Origin: Sphaerodactylus townsendi
Taxonomy: Eukaryota
Assembly (NCBI RefSeq): GCF_021028975.2
Contig: NC_059433.1
Location: 28,520,001-28,584,000, forward strand
Reading direction: 5' to 3'
DNA: 64,000 nt
Shown: positions 1-64,000 of the stretch, in pieces
Numbering within the stretch: the first letter of the stretch is position 1
Layout: each line of letters opens with the position of its first letter
Notes under the pieces: generated by a model
Database searches by the model: none
Seen by the model: only the letters and a program-made list of their open reading frames with translations
What the model was told of the DNA's origin: nothing
Made by a program: the position numbers and the translations under genes

Positions 1-721
1 AGAGAGTTCCCACCTCTTCCTGTGTTTCCCAAATCACTATACATCTGAAGATCCCGTAACAAGGCTTCTAAATTGAGTTGCCTTGGAAAAATTGCAGCTG
101 GCTCCCTGCTACAAGCCCTGTTGAGACCACGTGATAAACATCACACATAGCCTGGCCCCGAGATGGCAACCATGAATCTGCAATACTGTAGCCAAATTGT
201 GTCAACAGGTTCAAATTATGGGTAAATGCTAAATGCGAGTTCATAAAACATCATTTGGAAGCTTGTTCAGTTGGCTTCAAGTTGGCATTGGAATCTGACT
301 AAACCACGTTGTAAACAAATGTTGCAGTCATTTCAAGTTCTCAGGTATCAACAGCTCAGAAGCCTGGCATTTTCCCACACATTGCCCTGATTTTAACAGG
401 AATGAGTCTACTGATGCCAGCATACAAAACAGATATAACAACCTTTCCAGATAACAATTCTAAAACATTCAAGATATATTATCCATAGTAGGCAGATATT
501 TCCAAAAATCTTGCTCTGATTAAGGATAAGAGTTGGGGGAGGGGCCTGGGGGCGATTTTCCGCCCCCAGGCATGCGCCCAGTGCATGGCGCACCCCCTGT
601 CCCCTTGTAGCTCCGCCACTGTGTGGAAAAGAGGGGAATGAAACCTGGTTCTCCAGATTGAAGTCTACCACTTTTAACCACTACATCATGGTGGAAGAGT
701 CAAGTGTGATGATGCACTCAC

Positions 722-819
722 TTGGGAAAGTTTCAGGGTCTGTGTGTACTTGCCCTGCATTTCACCATCATAATCATCAGGATGACTGATCAAGCTCCAC
801 TCATAACTATAGGATGCTT
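722..819 (-). CDS. KIAA0319: KIAA0319 coding exon 6 (PKD-domain region); gene continues beyond the left end of the window
   Basis: Minus strand: ctcattcag|AAGCATCC...TCCCAA|gtgagt. 98 nt encoding (E)ASYSYEWSLISHPDDYDGEMQGKYTQTLKLSQ, matching the KIAA0319 first PKD repeat; phase fits the previous exon. Confidence 0.93.
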
Positions 820-1003
820 CTGAATGAGAGGAAACAACACAGAAATGGTTATGCTTCCCTGTCCCTGCCATGGTAGGGATCAGGCAGGATATAAATGCAA
901 TAAAATAAAATAAATAATAATTCATACCTAATAAAGATCTAGATCTGGATAAAGATATAGATAACAAATAAATGAGTAGGGGGAGGGCAGTATACAATAA
1001 TAA

Positions 1004-1086
1004 AATGAATGAATGAATGAATGAATGAATGAATGAATGAATGAATGAATGAATGAATGAATGAATGAATGAATGAATGAATGAAT
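1004..1086. repeat. (TGAA)n microsatellite
   Basis: About 20 perfect tetranucleotide units. Confidence 0.95.
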
Positions 1087-2030
1087 AATTGTGTGGAATT
1101 TAAAACAGTATAAAACAGTGCTATTATCATATAATACAAAATTATATCTTAGCCAAAAAACATATATCTAATAAATAAAACCAAATTAAAACCTAAATTA
1201 ATGGTGTGGCCCAGTTTTTCAGGTTTACCCATCTTTTGCAAGAAGAGCAGTAGTATGTACCTTCTGCCACACAGAGCATGCACCTTAGGAGACAGGCGTT
1301 AGAGTCACGCTCATTCACACAATCTTGCAGGATGAAAACAGCAGGATGGAAGCAGCATGAACACGACATCATTCGAGAGTGCCTGGTTTGCCCACTGCCC
1401 TTGTATGTGGTACAGGGAGCAAAGGCATGGGATCCAGACTAAACTTTCCCTTAGTAGAATGGAACTTGCCTGCCCCTTCCCACCCTGGGGGATAGGGGAC
1501 CATGAGAAACCCCATGTGGGGAAAGGGGGATTCATGTGATATTGCCAATTTAGCGTAAATCCAACTCAAGATGTGCCGTTGCTCCACCTGTGAAGGCCAT
1601 GCAAATAACCCAACCAGAATCCAAATCAAGAAATGTTATGGAACTTGCACACATGGCTTACAAAGAATACAGCAGGGCGGGTTCAACGTATGTTGCAGTT
1701 TTAGCAAAACAGCCCACGCTTCCTCCTGCATTGCTGTTGGCTTGGACACAACTGACAGATAGGCCCCAGATGTAATGCCATTGCTTCCTCTTCCCCCCAC
1801 AGCAGCACCAGTGCCTGCAGAGTGTTGGCTTCTTCCTCAGTGTACTGTCCCAAGAATTTGTAAGTGGGCGTGGCTAAAAAACTGGGCCAGAAAAGCAGGG
1901 GGGGGAGTGGGTGGCAACTGCCCTTGTTTCCCTAAACTTCGCTTATTTCTACTGGATTTATCATGAAGAATACTTCCATTAGCAGATTACGTGGATGGCC
2001 AGGCCTTGTACATCAGCTCACACATACTAA

Positions 2031-2314
2031 GGGCCTTTCCCCACTTACCTTAAGCCCCACGCTACTCTCCTCAAGTAGCGCAGGGTCCCCTGGCACTCCC
2101 CACTGCAGGGGCGGCGACAGCGCAGCCGCCCCGACGCTGCCGCTGTCGCGCCCCCTCAGCGCGCGTCATCCCTGGCGCTCTTGTAAACGGCGTCTTTTGC
2201 TGACCCACGCAGAACGCTGGGTCGTGGGGACGCCCGGGTGCACGCCAGAAATGTCGCGCACTGAGAGCAGCGCACGGCATGGGGGGGGGGGTCGTGGTGA
2301 GTGGGGAAAAGCCC
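2031..2314. mobile_element. PIF/Harbinger-type MITE
   Basis: 19-bp TIRs gggcctttccccacttacc / ggtgagtggggaaaagccc (17/19 match). TAA target duplication at 2028-2030 and 2315-2317. CpG-rich interior suggests a young insertion. Confidence 0.85.
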
Positions 2315-3048
2315 TAAGTTATAATGTGAACCCTGGCTAGGGTTTCTAATTTAAAATTTGGATGACTATATATAAGACAACTTTACATGTATTGTCCCCC
2401 ATTATTCCTCCACAATCTTTCCCACCCACCCCCCCATCTTTACTTGCAGGTAAGTGAATAAACCAAGACTATTCATATTTATATTATAAATAATCAAAAC
2501 CTTTGTTTAAAAATCCCTCAAATTTCATGTTAAAAAATAAGCTCTGCCAGCCACCAACTTTTATGAAGATTGCCACACTTTCTGTGAATTTGTGACTATA
2601 AATGTTGTCCTCTAAATCCAGAAACTGCATAACTCTGAATGTTCTAGAAAGAAACAGAGTGACAACAAGAATTGAAATACAAACAGGGGTGTATATCCAA
2701 CCATGGGGTTACTCTGACCCTCTGCAATCCCACTAAAGCCTCTTATGTTGTCCTAAGTGCTTTCTGACACGGAGGAAGAAAACTTTTTTGGGAAGTGGGA
2801 GTCGGTGGATGGAGGAAATGGTGGCAAAGCCCTGTATCATGAGATTCACAGATGGTTGGGTACACCCCAGGGACATCAAGAAAGAATAAGCAACAGCAGA
2901 GTGCAAAATGCTGCCATTCTGGGAAGAGGTCTTATCTATAAAGGGTACTGATGCTGGCAGATGCTTTCTATTTTTTTTCTAATATATTTCCACAATCATG
3001 AGGGCTATAAACTTATATTTTATCATCTCACTTATATGAAGGACTCAC

Positions 3049-3141
3049 CTGGAAATGATGGTGAAACTACAAAGGCATGCAGTTCGACTTCCTTTTTCGG
3101 TGAAGTTACTTGTAGATTATCTCCAGCTGACACCAACAGTT
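3049..3141 (-). CDS. KIAA0319: KIAA0319 coding exon 5 (acceptor uncertain: 3141 or 3147)
   Basis: Encodes (VK)ELLVSAGDNLQVTSPKKEVELHAFVVSPSFP, donor CCAG|gtgagt. The orthologous acceptor position reads ctg instead of cag; the next in-frame AG is 6 nt downstream. Confidence 0.85.
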
Positions 3142-3834
3142 CTTTCACAGCACATAAAATCAGGGGACGAGGAAGTTGTTGGAAAACCAGAGTAAATTTT
3201 TTTATTCATGGTAATGTAGGGGCGTGCGCCTATCAACAGACTGAATAAAAGTCTGCAAGACCCTATGGTTGCTGAAAAGATGCATGAATCACAGTTGAGA
3301 GACTGCTGTTCCTCACCAAAACTTGGCAAACCTTTCCTTTGGCTGTGAACAATGTAAATAAGCAGCATAACCTTTCACCACGCCACATGCATTAAGTTTA
3401 CAATGCTACGCAGACAAGCATTTCTTGCAGGTCCATGTCTTTATTTCAAGCAGACATTTTGCATCCTGAGCTATGGATTCTGTGAATTAATAGTTCCTGT
3501 TTTGGACCCCCCCCCCCCCCGAGAATTCCCACATGTGTGGGGAATTTTCAGCAATTTGCCTCTCTTGCAACAGACCTCCAACATCCTCCTGATGCTGCTC
3601 CTAGGGGGTCCTCTGTTCCCAGGAGTAGCATTTTGGGCTGCAGTGGGAGGCAGGGAAATTGTGCCCTATGGATGAAATCACTTCTGGACACAGAAACCTT
3701 CCAGTGGGTCCAAGTCTGTTGTTTAAATGTAACATCTATTTACTTACATGCATTTTAAGTCAGCAAAATAGTACACAAAGGTTATTTGCCCTGAAAAAAA
3801 TTTACCTTGCCCTCATGTAAAGTATATAACATAC

Positions 3835-4042
3835 TATTGTCGAAGGCTTTCACAGCCGGAATCACTTAGGTGCTGTGTGGTTTCCGGGCTGTATGGCCGT
3901 GTTCTAGCAGCATTCTCTCCTGACGTTTTGCCTGCATCTGTGGCTGGCATCTTCTGAAGATGCCAGGCACAGATGCAGGCAAAACGTCAGGAGAGAATGC
4001 TGCTAGAACACGGCCATACAGCCCGGAAACCACACAGCACCC
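3835..4042. mobile_element. Penelope-like element terminus as a fold-back palindrome
   Basis: 86-bp arms 3869-3954 and 3956-4041 with one mismatch; gtcgaaggctttcacagccgg terminus; decayed hammerhead core CTGAAGA...AAAACGTC. Confidence 0.75.
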
Positions 4043-4457
4043 AAATATATTACATACTTTTTGTGGCCATAAAAATAAACAGATCACCAGTAGCCATTTT
4101 TTTCTTACCATAGATAGTCAGTTGAGCAATTATTTACAAGCCTGATTTGAGCAACGGTTTGAAAATGTAAAGTGTCAATCTTTTTCAGGTCACAAAAAAA
4201 GGCTAATTCATGATCTGTCTCTCAGTCATCCTACTGTATATTCCCCCCACCTTACCTCCAAACTGCTCAGCGTATACATGATTCTTCCCTTCTTGGTTAT
4301 ATCTGACAGTTACAAGGCAATTTATGTTTAGAGAGAGAAAGAGAGAGTCACCCAGCAAGCATCATGGCAGAGCAAGGACTCCAACCCAGGATTACCCAGT
4401 CCTAGTCTTCTGCTCTAACCACTATACATATATTCAGTGACAAAGCATTTACATTAC

Positions 4458-4650
4458 CTGCTTTGGCAGCAGTGGTGGGAATCGGAAGTTGACCTGTGGC
4501 AGAAGGCTCAGAGGTGAGCATACTGGTGGGCAGTGATGAGGTTTCATCCTCTATGTGACCACTGAGGTCTAAAGTTTGCACATATGTTGCAGATGTGGAG
4601 AGAAATCCAAGGATGTCTGAAGAAGGAGGATTATGGGAGGGTGTTAGAAC
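4458..4650 (-). CDS. KIAA0319: KIAA0319 coding exon 4 (Ser/Thr/Pro-rich linker)
   Basis: catcttatag|GTTCTAACA...AAAGCAG|gtaatg. 193 nt, open frame VLTPSHNPPSSDILG...PIPTTAAKA, phase 0 to phase 1, fitting both neighbours. Confidence 0.88.
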
Positions 4651-4884
4651 CTATAAGATGAATTGCAGGAATACATCATTATTGTGAATTTTTTTTCCTG
4701 ACCATTCAGAATCAAAAAGACCCACACACACAAAATTATGTCACAGATAGATATCAGGGAGAGATTGACAACAGTGTAGATTTCCAAGTCCTATACAAAA
4801 CTGAGGTACTTATGATTTTTCCAGTTCTCTTGTAAGAGCGGAACGTTGGGACTTACTGTGAGGGTCCCTTCTGCTCTGAGATTA

Positions 4885-5116
4885 CCCTGTTTCCCCGAAT
4901 ATAAGACCTCCCCAGAAAATAAGACGTAGTAGAGGTTTTGCTGAAGTGCGAAATATAAGGCATCCCCCAAAAGTAAGACATAGCAAAGTTTTTGTTTGGA
5001 AACATGCCTGACGAACAGAATACAGAAATATAAGACATCCCCTGAAAATAAGACATAGCGCATCTTTGGGAGCAAAAATTAATATAAGACACTGTCTTAT
5101 ATTCGGGGAAACACGG
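4885..5116. mobile_element. Tc1/mariner-superfamily (Tc2/pogo-like) MITE
   Basis: 23-bp TIRs cc(c/g)tgtttccccgaatataagac (22/23 match), TA target duplication on both sides, internal ataagac repeats. Confidence 0.85.
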
Positions 5117-5389
5117 TAGGAAGGCAGGGTAAATAAAGAAGTTAGGGTATTTTCCACTGGCTGCTCAAGGAGGGAGTACTAAATATTTCTACTTCCTGTC
5201 CCCCAGGTGGGAACTCATGGCTCAGTTCAAATACTTTTCAAGCTAACAAATAAGATAGGAAGAAAAATGAGAAACATAGAACAATAATGAAAACAGTAAC
5301 CAAAGGAGCAGCTGTTGAGGGGGAAGACGAGTGAAATCTCTATCCCTTTTTTAAGTTTTCAAGCATATAAACATTTGCCATACATCTAA

Positions 5390-7900
5390 GACTTGTCCTC
5401 ATTTTATGAGAGAGTAGAATCTTGCAACATTCATCCCTTCAAATTCACTGTTTGGTTGGGAAGACACCCTCAGAGCACAAGGAACCATCCTGGTAGGTTC
5501 CCAAGGCTCCGTTTGCTTTCTGAGAAGGAGAGCATCTTGAAGCTAGGGACTTCTAACAGTGGTGTCTTCAGGTAGGAATTATGGATCATCCATCACCTGC
5601 TGCAGAACTCAGTGCCTGAAGGCCTTATCAGCTGAAGAAAAGTTGCCACTGTAGGGCCTGACGAATGACTACATGATATGAATGACTACATCAACACCTA
5701 GCTGCACAGTGGTGGGATCCACAAATTTTAATAACAGGTTCCGATGGTGGTGGGATTCAAACAGTGGCGGCGGCGCACACACGCACCTCCAGTCCCTATT
5801 GGGCAGGGAGGTTGCTTTAGTAACCCCTTCTCGGCACACAGAAAAAATTAGTAACCACTTCTAGAGAAGTGGTGAGAACTGGTTGGATCCCACCTCTGGC
5901 CTAGCATATCGCTTCAACTGAGGCTTGATGATCAAATGCACTTTTGGTGGCTGTACTTCTTACAAAAGGAGATGTGATACCTGTAGAAATGGGAATGTTG
6001 CTGGATTTGTAGACCTGAGAAATACACTGCCTAATGTTGAAATTTATGGCTGACCTGGACATTCTCTTTCCTTTGATCGGGGCTGTCAAGGAAATAAATA
6101 AAAAATCAGTTTTTCTGATGGACTCTGTATGCTGGATGTATATCCTAAGAGCCCTTCTCAAATCTAACATGGCACACTTTCTCTTTAGCACGCTTTGGCT
6201 GTGGACAGAAGAACAACAGGAGGATCTCCTGCCTTCTGTGGACCAGACAGTTAACCTCGGGAATAAATGTGAGAGACCTGTCTTGGCTGAAAGGGCTCCT
6301 AACTCTGAACCCTTCAAGCTGAAGTTACTGTTGTTAGAAACAAAGTTTTCATGGTTAGATGTAACCATTCTGGATCTGAGAGACAGACTAGACCTTGCTA
6401 TAGCATGTCCGGGCCCACAGGAATATGCCAAGGCTCTTGCACTGTAAGTTTCACAAGGAAGGGGAAGTAGGGTCTATGAGGCCTTTCTGGGGCCACAAAT
6501 ATAACTAGGGCCCTGTTCCTGGTATACCCTCCTCAGTGCCTTTGAGATATTTGATAGAAGCAGAAATGCATACAGCAGACCTGGTGACCACAGGTCCTTT
6601 TGCTCTACCATGGATGATGCTATCTGGAAAATAATCATGGAAATAGATGATGAAGGGCCATGCTTGAAACATCACATCTGCCCATGAATAGTTGAAAAAT
6701 CTTTTTGACGGACCCCCTGTCCCCATCCATGGTTTGTCTGTTCAACCAGACTGCTGTTGAGGGATCCCTGCATGTTCCCTGCAGAGATCAAGCACAGGTA
6801 CATTTCTGGCCATAATAGAATGCTCTCCCCTTCCCAATGCAAGACGGACAACTTGGATCCCTCCTGTTTGTTGATGTGGGTCTTGGCTGATATGTTGTTG
6901 GTCCTGACAAGGACATGCTGGCCCTGGATTGAAAGTATAAAACAGGCATCCTTACAGCCCTGAGTTCCAGGAAACTGATGCTCAGATTCTTTCCTTCCTT
7001 TGCCCCAATGCCCTGTCCTGGTTGATTTTGTAGAGATGCTTGGATCAGACTGGTGTCCGTGAAAACCTGTACTTTATTCTTCTGAATATATGATTGTCTG
7101 TATTGGAGCTCAGCCCTGCAGGACTATGAATCTGAGATCATACACATTAAAGGCAAGAACGTTGAATTCAGAAATCCTTCCTAATGTGTCTTAAGTGCAA
7201 AGAATATGTACCAGGAACTATATATTCCTTTTGGTGTTGCAATTTTGTTTTTCTTTATTGAAATGTCTCTTGTTTAGTGTATAAAGAGTTACCTCATTGC
7301 TGGTATCCAACACCCCAAACAGTCCAGTTTAGACTAGCAGTTCTACAAAACAATCCCACCCAAACTGAACTTCAAAAGGAGAGATGTGACAGAAATTCTA
7401 ACATTTGATAAGGCTCAAGAGTGCCATCTACAGCGTTTGGGATCTTGGACCACTAGAGATTCCATTTCCATTCCACACTGGACAATCCAGGCAGACTAAA
7501 TCCCTTTTGGACAAAGGATGATCCAGCTTGGACCAGATCATCTATTTGACCTGGAAGTTCAGAGCCATTACCAGATGTTTGATGGAGACGGGACTATATC
7601 GTATATGGAACTGACTGGTAAAAGTAGCATGTGACACCAGAAACTGGCTTTTGAATGGGACTGGAGAATGAATCCAGCTTTCTGTAATCAACAAGGGTCA
7701 AAAAGATACCACAAAGGAGTTCCTAGGCAGAGAACAATCAGGATGAGAAGTCCTCATTTTTCTTCCTCAGCATCCAAGAGTCAAATAATATTGCCTCTGG
7801 ACATTCAGGCTCTACTTGCCCATCAAGGGATGTTTAGAAACCTGTTCTGCCTTCAAAATAGTCATTCTCCAAGCATTTCAATATCCCCAGATTTAGGCTT
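5390..7900 (-). mobile_element. Degenerate DIRS1-like tyrosine-recombinase retrotransposon; boundaries approximate
   Basis: Minus-strand frame around 5901-6170: LDLRRALRIYIQHTESIRKTDFLFIS...NIRQCISQVY...VRSTATKSA...AIC. A decayed C-terminal FVRxY...ADKAFxxxVLQ follows at 5590-5670. Both match DIRS1 YR motifs. Confidence 0.7.
5707..5898. mobile_element. hAT-like MITE nested in the DIRS element
   Basis: TIRs cagtggtgggatcca / tggatcccacctctg (14/15 match); interrupts the YR frame. Confidence 0.75.
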
Positions 7901-8811
7901 AGGATTTTTTTTTCATCTTTTATAATTCAGCAGAAACACGAGGGCTTTTAAAGGCAGCAACCATAAAGCAGACTGCAACCCTGCTCCAAACTGGACTATG
8001 ATATTTGAAAGAAAGCCTTATTTAGCAGACATGTGGACACTGAAGAGCAGCCAGCCACACCTGCAGGACTAAGTACTATTGTTTTCCATCATCTATACAA
8101 ATGTGTATCTTCAAACATAAATGCTGGAAACTTGCTTTGAAAAGTAAATTCAAATTGGTTCACTCAAGGTCAAACTAAATGAGATTTAAAAAGATCCATG
8201 ATTAGAGTTTTCTGTGTGAGAATTAATTAGGAGGCTATTTCAGGGGAGGAGAGGTGGGGGAAAGAGGGTGTTTGACCCTGTCCTCACATACCTATTTTGG
8301 GACTTAAATAGCCTCTCTAAAGCTACAATTAGAGTCCACGGTCAGGAAAGGACAGTTTGAAGTGCTTGTAATTTTTGTTTCATTTGGGCAGTGTTAACTG
8401 CAGTAGGTTATTTAATTATAACATGGAAGGAAAGTGTGGAGTACCACCTTCCCTCAATTGAATTTCCCCAGTCTTCAGAGCAATTGTCCAGGAAGGATGA
8501 TTAGCTTTTAAACACTCATCTACTTTGCAAATATTCTAATCAAAGGATCAATCATATCCAGTGTAGGTTGACCTTCAGAATTTTAACAAGAATACAGAGA
8601 ATGCAGCTAGCGGATCGTAAATTGCCCAGTCTTGCTCGACAACTATAAAGTAATATATTCTTTTCATTCTTAAAAACCTGCAAAGGGGGAAGCAAACTTG
8701 ATCTTCTTTAAACTCTCTCTTCTATTATTACTGTTTGAAACATTTTTATGCCACCAGCTTTCCAGCCAATCAGGGACCACAGGGCAGCGAACATTAAAAT
8801 AGTTTAAAATA

Positions 8812-9138
8812 GAAGAAGAAGAAAAAGAAGAAGAAGAGGAGGAGGAGGAGGAGTTTGGATTTATATCCCCCCTTTCTCTCCTACTGGAGACTCAAAGGGG
8901 CTTACAATCTCCTTGCCCTTCCCCCCTCACAACAAACACCCTGTGAGGTAGGTGGGGCTGAGAGAGCTCTGAGAAGCTGTGACTAGCTCAAGGTCACCCA
9001 GCTGGCGTGTGTGGGAGTGTACAGACTAATCTGAATTCCCCAGATAAGCCTCCACAGCTCAGGTGGCAGAGCGGAGAATCAAACCCGGTTCCTCCAGATT
9101 AGATACACGAGCTCTTAACCTCCTACGCCACTGCTGCT
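8812..9138 (-). mobile_element. tRNA-head squamate SINE (Squam3-like), full length
   Basis: Reverse-strand A/B boxes (gtggcgtaggagg...gggtttgattctcc) and a (GAA/GAG)n tail; homologous to the copy at 37292-37582. Confidence 0.85.
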
Positions 9139-9327
9139 CTCCTATATAGTTAAAATTATATATATTATTTTATATATATTATAATATTATATATATTATA
9201 AATATAAAATTCAGCTAAAAATTAGGAGCAGTGGGTGGAGAAGGAAAAAATCCCATTCCTGCTGGGTGCCTAGCAGAATCCAAGTCCAGTCCCACCCAAC
9301 CCTGGTTTTGCAACACAGAGCACTTAC

Positions 9328-10070
9328 CTTTTCCTGCCAGGAATTATTAGCTTCTTCAGATGGTTGAAAATCTGAATCATTTGAAGCTGTTTTTTCCACT
9401 GGGTGTAATGCTACATCAGGCAACTCTCTGGGATATTCAGTGACAGATTTTACCTCAGCTACAGTTTTATTTGTGGGGCTTTTCAAATCAACTTTCTCCC
9501 CATCACTCCTCACCAGCTCTTCATGTTGGTCTCCTGAAGAGTTGAAGCCATTTTCTGTGGTGACCATGAGATCCCAATCAACATAGTCAATGTTCTCCCT
9601 TTTGGTGTTCGACGAAAAGGGATTCTGTTCCATATCCCCATACTCATCCATGTAATCAGGCACCTCTTCAAGGCTATGCTCTTTGCTTAGGAAAGACAGT
9701 TCCGTTAGGCTACGTACTTCCTCTGATGGGTCATCCTGCAGGGTCATAGAGGGAAGCGCCTTTGAGGGCATCTGCTGAAACCCTAGCAACGAGGTTGGCC
9801 TCTGGGAAACCCTCAGCACAAAGGTCAAATAAGACTTCACCTTCTCCATCTTCTTGGGTTCACAGTTTCCTTTATGTTGACAATTGACAATATAGCAGTG
9901 CTGTTCAAACATCCAGGCCAGATCACAGTCGGAAAGGTCGCAACAGGCTGCCATGCAGTCTGGCATCAACAAAGCGTGGGGGACCCGCATGATTTTAGTC
10001 CTCTCTAAATTGGGAGATATTATTGCATCTGAGTACTTGGCACCTTCCCTGCACTGCTGGCAGAAACACC
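9328..10070 (-). CDS. KIAA0319: KIAA0319 coding exon 3 (MANEC/MANSC domain)
   Basis: gttatttcag|GGTGTTTC...GAAAAG|gtaagt. 743 nt including QCREGAKYSDAIISPNLE...DCMAACCDLSDCDLAWMFEQHCYIVNCQHKGNCEP, the KIAA0319 MANEC cysteine pattern. Confidence 0.96.
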
Positions 10071-10770
10071 CTGAAATAACAGGCGGTAACGTTAGGAAGA
10101 TGAGAATCACACTGCGCAGCACCCCACTCAAAGTCATAATTTTAAGAAAACTGCCTCTGTCAATTAACACATTTGTTCAGTTTAAATATAATTTCGTGAA
10201 TACACACTTTATTTAAATAGAATAGCTGGAATAATTTACTGTTTTGAACTCACTTAGCATGACTAACAAAAGGATTTTCGCGCATATACTGAGAAACAAG
10301 ACCAATGAATTTCAGTAGCATTCAGTAATATTTTTATTTTTATTTATTTATTAAACTTTTATACCGCCCCATCCTCTAGGGGCTCTGTAATACACTTAGT
10401 ATTACAATCTAAGACAAGAAAAAGTGCCTTTATCTTGTGGCAGCTCCATGTGTATATGCTACACTTGCTGAATCAGCAGCTATGTACCAAACATACCTCA
10501 GGGATAACATGTGAAAAGGAAGTTCCAGACTTCTTTCCCATATCCCAGTGGTGGCAAACCTATGGCACAGGTGCCAGAGGTGGCATTCAGAGCCCTCTCT
10601 GTGGGCACGCACAGACAGAGTCCCCCCCCCCCCCATACACACATCTAGGCTGGCCAGGGCCGCTGGGCTTGATAATCTATATATATAAAAAACTAACAGT
10701 GTTTCAGGAGGGTCACAGAAGTGCATCAATTGGCAAACACACACACAAGAGAGGGAGAAAACTGGTGTAC

Positions 10771-10825
10771 CTGAGAAGACAAACTGGAGAAAAATGCACA
10801 GAGTAGAAAAGCCCTTAGGAAACAT
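10771..10825 (-). CDS. KIAA0319: KIAA0319 first coding exon (exon 2; signal peptide)
   Basis: ATG at 10825; MFPKGFSTLCIFLQFVFS(G) is hydrophobic, 55 nt ending TCAG|gtacac. Phase 1 joins exon 3 in frame. Confidence 0.85.
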
Positions 10826-13144
10826 TCCCAGTAGTCCAAAGTTTCAACAACAGAATGGGATTCATAAACTAACTGCTGACAAAATCATAACTCTAGAAAC
10901 ATATGCTGAGTCTTATGAACATCTTTCTCCCAAGAAAGAAAGTCAGAAATGTATCAGAAGTCTACATAGCATTCTGCTTTTCAATTATCTGTACAGAACG
11001 GATATGGTTTCATTCTCTCCAAGGGTTGCTTTCCTGTCATTAAGATCCTCCTCTTCCCTGAAATGCTGCAAGCGTTTTAAAAGCAACTACTTCATGAACA
11101 GCAGAACATCCTTTTAAAAATTCAGATTGAACAAGTGGGTGGGGGGGAATTAGTAGCAGGAAAATACTGAGTGAAATTAAAGTAAGAAGCATTCAGTGAA
11201 AGAATCAACCTAACTTTTACTGTACTGCAAGAAACACGAGATGCTTATAATGATTTCCTCTCCAGTGAGTTAGCTGGCTTATGTCTATCACTGCATTCTG
11301 TAAGCTGTTTAGGATTCTGTTGAAGGTACGGTAAGTATATTAAAAAGTCCACTTCTAAAAACCTTATTTTTAAGGCTTGGTGCAAGGCGAAGACACTTGG
11401 CCCTGCAGACCCATTTTTCCCACCTGGTGTCAGAAGCAAGTTAGTCACCAGTTACAATAAAAAAAAAATACTAGAAGTCTACCTGTCAAAGCACATAAGA
11501 GCAAGCAGAGAAATCCGAATTGAAGGGCCATTCTTCTTTAAGGAGGCAATATCAACTTTGCTTTCTGCCAACTTTCTGGAGACGCTATAACCTTTACTTC
11601 AAGTTCCTTCTAATACTCTGATGTCCAGTTGGCAGCCCCCTAGTATCAGAAAAGAAGAAAACAAAACGGAGATCTGGCATGAGTTGTAATTAGAATGTAA
11701 CAGAGACATTAACAGATTAGGATGAGTATATGACCATCCCCCTTTGCAGTGAATAATTACAACAGGTTGGGAATGGAGGGGGGGAGGTGAACATGAAAAA
11801 CGGCAAAACAACGCATTAGGTTTGTCATTATTCAAAGTCTATTATGCGATGGAAAGTTCCATCATGGTACATCTGACTTATGGTGACTCCACAGGATTTT
11901 CAAGGCAAGAGACATTCAGAGATACTTCACTATTGCCTGCCTCTGGGTAATGACCATGGCCTTTTTGGGGAGTCTCCGATCTACATACTAATCAGGATTG
12001 GCCGAGATATGACTAGCTTGGGCCAACTCGCCTTAGGAAAATCCTATGCAAAGTTATCTTTACAAGCAATCACCAGCAGCAGCATACAAAAAAAATAATG
12101 AAAACAGAGTTCTAAGTTATGTACCTGTCATAAGAACTTTTGCAGGAAAAAAGTGAATAGAATATTTTCTCTTTGCACAAAAGTTACCTTATTTGTGATC
12201 ATTTATATTCAAACCTGGCCAGAGATAACTCAAACTGGGGCCTTATCATCTACAAAATAAAACACTTTACTGTGCAGCAACTACCAGAACTACCCATAAC
12301 AGAGTCACATCTCCCCATTTTGCTATGTTCCCCTCCTTCAATCTACTGCCATTAGGAATAAAACCGTACGGGGGTAAACTCAAGAAACTGTTTCAATTAA
12401 CATATATCAATCTACGTTCAACTCCCGGAGTTGCTCAACAAGCAAATTTGTATATTCCCTTGGGATCTATTTTGAATAAATAGTATCCTTCAAATTAACA
12501 GTTCTCTGCACATCCCCAACTTCCCATACCATAAGGCTGACAAATCCAGGGCGTAGATTAACATCTTTGAACAGATGTGGCTGGTTATATTCAAGGTTCT
12601 TTACATATTCAGTGACAAAGCTTTTCCTGGATGTCCCCTTGAGATGGAGAATTAGGTGGTTGACTGCCCCTCTATAACCTTGCACTCCTAATCCTTCCTG
12701 AACATAAAAAAATTAACCTATCAGGAAAAGGGGTAGCTAGCTAAAATTACTATGTTTCTACAAACAGGAAAATCTTCTTTTTAAAATGTAGATGCATTCA
12801 AATATACAACACCCTTGCCGGCAAGTAGAAATGGTGTAGAATAGATACAGCTCAGCCATTTGATTCTCCTGAATATCTGAACAGACACAAACCTCTACAA
12901 TGAATTATGGAAGATACATTAGAAGTATAAAAACAGAGAAGCCAGTGTAAATTTGAAATAATGGCATATGGTATCATCACAAAAGCCAGTATTGCATAGT
13001 GAGTGGTTACACAGACTGCTGAGATCTAGGTCTAAGTTGCTGCCGCCTCTGTGTTGGGAAATACCTGGAAATATGGGGGAGGGGGGAATATGGGGAGGGG
13101 AGGGACATTAGCAGTTATAGTGCTATCAAGTTCACCTTCCCAAG

Positions 13145-13612
13145 TGTAGGGGTGAGCCCGCGAACCCCGCAGAACCGTAGAAAGAGCGCCTGGCATGCCG
13201 GTGCCGGCTACGGCCTTCCGGGCGCACACGCTCCCCCAACCCCCGTTCCCCCGTGAGTCATGGGTCATGAACTACCCGACTCAGTATCACCAGGTGTCCC
13301 ATACAAAGGGACAAAAGGGGCCTTTGCCCTCAGGTGAGGATTAGGCCCAGACAAGGATGCTTCCTCCCGCACGTAGCAGCCCGATGAGATCATGGATCAC
13401 ATGATGATCTCCCACTCTCCCGACCTCCCGCTCTCCCGCCTGCCCGACCCCTTTACACGCCCCCATTGAAACCCTAATAAAAGGTGTGAGGGGCGAGCGC
13501 ACGGCAGAGTTGCCAGGATCACGGGATCCCGCACTTCCTGCTGCTGGCTCTCTCCACCAGATGAAATCTCCGCGTCTCGTCTCTTCATTGGGGACACGTG
13601 GGCAAGACTACA
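13145..13612. mobile_element. Solo LTR of an endogenous retrovirus
   Basis: Ends TGTAG...CTACA, 6-bp target duplication cccaag at 13139-13144 and 13613-13618, internal aataaaag at about 13476, CpG-rich. Confidence 0.85.
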
Positions 13613-14194
13613 CCCAAGTTCTCAGTTGTAACAGAAAGAGATCTCCAGGTTCCCATGGAGGCTGGTGACGCTAGTTTAAGTCCCCAATCCGGTTTCAAGG
13701 TCACAGGGCAACGTCTCAGTTTACAGGGTTACTGTGGACACATAACAGGGAGACGTAGGTAATCTTTAGAATTTTACTAACCCCCGAAAAGGGGGATTGA
13801 AGAGGTGCGCAAAAAAAATTGGGAGCATTCAGATGCGGGTATACTTGATTAAAAAATTATTAAGGATTCCTAAATATTCCTGGATCCCCATATCAGTATG
13901 GATTTTGTTTTTGTTTTGGAATTTAAAAAAAAATTGGTTCCATTATACCCATTGGAGAATCTTTCCGGGTGTTCGCTGTGTGTTTTTGTTTTGTTTTGTT
14001 TTAGGTAGAGGCACAAAATTTTCAGAATAGCTTTTGGTGACTCTCCTTAGAAAAACCTCCAAGTTTGGTAAAGGTTGGGTGAGGGAGTCTAATTTTATGA
14101 GCCTCAAAGAGGATGCCCTATACATCCTCTATTGTTTCCAATTGAGGAAAAATGGAGGTCCATAAAATTGGACTACCAATCTTGATCCTCCTTG

Positions 14195-14368
14195 TTCTGG
14201 GGTTGCAAATGCCTTAGCAGACCAGATGCTTGGGAGCAGCAGCTGCAGCAAATGGCCATTGCTTTCACCTCCTGCATGTGAGCTCCCAAAGGCACCTGGT
14301 GGGCCACTGCGAGTAGCAGAGTGCTGGACTCTGGTCTGATCCAGCAGGCTTTTTCTTGTGTTCTTATG
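14195..14368 (+). mobile_element. CR1 LINE 3' end
   Basis: Ends ggtctgatccagcaggctttttcttgtgttcttatg, a typical reptile CR1 3' terminus. Confidence 0.65.
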
Positions 14369-15748
14369 ATATAACGGAAGCTCCTTTGGCGTGCAAACTC
14401 TAGTTCTGTCGATGGGAGTCTAAATGCTTAATCGTGATTCTGTTTTCAAGAAAGGAAATCTTGTCAACGTGAAGTCTCATTGTCGAAACGTCCAGGGGCA
14501 TGACGGGCTTCTGGAAATGAAGTCTTTTTTAAAAAAAATGAATTCTGATTCAGATTTTTACACTGGAACCACCCTTGGAAATTGTTTTCTTGGAGAATGG
14601 TGATATCAACAACCAACTGGGTGTCGCTAAAGATTGGTCTCCAGCTGGCTTCTGAAAATTGCAATCATGTTGTCAGACTGAATTTTTATAAATGTAGGGA
14701 CAGAAGGACTTGCCCTGTGTGGAGACGGAAGAGTATTGTTGGCACACGTCACGTTGGTGGGAAGGGACAGTGGCTCAGTGGCAGAGCATCCGAGGTCACA
14801 GGCCCAGTCCCTGGAAGCTCCAGCTCAGAACAAGGACCAGGTGTGAAGGGACGGCTTCCATCTGGGATGCTGGAGGGCCACGGCCAGTCCAAATAGTCAA
14901 GACTGGGCTTGATGAACTGATGGTCGGAATCATGTGGATGAGTCCAAAATGGCACAACCGATGTTAATAGATCCTATAATAGTACTGGCCTGAGTGGATA
15001 TGGGGACAGTTTGATGCCTTGGAGCATTTCAGGGTATGGGACTCTGTTAGGTGGAGTATTGTCATGGTGGGTGGGTGTGTTTCTTGCCAGGAATTAAATG
15101 AAAATGAAGAGGACAAATAAAAGCAGCACTGTGACAGTTAAGCGGCTGATCAACCAGATTCTCTGTGGCTGGGAATGAGGCAGGACAACGGGGCGTTGGT
15201 GCTAAAATAGAGGCAAAATAACCTTAACAAAGATCTAGGATCTTCCCATGCGTTATGTGGTGTGTTTCTCTCTTAGCTGTTTTGATCCAAGAGTCTCTCT
15301 AAGCTTATGGTGTTGCAGAGAGTGCTTCTCTAGTTTGGCAAATCGGGGGCCCCAGTGGTAATGCAATCGGACTGGGTATCTCTGTTCCTACCTCTGCCTC
15401 TGCCAATTCATTTCCCATTCTACTGCAGCTGGCTCCAAAATGGCATTTCATGAACCGTGGGAGACTGGGAAAGACAGGCTGTGATACAGACGCAGGCCCG
15501 CAAAACAAAGGCAATAAGGCAGAGTGTCCTGGCCGAGGCTTGTGCAGACGGTCTTCCAGCAATTCTCTTGTTAGAAACGTGTTACTGGCCACCCAGTGAA
15601 ACTGTGGCTGGGCTACAGTTTAAACAAACCCAGAACATTCCAGTTTGCCTGTGAACTACAATATCTTTCGGGGTGGTGAAAGAGTGTGGATTTTTGTGAT
15701 ATTTGTCAATTGCACACCTGTGCCACGAGGAGTCTTTACTGAGTAGCA

Positions 15749-15762
15749 CCAGCAGAGGGCAG
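15749..15762 (+). promoter_or_regulatory. CTCF motif
   Basis: ccagcagagggcag matches the CTCF core. Confidence 0.55.
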
Positions 15763-15921
15763 TATCACACATGAAAACCAACAACTGGAATACATCTTCA
15801 CAAACACAATAAACAGTCAGCAGGTGTGTTTATTAAAATATTGCAATGTAGCTGTGGTGGCCTGCCCTGTCAGGTCAGCCAGGCAGATATATTTCTTGGA
15901 GAAGACGGTCATCAGTTTACA

Positions 15922-16331
15922 GCAGTGGTGGCGAACCTTTGGCACGCCAGATGTTATGGACTACAATTCCCATCAGCCCCTGCCAGCATGGCCAATTGAA
16001 ACGGAAAAAGCTGGAAAAGAACCCCCCACCCCCATTTTTCCAAGAGCAGAGTCAAGAGACCCCCACCCCAACTGCTCCTCTACCTGCTCTCCCAGCTGCT
16101 TTTTATAGTTGGTGGGGTCGGAGCCGTGCCCAGTCAGCCACCGACAGCAGGACTTCCTTCCCAGTCTGGTCAGGTAAAGTGGCTCTGCCTGGAGTGTCCC
16201 TCTGTGATTATGCAACCTTCTCTTGTTCCTATAAACCCGTGGTGGCGAACTTTTGGCACTCCAGATGTTATGGGCTACAATTCCCATCAGCCCCTTCCAG
16301 CATGGCCAATGGCCATGCTGGAGTGCCAAAA
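15922..16331. mobile_element. Two copies of a short hAT-derived MITE (about 15922-15996 and 16237-16331); a related copy lies at about 41012-41080
   Basis: Repeated gtggtggcgaacc(t)ttggcac-ccagatgttatggactacaattcccatcagcccc motif. Confidence 0.65.
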
Positions 16332-17231
16332 GCCAATAAACAATGTAATTGCTCGACTGACACATTTAAACATGGCATTATTAAAAAGATTTATGTTGTT
16401 TCTCGTAGTAAGCAGAACCTAAACCCCAGAAGCAGCCCAATTTCAAATGTCCACGAGTAATTTAATATACATAATAACTAACAGCTGATCAAAATGCCAA
16501 ACACCAGGAATAAAAACCCAGGCTCAAAAACTACCGAAAACATTCTTAACATAAGTCCCAAAGTTGGAGAAAAATCCCATTTTTGAATAATGGTAAATTC
16601 CCCTTGGGTTGACTCGGAATTAAGCTCAGCAATCAGAGCTTCCTTAGAAAAAAATCAGAAAAAAGCTCCCCCCCAGCCCTAATTTCAGAATTTGAAACTC
16701 AGCATTGTCCACATGACATCCTGCCTCCTCTAACCCCCCCCCCCCAAAAAAAAAGTATTTAAGATCTGGATTATGTTTTCAGGCAGAGAAAACCTGGGAA
16801 AGGGGTCATCTTGGAACACAGTTAAGCATCACATGCTACATAAATTCATATTTTGAACCAGCTAATGATTAATTTTGGCAGCATTACTAATCTTAACTGG
16901 CAGGTTTTTTTCGGGAAGCAGCAGGAACTTTAATTTATTGCATTTTAATTTCACAAAAATAGCAATCTGTGTACTTTTCATGTCACCAGCTTGGGAACAG
17001 GGAGAAGACAGGCATGTATTAGTTGAGATTTCAGATGACTGCAAAAGCGATTTTCTTTAACTACCAATTGCAAAATGCCCACACTTAAGGACAGCAAGTA
17101 TACCTGTCAAAATTAAATATTCAGATTATAAAGAGCTTATACCTTTTTATGACTCTTGTATCCTCATGGGATATAGAGATTGAAATACTCAGGAAGCCAT
17201 AAGCATCCGTAAGTCCCACTGGCTCCAACAG

Positions 17232-17430
17232 AACGTAAGAATATAAAAACATAAGAAGAGCCCTGCTATATCAGACAAGTGGTACATCAATCCAGCATCC
17301 TGTCACGCACAGCAACCAACCAGTTACTTTAATGGGCCGACAATGCATAGAAGCCTAGGCCTCCCCGATGTTGCTCCTGACACTGGGATTCACAGGTTGA
17401 CTCCTCATGGTTAGCAACCATTGATAGACT
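17232..17430 (-). mobile_element. CR1 LINE 3' end
   Basis: aacataagaagagccctgc...tcagac is the reverse complement of a CR1 terminus. Confidence 0.6.
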
Positions 17431-19465
17431 TTTCCTAAACAATAAATGGCTAAGGGAATGGAATGTTGCAAGGATGAACCTCCCTCATTGGTGGGTGACA
17501 TTCCATTCCTTCCCCAAAGCAGCAGCGCCTTGTTGCCTCCTCCCCCCAGAAGCCTTCCTGCCTCTCTACCTGGCCCAAGGGGGCCCACAGAAGCCCTCCC
17601 GCCTCCCTCCCTCCCTCCCTCCCACTTCCACCAGCCAGCCCAGGTCCGTGGGGCCAGCAGAAGCCCTCCCGCCTCCCTCCCCCACCTGCCAGTCCTCACC
17701 CCAATCTGAGTTGTGAGCTGCCTGCAAATTCAAATGAAATTCACCCCAATATAGTGTATAACCAACTCAACAAAGCAGATCCACTGGGGGGGGGGGGGGA
17801 GGAACCAAGATGCATTGACTTTTGATGTTGAAAAAATAGTTGTATTAACTGATTCTCAAACCACTTACATTTTGCATTACAACAGATCACTATCTCTTCC
17901 CACTTCAAGCAAAAAATGGAAACCAAACTGTAAAGGGGGGGGGGGAGTGCAATTATCTCTGGTGACTCAATATGTGGTGATTGGAAATTATATCACCTTT
18001 GGTTTCCATAATTAGAAACATGCTTCATGCTCACCAGAACCAATGCAGTGACCTTAAAACAGTAGAAGCAGGATTTCTGACCCATAGTTCATCATTAAAT
18101 CTGATAATGCACACGCAGCTCTTGTTCCCATTCACTTCAGTGGAAGGAATCATCCTGAAACATATTTTTTGCACCCAAGAAACAATCATCCCAATGGAGA
18201 CCAGGTAAGCTCCAGGGGGCATAGGAAGCTCACCACCAATGAGGAACCACTGGATTGGGGACATGGTCTTTCTTTTGCTTCAACACACCTTTTTGATCTG
18301 CCATCGTTTGCTTGCAGTGGAGGGATTCCTTTTAAACGAGATGGGTCAGAAGTATTCAATCCCCATCCCCCCGAACTTGTACGGAGGTGAAATAAGCAGC
18401 AATGTTTCAACAGCCATGCCCCAAACACTTTTTGGCATGGATTTATGAACACTTTCAGTGTGGTACCCAAATCCAAAGAGAGCAATTTTTAAAATCCAAT
18501 GGGTATTACAGCCAATACAGGTTTTCCTTTCACATTCCAATTTTAAAAAATAGTTTAAACATCACATCACTGAGTCTTCGCCCTCAGCCCCGGCCTACCC
18601 AAACCCAGCAGAAGTAATCACACGCATATATTTACAGTATTTGTATCATAATTCCATTCAACTGAATCTGTGACTGGAATGCCGTCGATACTGATGTCCT
18701 GGCATCTGAACCCAATGCTGCCCGTAAGCCTTTTAAACTATTCAGCCCGTCCATTCTTCCTAAACCAAGCAGAAAATGGGGAGACCCCGATCTGCAAACT
18801 AGAAATCCTTTGCTACGGAAGTGTCCTGAGAGAACCTGCTGCAAAGAACCAGGGAACATGCAACTTGATGCTAAACAAATGCTGCCCCCACTGTTTCCAA
18901 AATACAGCCGGAAATATAGCCGGTCGGTTGCCAGCATTCACAGCTGCCCTGTCTCTAACTTCTGCATCATGTTGTGCTAAGCGGGAGAGGGTTGGGGGGG
19001 AACAGGGCGGAAACAGGTCGGGGAGGGCCGCTGTGGCAGAACATCCAACACACAATGACTCTTCGATGTTGCCCCAATACAGATATTCGCAAGGACGGAC
19101 AGCACAGGGTTCTGCTGACATCCATCAGCTGCAGCGATAAGGGTTTTCTAAACTGTCTGCAAAAAAAGACATGGACCCAAACACATGCAACACACCTTGG
19201 GGACAATCATTTCCCACCCACCCACAAAAGCAGGGGGCAAACAGAGACCCGCTCGTTTGCCATTTGCTTAAGCCACTTCGAGGGGTGGTTAAACTCGGAT
19301 CCGACACGCATTCACCCAGTGGGGCGGACTCCAACCCCGCCAAAACGAGAGACCGAATCCAACCCACCTTCGCCACAACTGCAGCCGGATCCCGATTTGC
19401 AGCATCCTTCGCTTGCATCAGCAGGTCGGACAGAGGAAAAAGGGGACAGCCCCGATTTTATTTAC

Positions 19466-19800
19466 CTGGCGACTGCTGATGAGGGGGCGGGGGGGAGAGG
19501 GACGATCAGGCGTGGTCAGCAACTGCAGTTGACCCTTGCCGAGGGGCGCGGGCGCATCTTCGCCACCCCATCTGCTGGCCTCGCCTTCCAACGTCTTACA
19601 GGCTGGAGAGAAGCTTTTGCCAAGGATGACGAGTGGGCGTGGGCCCGCCAGGCGAAGAGGCGATGGGTGCCTGGCAGTCGATCTTGCTTCTTGCCAGATA
19701 CGGGTGGGGGAAGAAAGATGCAGCAACGCCTTGCTTCGCCCGGCTGCCGTCTAGATTGACGCCTCCGTCCGCTAAATCCAAACCCCGCCGCCAGGGGGCG
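19466..19800 (-). other. KIAA0319: Probable non-coding exon 1 (5'UTR) of KIAA0319; 5' end approximate
   Basis: Lies within a CpG island; minus-strand donor GCCAG|gtaaat at 19466/19465. Confidence 0.6.
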
Positions 19801-19803
19801 CTG
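19788..19803 (+). promoter_or_regulatory. CTCF motif
   Basis: ccgccagggggcgctg is a near-perfect CTCF core. Confidence 0.7.
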
Positions 19804-20529
19804 GCCGAGCATCGCCCACTCCCTCCCTCAGAGGAGTAATTCGGGAATGCAAGAGGCGGCCCGGGGTGAGGCTGTTAAGCGAAATAAGCGCCCGCTTAGG
19901 ACCTCAAATAAAGACGGTCCCATAGGTTCCCCTCCCCCCTCCCTTATCTCTGCTAAGTATTGAAGCAGATTTGTTAAGTGCGATTAATTTTGAGAGTAGG
20001 ATCAAAGACTTTGCAATTAAAAAATGCAGGAGAAACTTTTTGCCGTCTAGATAAAGTTAGAAGTAGGCAACAGTAAATATTATTTTGCATCTTTGATTGA
20101 TGTAAAGTTAAAACGCTGCGTATCTTCAAGGCAAGAAAGCAATGGAATAACAGGTGTTTTGGGTGTATACAATAATATTTATTCATTAGAATATATATCT
20201 GATTATAGTACCTCCCATAGAGTGTGTATATATATAAATATACATTACAGTTTACTATTGTTTTTGTTTTGAATTACATAGTGTTCAGGGCGTCTCAAGG
20301 GCTTAATCTGGCCCTGCCAAAAGGAAAAACTGAGGCCGGGGGAAGGGAAGAAGAAGCCTTTAAGGACTGGCTGCAAAAAGAATGGGAAAGCTAGAAAGTG
20401 TCACACTGGGTCACTGAAGTCAATGTGGTTTAGAAGGGTGTGAGGCTGTTTAGGATGAGAAGATCATTATGAGACTTATTTAACTGAGATTTGTTTCACA
20501 TTCAGTCATTTTAACAACTGTTTGTATTG

Positions 20530-21075
20530 ACATGTGGTATGGTTTAGAGCATGTTTTAGCTATGTGTGCACTCATGCCATCTGCTGTTCTGGAAGGCAGA
20601 TATAAGGTCCCTCATGCAGTAAGATTATGTTCTTGTGCTACAGGAGAAGTTGAGACTATGGGCCATGTATTCTTTCACTGCCTTTTTTATAAGGAGTTAC
20701 GGGCAAAGTCTGTTCTCCTCCTTGACAAAGTTCCAGCTTGTTCAGGTAAGGATTGTTTAGAAACACTGTTAGCTTATAAAAATCCTAATACCTCGAGGTG
20801 TGTGGCAAATGTCTGTGCCCATGTAATTAAAACTTGGGACAAGCTTGATCACCAAGCATTTTAAATCTCAATGTTATGATCATCTAAGAAATGTTTTTGG
20901 CCCTAATTAGTCTTACCTTTTATCGTTTATTGGTTAATGATATTTACCTTTTTTATAGTAAATTAAAAATGGTTAACAATTTTAGAGTTTCCTTGGAATG
21001 TCCTCGCTCTATTTTATTATTCTGGAACTTGTGTTGTTTTCTTCCATGCTTTACTGTTGGTCTATGAGCCCCTTG
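20530..21075 (+). mobile_element. LINE ORF2 3' fragment (CCHC zinc knuckle) plus 3'UTR
   Basis: RLCSCATGEVETMGHVFFHCLFYKELR is the C-terminal CCHC motif of a non-LTR retrotransposon. Confidence 0.65.
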
Positions 21076-21631
21076 GGGATTGGGCGGTCTATAAATTTAA
21101 ATAATAATAAATAAATAATAATAAATAAATAAAACTTACTTACTAAATAAATAAATAATAAAATATGACTAACTAAATAAGTCTGTAAAGAATGGAGTGT
21201 TTGGGGTGTTGGAATGTCCTCGCTCTATTTTATTATTCTGGAACTTGTGTTGTTTTCTTCCATGCTTTACTGTTGGTCTATGAGCCCCTTGGGGATTGGG
21301 CGGTCTATAAATTTAAATAATAATAAATAAATAAATAAAACTTACTTACTAAATAAGTAAATAATAAAATATGACTAACTAAATAAGTCTGTAAAGAATG
21401 GAGTGTTTGGGGTGTTGGAATGTCCTCGCTCTATTTTATTATTCTGGAACTTGTGTTGTTTTCTTCCATGCTTTACTGTTGGTCTATGAGCCCTTTGGGG
21501 ATTGGGCGGTCTATAAATTTAAATAATAAATAAATAATACTAAATAAATAAATAAAACTTACTTACTAAATAAATAAATAATAAAATGTGACTAACTAAA
21601 TAAGTCTGTAAAGAATTGAGTGTTTGGGGTG
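20993..21631. repeat. Tandem triplication of a ~210-bp unit
   Basis: Units start with ttggaatgtcctcg at 20993, 21209 and 21415 (216, 206, 217 bp) and differ mainly in the aata tracts. Confidence 0.92.
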
Positions 21632-21875
21632 TTGTGTGGTTTCTGGGTTGTATGGCCATATTCTAGTAGCATTTTCTCCTGACGTTTCAGCTGCATCTGT
21701 GGCTGGCATCTTCAGAGATGGCATTTTCAGAGATCTGAAGAGATGGCTGAGATCTGAAGATGCCAACCACAGATGCAGGCGAAACGTCAGGAGAAAATGC
21801 TACTAGAACACGGCCATACAGCCCGGAAACCACATAACACCCCAGTGATTCCAGCTGTGAAAGCCTTCAACAATA
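21625..21875. mobile_element. Penelope-like fold-back remnant with hammerhead core
   Basis: Inverted arms homologous to 3835-4042; CTGAAGA-TGCC...GGC-GAAAC-GTC at 21754-21788. Confidence 0.75.
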
Positions 21876-22554
21876 GATGGGGTGTTTATTTGTTTGAGGA
21901 TATGCACTTAGACTAATCCACTACAGTGACTTTCCAAAGATCACAGTCAGCATAACTGACAAACTCCTCCATTATTTTTGCAAGTGTGATGTGTTATGAG
22001 GAAATATATAAGGGACAGAGAAAGTACTTGTATACATAGACCAGGAGTATCTCCAAGACTATTAGCCAAAGGGCAAGAATATAGCACTGACCAGTGAACT
22101 AAGGACAGAATGTACTGCAGCTTTAGCCTTGTCCAGATTATATTCAACCAACTCTGGCCAGACAGACAGAGATAACTGCAAGATCAGGAGTCTAAGGCCA
22201 TTTCACGGAAGAGAAAGTTACCTAGATAAGAATAGTATAATGTCTTTCCAAATCCTCGTATGGTTTTATGAAGCAGCTGTTCAACAGGAAGATGGAAGTG
22301 ACTTTTCCCTAAACTGCATAGATGGAAGTGACTTCTCCCTAATACATTGAGATATTACTGAAAGGCTGCAATGAATTCAAGGTTAAGAGAAATAGATAAT
22401 TAATGAGTACTATCATGACACAACAACCTTTCATGCTGGAGTAAGCAACTACACTGTTCCACCAGGCCTTTGGAGTGTCTAGCCGCTGATGATGTGGTGC
22501 CCCCTCTGTGCTCTCTGCTCTTTGCACTGTTTACATCAGGGAAACCCTCACATT

Positions 22555-22797
22555 GAGGGGCCCGCCGTTCCTCCTTTTTGGGGAAGGTTTTAAATGTGGG
22601 TCTTTCTGGACGCCTCTTATTTAATTATATTAACCGCTGTTTTATATGGAGTTTTAGTAAGTTTTATTGATTATTAATTGGATGGAGCTTATGTTATTTG
22701 TTTACTGTGTTTTGTATGATTTGCTCCTTTATTCAATATTGTATGAATTTTATGCTGTACACTGCCCAGAGCCCTTCGGGGATGGGGCGGTATAGAA

Positions 22798-22842
<45 letters not shown>
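22555..22842 (+). mobile_element. L2-type LINE 3' end with (AATC)n tail
   Basis: gcccagagcccttcggggatggggcggtatagaaat followed by about 10 AATC units. Confidence 0.6.
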
Positions 22843-22843
<1 letters not shown>

Positions 22844-24026
22844 AGCACATATGCAAAGTAAGTAGTATTACTATCTCCACTAAGCAAAGATAGGAAGAGT
22901 TCAGGATTCCTTGCAAGCACGTTATGGCTGAAGTGATGAGAATGCAGTTAGGAAAACTACAGCCTTACTGTGACAAGTCTTCCCTATAAGCTGAGGGGAC
23001 CCACACAGGCTCTCATGATTTTGGGGAACCAGATTTGTTTTACACTGTAACCCTTCCCCTGAGTTACACAATGTTCTTTGGGTTTGCTGTAAAGGCTTTG
23101 AGTTTGCTGCGGTGAAGTAACTTTTGTGGTGAGTGAGAAGAACACGGAGATCGCTGAAGCAGAGTTGTACGTAATGAAAATTTATTTACGTGTTGTTTTT
23201 AAAGAACAGATCAGCAGTACACGTCTCCAGAGTCATTGGAGAAACCTGGCCAAAGCAAATAAGTTTAAGCTAATTACTTCAGACTTTGATATGAAACCTC
23301 TTTAGTGTTTGCAGGTACAAACAGGCTAGGTTGGAACCTTTCATACATACACACAGACAGGATTCCACCTACACCAGAATGCCAGTTTCCAAAAGTCAGA
23401 CAAAAAGGTTTGAGGTTTGCACATCACCAAAGGCGGCCAAACATCCAGGTGGCCTATCCTGTCCCAAAGGTTAAGTTAATCCACTCTGCCACACTTCAAA
23501 CTGTCCGCTCTCTTGCTATGGCAGACACGAATTATCTCTGCATTCACCGAGGCAGATCTGAACCAACTCCTGTTATACTTCCCTCCAACATTCTATCTCC
23601 AGCCTGAAAGGTGATTAGATGCTAAAGCCACACTGCTCAAGGTGAGTGGATGTTTTTTTTTCCTTCAGGGACTGGACAGCTAAACATGGGCAATCATATC
23701 TTACCCATAGGACTTCAGAAAAATCATGAGCACTGCCTTCTGCTTCCTGAGCTGCAAATCTTCAGTAAAAAAAAGAAGGGATAACGAGGGAGGAGGTTTC
23801 TGTCTCTTATTGGGTTTCATTATGTGATCAAGTCCATCAGAGGGTTGGTACGTTGACTCCAGGGGATTTGGGAAAGGTGGAACTCTGCTTAGGAATGCTA
23901 TCATAAATGTTCTTAGCCTGAATCAACAGGCTTTTTTCACTGACAGTTCAGCAATGCACCCAATAACTCTACACTCACCAGTTTATCAGCTAATAAAAGT
24001 AATTTAAAAGAAACTTACATTTGGCA

Positions 24027-24032
24027 TTTATT
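24027..24032 (-). terminator. Candidate TDP2 polyadenylation signal
   Basis: AATAAA on the minus strand about 340 nt after the stop codon. Confidence 0.45.
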
Positions 24033-24374
24033 CAGTACTCTGAACACTTATTTAAGACCCGCAGATTCACTTAATTATTCCATTTGAGGAGGATTGTATA
24101 AAACATACTAACTGGCTTTTACATTTTTACTGCATTCACAAGAATTGTAGACATTCACTTGAATGCACATAAACAGGAAGAAAGTAAGAATAGAAAGTAG
24201 AGTAACCTTTTTGCCCTTTTAAGTAAATATTCCAACAAATGTTGAAGGAGTACGCTCATAAGTATTCTAAACAAAATAAAAAATCCTAAAGTATAGAAAC
24301 TATGGTTAAAACCAAGAACAGTTAGAACAGTGTCTTCAGAAACCGACTTAAAACCGTCCTTCAAAGGGCTTCGC

Positions 24375-24656
24375 TTATAGTACCACATCAAAATTACACA
24401 ATAGACCCCAATGGTCACTAGGAAATTCTCCACAGTCTAGTTTCTCTAGCCCAATTAAATCCAAACTCTGGGGAATTATTTGCCCACCAGCAGAAGCCGC
24501 TCGAAGAAGCAGGCGATCAAATCGTAACTTGCACTTGTAAGGTGCGTTCAAGTTGGTGTTTTGGCTTGTATCCCATGTGTAGTGACAATGTTCTGGCTTG
24601 CCCAAAAACTCCCAGATGTCCAGAATGTTGCTAGGTAAACCACCAAGTTTAACAAC
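24375..24656 (-). CDS. TDP2: TDP2 exon 7 (last coding exon)
   Basis: ttccctcag|GTTGTT...TAA. Encodes VVKLGGLPSNILDIWEFLGKPEHCHYTWDT...RFDR...FPSDHWGLLCNFDVVL*, including the EEP-family SDH motif. Confidence 0.97.
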   Translation of the reverse strand, partial: VVKLGGLPSNILDIWEFLGKPEHCHYTWDTSQNTNLNAPYKCKLRFDRLLLRAASAGGQIIPQSLDLIGLEKLDCGEFPSDHWGLLCNFDVVL

Positions 24657-25533
24657 CTGAGGGAAATTAAAAAAAACACATCAATGATTATTTTTTAAAA
24701 ACAAACTGTCAACAGTAATAATAAATAATCAGCCCCAGGCCGAAGGCACGTTCTGTAGCAGCCTCACTGAAGCAAAGCAGTTGAGTCTAATCAGAGTCTC
24801 AGTGGCCTTTCAGAGACTTCTCTGCACATCACCTTCAACTGCGTGATAGAAAAAAGGATGGCTGTAAAAGTAAATGATAGACAGGATTTTTCTCACTTTC
24901 TTTTCAGGCTAGACTTCAAAGGTTCCCACAAGGTATCTTCTCAAGGTAGTGACCAAGTCTGCTTAGCATCAGACAGCTTACTAGGCCACATATGCTAATT
25001 CGAAAATTCCCATCACTCAGCAACCACCTTGAATGTAAAAACTATATGAGATAAAAAGCCATCGTTGCCATCGCACTGAACTCATCCCATTGAACTCCTC
25101 TGCACATGTGGTTAGGAGAAAGTCAGAGTGGTGTGAAGGGAAGAGTGCGAAGCTTCATGGGAAGCCTTGGGTGCAAATCTCCACTCATGAAAAACTAATT
25201 GGGTCAGTCATTTTTTCCAACCTACCTCACAGGATTGCTGTGTAACAAAATGGACAAGAAGAGATGCTACCTTGAGCTCCTTGGCAGAAAGGCAGGATAA
25301 AAACTTGCTAAATAGATATTACCTAACCCTGGATCTCAATATCTGGGGAAGAGGAATGGATTTCCCAACAGTTTACCTACCTCTCCAGGATTATTTATGG
25401 GATCTCAACTTTATTCAGTCTCTAATTCAGGGGAGGGGAATCTACTAGGCACAACTCTTCCCTTATAAGGCTTATAGGAATAAAAACAAAACAACATTTT
25501 GTCAAAACAAAGAAGCAATTTGTTGCAGTTCAC

Positions 25534-25704
25534 CTCTTGGTCTCTTAGATTGGTGTCTCCTCCAAATATCACAGTAGTGGAAGCTGGTATCTCACTAATT
25601 TTCTTCAACACCAGGTTCAGCTGCTTTAAACGCTCTCCAGTATGAGACTTTGTGCTCTCCAGATGAGAAGTCATAAAACAAACCTCACTGCCAGAAACTG
25701 TTGC
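25534..25704 (-). CDS. TDP2: TDP2 exon 6
   Basis: ctaaaag|GCAACA...CAAGAG|gtgaac. 171 nt with the MTSHLES and FGGDTNLRD motifs. Confidence 0.96.
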
Positions 25705-26353
25705 CTTTTAGAGGAACAAAAGCACAAGATAAAAAGCTCCCTTTCTTGCACAAGGCAGTGAAAAGCACTCTTATCTATCTCTCTGGTGCTAATAAATTAT
25801 CTCTTCTTCATCAAGCTCTGTCCCCTACCATTTCAACTTTTAGGCTATCCACTTTGCTTAGATTCAAACCCTTGGGCCCTCACCATGTCAGTTCTGGATC
25901 CTGCTGTACCACACATCAGAACTGACATTAAAACAAAGAAAGAGATAGGTCTTGCAAATTGGAATTAGTTTAATAGGTAGATCAATCAACTCACACATCA
26001 GTTAATAAATTCAGAAGCCAATTTTTAAATCTGTGGCACCATCTCAGAGGTGCAGTACTTCTTTTAAAAGTCTATTTTGGTTTGCAGGTATGACCAAAAT
26101 AGGGACAAAAAAAATATTAAATAAACACATATTTAGGCCTGGAACTCAGAGTTTTCATGCTGTTTGGGGGAGGGGGGCATGGATTTTTCCCAGTGTCCAA
26201 CCCCAAGATTCTTTACCGACCCTTCTATTTTATTAAACAAGCAAAGAACGTAGAAGCACCTTTATACCTAATTTATAATAATTTATACCTTTAATTTAAG
26301 AATAGAACATTAATTTTTCTGTGGATTAATCATACATTCAGCAGCTCACTCAC

Positions 26354-26472
26354 ATTTACTGCTAATAAATTTCTCATCATAGAGGTCGTTGGAAAAGGTA
26401 TTATTTCATGTTTTAAAATTGTTACTCTTGATTTTTTCAGCATTATGGCAGTGAAATAACCTTCTGTGTTAC
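26354..26472 (-). CDS. TDP2: TDP2 exon 5
   Basis: ctctgtag|GTAACA...GTAAAT|gtgagt. 119 nt, (G)NTEGYFTAIMLKKSRV...FPTTSMMRNLL. Confidence 0.96.
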
Positions 26473-26922
26473 CTACAGAGACACACGAAAATTACACGTA
26501 ATAGAAAACAGCCATTTTATGTATTTTGAAAGATTCATATACTTTCATTTCCAGGCACACAAAGTGGTCAGAACCTAGAAAAATGGCATCACCACTATGG
26601 TTCTCTCAAAACCCATCTGAGTCCGTCACAAAAAAAGTTTTTTTTTACAGATAAGGTCAGCAAGGTGTAGAGTTATTAAACAGACTTTTTTAAAATTTCC
26701 AGATGGTTTGAATAATATTCAGAACAGGAATTTAGAGTTAAACTGAAAGAAAGGGACTACCCATGATACCCAACAAGATTACTCAAGTCTCTGGGGTCCT
26801 ACTCTAACCGCTACACCACACAGTAATGCAAAAAGAAAAACTAGTGTTTTAATTGTTACAACTGTATCAGCACAAACAGGGGACACCCCATCATGAGATT
26901 ATGACAGTGTAATTCATTTTAC

Positions 26923-27014
26923 CTGGAATAATTGTGTAACTAACAGCTCTCTTTTGTAGATAGTTCAGATATGAAGGAATAACTTCCTGTAAAAATACCA
27001 CATCTGGGCAATAC
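26923..27014 (-). CDS. TDP2: TDP2 exon 4
   Basis: ctttcag|GTATTG...ATTCCAG|gtaaaa. 92 nt, YCPDVVFLQEVIP (metal-binding Glu). Confidence 0.96.
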
Positions 27015-28471
27015 CTGAAAGAGAAACTTACAAATGCAATTCAACAGCCTAATCTGGGGCCTCATGGGGGGGAATAAATGGAGTTATGGATGTGGGCTCA
27101 TGGAGACATGGGTGCCACCCCACCGGTATAAGGAACAAACACACTGGCGGAGAGGGCACCCTATAAGTGAACAGGTGCCACACACCCTCATGGCGCCCGA
27201 ACGCCAAAGAGCCTGCTGCCCCACAGCTCTGCTGACACATGAGGCCCCACTGGTATAGAGGGGGTTGGGCTATGTCAACAACACAAGCCTTTATTGGCAT
27301 ATAAGGTTGGGCTATGGATGTTCCCAGGAGTGAAATTGACATTAGTCAACTTCCACTGGGCTTTCAGTTCAAGCACACCCTCTGCCCTGGCCACGAATTT
27401 ACACTATTAGCATAAGTCCTTTTTGTCCAATGGGTGATTTTCTCTTTTGTTTTGTTTTTCCTTCCCATACTGCCTGAAAGCCTTTTGGGGGCAATGTTGT
27501 GGTGTGACAGCAGCACTGTCCCTTGCCCCCACACACTCTGGATTGAGCTGCAAGTTATATTCTGTAACACTGAACAGTGATTATGTAACACTGTAACATT
27601 GAACAGTGAGGTAGTCACAGTGATTGGAACTGACTGTGCTAACAGGGCAGAGTTACAGCCTTCTAAGTCTGGTGAAATCAATAGGTTTCATAGATTCCAC
27701 TTATGATCATACTTTGAGCAGCTGAGCCCCGCGTAGGTTGACTTTCCCTCTCCTCTTTCTTCAGGTATTTAACCCATCGCCAAACCCCCTCTGTACCAGT
27801 GGGGCCACGCGTGTTGGCAGAGCTGCAGGACAGCAGGCTCTTCGGCATTCGGGCGCCATAGGGGTGTGTGGCACCTGTTCACTTATATGGTGAGCGAGCC
27901 CGAGAGCTCTGCCTGTAGCCTTGGCCAGATACACATCATAGTCTGGATCTATTTTTCTTTATGCGACTTTGGGACTCTCTACAAAGAAGCACAGCCTAGA
28001 ACTGATCAAACCAAATAAGTCAATGTTGTTGTTCGTTGCTCAAGCTAAATGTACCTACCAGCCAATGTTGCCACAGGAGCATGGGTAATATTTAATTTTT
28101 TTAAATCAACAATCATTACAATCATTTTTAAATCAACAATCATTACAAAATCAAACCTACCTGATACATCATGAGGAAATACCACTGAGATATATAAAGT
28201 TCAACAGCTGCACCAATTAAAAGATCTTACGTTAACTAAATAGCAACAGATCTTCTTAGGGTTAAAATTTCTTTCTATAAGCGCATAATTATCCTTAAAA
28301 AATCCTTGTTTAACAACTATCCAGCACAAGATTTAGTAGTTAATTTTCTATGCTTGGTCTTTAAGGAAAGCACACAGCCTATTATGAAGCATATTTACTG
28401 TTAAGCATTCCAGTGATTTTAACAGATGCAGTCTAGTAAACCTTCATAGGTTTGTAGTAGGGGGTACTTAC

Positions 28472-28639
28472 AAAGCTAGATAGGAGCACACTCCTCGTGC
28501 TCTTTCTTGCAGATTACTTGAACTCAGGCCATCTATGTTCCAAGTAATTAAAGAAAATGTGCTGTCATCCTCTTGCAAGCCAAGGCCTTCCTCTTTCTCA
28601 GCTCTGCTACTGGCATTCGGGCTATCAGTCAGGTCAACG
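28472..28639 (-). CDS. TDP2: TDP2 exon 3
   Basis: ttttctag|CGTTGAC...GCTTT|gtaagt. 168 nt, VDLT...FSLITWNIDGL...ERARGVCSYLAL. Confidence 0.96.
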
Positions 28640-29532
28640 CTAGAAAACATAAACAGGAGAAGACACTGAGAGATAGGCAGCCTAATTTAAAGAGCTCCCA
28701 CGGTTGGTGCTGCCGCCATGTCACCTCTTGAAGACTTCCAGGTAGTATGGGTATGTAGTAAAAAACCCAAAAACCTGGCTGCCCAGAAAGCCCTCTTTTG
28801 GGTGGTGTAACTCCAAGACCTTGACTGCAGCAATCTTGGCTCAGCAGCCCAGGTGGAAGCCACCCTTGAAACGCCCTGGCCCTTCCTCCCTACACTGGCA
28901 TCCACTCAGATACCAACATAACTCCACAGTAGCACCCACTTCTGGGGTTGGCCGTCACGGAGCTGTGGGGTCCCTGGATAGCAGCATCCTTGCCTCTCTG
29001 CCAGCGGGGGTGGCCCTTACACCAGCAGAAGGACCAAACGCACCAGAGCAGCCCTGCACCACATCCAAGCAGCAATTCCACTCGCACCCCCCGAATTGGG
29101 CCAAAAATTTGCTAGTCAAAGCAGTACATTTTCATCTTCTGCAGAAAAATATTTTGAAGGATCTCAAGGCAATATAAGTCACCACATCAGTGTTTGGCTA
29201 ATTTGACACCATGGGGACAGCTTGTGAAAGTGAAAAGTATATGTCAGAGCAGCTGCCCTGCCCATTGTGGACTTTGGCTCAATGATTTCCTTGGTTCCTC
29301 CTTGAGAGTTTTACCAGGCATCTCTCCATATCATGAACAAGCAGACACCATGTCAAAAGCAAGAAAGCAACCAACCTAACACCGCTTCATTCCAATCAAC
29401 CAATCTTTGCATTCCTCCATACCTACCCCGGCATCAGATCATGCCCTTGTATCTACATTAACATCAGAACTGACTTTTTAACTATGTTCTTTTATAGAGC
29501 TATAGATCAGAGTCGCCACACAAACTACTCAC

Positions 29533-29618
29533 ATGGCCTCAGCTGCCGGAAGAGCCTGGGGCATCCTTTCCACATACTGTTCATCAACGGGTGATTCAAA
29601 ATAAGAATTCAGCGCCCT
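29533..29618 (-). CDS. TDP2: TDP2 exon 2
   Basis: cttttcag|AGGGCG...GCCAT|gtgagt. 86 nt, RALNSYFESPV (end of the UBA-like domain). Confidence 0.95.
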
Positions 29619-29703
29619 CTGAAAAGCAAAGCCATAAAAGATGGGGTCATGCTAAAGCACCAACACCTCGAAATAATCTTCCAAAACTGTCACCCGGGCG
29701 TAC

Positions 29704-29934
29704 TTGCATCTCCCAGTCATTTTCCGCCAGGTAGCACTGAGCCACAGCCGCATCAGTGCTGGCGATGGAGGCAAATTCCGTGCAAAGTTGCCGCCGGTGC
29801 TTTTCCAACTCTTCCCGCCGCTTCTGGTCCTCTTCCTCCCTCTCCTCCTCCTTCTGAGATGGCCATTGCTCCTCCGGCACTTGTTTCTGCACCGACTCCT
29901 GCTCTCCTCCGGCACTACCGCCACCCACTTCCAT
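29704..29934 (-). CDS. TDP2: TDP2 exon 1 (tyrosyl-DNA phosphodiesterase 2; full CDS 1149 nt, 382 aa)
   Basis: ATG at 29934. MEVGGG...RRQLCTEFASIASTDAAVAQCYLAENDWEMQ|gtacgc is the UBA-like domain; all 7 exons join in frame. Confidence 0.93.
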
Positions 29935-30303
29935 CTCCGCCGCTGAGGAGCGAGGACAGAAGCCGGAAGACAACAATGCTGCCAGCAGGAGCGCGGCAAT
30001 GCGCAGCGCGTAGCTATTGGGCAGCCATGAGCATGTGACGTGATCACATGACACGCCGCTTCTTGCCGGGGCGTCTGTGGTCGTCGCCGTGTGTACCCTC
30101 TGCGGGCGAGTTTCGGAAAGTCTTCGCGCATGCGCAGTGGCATTCCTGTGCCCACAGCATCCCGCCGTGAGGGTCGCGCGCCCGTTTTTTCCCCGCCGGC
30201 GGTGCTGAGCTGTGATAGCGGCGATTTGGCGCCACTGAGCGAAGAGGTATTTCGCGGCCTCGCGCTTTGCTGACGCTTCAGCCTCCTCCTGGGAGCCGCT
30301 GTC
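29935..30303. promoter_or_regulatory. Bidirectional CpG-island promoter shared by TDP2 and ACOT13
   Basis: 369 bp between divergent ATGs. NRF1 palindrome cgcgcatgcgca 30125-30136; E-box/M-box/CRE-like cluster catgtgacgtgatcacatg 30032-30050; CCAAT (attgg) near 30016. Confidence 0.88.
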
Positions 30304-30387
30304 ATGAGCCACCTGACGGTGCAGACCCTCCGCCAGGTGATGAAAGCCGTCCTGGACTCGCCGGGTTTTGATCGGGTGTTAAACAAG
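30304..30387 (+). CDS. ACOT13: ACOT13 exon 1 (acyl-CoA thioesterase 13 / THEM2; full CDS 426 nt, 141 aa)
   Basis: MSHLTVQTLRQVMKAVLDSPGFDRVLNK|gtaatg; FDRVL is typical of ACOT13. Confidence 0.94.
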
Positions 30388-30392
30388 GTAAT

Positions 30393-30545
30393 GAAGGAGG
30401 AGGAGTTTGGATTTATATCCCCCCCCCCCTTTCTCTCCTGCAGAAGACTCAAAGGGGCTTACTATCTCCTTGCCCTTCCCCCCTCACAACAAACACTCTG
30501 TGAGGTAGGTGGGGCTGAGAGAGCTCCGAGAAGCTGTGACTCAGG
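30393..30545 (-). mobile_element. Truncated SINE abutting the ACOT13 intron-1 donor; a second SINE fragment lies at about 30752-30946
   Basis: gaggagtttggatttatatcccc...gagaagctgtgac, homologous to 8812-9138. Confidence 0.85.
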
Positions 30546-32045
30546 AGTCCCGTGGCATAGTTGGGTGACCTTGACCTGGCCTCCAAAGTGGAGCTCAGAC
30601 CTCGAGAAGATTGAAACGAGTCAGCCATTTGCAGAGGTTTGAGAACTATGCTGGTTTGTTGGTCTTTACACTGTTAACATAAGCAAAAAATGTTTTTGTG
30701 TATGTGTGTAGATTCATCCGTTGTGAACTCTTGTTGCAAGCCACCCTAAGTGAAGAAGACGAGTCTGGATTTATACCCCATGTTTCTCCTCTGCTGTGAC
30801 TAGCTCAAGGTCACCCAGCTGGCATGGAGCGCACAAGCTAATTTAGTTCACCAGATAAGCCCCCACAGCTCAAGTGGCAGAGTAGGGAATCAAACCCAGT
30901 TCCCCAGATTAGAGTGCACCTGCTCTTAACCACTATACTACACTGGCACTGATTTCCCCCAAGTGTTGGGATCACTGCTGGTCTCAATGAAATGTCATGG
31001 GGGTTGTGTGTAAGCATCCAAACAATCAGTGCTATGCTGAAGTGTTACAGGCCCTCACCTTTTGAGGAGTTGTCCTGTTGTAGCAATGTATCATTATTAC
31101 TGTATTGTCCCCTTCCTCCTAGTAGCTCAGAACAGTGTACATACTCTACCACTTCTCTGATTCTGAGTTGCATAATGCTAACAGTCCTGTTGGTTAGGCC
31201 ATGTTGCAAAATTGCAGCTGATCCAAGATCACCAAAAGGGCATTGTGATTGAACAGGGATTTGAATCCGTGTGATGTGCTGGTTAGGAGAACAGTGATTC
31301 AGGTCCCAGTTTCCACCCTGTCAGGAAGCTCACTGGGTAACCTTGGACCAATCATTACTGTTTGACCCAACTATCTTAAGCTCAGATAAAAAAGTGGCAT
31401 TAATGTGCAATAATGAATGAGTTCAGCACCCGACTGGCATTTTTCAATGTGTTTTTGAGTGTTCAAAGTACATGATCTTTGGAAAATCTGAGGTGCAGAG
31501 AAAAAGGATCCCTCAACACTTCCAAACACCGTAAACATTTGTCTTTCTTTCTGCTTTAAAGAATTTGGGAGGAAATTTATTTTTCTCTTTTGATACAGGT
31601 TTTACGCTGATCATGTCCTTTCTCCCCAGCTCTATTGTGGAGGTGCAATCTTTTAATCAGTTTACTGTGGTTTGGTATTTGCTTTCTTTGCTGAAAAGGA
31701 ATGCAAATTGATGTTCATTGCTGGCATCTGAAATATGCATAAGAGCTTTGCTCACTTAACTAATGGCATATTTTCAGTGTATACCTATGAGCCTGTGCCT
31801 GCTCTAAAGCGTATCCACAATAATGCTAAGCCTTTTTGGATTTTCAAGATGTACTACCGTTATATGTTGTTACGTTTGTAACATTTTTTACAAAATCTTT
31901 GCTTCCATGGAGTCCTGCTGCCAGGAAGCAACAAACGAATAAATATTTTAAATTAGTAAGTGAACTTTGACATTCCAGTTAGATGGCATACAGAAAACCA
32001 GCATCACAGAAAGTAATTTCTGTTCTGTTCTGTCTTTGCTGCCAG

Positions 32046-32230
32046 ATGACTGTTCTTTCGGCCAGCCCTGGGAAAGTTGTTTGTGAAATGAAAGTGGAAG
32101 AAGAGCACACCAACCGAGGAGGGACTCTGCACGGAGGGTTGACAGCGACTCTTGTGGATGTCGTGTCAACGGCTGCTCTGATGTATACTGAAAGACAAGC
32201 ACCTGGAGTCAGTGTGGATATGAATATTAG
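32046..32230 (+). CDS. ACOT13: ACOT13 exon 2
   Basis: gctgccag|ATGACT...ATTAG|gtgtgt. 185 nt, hotdog-fold HTNRGGTLHGGLTATLVD motif. Confidence 0.97.
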
Positions 32231-32296
32231 GTGTGTACCTGAGAGACAAGATTGATTTCAGAGTTGGCTTTCATTTAATGTAACTTTGATTTTATG

Positions 32297-32523
32297 TATT
32301 GTCGAAGGCTTTCACAGCCGGAATCACTGGGGTGCTGTGTGGTTTCCGGACTGTATGGCCATGTTCTAGCAGCATTCTCGCCTTTTGGCCTCTGCTCCTG
32401 ACTTGCCAACAAAGAATAATAACGACCAACTTCCTAAATTGCTAAGATAAAGCAGAAGTAAGGCAAGTAGGAGAGAATGCTGCTAGAACACGGCCATACA
32501 GCCCGGAAACCACACAGCACCCC
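32297..32523. mobile_element. Penelope-like fold-back remnant with a captured central insert
   Basis: Arms homologous to 3835-4042; 12-bp flanking duplication tttgattttatg at 32285-32296 and 32525-32536. Confidence 0.8.
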
Positions 32524-34092
32524 ATTTGATTTTATGGTTTCATTTCTGGAGTGTGCCACGTATCAAAAAGAAATCTCCGTTTTGAAGTCATGGTTCTGAG
32601 TTACTGCTGGTGGCTGCTGTGTCTTTTAGATCATTCCTGATAACCTAACGCTTCAAAGCTTGTGCAAAATTTACTTTTGTCCCTGTTGTCTAAAATCTCT
32701 GTCCTGCTTATTGGGCTTCAGGGTACAGAGTTGGTTCAGTTACAGAAATAAATGGCATAGGATGGCGTTGCTGATCATTTTTGGTTACGTTTCAGTTTAA
32801 AGCATTTGATTAAAAAAAATAGATTGAATCACTTGCCTTACTTTTGCTTTGTCTTAGCAATTTAGGAAGTTGGTCATTATTATTCTTTGTTGGCAAGTCA
32901 GGAGCAGAGGCCAGAAGTGATTTGCTGATCAAGACTGCCCTGTAGAATCCGTAACTGAAACATTATTTCCCAAACCCTCCAAGCAACCTTCTGGAGAACC
33001 AAAGCAAACCATATATTGAATTGAGTAGCTGCTAAAAAAGAAAAGGTCAAAGGGCAATCACCGGGTCATTATTGGCCCATGAGGTGATGTCAGTTTCTGA
33101 CATTTACTAGACAGACTATGTTTTACGTGGTGGTTTGCCATTGCTTGCCCCCAGCAAGCTGGGTACTCATTTATTGAGCCCAGAGGGATAGAAGGTTGAC
33201 TTTGAGCCGGCTACAGGGAACCGACTTCCGTCGGGATCAAACTCATGTCATGAACTGAGCTTTGACTGCAGTACTTCAGCTTATCAATGGGGCTACGTAG
33301 CTGCAAACCCTTTCTTTTATTTAAATCTCATAAAATCTTAAATACCTGAGGAGTTTTTGCAGCATACATGTTTGTGAACCATCACAAAGTGCTGTGTTAA
33401 ATTGGGGGAGGGGAGATCTGTTTGAACAAGCTGTGTTCATATGACAGTAGAGGCCTTATTTAGCTGCATCAGGCAAACTTGACCCCCCCCCCCCCAACTC
33501 TAAAATATGTTACTATGGCACTTCCATTCAGTATTTATTGCAAGGAGATAAAGTTGGCATGTATAATTTGTGTTAAATTGCAAGTGGTGTTAAAATGTCC
33601 AGATTTGCCCCTTGTGGCGCGTAGACAGGAGGGACTGAGCTATATGTCCAATGTTCGAGTGGAAGGGCACTGCTGACATTTGAGGGCATGAATAACATTG
33701 GCAGATGAACAAATGAATGAGTAGATATGAGGACAGATCTTGGTTTGTTGCAGGCCCCGGTTGGAGACTGTCTTTGGGCAAGGAAAGGTTTGCCTCCCAT
33801 TGACTGTGAGAAGAGTGTCATTTTCCAGCATGGGTCGCTGGTTGTTAATGACGTGTTCAGCCAGTTTGAGCTGAAAAAAATATTTTAATGTTCTAAGTAA
33901 AATAATTTGCCCCTCTTGGACCATGTGGTAGGCTAGACTAAGAGTGGCTGACTCAAGGGTTGCTCGGTGAGCTACATGGCTGAATGGAGATCTGGTCTAT
34001 GTCCAGTCCTCTACCACACTGGCTCTAATTTATAACTGTAACATACAACCTCTTTTTAAAAAACTCTTCTTCCTCTATTCCTTGCATTTAAG

Positions 34093-34249
34093 CTATATGT
34101 CAGCAGCGAAGATTGGAGATGAAATCCTGATCACTGCCGAGGTTCTGAAGCAAGGGAAAAGCTTGGCATTTGCCAGTGTGGATTTAACAAGCAAGGCAAC
34201 TGGAAAGTTGATAGCCCAAGGAAGACATACGAAATTCCTGGGGAACTAA
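34093..34249 (+). CDS. ACOT13: ACOT13 exon 3
   Basis: catttaag|CTATATG...AACTAA. Encodes YMSAAKIGDEILITAEVLKQGKSLAFASVDLTSKATGKLIAQGRHTKFLGN*. Confidence 0.97.
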
Positions 34250-34445
34250 TAGAAGGATGCTTTGAGAAAAAGGTATGGAATAATGTATCTAACACTAAAA
34301 TTAGAGGGGGGAAAACTAGGAGATATGACATCCTAGAATCTGCATCCTGTTTTATATCTGGCCCTGGTCCAGTTTTGAGATTCCATTTTGTTGTATGTAT
34401 TTTATTGTAAACCGCTGTGGGCTTTTGGACGGTGCAGGTAAATGT

Positions 34446-34489
34446 AATAAATAAAACGGTTCTCACAATAAGTGGATGTAATAAATAAA
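34446..34489 (+). terminator. ACOT13 polyadenylation signals (duplicated atgtaataaataaaac)
   Basis: Overlapping AATAAA hexamers at about 34446 and 34480, roughly 200 nt after the stop codon. Confidence 0.65.
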
Positions 34490-36240
34490 ACTGTTTTAAC
34501 AAGGAAAAACAATCTCTTTTACAGTTGACATGAATTTGAATCTTAAAGCACTTCAGGACAGAAGAAAAGTCAATACCAAAGAGATGAATGTGTTCCTGTC
34601 AGGCCTGGAGACAATCTCCGCTGCTGAAATGGTGGACTGTTTATGGGAGAGGTGTTCTTGTAATTGCTTCTGGTGACATTGTGTGCATATCCTTCTTCAC
34701 AGAGATTTTTGTACTCTGAAACTAGTATTTGAAAGAAACCATAAACTCCTTCCTCTAACCTGAAGCTTCCTGAATAGTATTGTTTCAGAGTCTAACCATG
34801 TTGGGGGTGGTTACAAAAATATGAAGATAAGTTTGTGGATAGTGGATTGAATAGGGCACTCCTGGGTTGCGTAGGGCACTCCTGGACTGTCCATTGTTTT
34901 ATTATTATTTATTTATTATTAGATTTTTATAACTGCCCACCCCCGGAGGGTTTTGTACGCACATAGGGGGGGCTTACTCAAAGATGCAAGGGCTCAGAGA
35001 CTAAGTGTCCTAACTCTAAATCCTCATCAGAAGCCTTCCAATAGCTACCAGCAAGTTGCATTCCCTGTCTACCTTGCTGTCTGAAGAGCTTCCTGCATCA
35101 GTGCACCTTCCTCATTGGTGCTGTGATGTCACTTCCAGCCTACTCCCTTTTATATCCAGTGTTGCCAGAAGTCTTGCAGAAAAAGAATGCATCACAGGTG
35201 TTGAATCCAAAGCATGACTTTTTCTGAAGGAAGTTCAGTGTGGAAAGAAAACAAGCTAATGTTCAATAAATTGTGGTTTGATAAAAGCTTCGTTACTGTG
35301 CATAATTTACTGTGTAAGTGTATAGTATCTTTTTAAGGTGGAAATAGAAGGAAAAAAGGCATCTGCGTATTCATTGTCCCTGTAAGTCTCTTTACATTAT
35401 TTTTAAAAGGCCTGGCATTTAGAAAATGTCCATGTGGTTGCTTTGCAGCTCACTCATCACATGGTGGTCTATCAAAAATGTGTTCATGCTGGTTTTTCAT
35501 GGGGTGTGGCTAACATATCTTTTGAACCTTTCTGCCCATTAAGATCTGCCCCACCTTGGGCTAGATGCTGTCAGAGCAGGGAATAACCTTTGTTGAGGCA
35601 TGGACCATGGTCTGATTAATTGTGGTCCTTGGGTTGTGGAACTCAGTTGCAAGGAAGAGGCCAACTTGAATGTGGCATTGCAGACCTTTAGAACTGAGGA
35701 CAAAAGTGTTCTGAAGCCGCTAAATTTGTAATAGTTTTTGTCTTACTGTTGAAAGAGGTTGTGGATAGTGTTAGATCTATGAATTGTTGTTATTCTGTTA
35801 CACTGGGCAGGGTATAATAGTGAAGAATCTGGGAGACCCAGGTTTGAATCCTCACTGTACCGTGGAATCTTGCTGGGTGACCTTTGGTCAGTCACATTTT
35901 CATCATAACTACCTCTCATGTTTGGTTACAAGGAGAAAATTTGAAACATCTGTTAACTAAGTTCCAGCTGATTCTACATAGTTCTAAACTGGTTGCATTT
36001 ACATAAATGTGCCAGTTGGTACGTTCTCTGCATGCATATTTTTAAGGGCATAGGTTCTCTAAAAGGTGATACAGTTTGCAACGTAGTACATTAGGTCTCT
36101 TTAAGTCTCTTTAAATACTTTCTTTTTCAGTTTCGGAATCTGTGTGGGGTGCACATGAGGCAGCAATAAATGATTAAGAAACCCCCTATAACACTGCTGC
36201 ACTCCACTACTAGGAACCTTAGCTGTCTAACAGTATAGAG

Positions 36241-36574
36241 CAGGGATCCCCAACCCTTTTAGACTATGAGCAGGTTTGACATGGCATGGTGGGCATAGTC
36301 ACAAAATGGCTGGCACAAAACGGTTGCTGCAGGAGGCAGTGCCAGCAGCAACATGGTTGCTATAAATTTACTTCAGTTACACAGTGAAGGCAGAGTCTTG
36401 TGTTGCAATGGCAGCTGCCACCAAAGCAACATTTTAAAAAATCTGCGCAGTCAATCAGATCTCCAGTAGCCATTCAGAAGCCTTGCTGGACAAAAGCCGT
36501 ACTTGGCCCCAGCCACTTGGGTGCCAGAAAAAGGGGCAGCAGGCACCATGGTGCACTATGTTGGGGGCTCCTGC
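36241..36574. mobile_element. hAT-like non-autonomous DNA transposon
   Basis: Termini cagggatccccaac and gttgggggctcctg are imperfect TIRs. Confidence 0.55.
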
Positions 36575-37291
36575 AATAGAGCACAGGAGGGGGTGTACTT
36601 TCTTTTCAAGCTGTAGGGAACTGGGTTCAAGGGGAGAAAGAAATGGGACTGAAGAATGCACACTTCGCAGCACATATCTCCCAATCCTTATTTTGCAACT
36701 CTCTTTTAGCATGTTATGAATTCAGCCTCTTCTCACAATTGGCATGGGGAGGGGCACAATAAATAATAACAAAAGAATGAGAAAATAGAACTTGAAAAGG
36801 ACTTGTTGTTTGAGGTTCAGAGAAGGATAACTGTTATGATACACCTGGGGTCAGGCTAGGATCTGGGAGATTCACGCTTAAATCCTTTCTCTATCACAAA
36901 TGTGTGCAGTGTGTCCTTGCCCAGTCATACCCTCTCAGAATAAAATGGAAGAGTGGAGAACCATGTAAGCCATGTTCTGTTCTCATTGGGGAGAAACACC
37001 AGCTATAAATGAAGTCAATAAAATAAGAGTTTATTACATACTGATGATGAATGCATTGGGGAAATTTCTTCAATTATGGATACTATGCTCTTCCCCTTAA
37101 TGGAAAGAGTAATCGTAATTTTACAGTCAAATGGTCACTAGAATTTAATCCAGGGTCCTTGGTTCAAGTTGCCATTTTGGGGGGATGGGGATAGGATCTT
37201 GCTCTTTTTAACACACCTATAATGAGCAGAAATTCAAGCATGAAAAACATCGCCAAATATCTAGATGCATAGTGTTGGGGAAAGCTTGACT

Positions 37292-37582
37292 TAGTGGCAT
37301 AGTGGCTAAGAGCAGGTGCACTCTGATCTGGAGGAACCGGGTTTGATTCTCCGCTCTGCCGCTTGAGTTGTGGAGGCTTATCTGGAGAATTCAGATTAGC
37401 CTGTACCCTCCCACACACACCAGCTGGGTGACCTTGGGCTGGTCACAGCTTTTCAGAGCTCTCTCAGCACCACCCACCTCACAGGGTGTTTGTTGTTAGG
37501 GGAAGGGCAAGGAGATTGTAAGCCCCTTTGAGTCTCCTGCAGGAGAGAAAGGGGGGATATAAATCCAAACTCTTCTTCTTCT
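37292..37582 (+). mobile_element. tRNA-head squamate SINE, full length
   Basis: A box gtggcatagtgg, B box gggtttgattctcc, CORE-like body, (CTT)n tail. Confidence 0.85.
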
Positions 37583-40500
37583 TTGTCAATGTTTACATCA
37601 CAGGACTTTTCGAATCACAAAAGGTTCTGGCAAAGGAAATTTCGTACTCCAGTGTGGAAGACAGAGTTTGCCAGCTGAAGTGACTGCAGTCAGATTGTGC
37701 TCTGCATCGCCTCTGAAATATAGACTTTAAGCCTAGGCTTCATGAATAGTTCTAGAATTAGAATAGTTCTAGAATTAGACCATTTCAGTCTTTTCCACAA
37801 GATAGGCTGAAACTCATGAAAAGTAGTGGTTTCAGGGTATGTCAGCAATAGAAGCACAAACTCTTTAAAAAAAAAAAACAGAATGGCATCCCACACAGAC
37901 ATCTGACTGTTGCAGTGTTGTTGGGGTAGCGTGTCACAATTTCAGATCTCAGTAAAGAGTTTAGTAAGCTGAGTGAAGTGGGAAGATTATCTGCAAGAGC
38001 TGCATATAGTCAAGAATGAACTGAGAAAAGCAGGATGGTAATTTCACCTTTCATACGAAACGTATCTGCATACTTACACCGTTTTGAAACTCAAAGCAGA
38101 CTCTTGCTCCGTGTATGCAAGAAAGAAAGGGTGAGGGTGAAAACCAATGATTTTAGTGGATCTTTACACTTGAGAAACGGTAGAATCTCATGCCAGTTTA
38201 CAGGTTGATAGACATGACCAAGCTGCTGCAGAATGAGAGATCACCCATAGACGATCAGTCTTTAGTTTGTTACTTACCTTGTAAATAAGGAGCGTTCGCT
38301 ATACTGTAATTGCAGAAATACTGCTTCATACCCAACTCATTTCAGTGACATGGGTTGTAGCAAAAAGAACAGCTTGTATACCCTGTTCAGGATAAAGATG
38401 AAAGTTTGATGGTAGATCAGTCCGCCACCTCTTCCTGGAACAGAATGCTCCACTGTGGTCCTAGCGCCTACCTTGTTTGAGGTCTACCTTAATGTCTCAC
38501 TGACCTTGTGTATGTGAAAGCACCTTTTGCATAAAGTAATTATTTTACTTTTTGGCAAGTGTCTGAATTCTCTTGAGGTTTATTCTCTTCTTGCAAGCAG
38601 TGGCTATTTTTGCCAGCCTCCAGTGGCTATTTTTGCCAGCCTCCAGAGTGGCTGGGGAAGCCCCAAATCGCCCAGAGCAGCGTCGATTGAGCCCCGAAAT
38701 GGAACAGAACAGCATTCCTGCCTTCAGGCAATAATTGTGGGGATCGATTTGAAACCCCTGCTTCTGCCGCTTTGGCCATTTTCATCACCATTTCTCCTGC
38801 TATTGCTCCGTTGGCCATTTTCTATATGGAGGGGACTGTTTCCAAGTGAAAAGAGGTAAGTTTTCACCAATACTCGTTTATGGCAATAAACACTCTTAAT
38901 AAGTTTAATAGTGCCAAAAGGTATTTTTATGGAAAGCTGCACATAGAAATGCCTTTCATGCTTATTTAGATTCAGCACCATTTTTTCTGGCGGAAGCAGC
39001 CTCCTGTCACTTCTTGTGCACAATGCAGGACTGCACTCTCACCTTTATCCTGAACAGGGTTTAGTAATGGGGAGAAACATTATAGGGAATGCACAGAATC
39101 AAAAAGGCGGGATCTTCAATTGATTTCAAAACATACAATCTGGTGTTAAGTGGGCATTAACAATAAAACTTTCAGTAATTGGAATGAGGACTGACTACAT
39201 CCTAACTCCCATTTCTTGAGCATATTTATCTGAAGCATCACTTTCAACTAAAAGCTTGAATGAAATGAACACAGCACTGACTATATATAGGTTATTAGAG
39301 TACACTTATATTTTGTTCATAAAGTACAATTTTCACTAATTAGAAGTTGTATTTGCAGGTGCTAATTAACCTCATTTTAAATCTTCCTGCTATAACATTC
39401 TCTGATATAACATACCATGTGTGTTTTATGACAGGTAGTGTATTTTGAATAGCTACCATCACTATGCATGCCCACATCCATAAATGTAAACTTATTTTAT
39501 TGTTACTAGCATGACTGGCAGTGTGCAGTTAAAAGAAAGACATAGTAAAATCATGATCTCAGTTTTTTTTGTTTCAATCAGTGGTTTATATTATGTACGT
39601 TATCTCTTTATTTTGACATTATTGCAAACCACTTTTCTAAAGTGAAAGTATTCTAAATAAAATCATCTTTATAAATAAGCATTGCAGTCACTGTTCACCT
39701 AATTTGTTTATTTCCAATTTTTTTCCAATTTCAAACAAAAGCTAAATACAGATTTTAAACAGATAAGCACTAATTTTACCCAGAGGGAGTAGGCTTATAC
39801 AGATTTACTTCAGTAAATTACTCAATCCTTAAGCAAAGCATTCTTTGCCAAAACTATACAGTAGTCTTCTTTATGTTCATTGCACAATCTTTAACAAAAT
39901 ATGTTGCCAAAACCAATTTTGACACTCCAAACAATATTTTACAATTAAATCCACAACTGCTTTAGAGTATCTTACTCCACCCCTCCCCCACCCAAAGAAC
40001 CTCAAGAGGGTTTTCCATAAGAAATGTTTTGGAAACCAGTATTTCCTATACAGTTCACCAGCAAGTTTACAAGTCAACTTTCAGGGAAAAATCCTCTTCC
40101 AACACAGTTTCTGCAGCTGCTATTTTAAATGTAGCTGCTTTAGGCTACTTCAGACTCCAGGTCTGTAAAAATGTATTCAACTCAACAGAACACTCGACAT
40201 TTAGTTATACAGCAAACTGGGGAAAGAGATCCAAAATGAGAATGCCAGTAAACTCAAACATGGCCAAGCAAAATAAAAGAGGCAGTTAACGCCTACACCA
40301 AATGAGATGCTTTTTTTCCACATAAGATTTCTCTCCCATGTTTAGCCTCCTACTGCAACAGCCATAGAACTATTAATCAGAATGAATCTGACAGAGCTCT
40401 GAGACAATCATGTTAACAGCAAAGCTACAAGGCTTTTGCACCATTATGTTCACTTCTCACCCTATGAATACTGATACTGGGGGGGCATGACCAGCACAAA

Positions 40501-40835
40501 TGGGAAACTCCACCATAAATGATCACTTTGTGCTCTCAGAGACATTCCTTTCAGTGTATAACAGTCCATTTCACATTTTGGTAGGATGCTCACGCAATGC
40601 AGAAATATGCAGAGCATTCTCTTTCACAAAGTCCATGCAGAAAACATCTAAAAAAAATTTAAAGTTCTGAGATACAAATGATAGAAAGAAAATAATCCAG
40701 GATGATCAAGTTCCACGATGGAGAGTGTTCTGAACATGTGTCCGTTTTCTTCTATTCCGAAAGAACAAATGGCGAGAAAAGTGAAAACTGCACTCCTGCA
40801 TTCTGTGAATCTTCCCCATTTTGCTGGCCAGTACC

Positions 40836-40961
40836 CTATTCTGGCATGTAAGGACGGAGGTGGTCCTCTATGGTACCAACCGCCCAGTGGGTGAGCTGCT
40901 CCTGTGGCAGGTACAGGCAGATGCTGCATAACTTGAAGATTGTAGCTTTGTTTTTTGGAGT
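40836..40961 (-). CDS. C6orf62: C6orf62 homolog exon 5 (last coding exon)
   Basis: ctttccag|ACTCCA...GAATAG. Encodes [41 protein letters not shown]. Confidence 0.97.
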
Positions 40962-41492
40962 CTGGAAAGAAACACAAAAAATCTGTTTTAGAATCACGTT
41001 GCTTTACATCACAGGTGTCCAACTCTGGCGCTTCAGATGTTCACGGACTACAATTCCCATCAGCCCCTGCTGGCATGGCCTAAAGGACTCTGCCAACATT
41101 AATCACAGCCAAGATTTAACACTCTATAGAACTGGCTGAATACATAACTTTCTCAGCATCTACTGCTTTTTCTGAATGTGTACATAAGGACTTCTTAAGT
41201 TCCAGGCGAGCATCTCTGTAAATGACAATGCTGGTGATACACACATGCGAATGAATCCCTACTCTTCAATTCTATATCTAACAGGGATAAAACTGATCAA
41301 AATGTTTTCCTTGCAGTTACATAAAGCAAAAACGCTCACACTACTTGTCACCATATCCTATATTATCTGTGCCTGATACACGCCACGGCAAATGGCTTTG
41401 TACCTGTTGGAACTTAAGTCAAACGTAAAAGACAATGGAGTCAGTTTCAGCTAAACTGAGTGTTGGTTATTCACTGGAATAAGCCTTTTTAC

Positions 41493-41627
41493 CTGCAAGT
41501 GCTGTCTGTCAATGAAGAGAAACACTGACTGGTTAGGATTGTTGATAACAATTCCAGTCTTGTCCTTTCGGCTCAGTACATGCAGAAACTGTTTTTCATA
41601 GTCACCATGATGAAATTCAAACCTGGC
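41493..41627 (-). CDS. C6orf62: C6orf62 homolog exon 4
   Basis: cgtacag|GCCAGG...TTGCAG|gtaaaa. Encodes [45 protein letters not shown]. Confidence 0.97.
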
Positions 41628-42391
41628 CTGTACGAAGAAAATCACTTTTAAAAAAGGAGATATAAAAATCAACTCAAACTTTAAGGATTTTCCAGATTAA
41701 CTACATTCACTTATAATACAGATATCAGATCAAAATAACAGCCGCTGAAGAAACGTCAAACTTTATGGGATGTTCCTGTGAATGAATCTTCCTGCCCCTC
41801 CAATTCTACCAGAATGGGTAGGATCAAAAGAACCATAAGGAGAAGAAAAATAGCCATGAATATTCTTGTATGCTAAAGACAAACTAATGAACTGCTACAA
41901 TGGTGGTTCTTATGCTGCTATTTGCACCTGCTGTCCAGCTGGCACAAGTAATGTTCTGTCATGCAATGTTCTACCATAGAGTGTAAAACAGTCCTTCTAT
42001 GACCACAATAAATTTTACATATGGAAGGGCACCTCAGAATCCAAACCAGCAATCAACACTCATTTTTTTTTATTAAGGAACTGATTCTAGTGTATATTCA
42101 AACTACTGCACATTACTGATTCAAAACAGCTTTAGACAACCAGTTTGCCACATGGATTAAACGCCCTACATTGAAGGGCAGCATTAATAAATTCCACCCC
42201 ATCATCACCTTAATATGAAATGTCTTTGCATGTATGTTCAATGACAATATCTTGACTTATATTTATATTAAATGGAAAAAAGGGGGAAGGGAATCAGAAT
42301 AATTCAAAACTTAAGTTATGATCAATAGAAGAAAAGATCTTAGTTTAGTCGCTTATTCAGGATTGCTTATTGTCCCACACATACATCATAC

Positions 42392-42517
42392 CTGAACAGG
42401 CCTAAAGGGCTCGTCATCAGATCCCTTCCACCGAGAAAAAAGAAGACAGACTATCTTCTCAATATCATTCCGAGGCCAAAGTATGAAGTCCATCTCCTGT
42501 GTACAGCCAATCACATC
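42392..42517 (-). CDS. C6orf62: C6orf62 homolog exon 3
   Basis: ccttacag|GATGTG...GTTCAG|gtatga. Encodes [42 protein letters not shown]. Confidence 0.97.
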
Positions 42518-43441
42518 CTGTAAGGAAGGAAACATTTCAGTTGCTGTAATATGATCATTTTCAACAATATGAGAATACATACTTACTGACTACTAAAAAG
42601 CAGCAATAGCCATATTACAAACAGCTTATACAACCTTCACAAAAGAACAACAGCATACAGCCTTCCTCTCACCAAAAATCCACCGGGCCAGACCTAAAGA
42701 TGCACCCCTTATTTATATTGTCTATTCAACTCTTTCAATTTCAGAATAAAGTTCCACAACACAACACTTTTATGACTAAGACTTACACTATAGGCAATAT
42801 ACCCTATTATTTTACTTCATCACAGTGATGCATCCCAGATTTAAATATACACCCCACACCACACATTTCCCTCTCAAATAAAATTTTATCTTCTTGATGT
42901 TTCAGATGCTCAGTAACAGGGTTTCAAAGAGTGTGTTGTTTTATCATGTTTACATTATTATGCCATTTTATGTCAGTAAAAAGCATTACCGAATGGATGT
43001 TTGCTTTCATCTGAAACATTCAAACCAAATGTTCATGTTCATTAAGGTATTTTTGCCTAAATAACCAACCCCATAGTATGAACTAGAACTTAACTGGAAT
43101 TGGTTTCTTTCAGAAAACCAGAACAAAAATACGTAGATATTAAGAGGTCTTTTTTTAACTTATACCACAATTACAATAACCACCCTTAATGTTTTATCAA
43201 GCTGGTATATATTAAAGATCAGTGTCACAAGATAGTTCTTTTTTTAAATTGTCCTTTTTAGAAGCACAACCCAAGGTTTCAAAAATGGGTTATCTTTGCT
43301 AAGCTTCCCTGCAAACCCTTGATAAATTAGATTAATTCTAAGAACATTTTGCAATACGGTGAAAGTCTAGTTCTTCCATATAAAGTAAAGAACGAACTAT
43401 TCCAACAGGAAACCAAATGAATAAAAAGGAGTTCTTTTTAC

Positions 43442-43618
43442 CCTGCGCATAGACTGATAGCGAGGTGCATGGAGCTGTACTACATCCTTTTGAAGAAGCT
43501 CTATGGAACTTTCCAAGGAATAGCTGGAATCCCGCACACCTTTCAGGATATTTTCTTCATAATTATTGGTCATGACTGGTATCACTTCAGACACTTCAAA
43601 AAGCGCTGACTTTTTCCT
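43442..43618 (-). CDS. C6orf62: C6orf62 homolog exon 2
   Basis: gggtag|AGGAAA...CGCAGG|gtaaaa. Encodes [38 protein letters not shown]...PRYQSMRR. Confidence 0.97.
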
Positions 43619-44171
43619 CTACCCAAAGAAAAGCAAGTAAAGTAAGCAGACAAGTTTCACAAAACTGCCAGATGATCTGCAGCTGCAATGCTTAACATTT
43701 TGAACACTGTAAGTCTGAACATAACTCATTTTCCATACGAGAACCGAAGGACTCCCAGAATTGAATTTAGAGACACATCAAGCTAAATCACAGAGGAATA
43801 ACTTTTCAATTCTATTGACTTCAATTGGAAATCCTTCTATTAAGTGCCATTAAGTCAACCAGAAAAAGGAGTGAACTTTTCTTTAAATTCAATTTGGGAT
43901 ATGCCTGGATATGTATTCAGCTACAATACATTACGCAGCACATTATACATACATTTACTCATAAATATCTAAACAAAGAGGCAACTAAACGGTGTTATAA
44001 GGAGACTGCTACTAAACTAGATTTGAGAAGTCACTATTAAAAACATCAACAAAATTAAATTTTCAGAATTGGGTTTTATGTGTGTGTGTTTTGGCCCAGA
44101 TCCCTGCAGAATGCTAATGAAGACAGTTAAGGCACAACACAAAAATCACGCAGAATAAGAAATGAGATTAC

Positions 44172-44300
44172 CTTGTCTTTGAATACAAAGGCAATGTACA
44201 TCTTGAAATCAAACTGGTCAGCTAGAGATTCTTTTTTCTTTTTAAGCTGAGCACGAAGTCTGTTCAGAGCTTGTTTCTTCCGGGAGTTTGGGTCCCCCAT
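44172..44300 (-). CDS. C6orf62: C6orf62 homolog first coding exon (full CDS 693 nt, 230 aa)
   Basis: [43 protein letters not shown]|gtaatc. Confidence 0.97.
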
Positions 44301-45149
44301 TTTGTAATACAGATGGTACTACAGCCTTTGGAAACTGTCACTAAACTATGGGCCCTTTTTTTTTTCACAAGACTCGAGTACAACAGAAACAAGTCATTTT
44401 ATTCCTGCTAATACCACTGAATCAATAAAACACGGGTGTAACCCAAAAGATACACCTCAGGCAACTGTTTTATGAGACTGTCTTATTAGAGGGGGTCATA
44501 AAACAAACTAAGTAGTCCAGCCATGGTTGGACAAGGAGACCTTGCACAGTATTCTCAAAAACCCAAACAAATTTGTTATACACAGTTTAAACCACAGGAA
44601 TAAGTGGGCAAAAATGGGAAAAAAATCTTATCACAATTTGTGTGTATAACAAAAAACAATACTGGGTACAGACCCAATCCATTTGGGCATGGGTGTGGTT
44701 TTTTTTTGCCCCAACAAAAATCCCAAAACAAAAACAAATTAAAGACAGCGTTCTACCCCGCCCAGATTCATGACTCTGATTATTCTCAAGATTTTTGTTT
44801 TGCTCTATTGCTATACCGCCTGGCTTTTATTTTTAAGAATTCTCACACTTGGTAGAAAGCAAAGGAGGGAGTGCGGAAGAGGAGCGGATGTCCTGGGAGG
44901 TAACAAGTTTCCCTACCAACAACAAAATCATCAACCACAGACAACAGGGTGCTGGTTCGCAGAGGAGCAGGGAGTTTGGAAAACAGCGGAGTCATTTCTA
45001 ACTTCATCCTGCTGGTAGTCAGGCACAAGGTCGCCCTGAGGCTGTGTCTGTTGGCGAGAAGACGGATCATGATGGCCATTAAGAAGGGAGGGGGAAGCCA
45101 AGGGGCAGTCTCTGGCAGAAAGGCTGTGAGCCCGAGGTGACCTCTCGAT

Positions 45150-46480
45150 CTAGCACTCCCCTAGCAGGGAGGGAGACCTACATCCCCCAGTTGCCTTCCT
45201 GCCCTCCAGCTGTGCACCGAAAGGGCGGAAATCCTTGTCCTCCCTCCGCCGTCCGGCCCCACCAGGAGCGCGGTTTAACTGGGGCTGGCCATGGCTGAAG
45301 CGACCGGCTTGTGGGGGGAGGGGGCTCTTCCTTGCTCAAGCCTCGGAAGAGGCGGGCCTGGGCGCAGCGCGGGAGGGGGGCGGCGGGGGACACTCGGTCG
45401 ACAGTCCGGAATTCACGATTTGGCGCTCATGGTGAAGAAAAAGTTGGGAGGATTTTCCCGATTAAATTAAAAAAACCCGAAAGAAACGCCAAATAAAATT
45501 TATTTTTTAGGGGAGGAGTCGACAAATTTGCAAAAAAAAAAGGTTGACAAGTTTGCAAAAGTTTTCCTTTTTGCAAAGTTGACTAGCTCGGTTTTTTGGG
45601 GGGGAAAACTGGGCAGGCCCGTCGGATTACCAAACGGACACGAACAAGCCCCGGTGGATCCGCCTCTCCCCTCGCGCGGTCGTCTGGCTCGGGCGCAGTT
45701 GTTTCCGCCCTCGCCCTCCCTTCTGCAAGCAGCAGCGACTCCCCTCCCCGCGCTTTCCGCTCAGGCGGCGGCCGGGAGACGGACGTGGGGCGCGGCAACT
45801 GGCTCGCTACCCGCAGCCGGCGGGCGCGGGCGGAGCAGTGGCGGCGGCGTTGGCGGCGCTGGTGGCGGCTCGGGCAGGGGCCATGTCAAGAGAAGGCCAC
45901 CAAGAGGCCGCCCAGCTCCCCCATCCCCGCTGCGCTGCTCACGACGACCGGGCCGCCCGCTCTGCCGCTGCTCAGCCCCAGCAGCCTGGTCCCCATCGCC
46001 TACGCTCGGCGCCCCGGAGGTGGCCAAATGGCGGCGGCGGCGGAGGGAGGAGGAGGAGGAAGAGAAGAGGCAGCAGCGCCGAGGCCGAGCCGGGCGGTCC
46101 CTACGATACAGGCGCCGCTCGCGAAGGAAGGAAGGAAGGGCAGGAGGCGAGAGAGCGACCGCGGCCCCCCTCCCGTCCCCTCAGGCGGAAGCAGAACCGA
46201 CGACGACGAGTCTCTCAGGCCGGACGACGCGGAACGAAGCGCAGCAGCAGCGGCCCGAGCGAAAACCCCCCTCAAAATGGCTGCCGACGCCGCGCCTGAG
46301 TCACACACGCATACCGGCTCCGCCCCTGACCTCGTGCGCAAGCGCGTTGGCGCCGGCTGTACCATCTATACTTTAAAGCGGGGGGAATAGGGAGGGAAAG
46401 AAATGTTGTGTGTGGCGGGGAGAGAGATATTGAAGTGCCCCGACGTACTTTATGACGGGCGCGTAAATATTTCACGCTGC
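45150..46480. promoter_or_regulatory. CpG island / C6orf62 promoter
   Basis: Very CpG-rich. YY1 motifs caaatggcggc 46025-46035 and caaaatggctgcc 46273-46285; GC boxes. Confidence 0.85.
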
Positions 46481-47092
46481 GCTGCATGAGGCACCACTGA
46501 GGCTCTTTAAAGCTCATTCCGCACAGCATATTTATATGTACGGAAGTTTGTCTTGTTTTTGCTCCGTGCTGTTTTCTGCCGAGAAAGTGCGCCGTAAGGG
46601 ACCGCCGCCTTGCAGCGCAAAGTTATGCAAGTTAAGCGCGCCCTCCTTTGTGGCTCGCGGCTGGTTTCGTATGTTTGTTTTCTAAGCCGCTGAACTGTGG
46701 TTTTACTTACGGAAATATATTTTTGCAACGGTCACTTACTGCGGTGCTATTGCGTGAGTCGCTTCGGATCTTAATTCCACACAGCGTATTTATAAGGAGT
46801 TGCAATAGTTACAAATGTGCAGTGTGGAATCACGCTATTGTTATACGCATGGAAAGGGTGAGCGAGGATTTTAAATAGATAGAGGGAGGGACTCTGCAGT
46901 GAATTTTGCTTTTGAAACACCCCGTTTCTATGCTCATAATGATGGGAAGGAGACAAAGGTCGATCCACCCAAGGTTGTTAAAGGGTATTTACGCCCATTA
47001 TGATGCCAAATGGTTTTCTTGAGATAAGAAGTCCAAAATAAGGGCTGTTCTCTGCTCCCGAGCTCTTTTGATTTTTGTCGGCCTTGACACTT

Positions 47093-47202
47093 AGGCTCCT
47101 TCTGCACATGCAGAATAATGCACTTTCAACATTGTTTGCAAGTGGATTTTGCTATTCCACACAGTAAAATCCAGCTGCAAAGTGGATTGAAACTGCATTA
47201 TT
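47093..47202. mobile_element. Truncated palindromic MITE
   Basis: Internal inverted repeat aataatgcactttcaa ... ttgaaactgcattatt; starts ggctccttctgcac. Confidence 0.55.
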
Positions 47203-47619
47203 TTGACAGGGTCGCGCCTACCCTCTTGCTTGCCAGTTAATTTAAAGACTGAAAAGACCCTTTCGACCCAGGGCTGGGAAGTCAGAAGCCGCTTTTGGGT
47301 TTTTCTTTTGCCTGCCCCTGCCAAATAGTTGTGGGCCACGACACAGTGTATTCAAAACAAATTGCAAAGAGTTAGGTGGTTCTTTTATTTGCTGCAAACA
47401 ATGACCATTAAAATATCTTGCGACACCTCTATGCCTGGTAAGACTTCACCTTCGTGCACTGAAAGACAAAGGGCGTCATTCCAAGCAGCTTTGAGAAGCC
47501 CGTGCTGGAAAAACCACCAGTCTTGAAAGCTGTCACGACGCTCGTCCAGTGTGTTGGCCACACCAAGTGGCTACCTCACAGTAAGCCATTTAATGTTGCA
47601 CTTTCCCACAGCCCACAAC

Positions 47620-48070
47620 TGCTCGGAGGAAGACCCAAGCAGCTGTGCAGCCCTCGCCTTCTTTGCCACCTCCGCACAGGCTGCACCCGCCGCGGCTCCC
47701 CCCTCCCCCCCTTTTCCTTATCTATCCGAAGAAAGCGCCAGATAGGCGCTCGACCGAAAGAATTGCGCATGCGTCTGTTCCAAACATTCGAGCGGAAGAA
47801 TGCCGATTTCTGCCCAGAAACAGGCTGGAGGTTCCAGCCCTGCCTCCTGCCCTGACGCAATTATCTCCGCCCCTCTCTGACGTCACCGCTCCCCGGGCGT
47901 GGACCCATTGGGGAACTGAGCGCGCGTGTGCTGGGTACGCTGCTTTACACGCGTCCTCCAGAAACCGGCAAAGGCGGTCGACCTCGAGTGGGTTATTTCA
48001 CAGTTCAGCTGCGCTCTGTGCAGTTTGCTCAGGAGCGCGTTTGCATTCGAGTGAAACAAGCACAGGGTAA
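47620..48070. promoter_or_regulatory. Orphan CpG-rich promoter-like element
   Basis: NRF1 tgcgcatgcg 47764-47773, TGACGCAA 47853-47860, GC box 47867-47872, full CRE TGACGTCA 47878-47885, attgg at about 47906. Confidence 0.6.
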
Positions 48071-48480
48071 CTTGGGCTGTCATCGCAAAAGCAATAGTGA
48101 AGACTTGTCTGTTCAGCCCTCTTGCCGGGCACTAACCTCACATCTCCAGGAATTTATCAAGCTGGAGTTGGTAACCCGGCTTGCATGCTAAGACCTCATA
48201 GACAGTTGTCATCTGCAAATAGTGTGCATGCACTCAGATCAACTGCAAAACGCATTGAGTGTAATTACCTCCCTACTTGATCAACGTAATTTCCAAATTT
48301 TAAAGACACAAAACAATAATAAAAGCATAATCTAAACGAAAACATATAAAACCACATTCATATCCATTGTGAAGAATTCTTGATTTTGCTAACATTTTAT
48401 GCCTACAGAATAGGAACAACATCTACTACTACAAGCAGTACACGGAAAAACCTGATAATACTTCTACATTAATGTTACAT

Positions 48481-48493
48481 TGCCCTCTAGTGG
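48481..48493 (-). promoter_or_regulatory. CTCF motif
   Basis: Minus strand reads ccactagagggca, a CTCF core. Confidence 0.55.
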
Positions 48494-49485
48494 AAAGAAC
48501 GGACTACCAGCCAGTGCCCTTATAAAAATGATCCCATTGACCATTCCAACTTTCTGCCATTCTGATCCCTTTATAAAAATGCTCTTCTGAACATTTCTTT
48601 TTGGCACATTTTACAAAAGGATAGAAGGGTGGTGGTTGTTATTTCACTGCAGCTCTAATAAGGGTTTAATACTGTGTTCATATTCCATAAAGTAACATCA
48701 CAAATCTGTGCATGGTGCATGTTTCCAACTTTAGCCACCCAGCCAGCTGATTTGTGCTACCTGTGCTTGCTCATAGGCACATATACATGCACAGACCATT
48801 TTAGTCTGTGGCTTAAATACACGAAAAGGACACAGATATTCCTCTGAGATCATTACAATGCATATAGACCCAGGGTTTTGTTTTCAACAATCCCAACGTG
48901 GAAGAAGATCCTCTCTAGTCTCAACCACATAACAAACCAGAGGAGAACATGTGCTACATCATTGTGTAGCCAACCAGACTGTCAATGTCCTTAAAGGAAA
49001 GAGAATGTACACTGGACAAGAAAGAAGAGACGGGCATAGAACAGCGGATTCAGCCTTGTCTATGTACATTTCTCCCTCCCTTTTTGCTGGATGTAGGAAA
49101 TAACAAAACCCATCCTTTCCAGTTCAAGAAGTGCTTTGCTCTGACAAACCACAAAGTCAACGTTTACAAAGCTAAGTACTCACAATTCTGCAGTCATGTG
49201 CTAGATTCTAGGTCTGATAATTTCAGATTTGTTTTATTGTCATTTCACTTTCTACGTGAACATAGCCCTGGCTGAATTCACAAGCTGGGTTTTTTTTCCT
49301 CTGCTGTTATTTTTGTTTTAGTTTAGTTTTTTTCAGTGAAAAAGGAGTGCTAGTACTATGTCCTGGAGACAGGGACTGCTCAATGGTAAATGTTCCTCCC
49401 CCATCATGCAACATTTGCAGTGCAGCTAACACAGAATGAAAATTCTACTTCAGCTCCCCCACCCCATTCTTCTGCAGTCATTAGC

Positions 49486-49575
49486 GCAGTCCTGTGCATT
49501 ACTTCTGTCTGCACAGTGCAGTCCTGTGCATTACTTCTGTCTGCACAGTGCAGTCCTATGCATTACTTCTGTCTG
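49486..49575. repeat. 32-bp minisatellite, about 2.8 copies
   Basis: Unit gcagtcctgtgcattacttctgtctgcacagt. Confidence 0.9.
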
Positions 49576-50927
49576 TCAATCTGCTCAGCCTTGAGCAACT
49601 TCATAGGATCTCATGGAAGGGTGCAGAACTTATGGAGAAGTGCAAGATATACAACAAGGGCAAGATGCTGGATCCTTGTGGGTTTGATACAACCCCTTCA
49701 CCCTCACTGCTGAGCATTGCTGGAGCTTCAGAGACCACCTCCTCCTCTGATATGTCAACATAGCCCTGCTTCAAGAATCAAGTTGTCTGGTCAGAGTGAT
49801 TTCAAACTAAATATGGGCTGGATTGCCGTGCATGATACCTTAGAATTTGCTTGCCAAGCAACAAAGGTTATAATTTAGGGTAACAAACCTGAAATCAACA
49901 ACTTTCTCTGTAATCCCTGCTCTTTTTTTTGTAAGAGACAGTTTGCTGATTCATGTTGTTTGTGATCTACAGTAACCTTCAGAGCCATCTCAGCTCAGCA
50001 CTAATCCCTGTATTTATGTTTCATCATTATACTGTCCTCTGCGATTTCATTCAAATAACCTTGCTAAACGTCTTTCCCTCAGTTTTTTCTGTGTCAATTT
50101 TAATTCTTAATCCAGGATCTGAAATTTGCAATCTCCCATTTTTTTACATCTTTGCATACTTTTATCCCAGCCATTAACAAAACAAGCAATACTTTCCAGC
50201 CAACTGTGAATTAGTACATATTGTCAAAGGTCATATTTTACTTTAAAGGTATAAACTCTGGTACTGAGAATTTTTAAAAAATTGGCTGGTCTGAGCAAGG
50301 CTTGCCAGCTCTGGGTTGAAAAATACCAGGAGATTTTGGAAACGGGGTTTGGGGAGAGGAGGGACTTAACCAGGAAACAATGCCCTAGAATTCATCCTTC
50401 AAAGTAGCTATTTTCTCCAAGCTATTTCTGTTGCCTAGAGAGCAGTCATAATTCCAAGAGACCCCCTGCCGGGTGCACTAGTTCCCCTTTCCTGAAGCAG
50501 AAATAATAACAACCTACTTCATGAGGGAGAATGACACAATAATTGCAAAACATTTTGTACCACGTAAGATGAGGAAAGTATTCCATGCACTTCAGAATCA
50601 GTCTGTTTTTTACCAGATATGCCACGCAAAGCAGACTGACGTAATTGGAGTTAGGCAGGTATAATTCTGTTTAGAATTGCACTGTAGATTTTAGACTGTC
50701 TTGGTGATCACCAAACAGATATTACTTCTGATCTGGCTTTTGTCAACATTTGGGGTTTATTTTTCTCTGTTTCAACTCTTCTCTGTCTAACTCAAAGTGG
50801 AATTTAATCCTCCTGTGAAGTTACATGGCCAGATAATTCTATTATTTTTGTACTAAAATAAATTTAGACTCCCTGACAGTGTTTTGGCACCACATAATAG
50901 TTGGATATTAGAAAGTTCTGACAGAAG

Positions 50928-51061
50928 TCACCCAGCAGGAATGTAGGAGTAGGGAAACAAATCTGGTTCACAAGATAAGAATTCACCACTCATGTGGAGG
51001 AATCGGGAATCAAACCCGGTTCTCCAAATCAGAGTCCACCTGCTGTTAACCACTACAACAC
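50928..51061 (-). mobile_element. SINE 5' fragment
   Basis: Reverse tRNA head: gggaatcaaacccggttctcc...taaccactaca. Confidence 0.7.
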
Positions 51062-52599
51062 GAAGGGTGTAATTCTGCTCAGAATGACACTGGGAATGCC
51101 CTGGTTTGTTTTTATGACTTTCATTATTCATAATTTCTTTCTTGTTATTTTTATGAATTTATTCTGTTATTTTTTTACTTTGTGAGCTGTCTCAAGTAGG
51201 TCTTTGAAGAGGCAGCTTTTTATGAAATTGTAAAAAAAAAAAGTCATGTGAGGAAAATGGGTCATTTGCCACAACCTGAAGCTGATGGATTTGTACATCA
51301 TTGCAAACCACCTTTGTCACAAACAAGATTATTAAGTGCATCAGACAAAAGAGATAGTTGCTTACTACGTCCATGGCAGCTGTGGCATTGGAACCCAGAT
51401 CCAAAGGACACTTTCCAGTGGACAGCATTTCTAATGGACAAAGGAGTGTGCATGAAAAGAACTTCTTACTAGAAATGTAAGAATGTGGCTTTTATATCCA
51501 CCATATCCCTAGACACTGCCCATTCTACCAAATGTAATAGCAATCACTACTACCCGTTACCTGAAACGAATGATTCAGTTCTTGTGTTCTGTAAAAACAG
51601 GAAGGGCATTTTCTGTACTATGATTTCCAAAACCTTTTAAAATAATGAACTTTTCCACAGCAAACAGTCAAACAAATTGGCTGAACTCAGTGAGAAACCT
51701 CACTGTTTTTTCAGGTGTCTATTGAAGTGCAAACGGTCATAACGTCAGTACTGATTTGTTTTGAAACATACCAAGAATCTGAAATCCATTCCGATGTATA
51801 GAATTCAAGAAAGAGGAATGTTGAGATTGGCAAAATGTTTAAATGAATACAAATGTCACAACATGTTTTTAGACACATCGAGCCTTTTGTGTTCAGTGTG
51901 GTGTAACCTGAAGCTTTTCTGTTGGATTTCTGGTGTTAATTATATGGTGGTTTTCATAAACAAGTTTCTAAATGACAGAAAGGAAGTAATTTCAGATTAA
52001 GATGAAGGATTCTTTACAATTTCCTCCAACCTGAAGAAATTAAGAAGAACAGCTGAAGTATAATGGTGCGCAACGGTAAGCCCTTCCCCTCAAGTTAAGG
52101 AGTGGTTCCATTATTATGAACACCTGGCCAGCCAGGGGCAGCTTAAAGGACAAAAAATAAACAGAAATTCTGGTTTATTACATGACAGGACATTAAAGTT
52201 ATCTTGTTACTTCAGTTAGTTCTGAAAGCCTATTCTACAAATTTCAGCTCAGTGATCTGGTACGCACATGAATAGACCTGTTCATAACAATAAACTTGAG
52301 GTGGCTTCTTTGTTCTGAGCTGTAAATCTGAAATGCCAGTCTGTGTAAAGAGTTCAGTCCTACATCTAGCTTTATTATCGCAGTTCTGCAGGGCTCTTCT
52401 GCCAAATCTATAGTTGAGGGCAGCAATGGGAGTGATATATTCCCCTTCCTGGTCTCCCTTCCTTCTCCCCGCCCCCTTTCTCTTTTATAAAACTGGGGGA
52501 GGGGTGTGTCGCCACATCCTTGGGTATACTTAGCACTGTAGGTTAATCATTTTGTATAATTATTGATATTATTTTAGACAACGTATTTATATGTAACTG

Positions 52600-53205
52600 G
52601 AACTCTGGAACTCTGAAAAAGGAAAGTGAATCCTTGATTTTAGCTGCTGAAGAGCAAGCCGTTAGAACAAATACAATCAAGGTCAGAATCGAACAATCCT
52701 CAGATGACGCAAAGTGCAGATTGTGCAAGGAAACCAACAAAACTGTATGTCCTCAGCTGCTGCAAAAAGATTGCCCAGACTGAGTACAAACAGAGACACA
52801 ACTCAGTGGCCAAGATGATCCACTGGAATTTATGCAAGAATTACAACATAAGAACAGCTAAAAACTGGTGGGAACATTGTCCAGAGAAAGTCACAGAAAA
52901 TGAGAAGGTCAAGATTTTGTGGAACGTTGGCACATAATACACCAGACATCACTATGATCGAGGACAAGAAAGTGACCATCATAGCAGTACCTCGTGACAG
53001 CAGGGTCACTGAAAAAGTACATGAGAAGGTCACTAAATACCATCTATGGCACAAACCAGCTAAGGTCATCCCAGTGGTAACTGGCACTCTGGGCACCCAC
53101 GAAGGTGGTACTTGAAACATCTTCAAATCCACAAAATCTACATCTGTCAGATTCAAAAGGCAACCCTGCTGGGATCCACATGAACACCACATCAATACAT
53201 TACAC
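52600..53205 (+). mobile_element. R4/Dong-clade non-LTR retrotransposon 3' fragment (REL endonuclease), frameshifted
   Basis: ESLILAAEEQA...KCRLCKE...LSCC...YKQRHNSVAKMIHWNLC...VKILW...HNTPDI...EKVTKY shows the CCHC, RHN and PD..D..K restriction-like endonuclease motifs. Confidence 0.8.
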
Positions 53206-53342
53206 AGTATGCCCTCTAAGATGCTACAGATAACTAGACTAACGATTTATTTATTTCCTTCATTTATCCTCACAAAATGATTCTGTTCACAAGAAGGGAA
53301 GAGTGAGCCAACTTCACGTACAGCTTCTCATGTCCAAAGAGA

Positions 53343-54050
53343 GCCTGCATGGTGTAGTGGTTAAGAGCAGTGGAGTCTAAGAGAGTAAAGGTTTGAAGAA
53401 CTGGATTTGTTTCCCCACTTCTTCCGGTGAAGCCCATTGGGTGACCTTGGGCTAGTCACAGTTCTCTCAGGACTCTATCAGCCCTGTCTACTTCACAAGG
53501 TGTCTGTTGTAGGGAGAGGAAGGGAAAAGAGTTTGTAAGCCACCTTGAGTCTCCATACAGAAGAGAGCATGCTGAAGTGGACACAAAATGGTGGGCACAA
53601 TGATTGCAATAGGAAAGTTCTGCTAGTGGACTTTAGATACACTAAAATGCCATGCTGAACAGTTCACAGAATAAGGGCTTTGGCATAAGGGCTTGAAAAT
53701 GCAGATAGAATCAGGATGGGTGGGGGCAGAACCGGCTAGCCACAAGGACCACAGCAGTCTTCCACTGCAAAGCCAGTGTGGTGTCGTGGTTAAGAACTGG
53801 TGGATTCTAAACTGGAGAACAGGGTTTGATTCCCCATTCCTCCACCTGAGTGGCAGAGGCTTATCTGGTGAACCAGATGTGTTTTCGCACTCCTACATTC
53901 TTGCTGGGTGACCTTGGGTTAGTCACAGTTCCGAAATCTTAGCCTCCCCCCCCATCACAAGGTGTCTGTTGTGGAGAGAGGAAGGAAAAGGAGTTTGTAA
54001 GCCGTTTTGAGACTCCTTACAGGAGAGAAAGGTGAGGTATAAATCAAACC
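53343..54050 (+). mobile_element. Two tRNA-head SINE copies (about 53343-53548 and 53772-54050)
   Basis: ggtgtagtggttaagagc / ggtgtcgtggttaagaac heads, gggtgaccttggg CORE-like body, shared 3' part. Confidence 0.8.
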
Positions 54051-54279
54051 CATTCCTCATTTTAATTTCACTTAACCGTGGTAAGTTCCCCGCCTGAATA
54101 CAGTTCAGGTGTGTACGTGATCAGCAGCTGCAGCCACTTTCAAGTTGCCATATTTGCCATGCATAAGAACGTAGTTTTATTGACTTGAGGTCCATGGGGG
54201 TTTTCTACCTCCCCCTGGAAGCCCTGTAACTTTCCCACCATCACACCTGGAAAGCACTCCCCCCCCCCCCCCCCCCCCG

Positions 54280-54800
54280 CCCACTCTCCCGCCAGCAACC
54301 AATCAACGCGCCTATCAAGAATGGTTACAGGAAGACGTCGCTGTTCAGCGAGGAAGCGCGGAGGAAAGAGAAGGCGAAAGGAAGCATTCGGCCCGGGCGT
54401 TCTCCATACTGTGCTGTGATTGGCTGGCGGCTTTTGGATTGGCGAATGGGCAGTGGCGGAGAGCGCGCGTCTCTGCAAGTCCTGCCCTCTGACGCGAGAG
54501 GTATTTATGGCTGCGCGCGAAAGGCTTCCTTGTTCAAGCGAGCGCGCGGGAATAGCGGGGGTTGTGCGCGTGGACAGAAATTGGCGGTTGGCTTTTACCG
54601 GCTCGGTGAGTTCGTGCGGGGAAAGGGGGAGGCGGGAGCCGGGCGTGTTGCGAAGAGACCGGCATTAAGTGCATGCAAGTGCATTCATTGCATCAATTTC
54701 ATTGATTCGTGTTTTGGGCGGGAGGGGCTCTTCCTCCCTGCATTTTCCCACGCCTCATAGCGCTTCCTTCCCGCGGTGGCACGTAGCCTCTCCGCTTGCT
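54280..54800 (+). promoter_or_regulatory. GMNN: GMNN CpG-island promoter with NF-Y and E2F sites; non-coding exon 1 ends at 54605
   Basis: CCAAT boxes at 54299, 54419 and 54438. E2F-like gcgcgaaa 54515, gcgggaa 54546, ggcgggag 54631 and 54717, ttcccgcg 54768. Donor CTCG|gtgagt at 54605/54606. Confidence 0.85.
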
Positions 54801-56721
54801 GACTCGTCGGATTGTGCTGCCTGGGTGGTGCACAGGGTCCTCTTGGAGGAACCCGTTCAGTTGAGCAACGGTGTGGAGAACTCCGATAGGCTAAACTCCT
54901 TCGAGGGCTTAAACTGGAGTAGGTCTGCATATGGTTGCATGGCTAGTGCTGTGACTTCCGATGGAAGAGTTTGAGGGCGCTGATGAGTAGTTAGTAGTAG
55001 CAAAACTGCATCCCGGTGGCCACGTGGGTGGGTGCTCAGTGAAATTGCCTCGTTCAGGCTGAAGCTCTGTTGCTTCCTCTATTTCTGACCTTAAAAACTG
55101 CACTTTGGGGTCGACCAGGGCGTGTATTGCAGAACCTGTAATAATAAAGGTGGCACAACATAGGGACAGTGCCAGATAAGATATTATAAACCAGATAGCA
55201 CACCCCACAGTGTGGAATTATGTCCAAGGAAATCTCAGTTTCATTTAAAGCATGGAAGATCTATATCTAGGATGCATAACAAGAAAATACAGAAATACAA
55301 ATGAAAATTGACAATTTAGTCTGTGTGGGAACTTCCACTGTTAATGGAAACTTTATAGCTAGTTCCATTTGAAGTGAGTTTGTAAGATGGGGAGGAGTAT
55401 ACAATGTAAGGTCTACATGTTCTGGTTGTATTACAAGTTTGTGGCGTGTAGATGGAGTCTCCTATTACATCTGCAACTTGAGGGAGGGACCCGAGGGCTG
55501 CTTAGTTGTTATTACTTTGCCACAAAGTTTCAACTGACTTATGGTAACTCCATTCTGGGTAACAAACCATGGTCTCCTGTCCTAGCTTCTGAGATCTGCC
55601 AAGATCAGGCTAGCCTGGACTATCTGGAGGGGCAACTGTAAGAACTCCACTCAGTTGCCTTAAACAATATTGTTCTGTGGTGTTTTTTTTTAACCTTCCT
55701 GTTTAGGTCTCCAGAAAGGTGTAGGTACTGAGAGATACTTGGTCTGGAATGTAATAAAACCTGCTTTCTTTAGAACAGGGATGTTCGTCTACTATGTTAA
55801 CAAGGAGATACTTCAGTTTCTAATTCCAAGAATGCAGTTGGCATGTGAACTCTGTGCCATATGGGAGATAAGGAGTCATAATAGAGCTGGTGGCAGCTAG
55901 TATGATATAGAGATGATCTGTTATGGGTTCACAAAGTTATTATGCACACTCTGTTGGGATTGAAATGTGGAACTAGAGTTGCCAAGCAGGGCTGGATCTA
56001 GGCTGCCAGATCATCTTTATTCCAGAGAGTCATTGGTGCATATCCAGTTACAATTCATTAATTTATGCTTCAGTCATTCAATCAGATGCTAAAGATGGTA
56101 GATTAATTGTCCTCCTACAGTAGTAAAATCACATGTATTTGCTGTTTATAATGTCATTTTGTATGAAGAGTGGGAGAGAAAGCGTAGGTCGGAGAAGCAT
56201 CAGTAATAATTGTGTGAAGGGCTTAGCCCTATCACTTTTGAAACAATAGTGGCTCTAGAAACAGCCTCAGTCATTTGGAATTTATTTCAATTCAAGGACT
56301 GCTGTTCCTCTTACGACAAAGAATATCCCCTGTGTGCAGGCTATGTCTCTTCTCAGACATTAGGAGGATGTTTGCAATAGTAATCGTTCTGTGAACATGA
56401 AGGGTTGACTTGGCATGTTTTCATATGAAAATACCATGTTGATCTTCTGAAAAAGATCTGTCTATCTGGGATAGAAATGTAGATCTCCGATGTAATGTAG
56501 AAAGTAGTCCTAACTCTCTTTGGCTTATGGCACAGATGTGACTAACTAGAAACAGACGTATGCAGTGGTGTTAGTAAGTCGTCCAATTTTTGTCATCAAG
56601 CAATCATTTGTTAATTTGATCTAAGAAGAATAGCATCACTAAACTTTCTAAAATATTTTCATTTCAGCGATAGGTTGTTAAATTTTAAAGGTAACAAAGA
56701 TGTAGGTAACGTCTAAATAAG

Positions 56722-56784
56722 CATTAACATACAAACCACGTAACCCACTGGCAGCCAGTGGGTTACGTGGTTTGTATGTTAATG
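56722..56784. repeat. Perfect 31-bp inverted repeat with a 1-nt spacer
   Basis: cattaacatacaaaccacgtaacccactggc-a-gccagtgggttacgtggtttgtatgttaatg. Confidence 0.95.
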
Positions 56785-57164
56785 TTAAATTTTAAAAACA
56801 AAAATGTGCAGGTTCAATAGCTACAAGGTACTTAAGATTTCAGAATCCTGCAAAACTTCTTCATAAGATTTAGATGTATGCAGAAGATAGGATAAGGGAA
56901 AAGCTTTGCTGTTTATATCAAAATTGTCAAATAATTTTTTTGAGGTCCTTGAACAAGATGTATGGCTTTCAAAGACTCTTGCTAGAGTATTTTAAAAGTT
57001 CTGGGGCTGCCAGCCCAGGGTGAGAAACAGAATGGGGGGGGGGGTGTGTGTGAAATTCTACTATGTGAACCCTTGCTGAACGGTTGTGGTTTTAGTTAAA
57101 CAGAATAATTATTACTATGTATTCTAGCATACTTTGTGCAAACAAGACTGCCTAAAGTGGACGA

Positions 57165-57218
57165 ATGAATTCCAGAGTGAAGCAGAAGGCTGAAGTAGAC
57201 AAATCTTTAGCTGCAAAG
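57165..57218 (+). CDS. GMNN: GMNN (geminin) first coding exon
   Basis: Acceptor ttctag| at 57127. MNSRVKQKAEVDKSLAAK|gtaaca resembles the geminin N-terminus (MNxxxKQK). Confidence 0.85.
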
Positions 57219-60200
57219 GTAACAACCAAGTAACTTACCTTCTTTTTCTTTGTATGTACGCTTGTCAAAGTTATTTTTCATATGAATTCGACTCAGAAGT
57301 ACTAGGCTAGCATTCTTTGGCTAGCTGCTGCTTACAGAACCTTACACCTTTTCTATTTACAATTTTCTGTAAATGTTCAGGTTATGTAGTTGCAATGTTC
57401 GTTATTTTGATCCTAGTGTATCCTATGGGAAACTGAAAAGAACATAAAGGGTGAAATTGCCATACTCTGATCTCTCTGTTGTCTATACTATCCTGTTCCT
57501 GTATTGCCAAAGATGATTGCTTATATAGTAAAGGCTAAACTTTTCTTTGCTGCTAGCATCATGCTTAATGTAGCTCTCAAGTTGTTTTTGTCAATTTGCA
57601 GGCATTTAGATCTGCCACACTGGATAATATTAATTTAACCTTAAATATTATATTGGAGTCTTTTTGAGCAAAAGATGAACTTCAGCAATAACTGCCATTA
57701 AGGAAATAACGCATCATAATGGGAAGCAATGTTGCCTTAATTTATAGCCTCCGAAGTCAAGCTTTGCTTTTTTCCATCTAATCAACTAATGATTTGGTTG
57801 GACTGTTTTTATTAAAATTTATAATCCTATTCGTCCTACAGCAAGGATTTGTATGAAAGTGTATGTATGAACTATCTATTATAACAGTAATTGGATACAA
57901 ATTAATGTCCTACAGATCACTTATACTAATAACATAAGGTCTCCTGTGTTATCTGTATCCTGTGATACTGTACAAATCAAAGGAGGAAGAATGTACAAGC
58001 TATTAAGGCATTTCATATCGCTAAATCTGACTGGGCAATTTATCTGTATTCCTAGAAGTTAGGAATTTTGTATTTACATACTCTGTGTGTGTTGATGTCA
58101 TTCAGTACCCTGAAGTCCAACACAAATCTCTCTAAACAAAGTTTGCATTGGACACTATTGCTTTGCTATCTTCACATTCATGTAGTTGCTTTATAATGGG
58201 AAGTAACATAATAGAAGTCCTATTGCATATTCTTTACCTTCAGGGCATGTGAGTGCTCTGAGCTACAGAAAGAAACTTTTTTAAAAACTAACAAGCAAAT
58301 TGCTTGACTGTTGAAACATGAGCTTGGCAGTGGCTAAATTCTTGGAAAGCATTTTAAACACCCGTATTTAAATGTTTTAAAAGTTTTCTCTTTTAAATGG
58401 AAACATACTAATAATTTATATGCCATTAAAGGTTAAAATGATGAAACATGAGCTTAAGATACTTCAGTACTTGATGGTACTCTGTCAGATGGATTGGGAG
58501 AATTACATAGTGACTAGTGGCAAAGCCCATTTCATGTGGAAATGAAATGAGCTCTGGGAAGGGGGGGCAAGGAAGCCTCTTCCCCTGCAATGACCTTTCC
58601 CCATTCCTCCCCACCCCAATTAGTCAGGAAACGGGGGGCTGGGGTTGCCAAGACCTGTGACATTCTCCCGCAGACACTGGTGGGTGGGTGGTCTGCACTG
58701 CCACCACTAGGCAATCTGAGGTGGCCTGTGGGGGGAGGCAGGAGGGTTGTCACAGGTGGAGAGAGCGGGGTTGCTGCTTCTTCAGGAGAAGGCGGGCAAG
58801 GGACAGATGTCCCACCAATGAGTGCGCAGGACTGAGTTCCTCTCCCTGATTGATGGGAAGGGGGCTTTGTGGTCGGAAGGCGGCGATTGGTTGCCACTTA
58901 GGGAATTATCTATGGTAAGATAAGATGGAGAATGCTGTAAGAGTGTCTCTTCATCTAACATGAGTATGATGTACTCATACTGTTTTTGGTTATGCTGTAC
59001 TTAATCAGTACTAAAGTTAGCAAAATGCCAAAGGGTCCCATATCAATATTCTAAAAGAGAGTTGGGCAGCACAGGCATTGACACAAGAAAGGGCTTTTCC
59101 TTTCTTGGTGCCCTGGTCCTTGTTTACTAAAGTATACAAATAGATGATTATCAATCTTCTCTAGCCTTATTACCATAGAATATAGGCTATTTCTTGACTT
59201 GTTCCCTATATCCTATGTTTGACGATGTCTCAGATAAGGGAAGACTAGTTCCTTTTGTAATGCCTCCTGGTGGGATTCTCTGTTTTTTGTATAACCATCA
59301 GTTAATGTGTTCTTGAAGTTGTTTTGTTCTAAATCTGACTACTGGTCCCTATAGCTCCATCATCTGCTGTGTCTAGCAATGGATCTTCAGTGTCTGACAT
59401 TTAGGTCTGCCTGAGAGTTATTATAGAAATGTATCTGATTATGCCGCTGCTCTGCAGTTTTCATCCACTGATCTGCAAGGCCCTTTCCTCATACCTTTAT
59501 ACAAATCTTTGGCACAAGACAATGTGGCTACCAAATGTATGCAAATCTTTGGCACAAGACAATGTGGCTACCATTGTGTTAAAACTCTTGCTCAGTCTAG
59601 TATTCAGCAAGAAAAAACCATCCCACACTTGTCTGGTGCTCTTAGAATGCCAAACAGTTAGCTCTCATTCCTACTGGAGAAAGTTGAAAGATTAGCAGGT
59701 TGCAACCTCAACCGTAACCCTTGTTATTGGGTGGCCAGAGATTGAGTTGTCCAAGCAATGGAAAAAAAACCCAGTTGGATTGGTGGTACCACTCACCTTG
59801 TTGGATTGATAGCATAAATCAGATCCAGTATTGACTGTGGGGAGGGAACACTTCGTGAACATGAGACATTAGCTCCCTCCCAAGGGTACATTGCAAGGCC
59901 TGGCCTGTCATGCTAACTTTATTATGCAGCAAGAGACGACATTCAATGTGGCTGTTAAATTTATAGACCCGTGTCAGTGGATATTGCTGCCTTCAGATTG
60001 GCAAAAGAGGTTGAAGAGGCCCCCCTCCCAATGTTGAAATAAGAGGATTTGAAATGTCTTTGCCATCTGATAATTCTTGAACTTGCTGCTGTCTGCAGGG
60101 CCTCCAATCTAGATTTCTATACTACTAAATTTGTACTTGATTCTTGGTTGAACATAAAATATTAAGAGTAATAGATTAACTCAAGTAAGTGGCAGCCAGT

Positions 60201-61597
60201 GAATACCTTGAACGGTGTTGCCTAATTCAGCAGCAGCGAGTGTAGTCTGAAGTGAAGTACTTTGCTTTTTCCCACAGTAGCTGGCACTTGTCCTATAGCT
60301 CAACAGTAAGTTAATTGGCAGCAGAAACTTTACCGTGGGAAAGGTGAGCTCTTGCCATGTGAAGTAGTGTGAATCGCTAACTTTCTCACGCTAGTATGAC
60401 ATTATGTTCCTGTTATCCCTGTTTGATTATCTACCATTGTTTGCTGTCTCATGGTGGCAGTGTAATGATTTTTTTTAAAAAAATGTTTAATGCAGGAAAT
60501 AAGTGTTTACATATGACAAGGAAGATAATGGGCGATACGTTTCCCCAAAACAATGCTCTTGCTGGATCAGTATGTTATGCCCCAAGCAGGGCAAATAGAC
60601 ATCTACCACAAATCAAAGGAATCTGGTGCCCTGTGAAATATCTTAAATTACCTTACTGCATTTTAAGTAAGGGTACAAGCATGGAGCAAAACAGCTACTT
60701 GAAATTCAGTGTGTACCTTTGGTATATTGCAAAAATCCCCGTGTTGGTGATAAAGGAGATGTTTAAACAATTAATTCTGGCGAGGATCCAGTTACAATTC
60801 AAAGATGACCTTATTTGTATTTTTCATCTGGTTTGGGCAATCACTATCCATGCATTGCAGTTACTGGTCAGGTATAGAATCAGTAGAGAGCATATCTATG
60901 GCTTTACAGGGACATCTAATTTTGGCTGGTCTCTCAAATACTGGGCTGGCTGTTAGTCTACTCATGTGGGCGTTTGTATTAAAGAAATTTTATTAGTTTT
61001 CTTGACAAAGCATAAGTGTAATACTTTGTTGTACTTTTCTAATGGGTGATTCTAATGTGCAAAATTCAGAATTATTTAACAGCTACACTATACAACATTA
61101 ATTCAATGTCTAGTGTAGAATATTTGATTCATATTCCTAATGAAAGAATACCAGATACTAGAAATTTTCTAGCTTTGCCATGGTATCAATTTGTAAGTTT
61201 AGCCCCTTGCGCTACATTCCAAGACTTATTGGTTTTTTCAATACAGTAGAAATGATTGGCTAATACAAATGATGACAACTTGGGAGAAGTTTTCAAGGAA
61301 ATGCTGATTTCCACATACAATGCAGGAATGTTCTGTGATTGAACACTTCTAGAGAAGAGTTTTTCAACAGGGCATGAGTTCCATTTTGACTGACTAAGTA
61401 TTATTCTTGGGTTGGCTGAGTGCATTATCTGATTAATACAATTCCTGTGATTTAGAATCTTACAAAATCCATTTACTACACTGAGCTATAGTGTTTTGCA
61501 TCTCGCATTAATGTTTTAAGATCTAAATGTATTTCAGGCAGAATTAGAAACATGATCTAAATCTAGATGTATTGAGAATGTATTCTCTGCCAAACAG

Positions 61598-61693
61598 GCT
61601 TCTACATGTAATTCAAATGGCACATTCCAGAGACAGACCCTTAAGATGATACAGCCATCAATTACAGGATGTCTTGTCGGTAGGGCAAATGAG
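61598..61693 (+). CDS. GMNN: GMNN exon with destruction box
   Basis: caaacag|GCTTCT...AATGAG|gtatgt. RQTLKMIQPS is the RxxL D-box, followed by GCLVGRANE. Confidence 0.93.
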
Positions 61694-61974
61694 GTATGTA
61701 CTGTTATTGAAAAACATTGCTTGGAAGCTAATGATTTGCTGCATAAACCTAATTGATAAATTTGAGTATAAAATTTTGCGTATAAAATTGAATTGCTAGT
61801 ATATTCAGTTTATAGGCTCAAGTCAGTGTGGACTTGACTGTTAACTTGAAACCACATCTGAAGATGCATATTCAGTTAATACTGTTACAAGGAAATAAGG
61901 AGATTGGAGTGTGTGAGGAAAGGTTTGTTGGAGAATATATCTGCTTCTGAGAGTTTTCACTTTACCATTTATAG

Positions 61975-62110
61975 CAGGTCCAATCATCAACCAAGGGGAA
62001 ATTCCGGAGTGAGCAGTCTATCCCAAACATTTCAAAACCTGCTTCTGCAACAGCATTGGAACACAGAACCACTAAAAATGTCATCCAAGCTTCTGACCTC
62101 ATGGTAAAAG
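61975..62110 (+). CDS. GMNN: GMNN exon (NAGNAG acceptor, 61975 or 61978)
   Basis: tttatag|cag|GTC...ATGGTAAAAG|gtgcgt. Open frame ending QASDLMVK; phase 1 fits the next exon. Confidence 0.88.
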
Positions 62111-62112
62111 GT

Positions 62113-62435
62113 GCGTGTGTGTGTGTAAGTGCCGTCAAGTTGCTTACAACTCATAGCGACACTGAATCAATGTCATCATTAACAGCCTTGTTCATGTCTT
62201 GCAAACTGAGGGCTGTTGCTTACTTTATTGAGTTTATCTCATGTTGGGTCTTCCTTTTTCCTGCTGTCTGCAACTTTTCCTAGTATTATTCTTTTCCAGT
62301 GAGTTTTGTCTTCTCATAATGTGCCCAAAGTACAACAGGCCCATTATAGCTTTGAGGGAGAGTTCAGGTTTGATTTGTTCTAGAAACCACTTGCTTTTTT
62401 GGGTGAACCACCATATCCATCACGCTCTCTTCCAG
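62113..62435 (-). mobile_element. RTE/BovB-like LINE fragment with (CA)n tail abutting a GMNN donor
   Basis: Minus strand gtcgctatgagttgtaagcaacttgacggcacttacacacac resembles the squamate BovB 3' end. Confidence 0.65.
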
Positions 62436-63671
62436 CAAAAGGCATGTAGCTTAACAAAATCAGCTAGCAAAATCTTGTGTGAGGAGCATGTGGCTACTGA
62501 ACCAAGATCTGTGTAAATAACCAGTATTTTCAGCGTGGTTCTTTAGGATATGGCAATATTTCCACGTAGGAAACAGAAGTAGATGCAGGGGTATAAAGGT
62601 GGAGATGTTGAGGAGTACATGGTAAAAGATACCGTTTGTCCCCCAGCCTCCATGCGTCCCCCTCAGTTTCTGCCATTACATTGTTTCTTGCCAATTCTGA
62701 CAGGCAATCCCTGCTGCCTCCAAAAGGGTTTTCCTGCAGTGCAGGAAGCTTGGGAAACCCCAAAACTTCCCTGCTGCTGGACAGCTCCATAGGATTTAAA
62801 GGACATACACCACCAAAAGGGCAGCATACGCCCAAGGGCCAGTAGGTCACACAACTGGCCCTAAACCCTGGAAGGGAGCCAACTAATGGCAGCTCTGCCC
62901 TGGGAAAAGCCCTGGCCTGCACCCTCCCACACACTGACATCCAAGTAGGACACCAGCACATCCCAAATGTCCAAGTTTTGTGGCAGCAGGGATGTGCAGT
63001 TGCTGGTGTGTCTGCCCCCTCTGCCACGGTAAGTGCCCTGGCGAGGGTGAATGCACCGGTGCAAAGCTGCGCTGCTCCCTCAAGCCCTTTCAGCCCCCTT
63101 CCTTTGGATGGAGCCGTGAATGTCTTTTCAACATGCTTTCTTTACTTTTTTTTTAATACCTCGCATTGGGTTTTATGTCCATTCAGGCTTTACTACTGTG
63201 ACTGAAATGCAGGTGAATGGGATGGGTGTGACATAATTCAAACACATGTTGAATGGGGCAGTGTGACTCCAAAGTTACTTAAACTCTGCCAGTTCAAGAA
63301 AAACATGCTTATGTTTTGGATAATTTTGACAAGACAAGAGACTTCTTGGGTGCACACTGGAAAAAGATGCTGAAAAATGGCAGCTATGAACATCTTCATA
63401 TATCAGATGCACATGGTACTTATTTATCAGTGAAGATACTCAATTAAATACTCATAATGAATGCATACAGGCAATTCTGTATTGAATGTGTGGTAACTTA
63501 ATGGCATCATAAGTGTTAGGTCTCACCCAGTGGGCTCCTACATTGTTCTAGTTGTGTCAGTGGCTGTCCCCAGCAATTAGAAGAGAACCATTTTTGTACA
63601 TGGTATTTCCATTTAGCTATCAAAATTACCTGCATCTACTCTTGAATGTTCATGGTCTTAACTCTTTGCAG

Positions 63672-63754
63672 GCAATCCTTCATCTGTGTATTGGAAGGAG
63701 TTGGCTGAAGAGAGGAGGAAAGCTCTATATGAAGTGTTGCAAGAAAATGAAAAG
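63672..63754 (+). CDS. GMNN: GMNN exon (start of coiled coil)
   Basis: ctttgcag|GCAATC...GAAAAG|gtaact. Encodes [27 protein letters not shown]. Confidence 0.97.
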
Positions 63755-63832
63755 GTAACTGTGACACTGATTGGTGTGTGAATAGGTGCTATTGATGAAT
63801 GTCATTGTTTAAAGTCTTCCTGCTTTTTCTAG

Positions 63833-63943
63833 CTGCACAAAGAAATTGAACTCAAAGATAGTGAAATTGTTCGTCTCAAGGAAGAAAATGAAGAGCTTGC
63901 TGAGCTGGCGGGCCATGTGCAATATATGGCAAACTTGATTGAG
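63833..63943 (+). CDS. GMNN: GMNN exon (coiled coil); gene continues beyond the right end of the window
   Basis: tttttctag|CTGCAC...ATTGAG|gtaaat. Encodes [37 protein letters not shown]. Confidence 0.97.
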
Positions 63944-64000
63944 GTAAATCACTGTAATAATAGACTACTACTGGTTGCTATCAAATTCTACGCAAGGTAT

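Follow-up and report, generated by a model that had tools for sequence, protein, structure and literature searches.

An inverted copy of neighbouring intron DNA between Penelope arms that end at a predicted hammerhead cut in Sphaerodactylus townsendi

The locus described here bears on two questions: how Penelope-like elements (PLEs) complete their integration, and whether the minimal hammerheads they carry are active in vivo as self-cutting ribozymes. In PAc, the Poseidon element of Anolis carolinensis, the open reading frame (ORF) starts at stem II of the hammerhead and the cut falls 26 nt after the start codon, two reverse transcription (RT) starts about 30 nt apart give the tail, and both strands of an AT-rich target are cleaved and extended in vitro (PMC11167929). 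As far as the accessible parts of that paper describe PAc, the family analysed here is like it in these respects. According to Frangieh et al., the main substrate in vitro is uncut RNA and cleavage is dispensable there, and they saw no RNA reads ending at the cut, whereas here a minority of genomic copies end exactly there on both arms; local fillers are not described in the accessible parts of their paper (PMC11167929). Minimal PLE hammerheads are weak in vitro (PMC4209133).

Adineta Pen2a and Pen1 (PMC3846280) and the elements of Craig et al. (PMC8557442) resemble the present insertion in their head-to-head inverted copy, 31-bp tail on one side and target-site duplication (TSD), and in host DNA captured as spacers or between pLTRs. 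Unlike here, the palindromes are put down to self-priming and the captured DNA is not traced to the flank in the sections available to us. The “snap-back” and “extra template” 5’ junctions of R2 are similar in that the 3’ end of a full-length cDNA primes on cDNA or nearby target DNA before joining, but they involve one cDNA in an engineered system, as opposed to two cDNAs in a germline insertion with a donor about 300-390 nt from the cut (PMC11371274, consulted in part). L1 twin priming likewise keeps a discrete TSD through second-strand priming, closes the internal junction by end-joining and can leave templated genomic DNA at insertion sites, but its arms copy different parts of the RNA, whereas here both copy the same part and stop at the ribozyme site (PMC11702581, likewise in part). 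As far as these sources go, every ingredient is already known from L1 or R2, and PLEs are known to have inverted pLTRs, a tail and a TSD and to capture host DNA. The accessible part of a retrozyme preprint (bioRxiv 10.64898/2026.07.22.740005) added nothing further. In the open-access texts searched, neither Penelope copies that end at the ribozyme cut nor centres templated by the flank were described, and genomic evidence for Penelope ribozyme cutting was likewise not found.

Templated insertions made by Pol-theta are inverted or direct local copies with short microhomology; the present filler, with 87 nt from a distance of about 0.3-0.4 kb, is longer than most of them and comes from farther away from the break. 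The window, a stretch of 64,000 nt of S. townsendi DNA, contains the following features, with family positions counted from the predicted hammerhead cut as 0:

3835..4044, no strand assigned: reference family copy; its arms reach about -40, so that the hammerhead motif is included
21625..21875, no strand assigned: third family copy in the window; arm ends -37 and -36, 35-nt centre
32046..32230, plus strand: thioesterase exon (Pfam 4HBT, E 2e-4, translation and splice letters); intron GT at 32231
32285..32296, no strand assigned: left copy of the 12-bp target-site duplication; single copy in the X7 empty-site contig
32297..32383, minus strand: left arm, consisting of the tail 32297-32327 (31 nt) and 56 nt; family positions +86 to 0
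32382..32468, minus strand: filler, 87 nt (85 nt past a 2-nt overlap); inverted copy of 32831-32917
32469..32524, plus strand: tailless right arm, covering family positions 0 to +55
32525..32536, no strand assigned: right copy of the target-site duplication; perfect 12-bp match to the left copy
32831..32917, plus strand: donor; unique intron DNA that passes unbroken into the flanking sequence (organisms A, B and D)

The Penelope/Poseidon-type insertion comprises 228 bp (32297-32524), one base more than the original prediction, which had placed its end at 32523 and had correctly recognized a 12-bp flanking duplication; the two copies of the latter, at 32285-32296 and 32525-32536, are identical. 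As had also been proposed, its inverted arms, of 56 bp, align with those of the copy at 3835-4044. An inverted truncated copy with a tail of the 30-40 nt class on one end only, here 31 nt, and a TSD has the anatomy of a PLE insertion. The insertion itself is a non-coding stub without a hammerhead motif. Its centre (32382-32468) is the reverse complement of 32831-32917, lying 362 nt away, with 83 of 87 nt identical (E 3e-36 in the within-window comparison) and mismatches at 32385, 32423, 32448 and 32455, in agreement with the earlier description of an 87-nt inverted copy with four mismatches. The filler begins 152 nt into the intron of an ACOT13-like gene, with 32046-32230 as its exon 2; a further exon lies near 34217. 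Just beyond the donor, at about 33060-33200, lies another repeat, over which contig depth is high and reaches 13,000 in X1. The 35-nt centre of the copy at 21625-21875 appears by eye to be rearranged family sequence.

What the original prediction overlooked is that both arms terminate exactly at the predicted hammerhead cut, at 32383 and 32469. The last 2 nt of the left arm (CT) overlap the filler, giving a microhomology of 2 nt at the left junction, while the right arm adjoins the filler with a microhomology of 0.

The arm sequence runs on into an ORF with an RVT_1 domain (E 7e-13) at locus L161, where the ORF stretch examined had 544 aa, short of the C-terminus, and other family copies extending past the tail continue into the same RVT_1 ORF. 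The anatomy common with PAc, together with the RVT_1 match, suggests that the family is a Poseidon. The motif order in L161 (stem I, CUGAAGA, stem II, GAAAC-GUC, stem I) is that of a minimal type I hammerhead, and the ORF start coincides with stem II. The predicted cut, GUC/AGG (GTC/AGG in DNA), lies 29 nt from the A of the ATG, i.e. 26 nt after the start codon, which is the spacing found in PAc (PMC11167929). An Rfam search of the reference copy did not return a hammerhead among 19 weak matches, all of which were below threshold, hairpin-driven and of miRNA type. The family is abundant, with 2212 first-look candidates in the genome. One locus (G000:C4:158576344-158576738) forms a short tandem array with three tail-ORF junction matches at 182-nt spacing.

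The occurrence of an inverted local copy inside a Penelope palindrome was confirmed. A genome search with the 87-mer, which passes over very common words, found exactly two matches in 1.81 Gb, the filler and the donor, and masking with family sequence left the filler unmasked; the centre is therefore neither a dispersed repeat nor, as the original prediction had stated, Penelope sequence, and both of these origins are ruled out. Its local-match score of 75 compares with a maximum of 14 among 186 control flanks, so that the two genome matches, the score and an empty site in a relative all identify it as a unique copy of DNA near the break.

Contigs from six public runs of three studies were aligned to the locus. 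Two contigs of X4 (organism B), representing two centre alleles, join the filler to 17 nt of the right arm, and in X8 (organism D) one contig runs from the left arm (25 nt) into the filler (34 nt). These contigs fall below the bridging threshold of 31 letters per side but nonetheless reproduce the junctions of the window. The expected empty site was found in X7: in a contig of 461 nt with about 92% similarity, position 32284 is followed directly by 32525, supported by 255 letters on one side and 50 on the other, and the duplication is present in one copy. The contig stops short of the donor, so the prediction of an empty site with the donor copy alone is borne out for the insertion site. X7 is apparently a mixed sample, since near-identical and about 92%-alike contigs cover the same stretch over 32000-33200. 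Among the contigs of the six runs, both junctions were not seen on one contig in any lineage, and the contigs of X3, X5 and X7 did not include the centre, a gap that is uninformative in contigs. Those of X3 and X5 carry the right end of the element and the donor, and those of X1 and X8 cover the centre only partly, which would fit graph cleaning beside arms present at a depth of millions; polymorphism of the centre may also account for missing centre contigs. Contigs of organisms B and D show lineage-specific variants within the centre. Since contigs of two other organisms each carry one junction and the site is empty in a more distant relative, an assembly artefact, which had been named as a possible refutation, is unlikely. 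Copying ran from the donor to the centre, as the donor passes unbroken into the surrounding intron in organisms A, B and D and the TSD encloses the centre. At 32455/32844 the centre retains the ancestral letter and the donor is changed in organism A, with an equivalent change in the other copy of one X4 allele, a pattern attributable to parallel mutation or to past gene conversion between the inverted copies.

Arm ends at the predicted cut recur in the genome. Arms beginning at the cut behind two non-family letters gave 148 genome matches (107 and 41 in two samples), compared with 46, 58 and 72 matches of the same type at the control positions +4, -3 and +10. True truncations made up 79 of 95 cut-site loci, compared with 9/30, 15/29 and 26/29 at these controls, for which 30 loci each were examined that had been chosen for other positions with slightly different 26-28-mers. 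Four duplicate loci were dropped per sample, and 7 of the 107 and 11 of the 41 matches were not included. The single-arm enrichment is modest and arises partly from microhomology, as 19 of 59 partner arms have their ends between -39 and -44, an interval that offers pairing with AGGA. The partner-arm coincidence is the stronger signal: the partner also ended at the cut (+-1) in 17 of 59 loci, the window locus included, versus 1 of 38 controls (Fisher p=0.001), 17 being a lower bound because the count missed at least two double cut-site loci (L036 and L052). In the second sample this applied to 8 of 44 loci, and pooling both samples without the window locus gave p=0.003. Filler-free CCT/AGG joins were found at ten loci (7 in the first sample, 3 in the second), and family microhomology explains none of them. 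Symmetric joins were also seen at +10 (6/20, five of them overlapping by 2-5 nt), so symmetry alone is not special.

Cut-site copies are a small minority of the family: cut-site ends were absent among 33 other background arms, and 740 kb of background flanks with 35 arms yielded no further example. Ordinary arms in these flanks and in the window copies at 3835-4044 and 21625-21875 mostly end at -36 to -46 (24/35), a much bigger hot spot than the cut, which possibly represents the 5’ end of the RNA or a self-complementary join. At L056, L172, L174, L219 and L039 the target duplications enclose a single-arm insert of 55-90 nt that begins at an RT start and stops exactly at the cut; those at L056, L172 and L219 are without AGGA-type microhomology.

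The proposed scan of other copies for centres matching flanking DNA was also productive. The filler test used the 123 of 183 loci for which a TSD could be called, the other 60 being left out, and 7 of 28 non-family segments of at least 10 nt matched their own flank better than all 186 control flanks. The second sample added one of four (L231), bringing the local fillers to 8 of 32; L192, whose score of 12 was level with the control maximum, was not scored as local. Three of these loci have the same design as the window locus, with cut-site arms and a copy from 0.6-1.2 kb: L036 and L197 carry 16-nt inverted copies from 1.2 and 0.6 kb away, and in L231 the filler repeats, in direct orientation, 99 nt of a repeat at a distance of 0.7 kb. 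As the L231 donor is a repeat, its local origin rests on the best score and on a junction reaching beyond the repeat. The inverted copy attached to the cut-site arm of L212 takes in flank and cDNA as one piece, so the template was likely DNA; the locus (G000:C10:547401 region) contains a 406-nt inverted duplication of 126 nt of flank and the first cDNA, closed by the cut-site arm. Locally templated fillers also occur at L139 and L148, the latter with a perfect 26-nt direct copy from 0.6 kb, although their arms are not at the cut. Local fillers derive from both sides and in both orientations, and the single-arm inserts L177 and L151 contain copies of immediately adjacent flank. The window filler is the longest unique-sequence filler between two arms among those tested.

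Sequence of the downstream Penelope ORF, in sense orientation, lies ahead of the cut-site arms at L043, L059, L165 and L200, as from a template jump or a circular RNA. At L191, L079, L094, L123, L144 and L152 the arms adjoin long C-rich or G-rich runs, L191 including an array of 16-nt period longer than 2.5 kb that is a satellite or an assembly artefact.

We judge the window insertion to be a real scar of insertion time, and it is likely that a single event produced it, in which twin-primed RT on ribozyme-cleaved RNA was followed by copying of local DNA and joining of the ends. What is observed is the anatomy, with arms that end at the cut, the unoccupied site in a relative and the recurrence of such arms at other loci; from this we infer the following steps. 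A 12-nt staggered cut of the target would allow both strands to prime RT on ribozyme-cleaved element RNA, with the tail end (+86) as the start of one cDNA and the inner start (+55) as that of the other, which match the two RT starts reported for PAc. Both cDNAs would run off the cleaved 5’ end at position 0, and as their 3’ ends would be non-complementary, end-joining would be needed. Most simply, the right cDNA would fold back on its own exposed flank strand at 32831 and be extended to 32917, after which its last AG could pair with the CT of the left cDNA, closing the insertion; in a mirror alternative, the left end would prime on a 2-nt match. The polymerase may have been Pol-theta or the RT of the element. 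Of the two origins that had been offered, a template switch at insertion is thus favoured by the cut-site ends and their recurrence, and a later break of the palindrome is less favoured. As both arms end at the cut and this double ending recurs without filler, the hammerhead cores were most likely absent from the template RNA, and the suggestion that the patch had removed them is not supported. Since the centre consists of unique flank DNA, the two arms do not stem from a simple fold-back of one cDNA. The divergences between the arms (3/56) and between filler and donor (4/87), next to 17 letters in 511 between organisms A and B, would fit a single event before the split of A, B and D, if weakly, as the former comprise only three and four differences.

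Alternatively, an ordinary palindrome may have been inserted whose centre later broke as a cruciform or hairpin, the gap being patched from nearby DNA with deletion of the hammerhead cores. Long palindromes are fragile, symmetric losses are seen at +10, and local fillers are also present in copies with arms off the cut (L139, L148). We nevertheless consider a later break unlikely, because a DNA break has no reason to choose the cut at both ends, filler-free double cut-site joins recur, the filler is not younger than the arms by mismatch count, and the junctions are common to organisms A, B and D. A related possibility, to which we give little credence, is that the template to which the RT jumped from the cleaved 5’ end at insertion was nascent RNA of the host intron and not DNA. 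On the left cDNA strand the filler is antisense to the host transcript, as expected from sense pre-mRNA, though the chance of this is 1 in 2; the cut-site copies L043, L165 and L200 carry filler from the downstream Penelope ORF, and R2 switches templates and captures U6 according to the accessible part of that work (PMC11371274). Such a jump is at odds with L212, which needs a DNA template across flank and cDNA, and with local fillers from both sides and in both orientations; moreover, the donor is not an abundant RNA yet lies within about 1 kb, which makes DNA the simpler template.

The third alternative differs from the preferred reading of twin-primed RT on cleaved RNA in one step only: the arm ends would be set by DNA or RNA structure or by microhomology (stem I, AGGA/TCCT) rather than by cleavage, and the filler would be ordinary end-joining. 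AGGA accounts for many single cut-site joins, and ribozyme activity is low in the literature (PMC4209133 and, in its accessible parts, PMC11167929). Further points against the preferred reading are that the cut is predicted from the motif, which Rfam did not recognize, that Frangieh et al. saw no reads ending there, and that microhomology at the filler is 2 nt on one side and none on the other. The ten blunt CCT/AGG joins and the single-arm inserts from the RT start to the cut (L056, L172, L219), all lacking such microhomology, make this explanation similarly doubtful. Finally, that the structure is an assembly artefact or a dispersed repeat is extremely improbable: centre contigs are absent in X3 and X5 and the support comes from contigs rather than long reads, but against this stand the restriction to two genome matches, the four mismatches between filler and donor, and the lineage-specific centre variants and junction contigs in organisms B and D.

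The original prediction of an 87-bp double-stranded RNA stem in the pre-mRNA is upheld by folding in so far as centre and donor pair in a duplex of predicted -153 kcal/mol, which prevails in the full fold with 85 pairs. It would compete, however, with an arm-arm stem (predicted -106 kcal/mol) that crosses it and that, in a shorter nascent transcript, is predicted to form alone and hence first. The predicted intron dsRNA is probably inconsequential in a genome where the family is abundant. The locus is a dead intronic scar, and its value lies mainly in being a clean record of how Penelope insertions close.

Extended to the family, we favour, with somewhat more confidence than doubt, a model of germline cleavage by Penelope hammerheads, in which the cut RNA serves as template at both ends of one double-strand cut. 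The repair that closes the two cDNAs at the target could copy DNA or nascent host RNA lying no more than about 1 kb away, over a length of about 100 nt at most, and head-to-head palindromes would be products of twin-primed end-joining rather than self-primed fold-backs. The model predicts a simple in vitro result with PAc. If it is true, the cut-site arms would show ribozyme cutting in living cells, with copies like the window insertion providing a countable genomic read-out, and unique flank DNA between the arms would prove that these palindromes are twin-primed products and not self-primed fold-backs.
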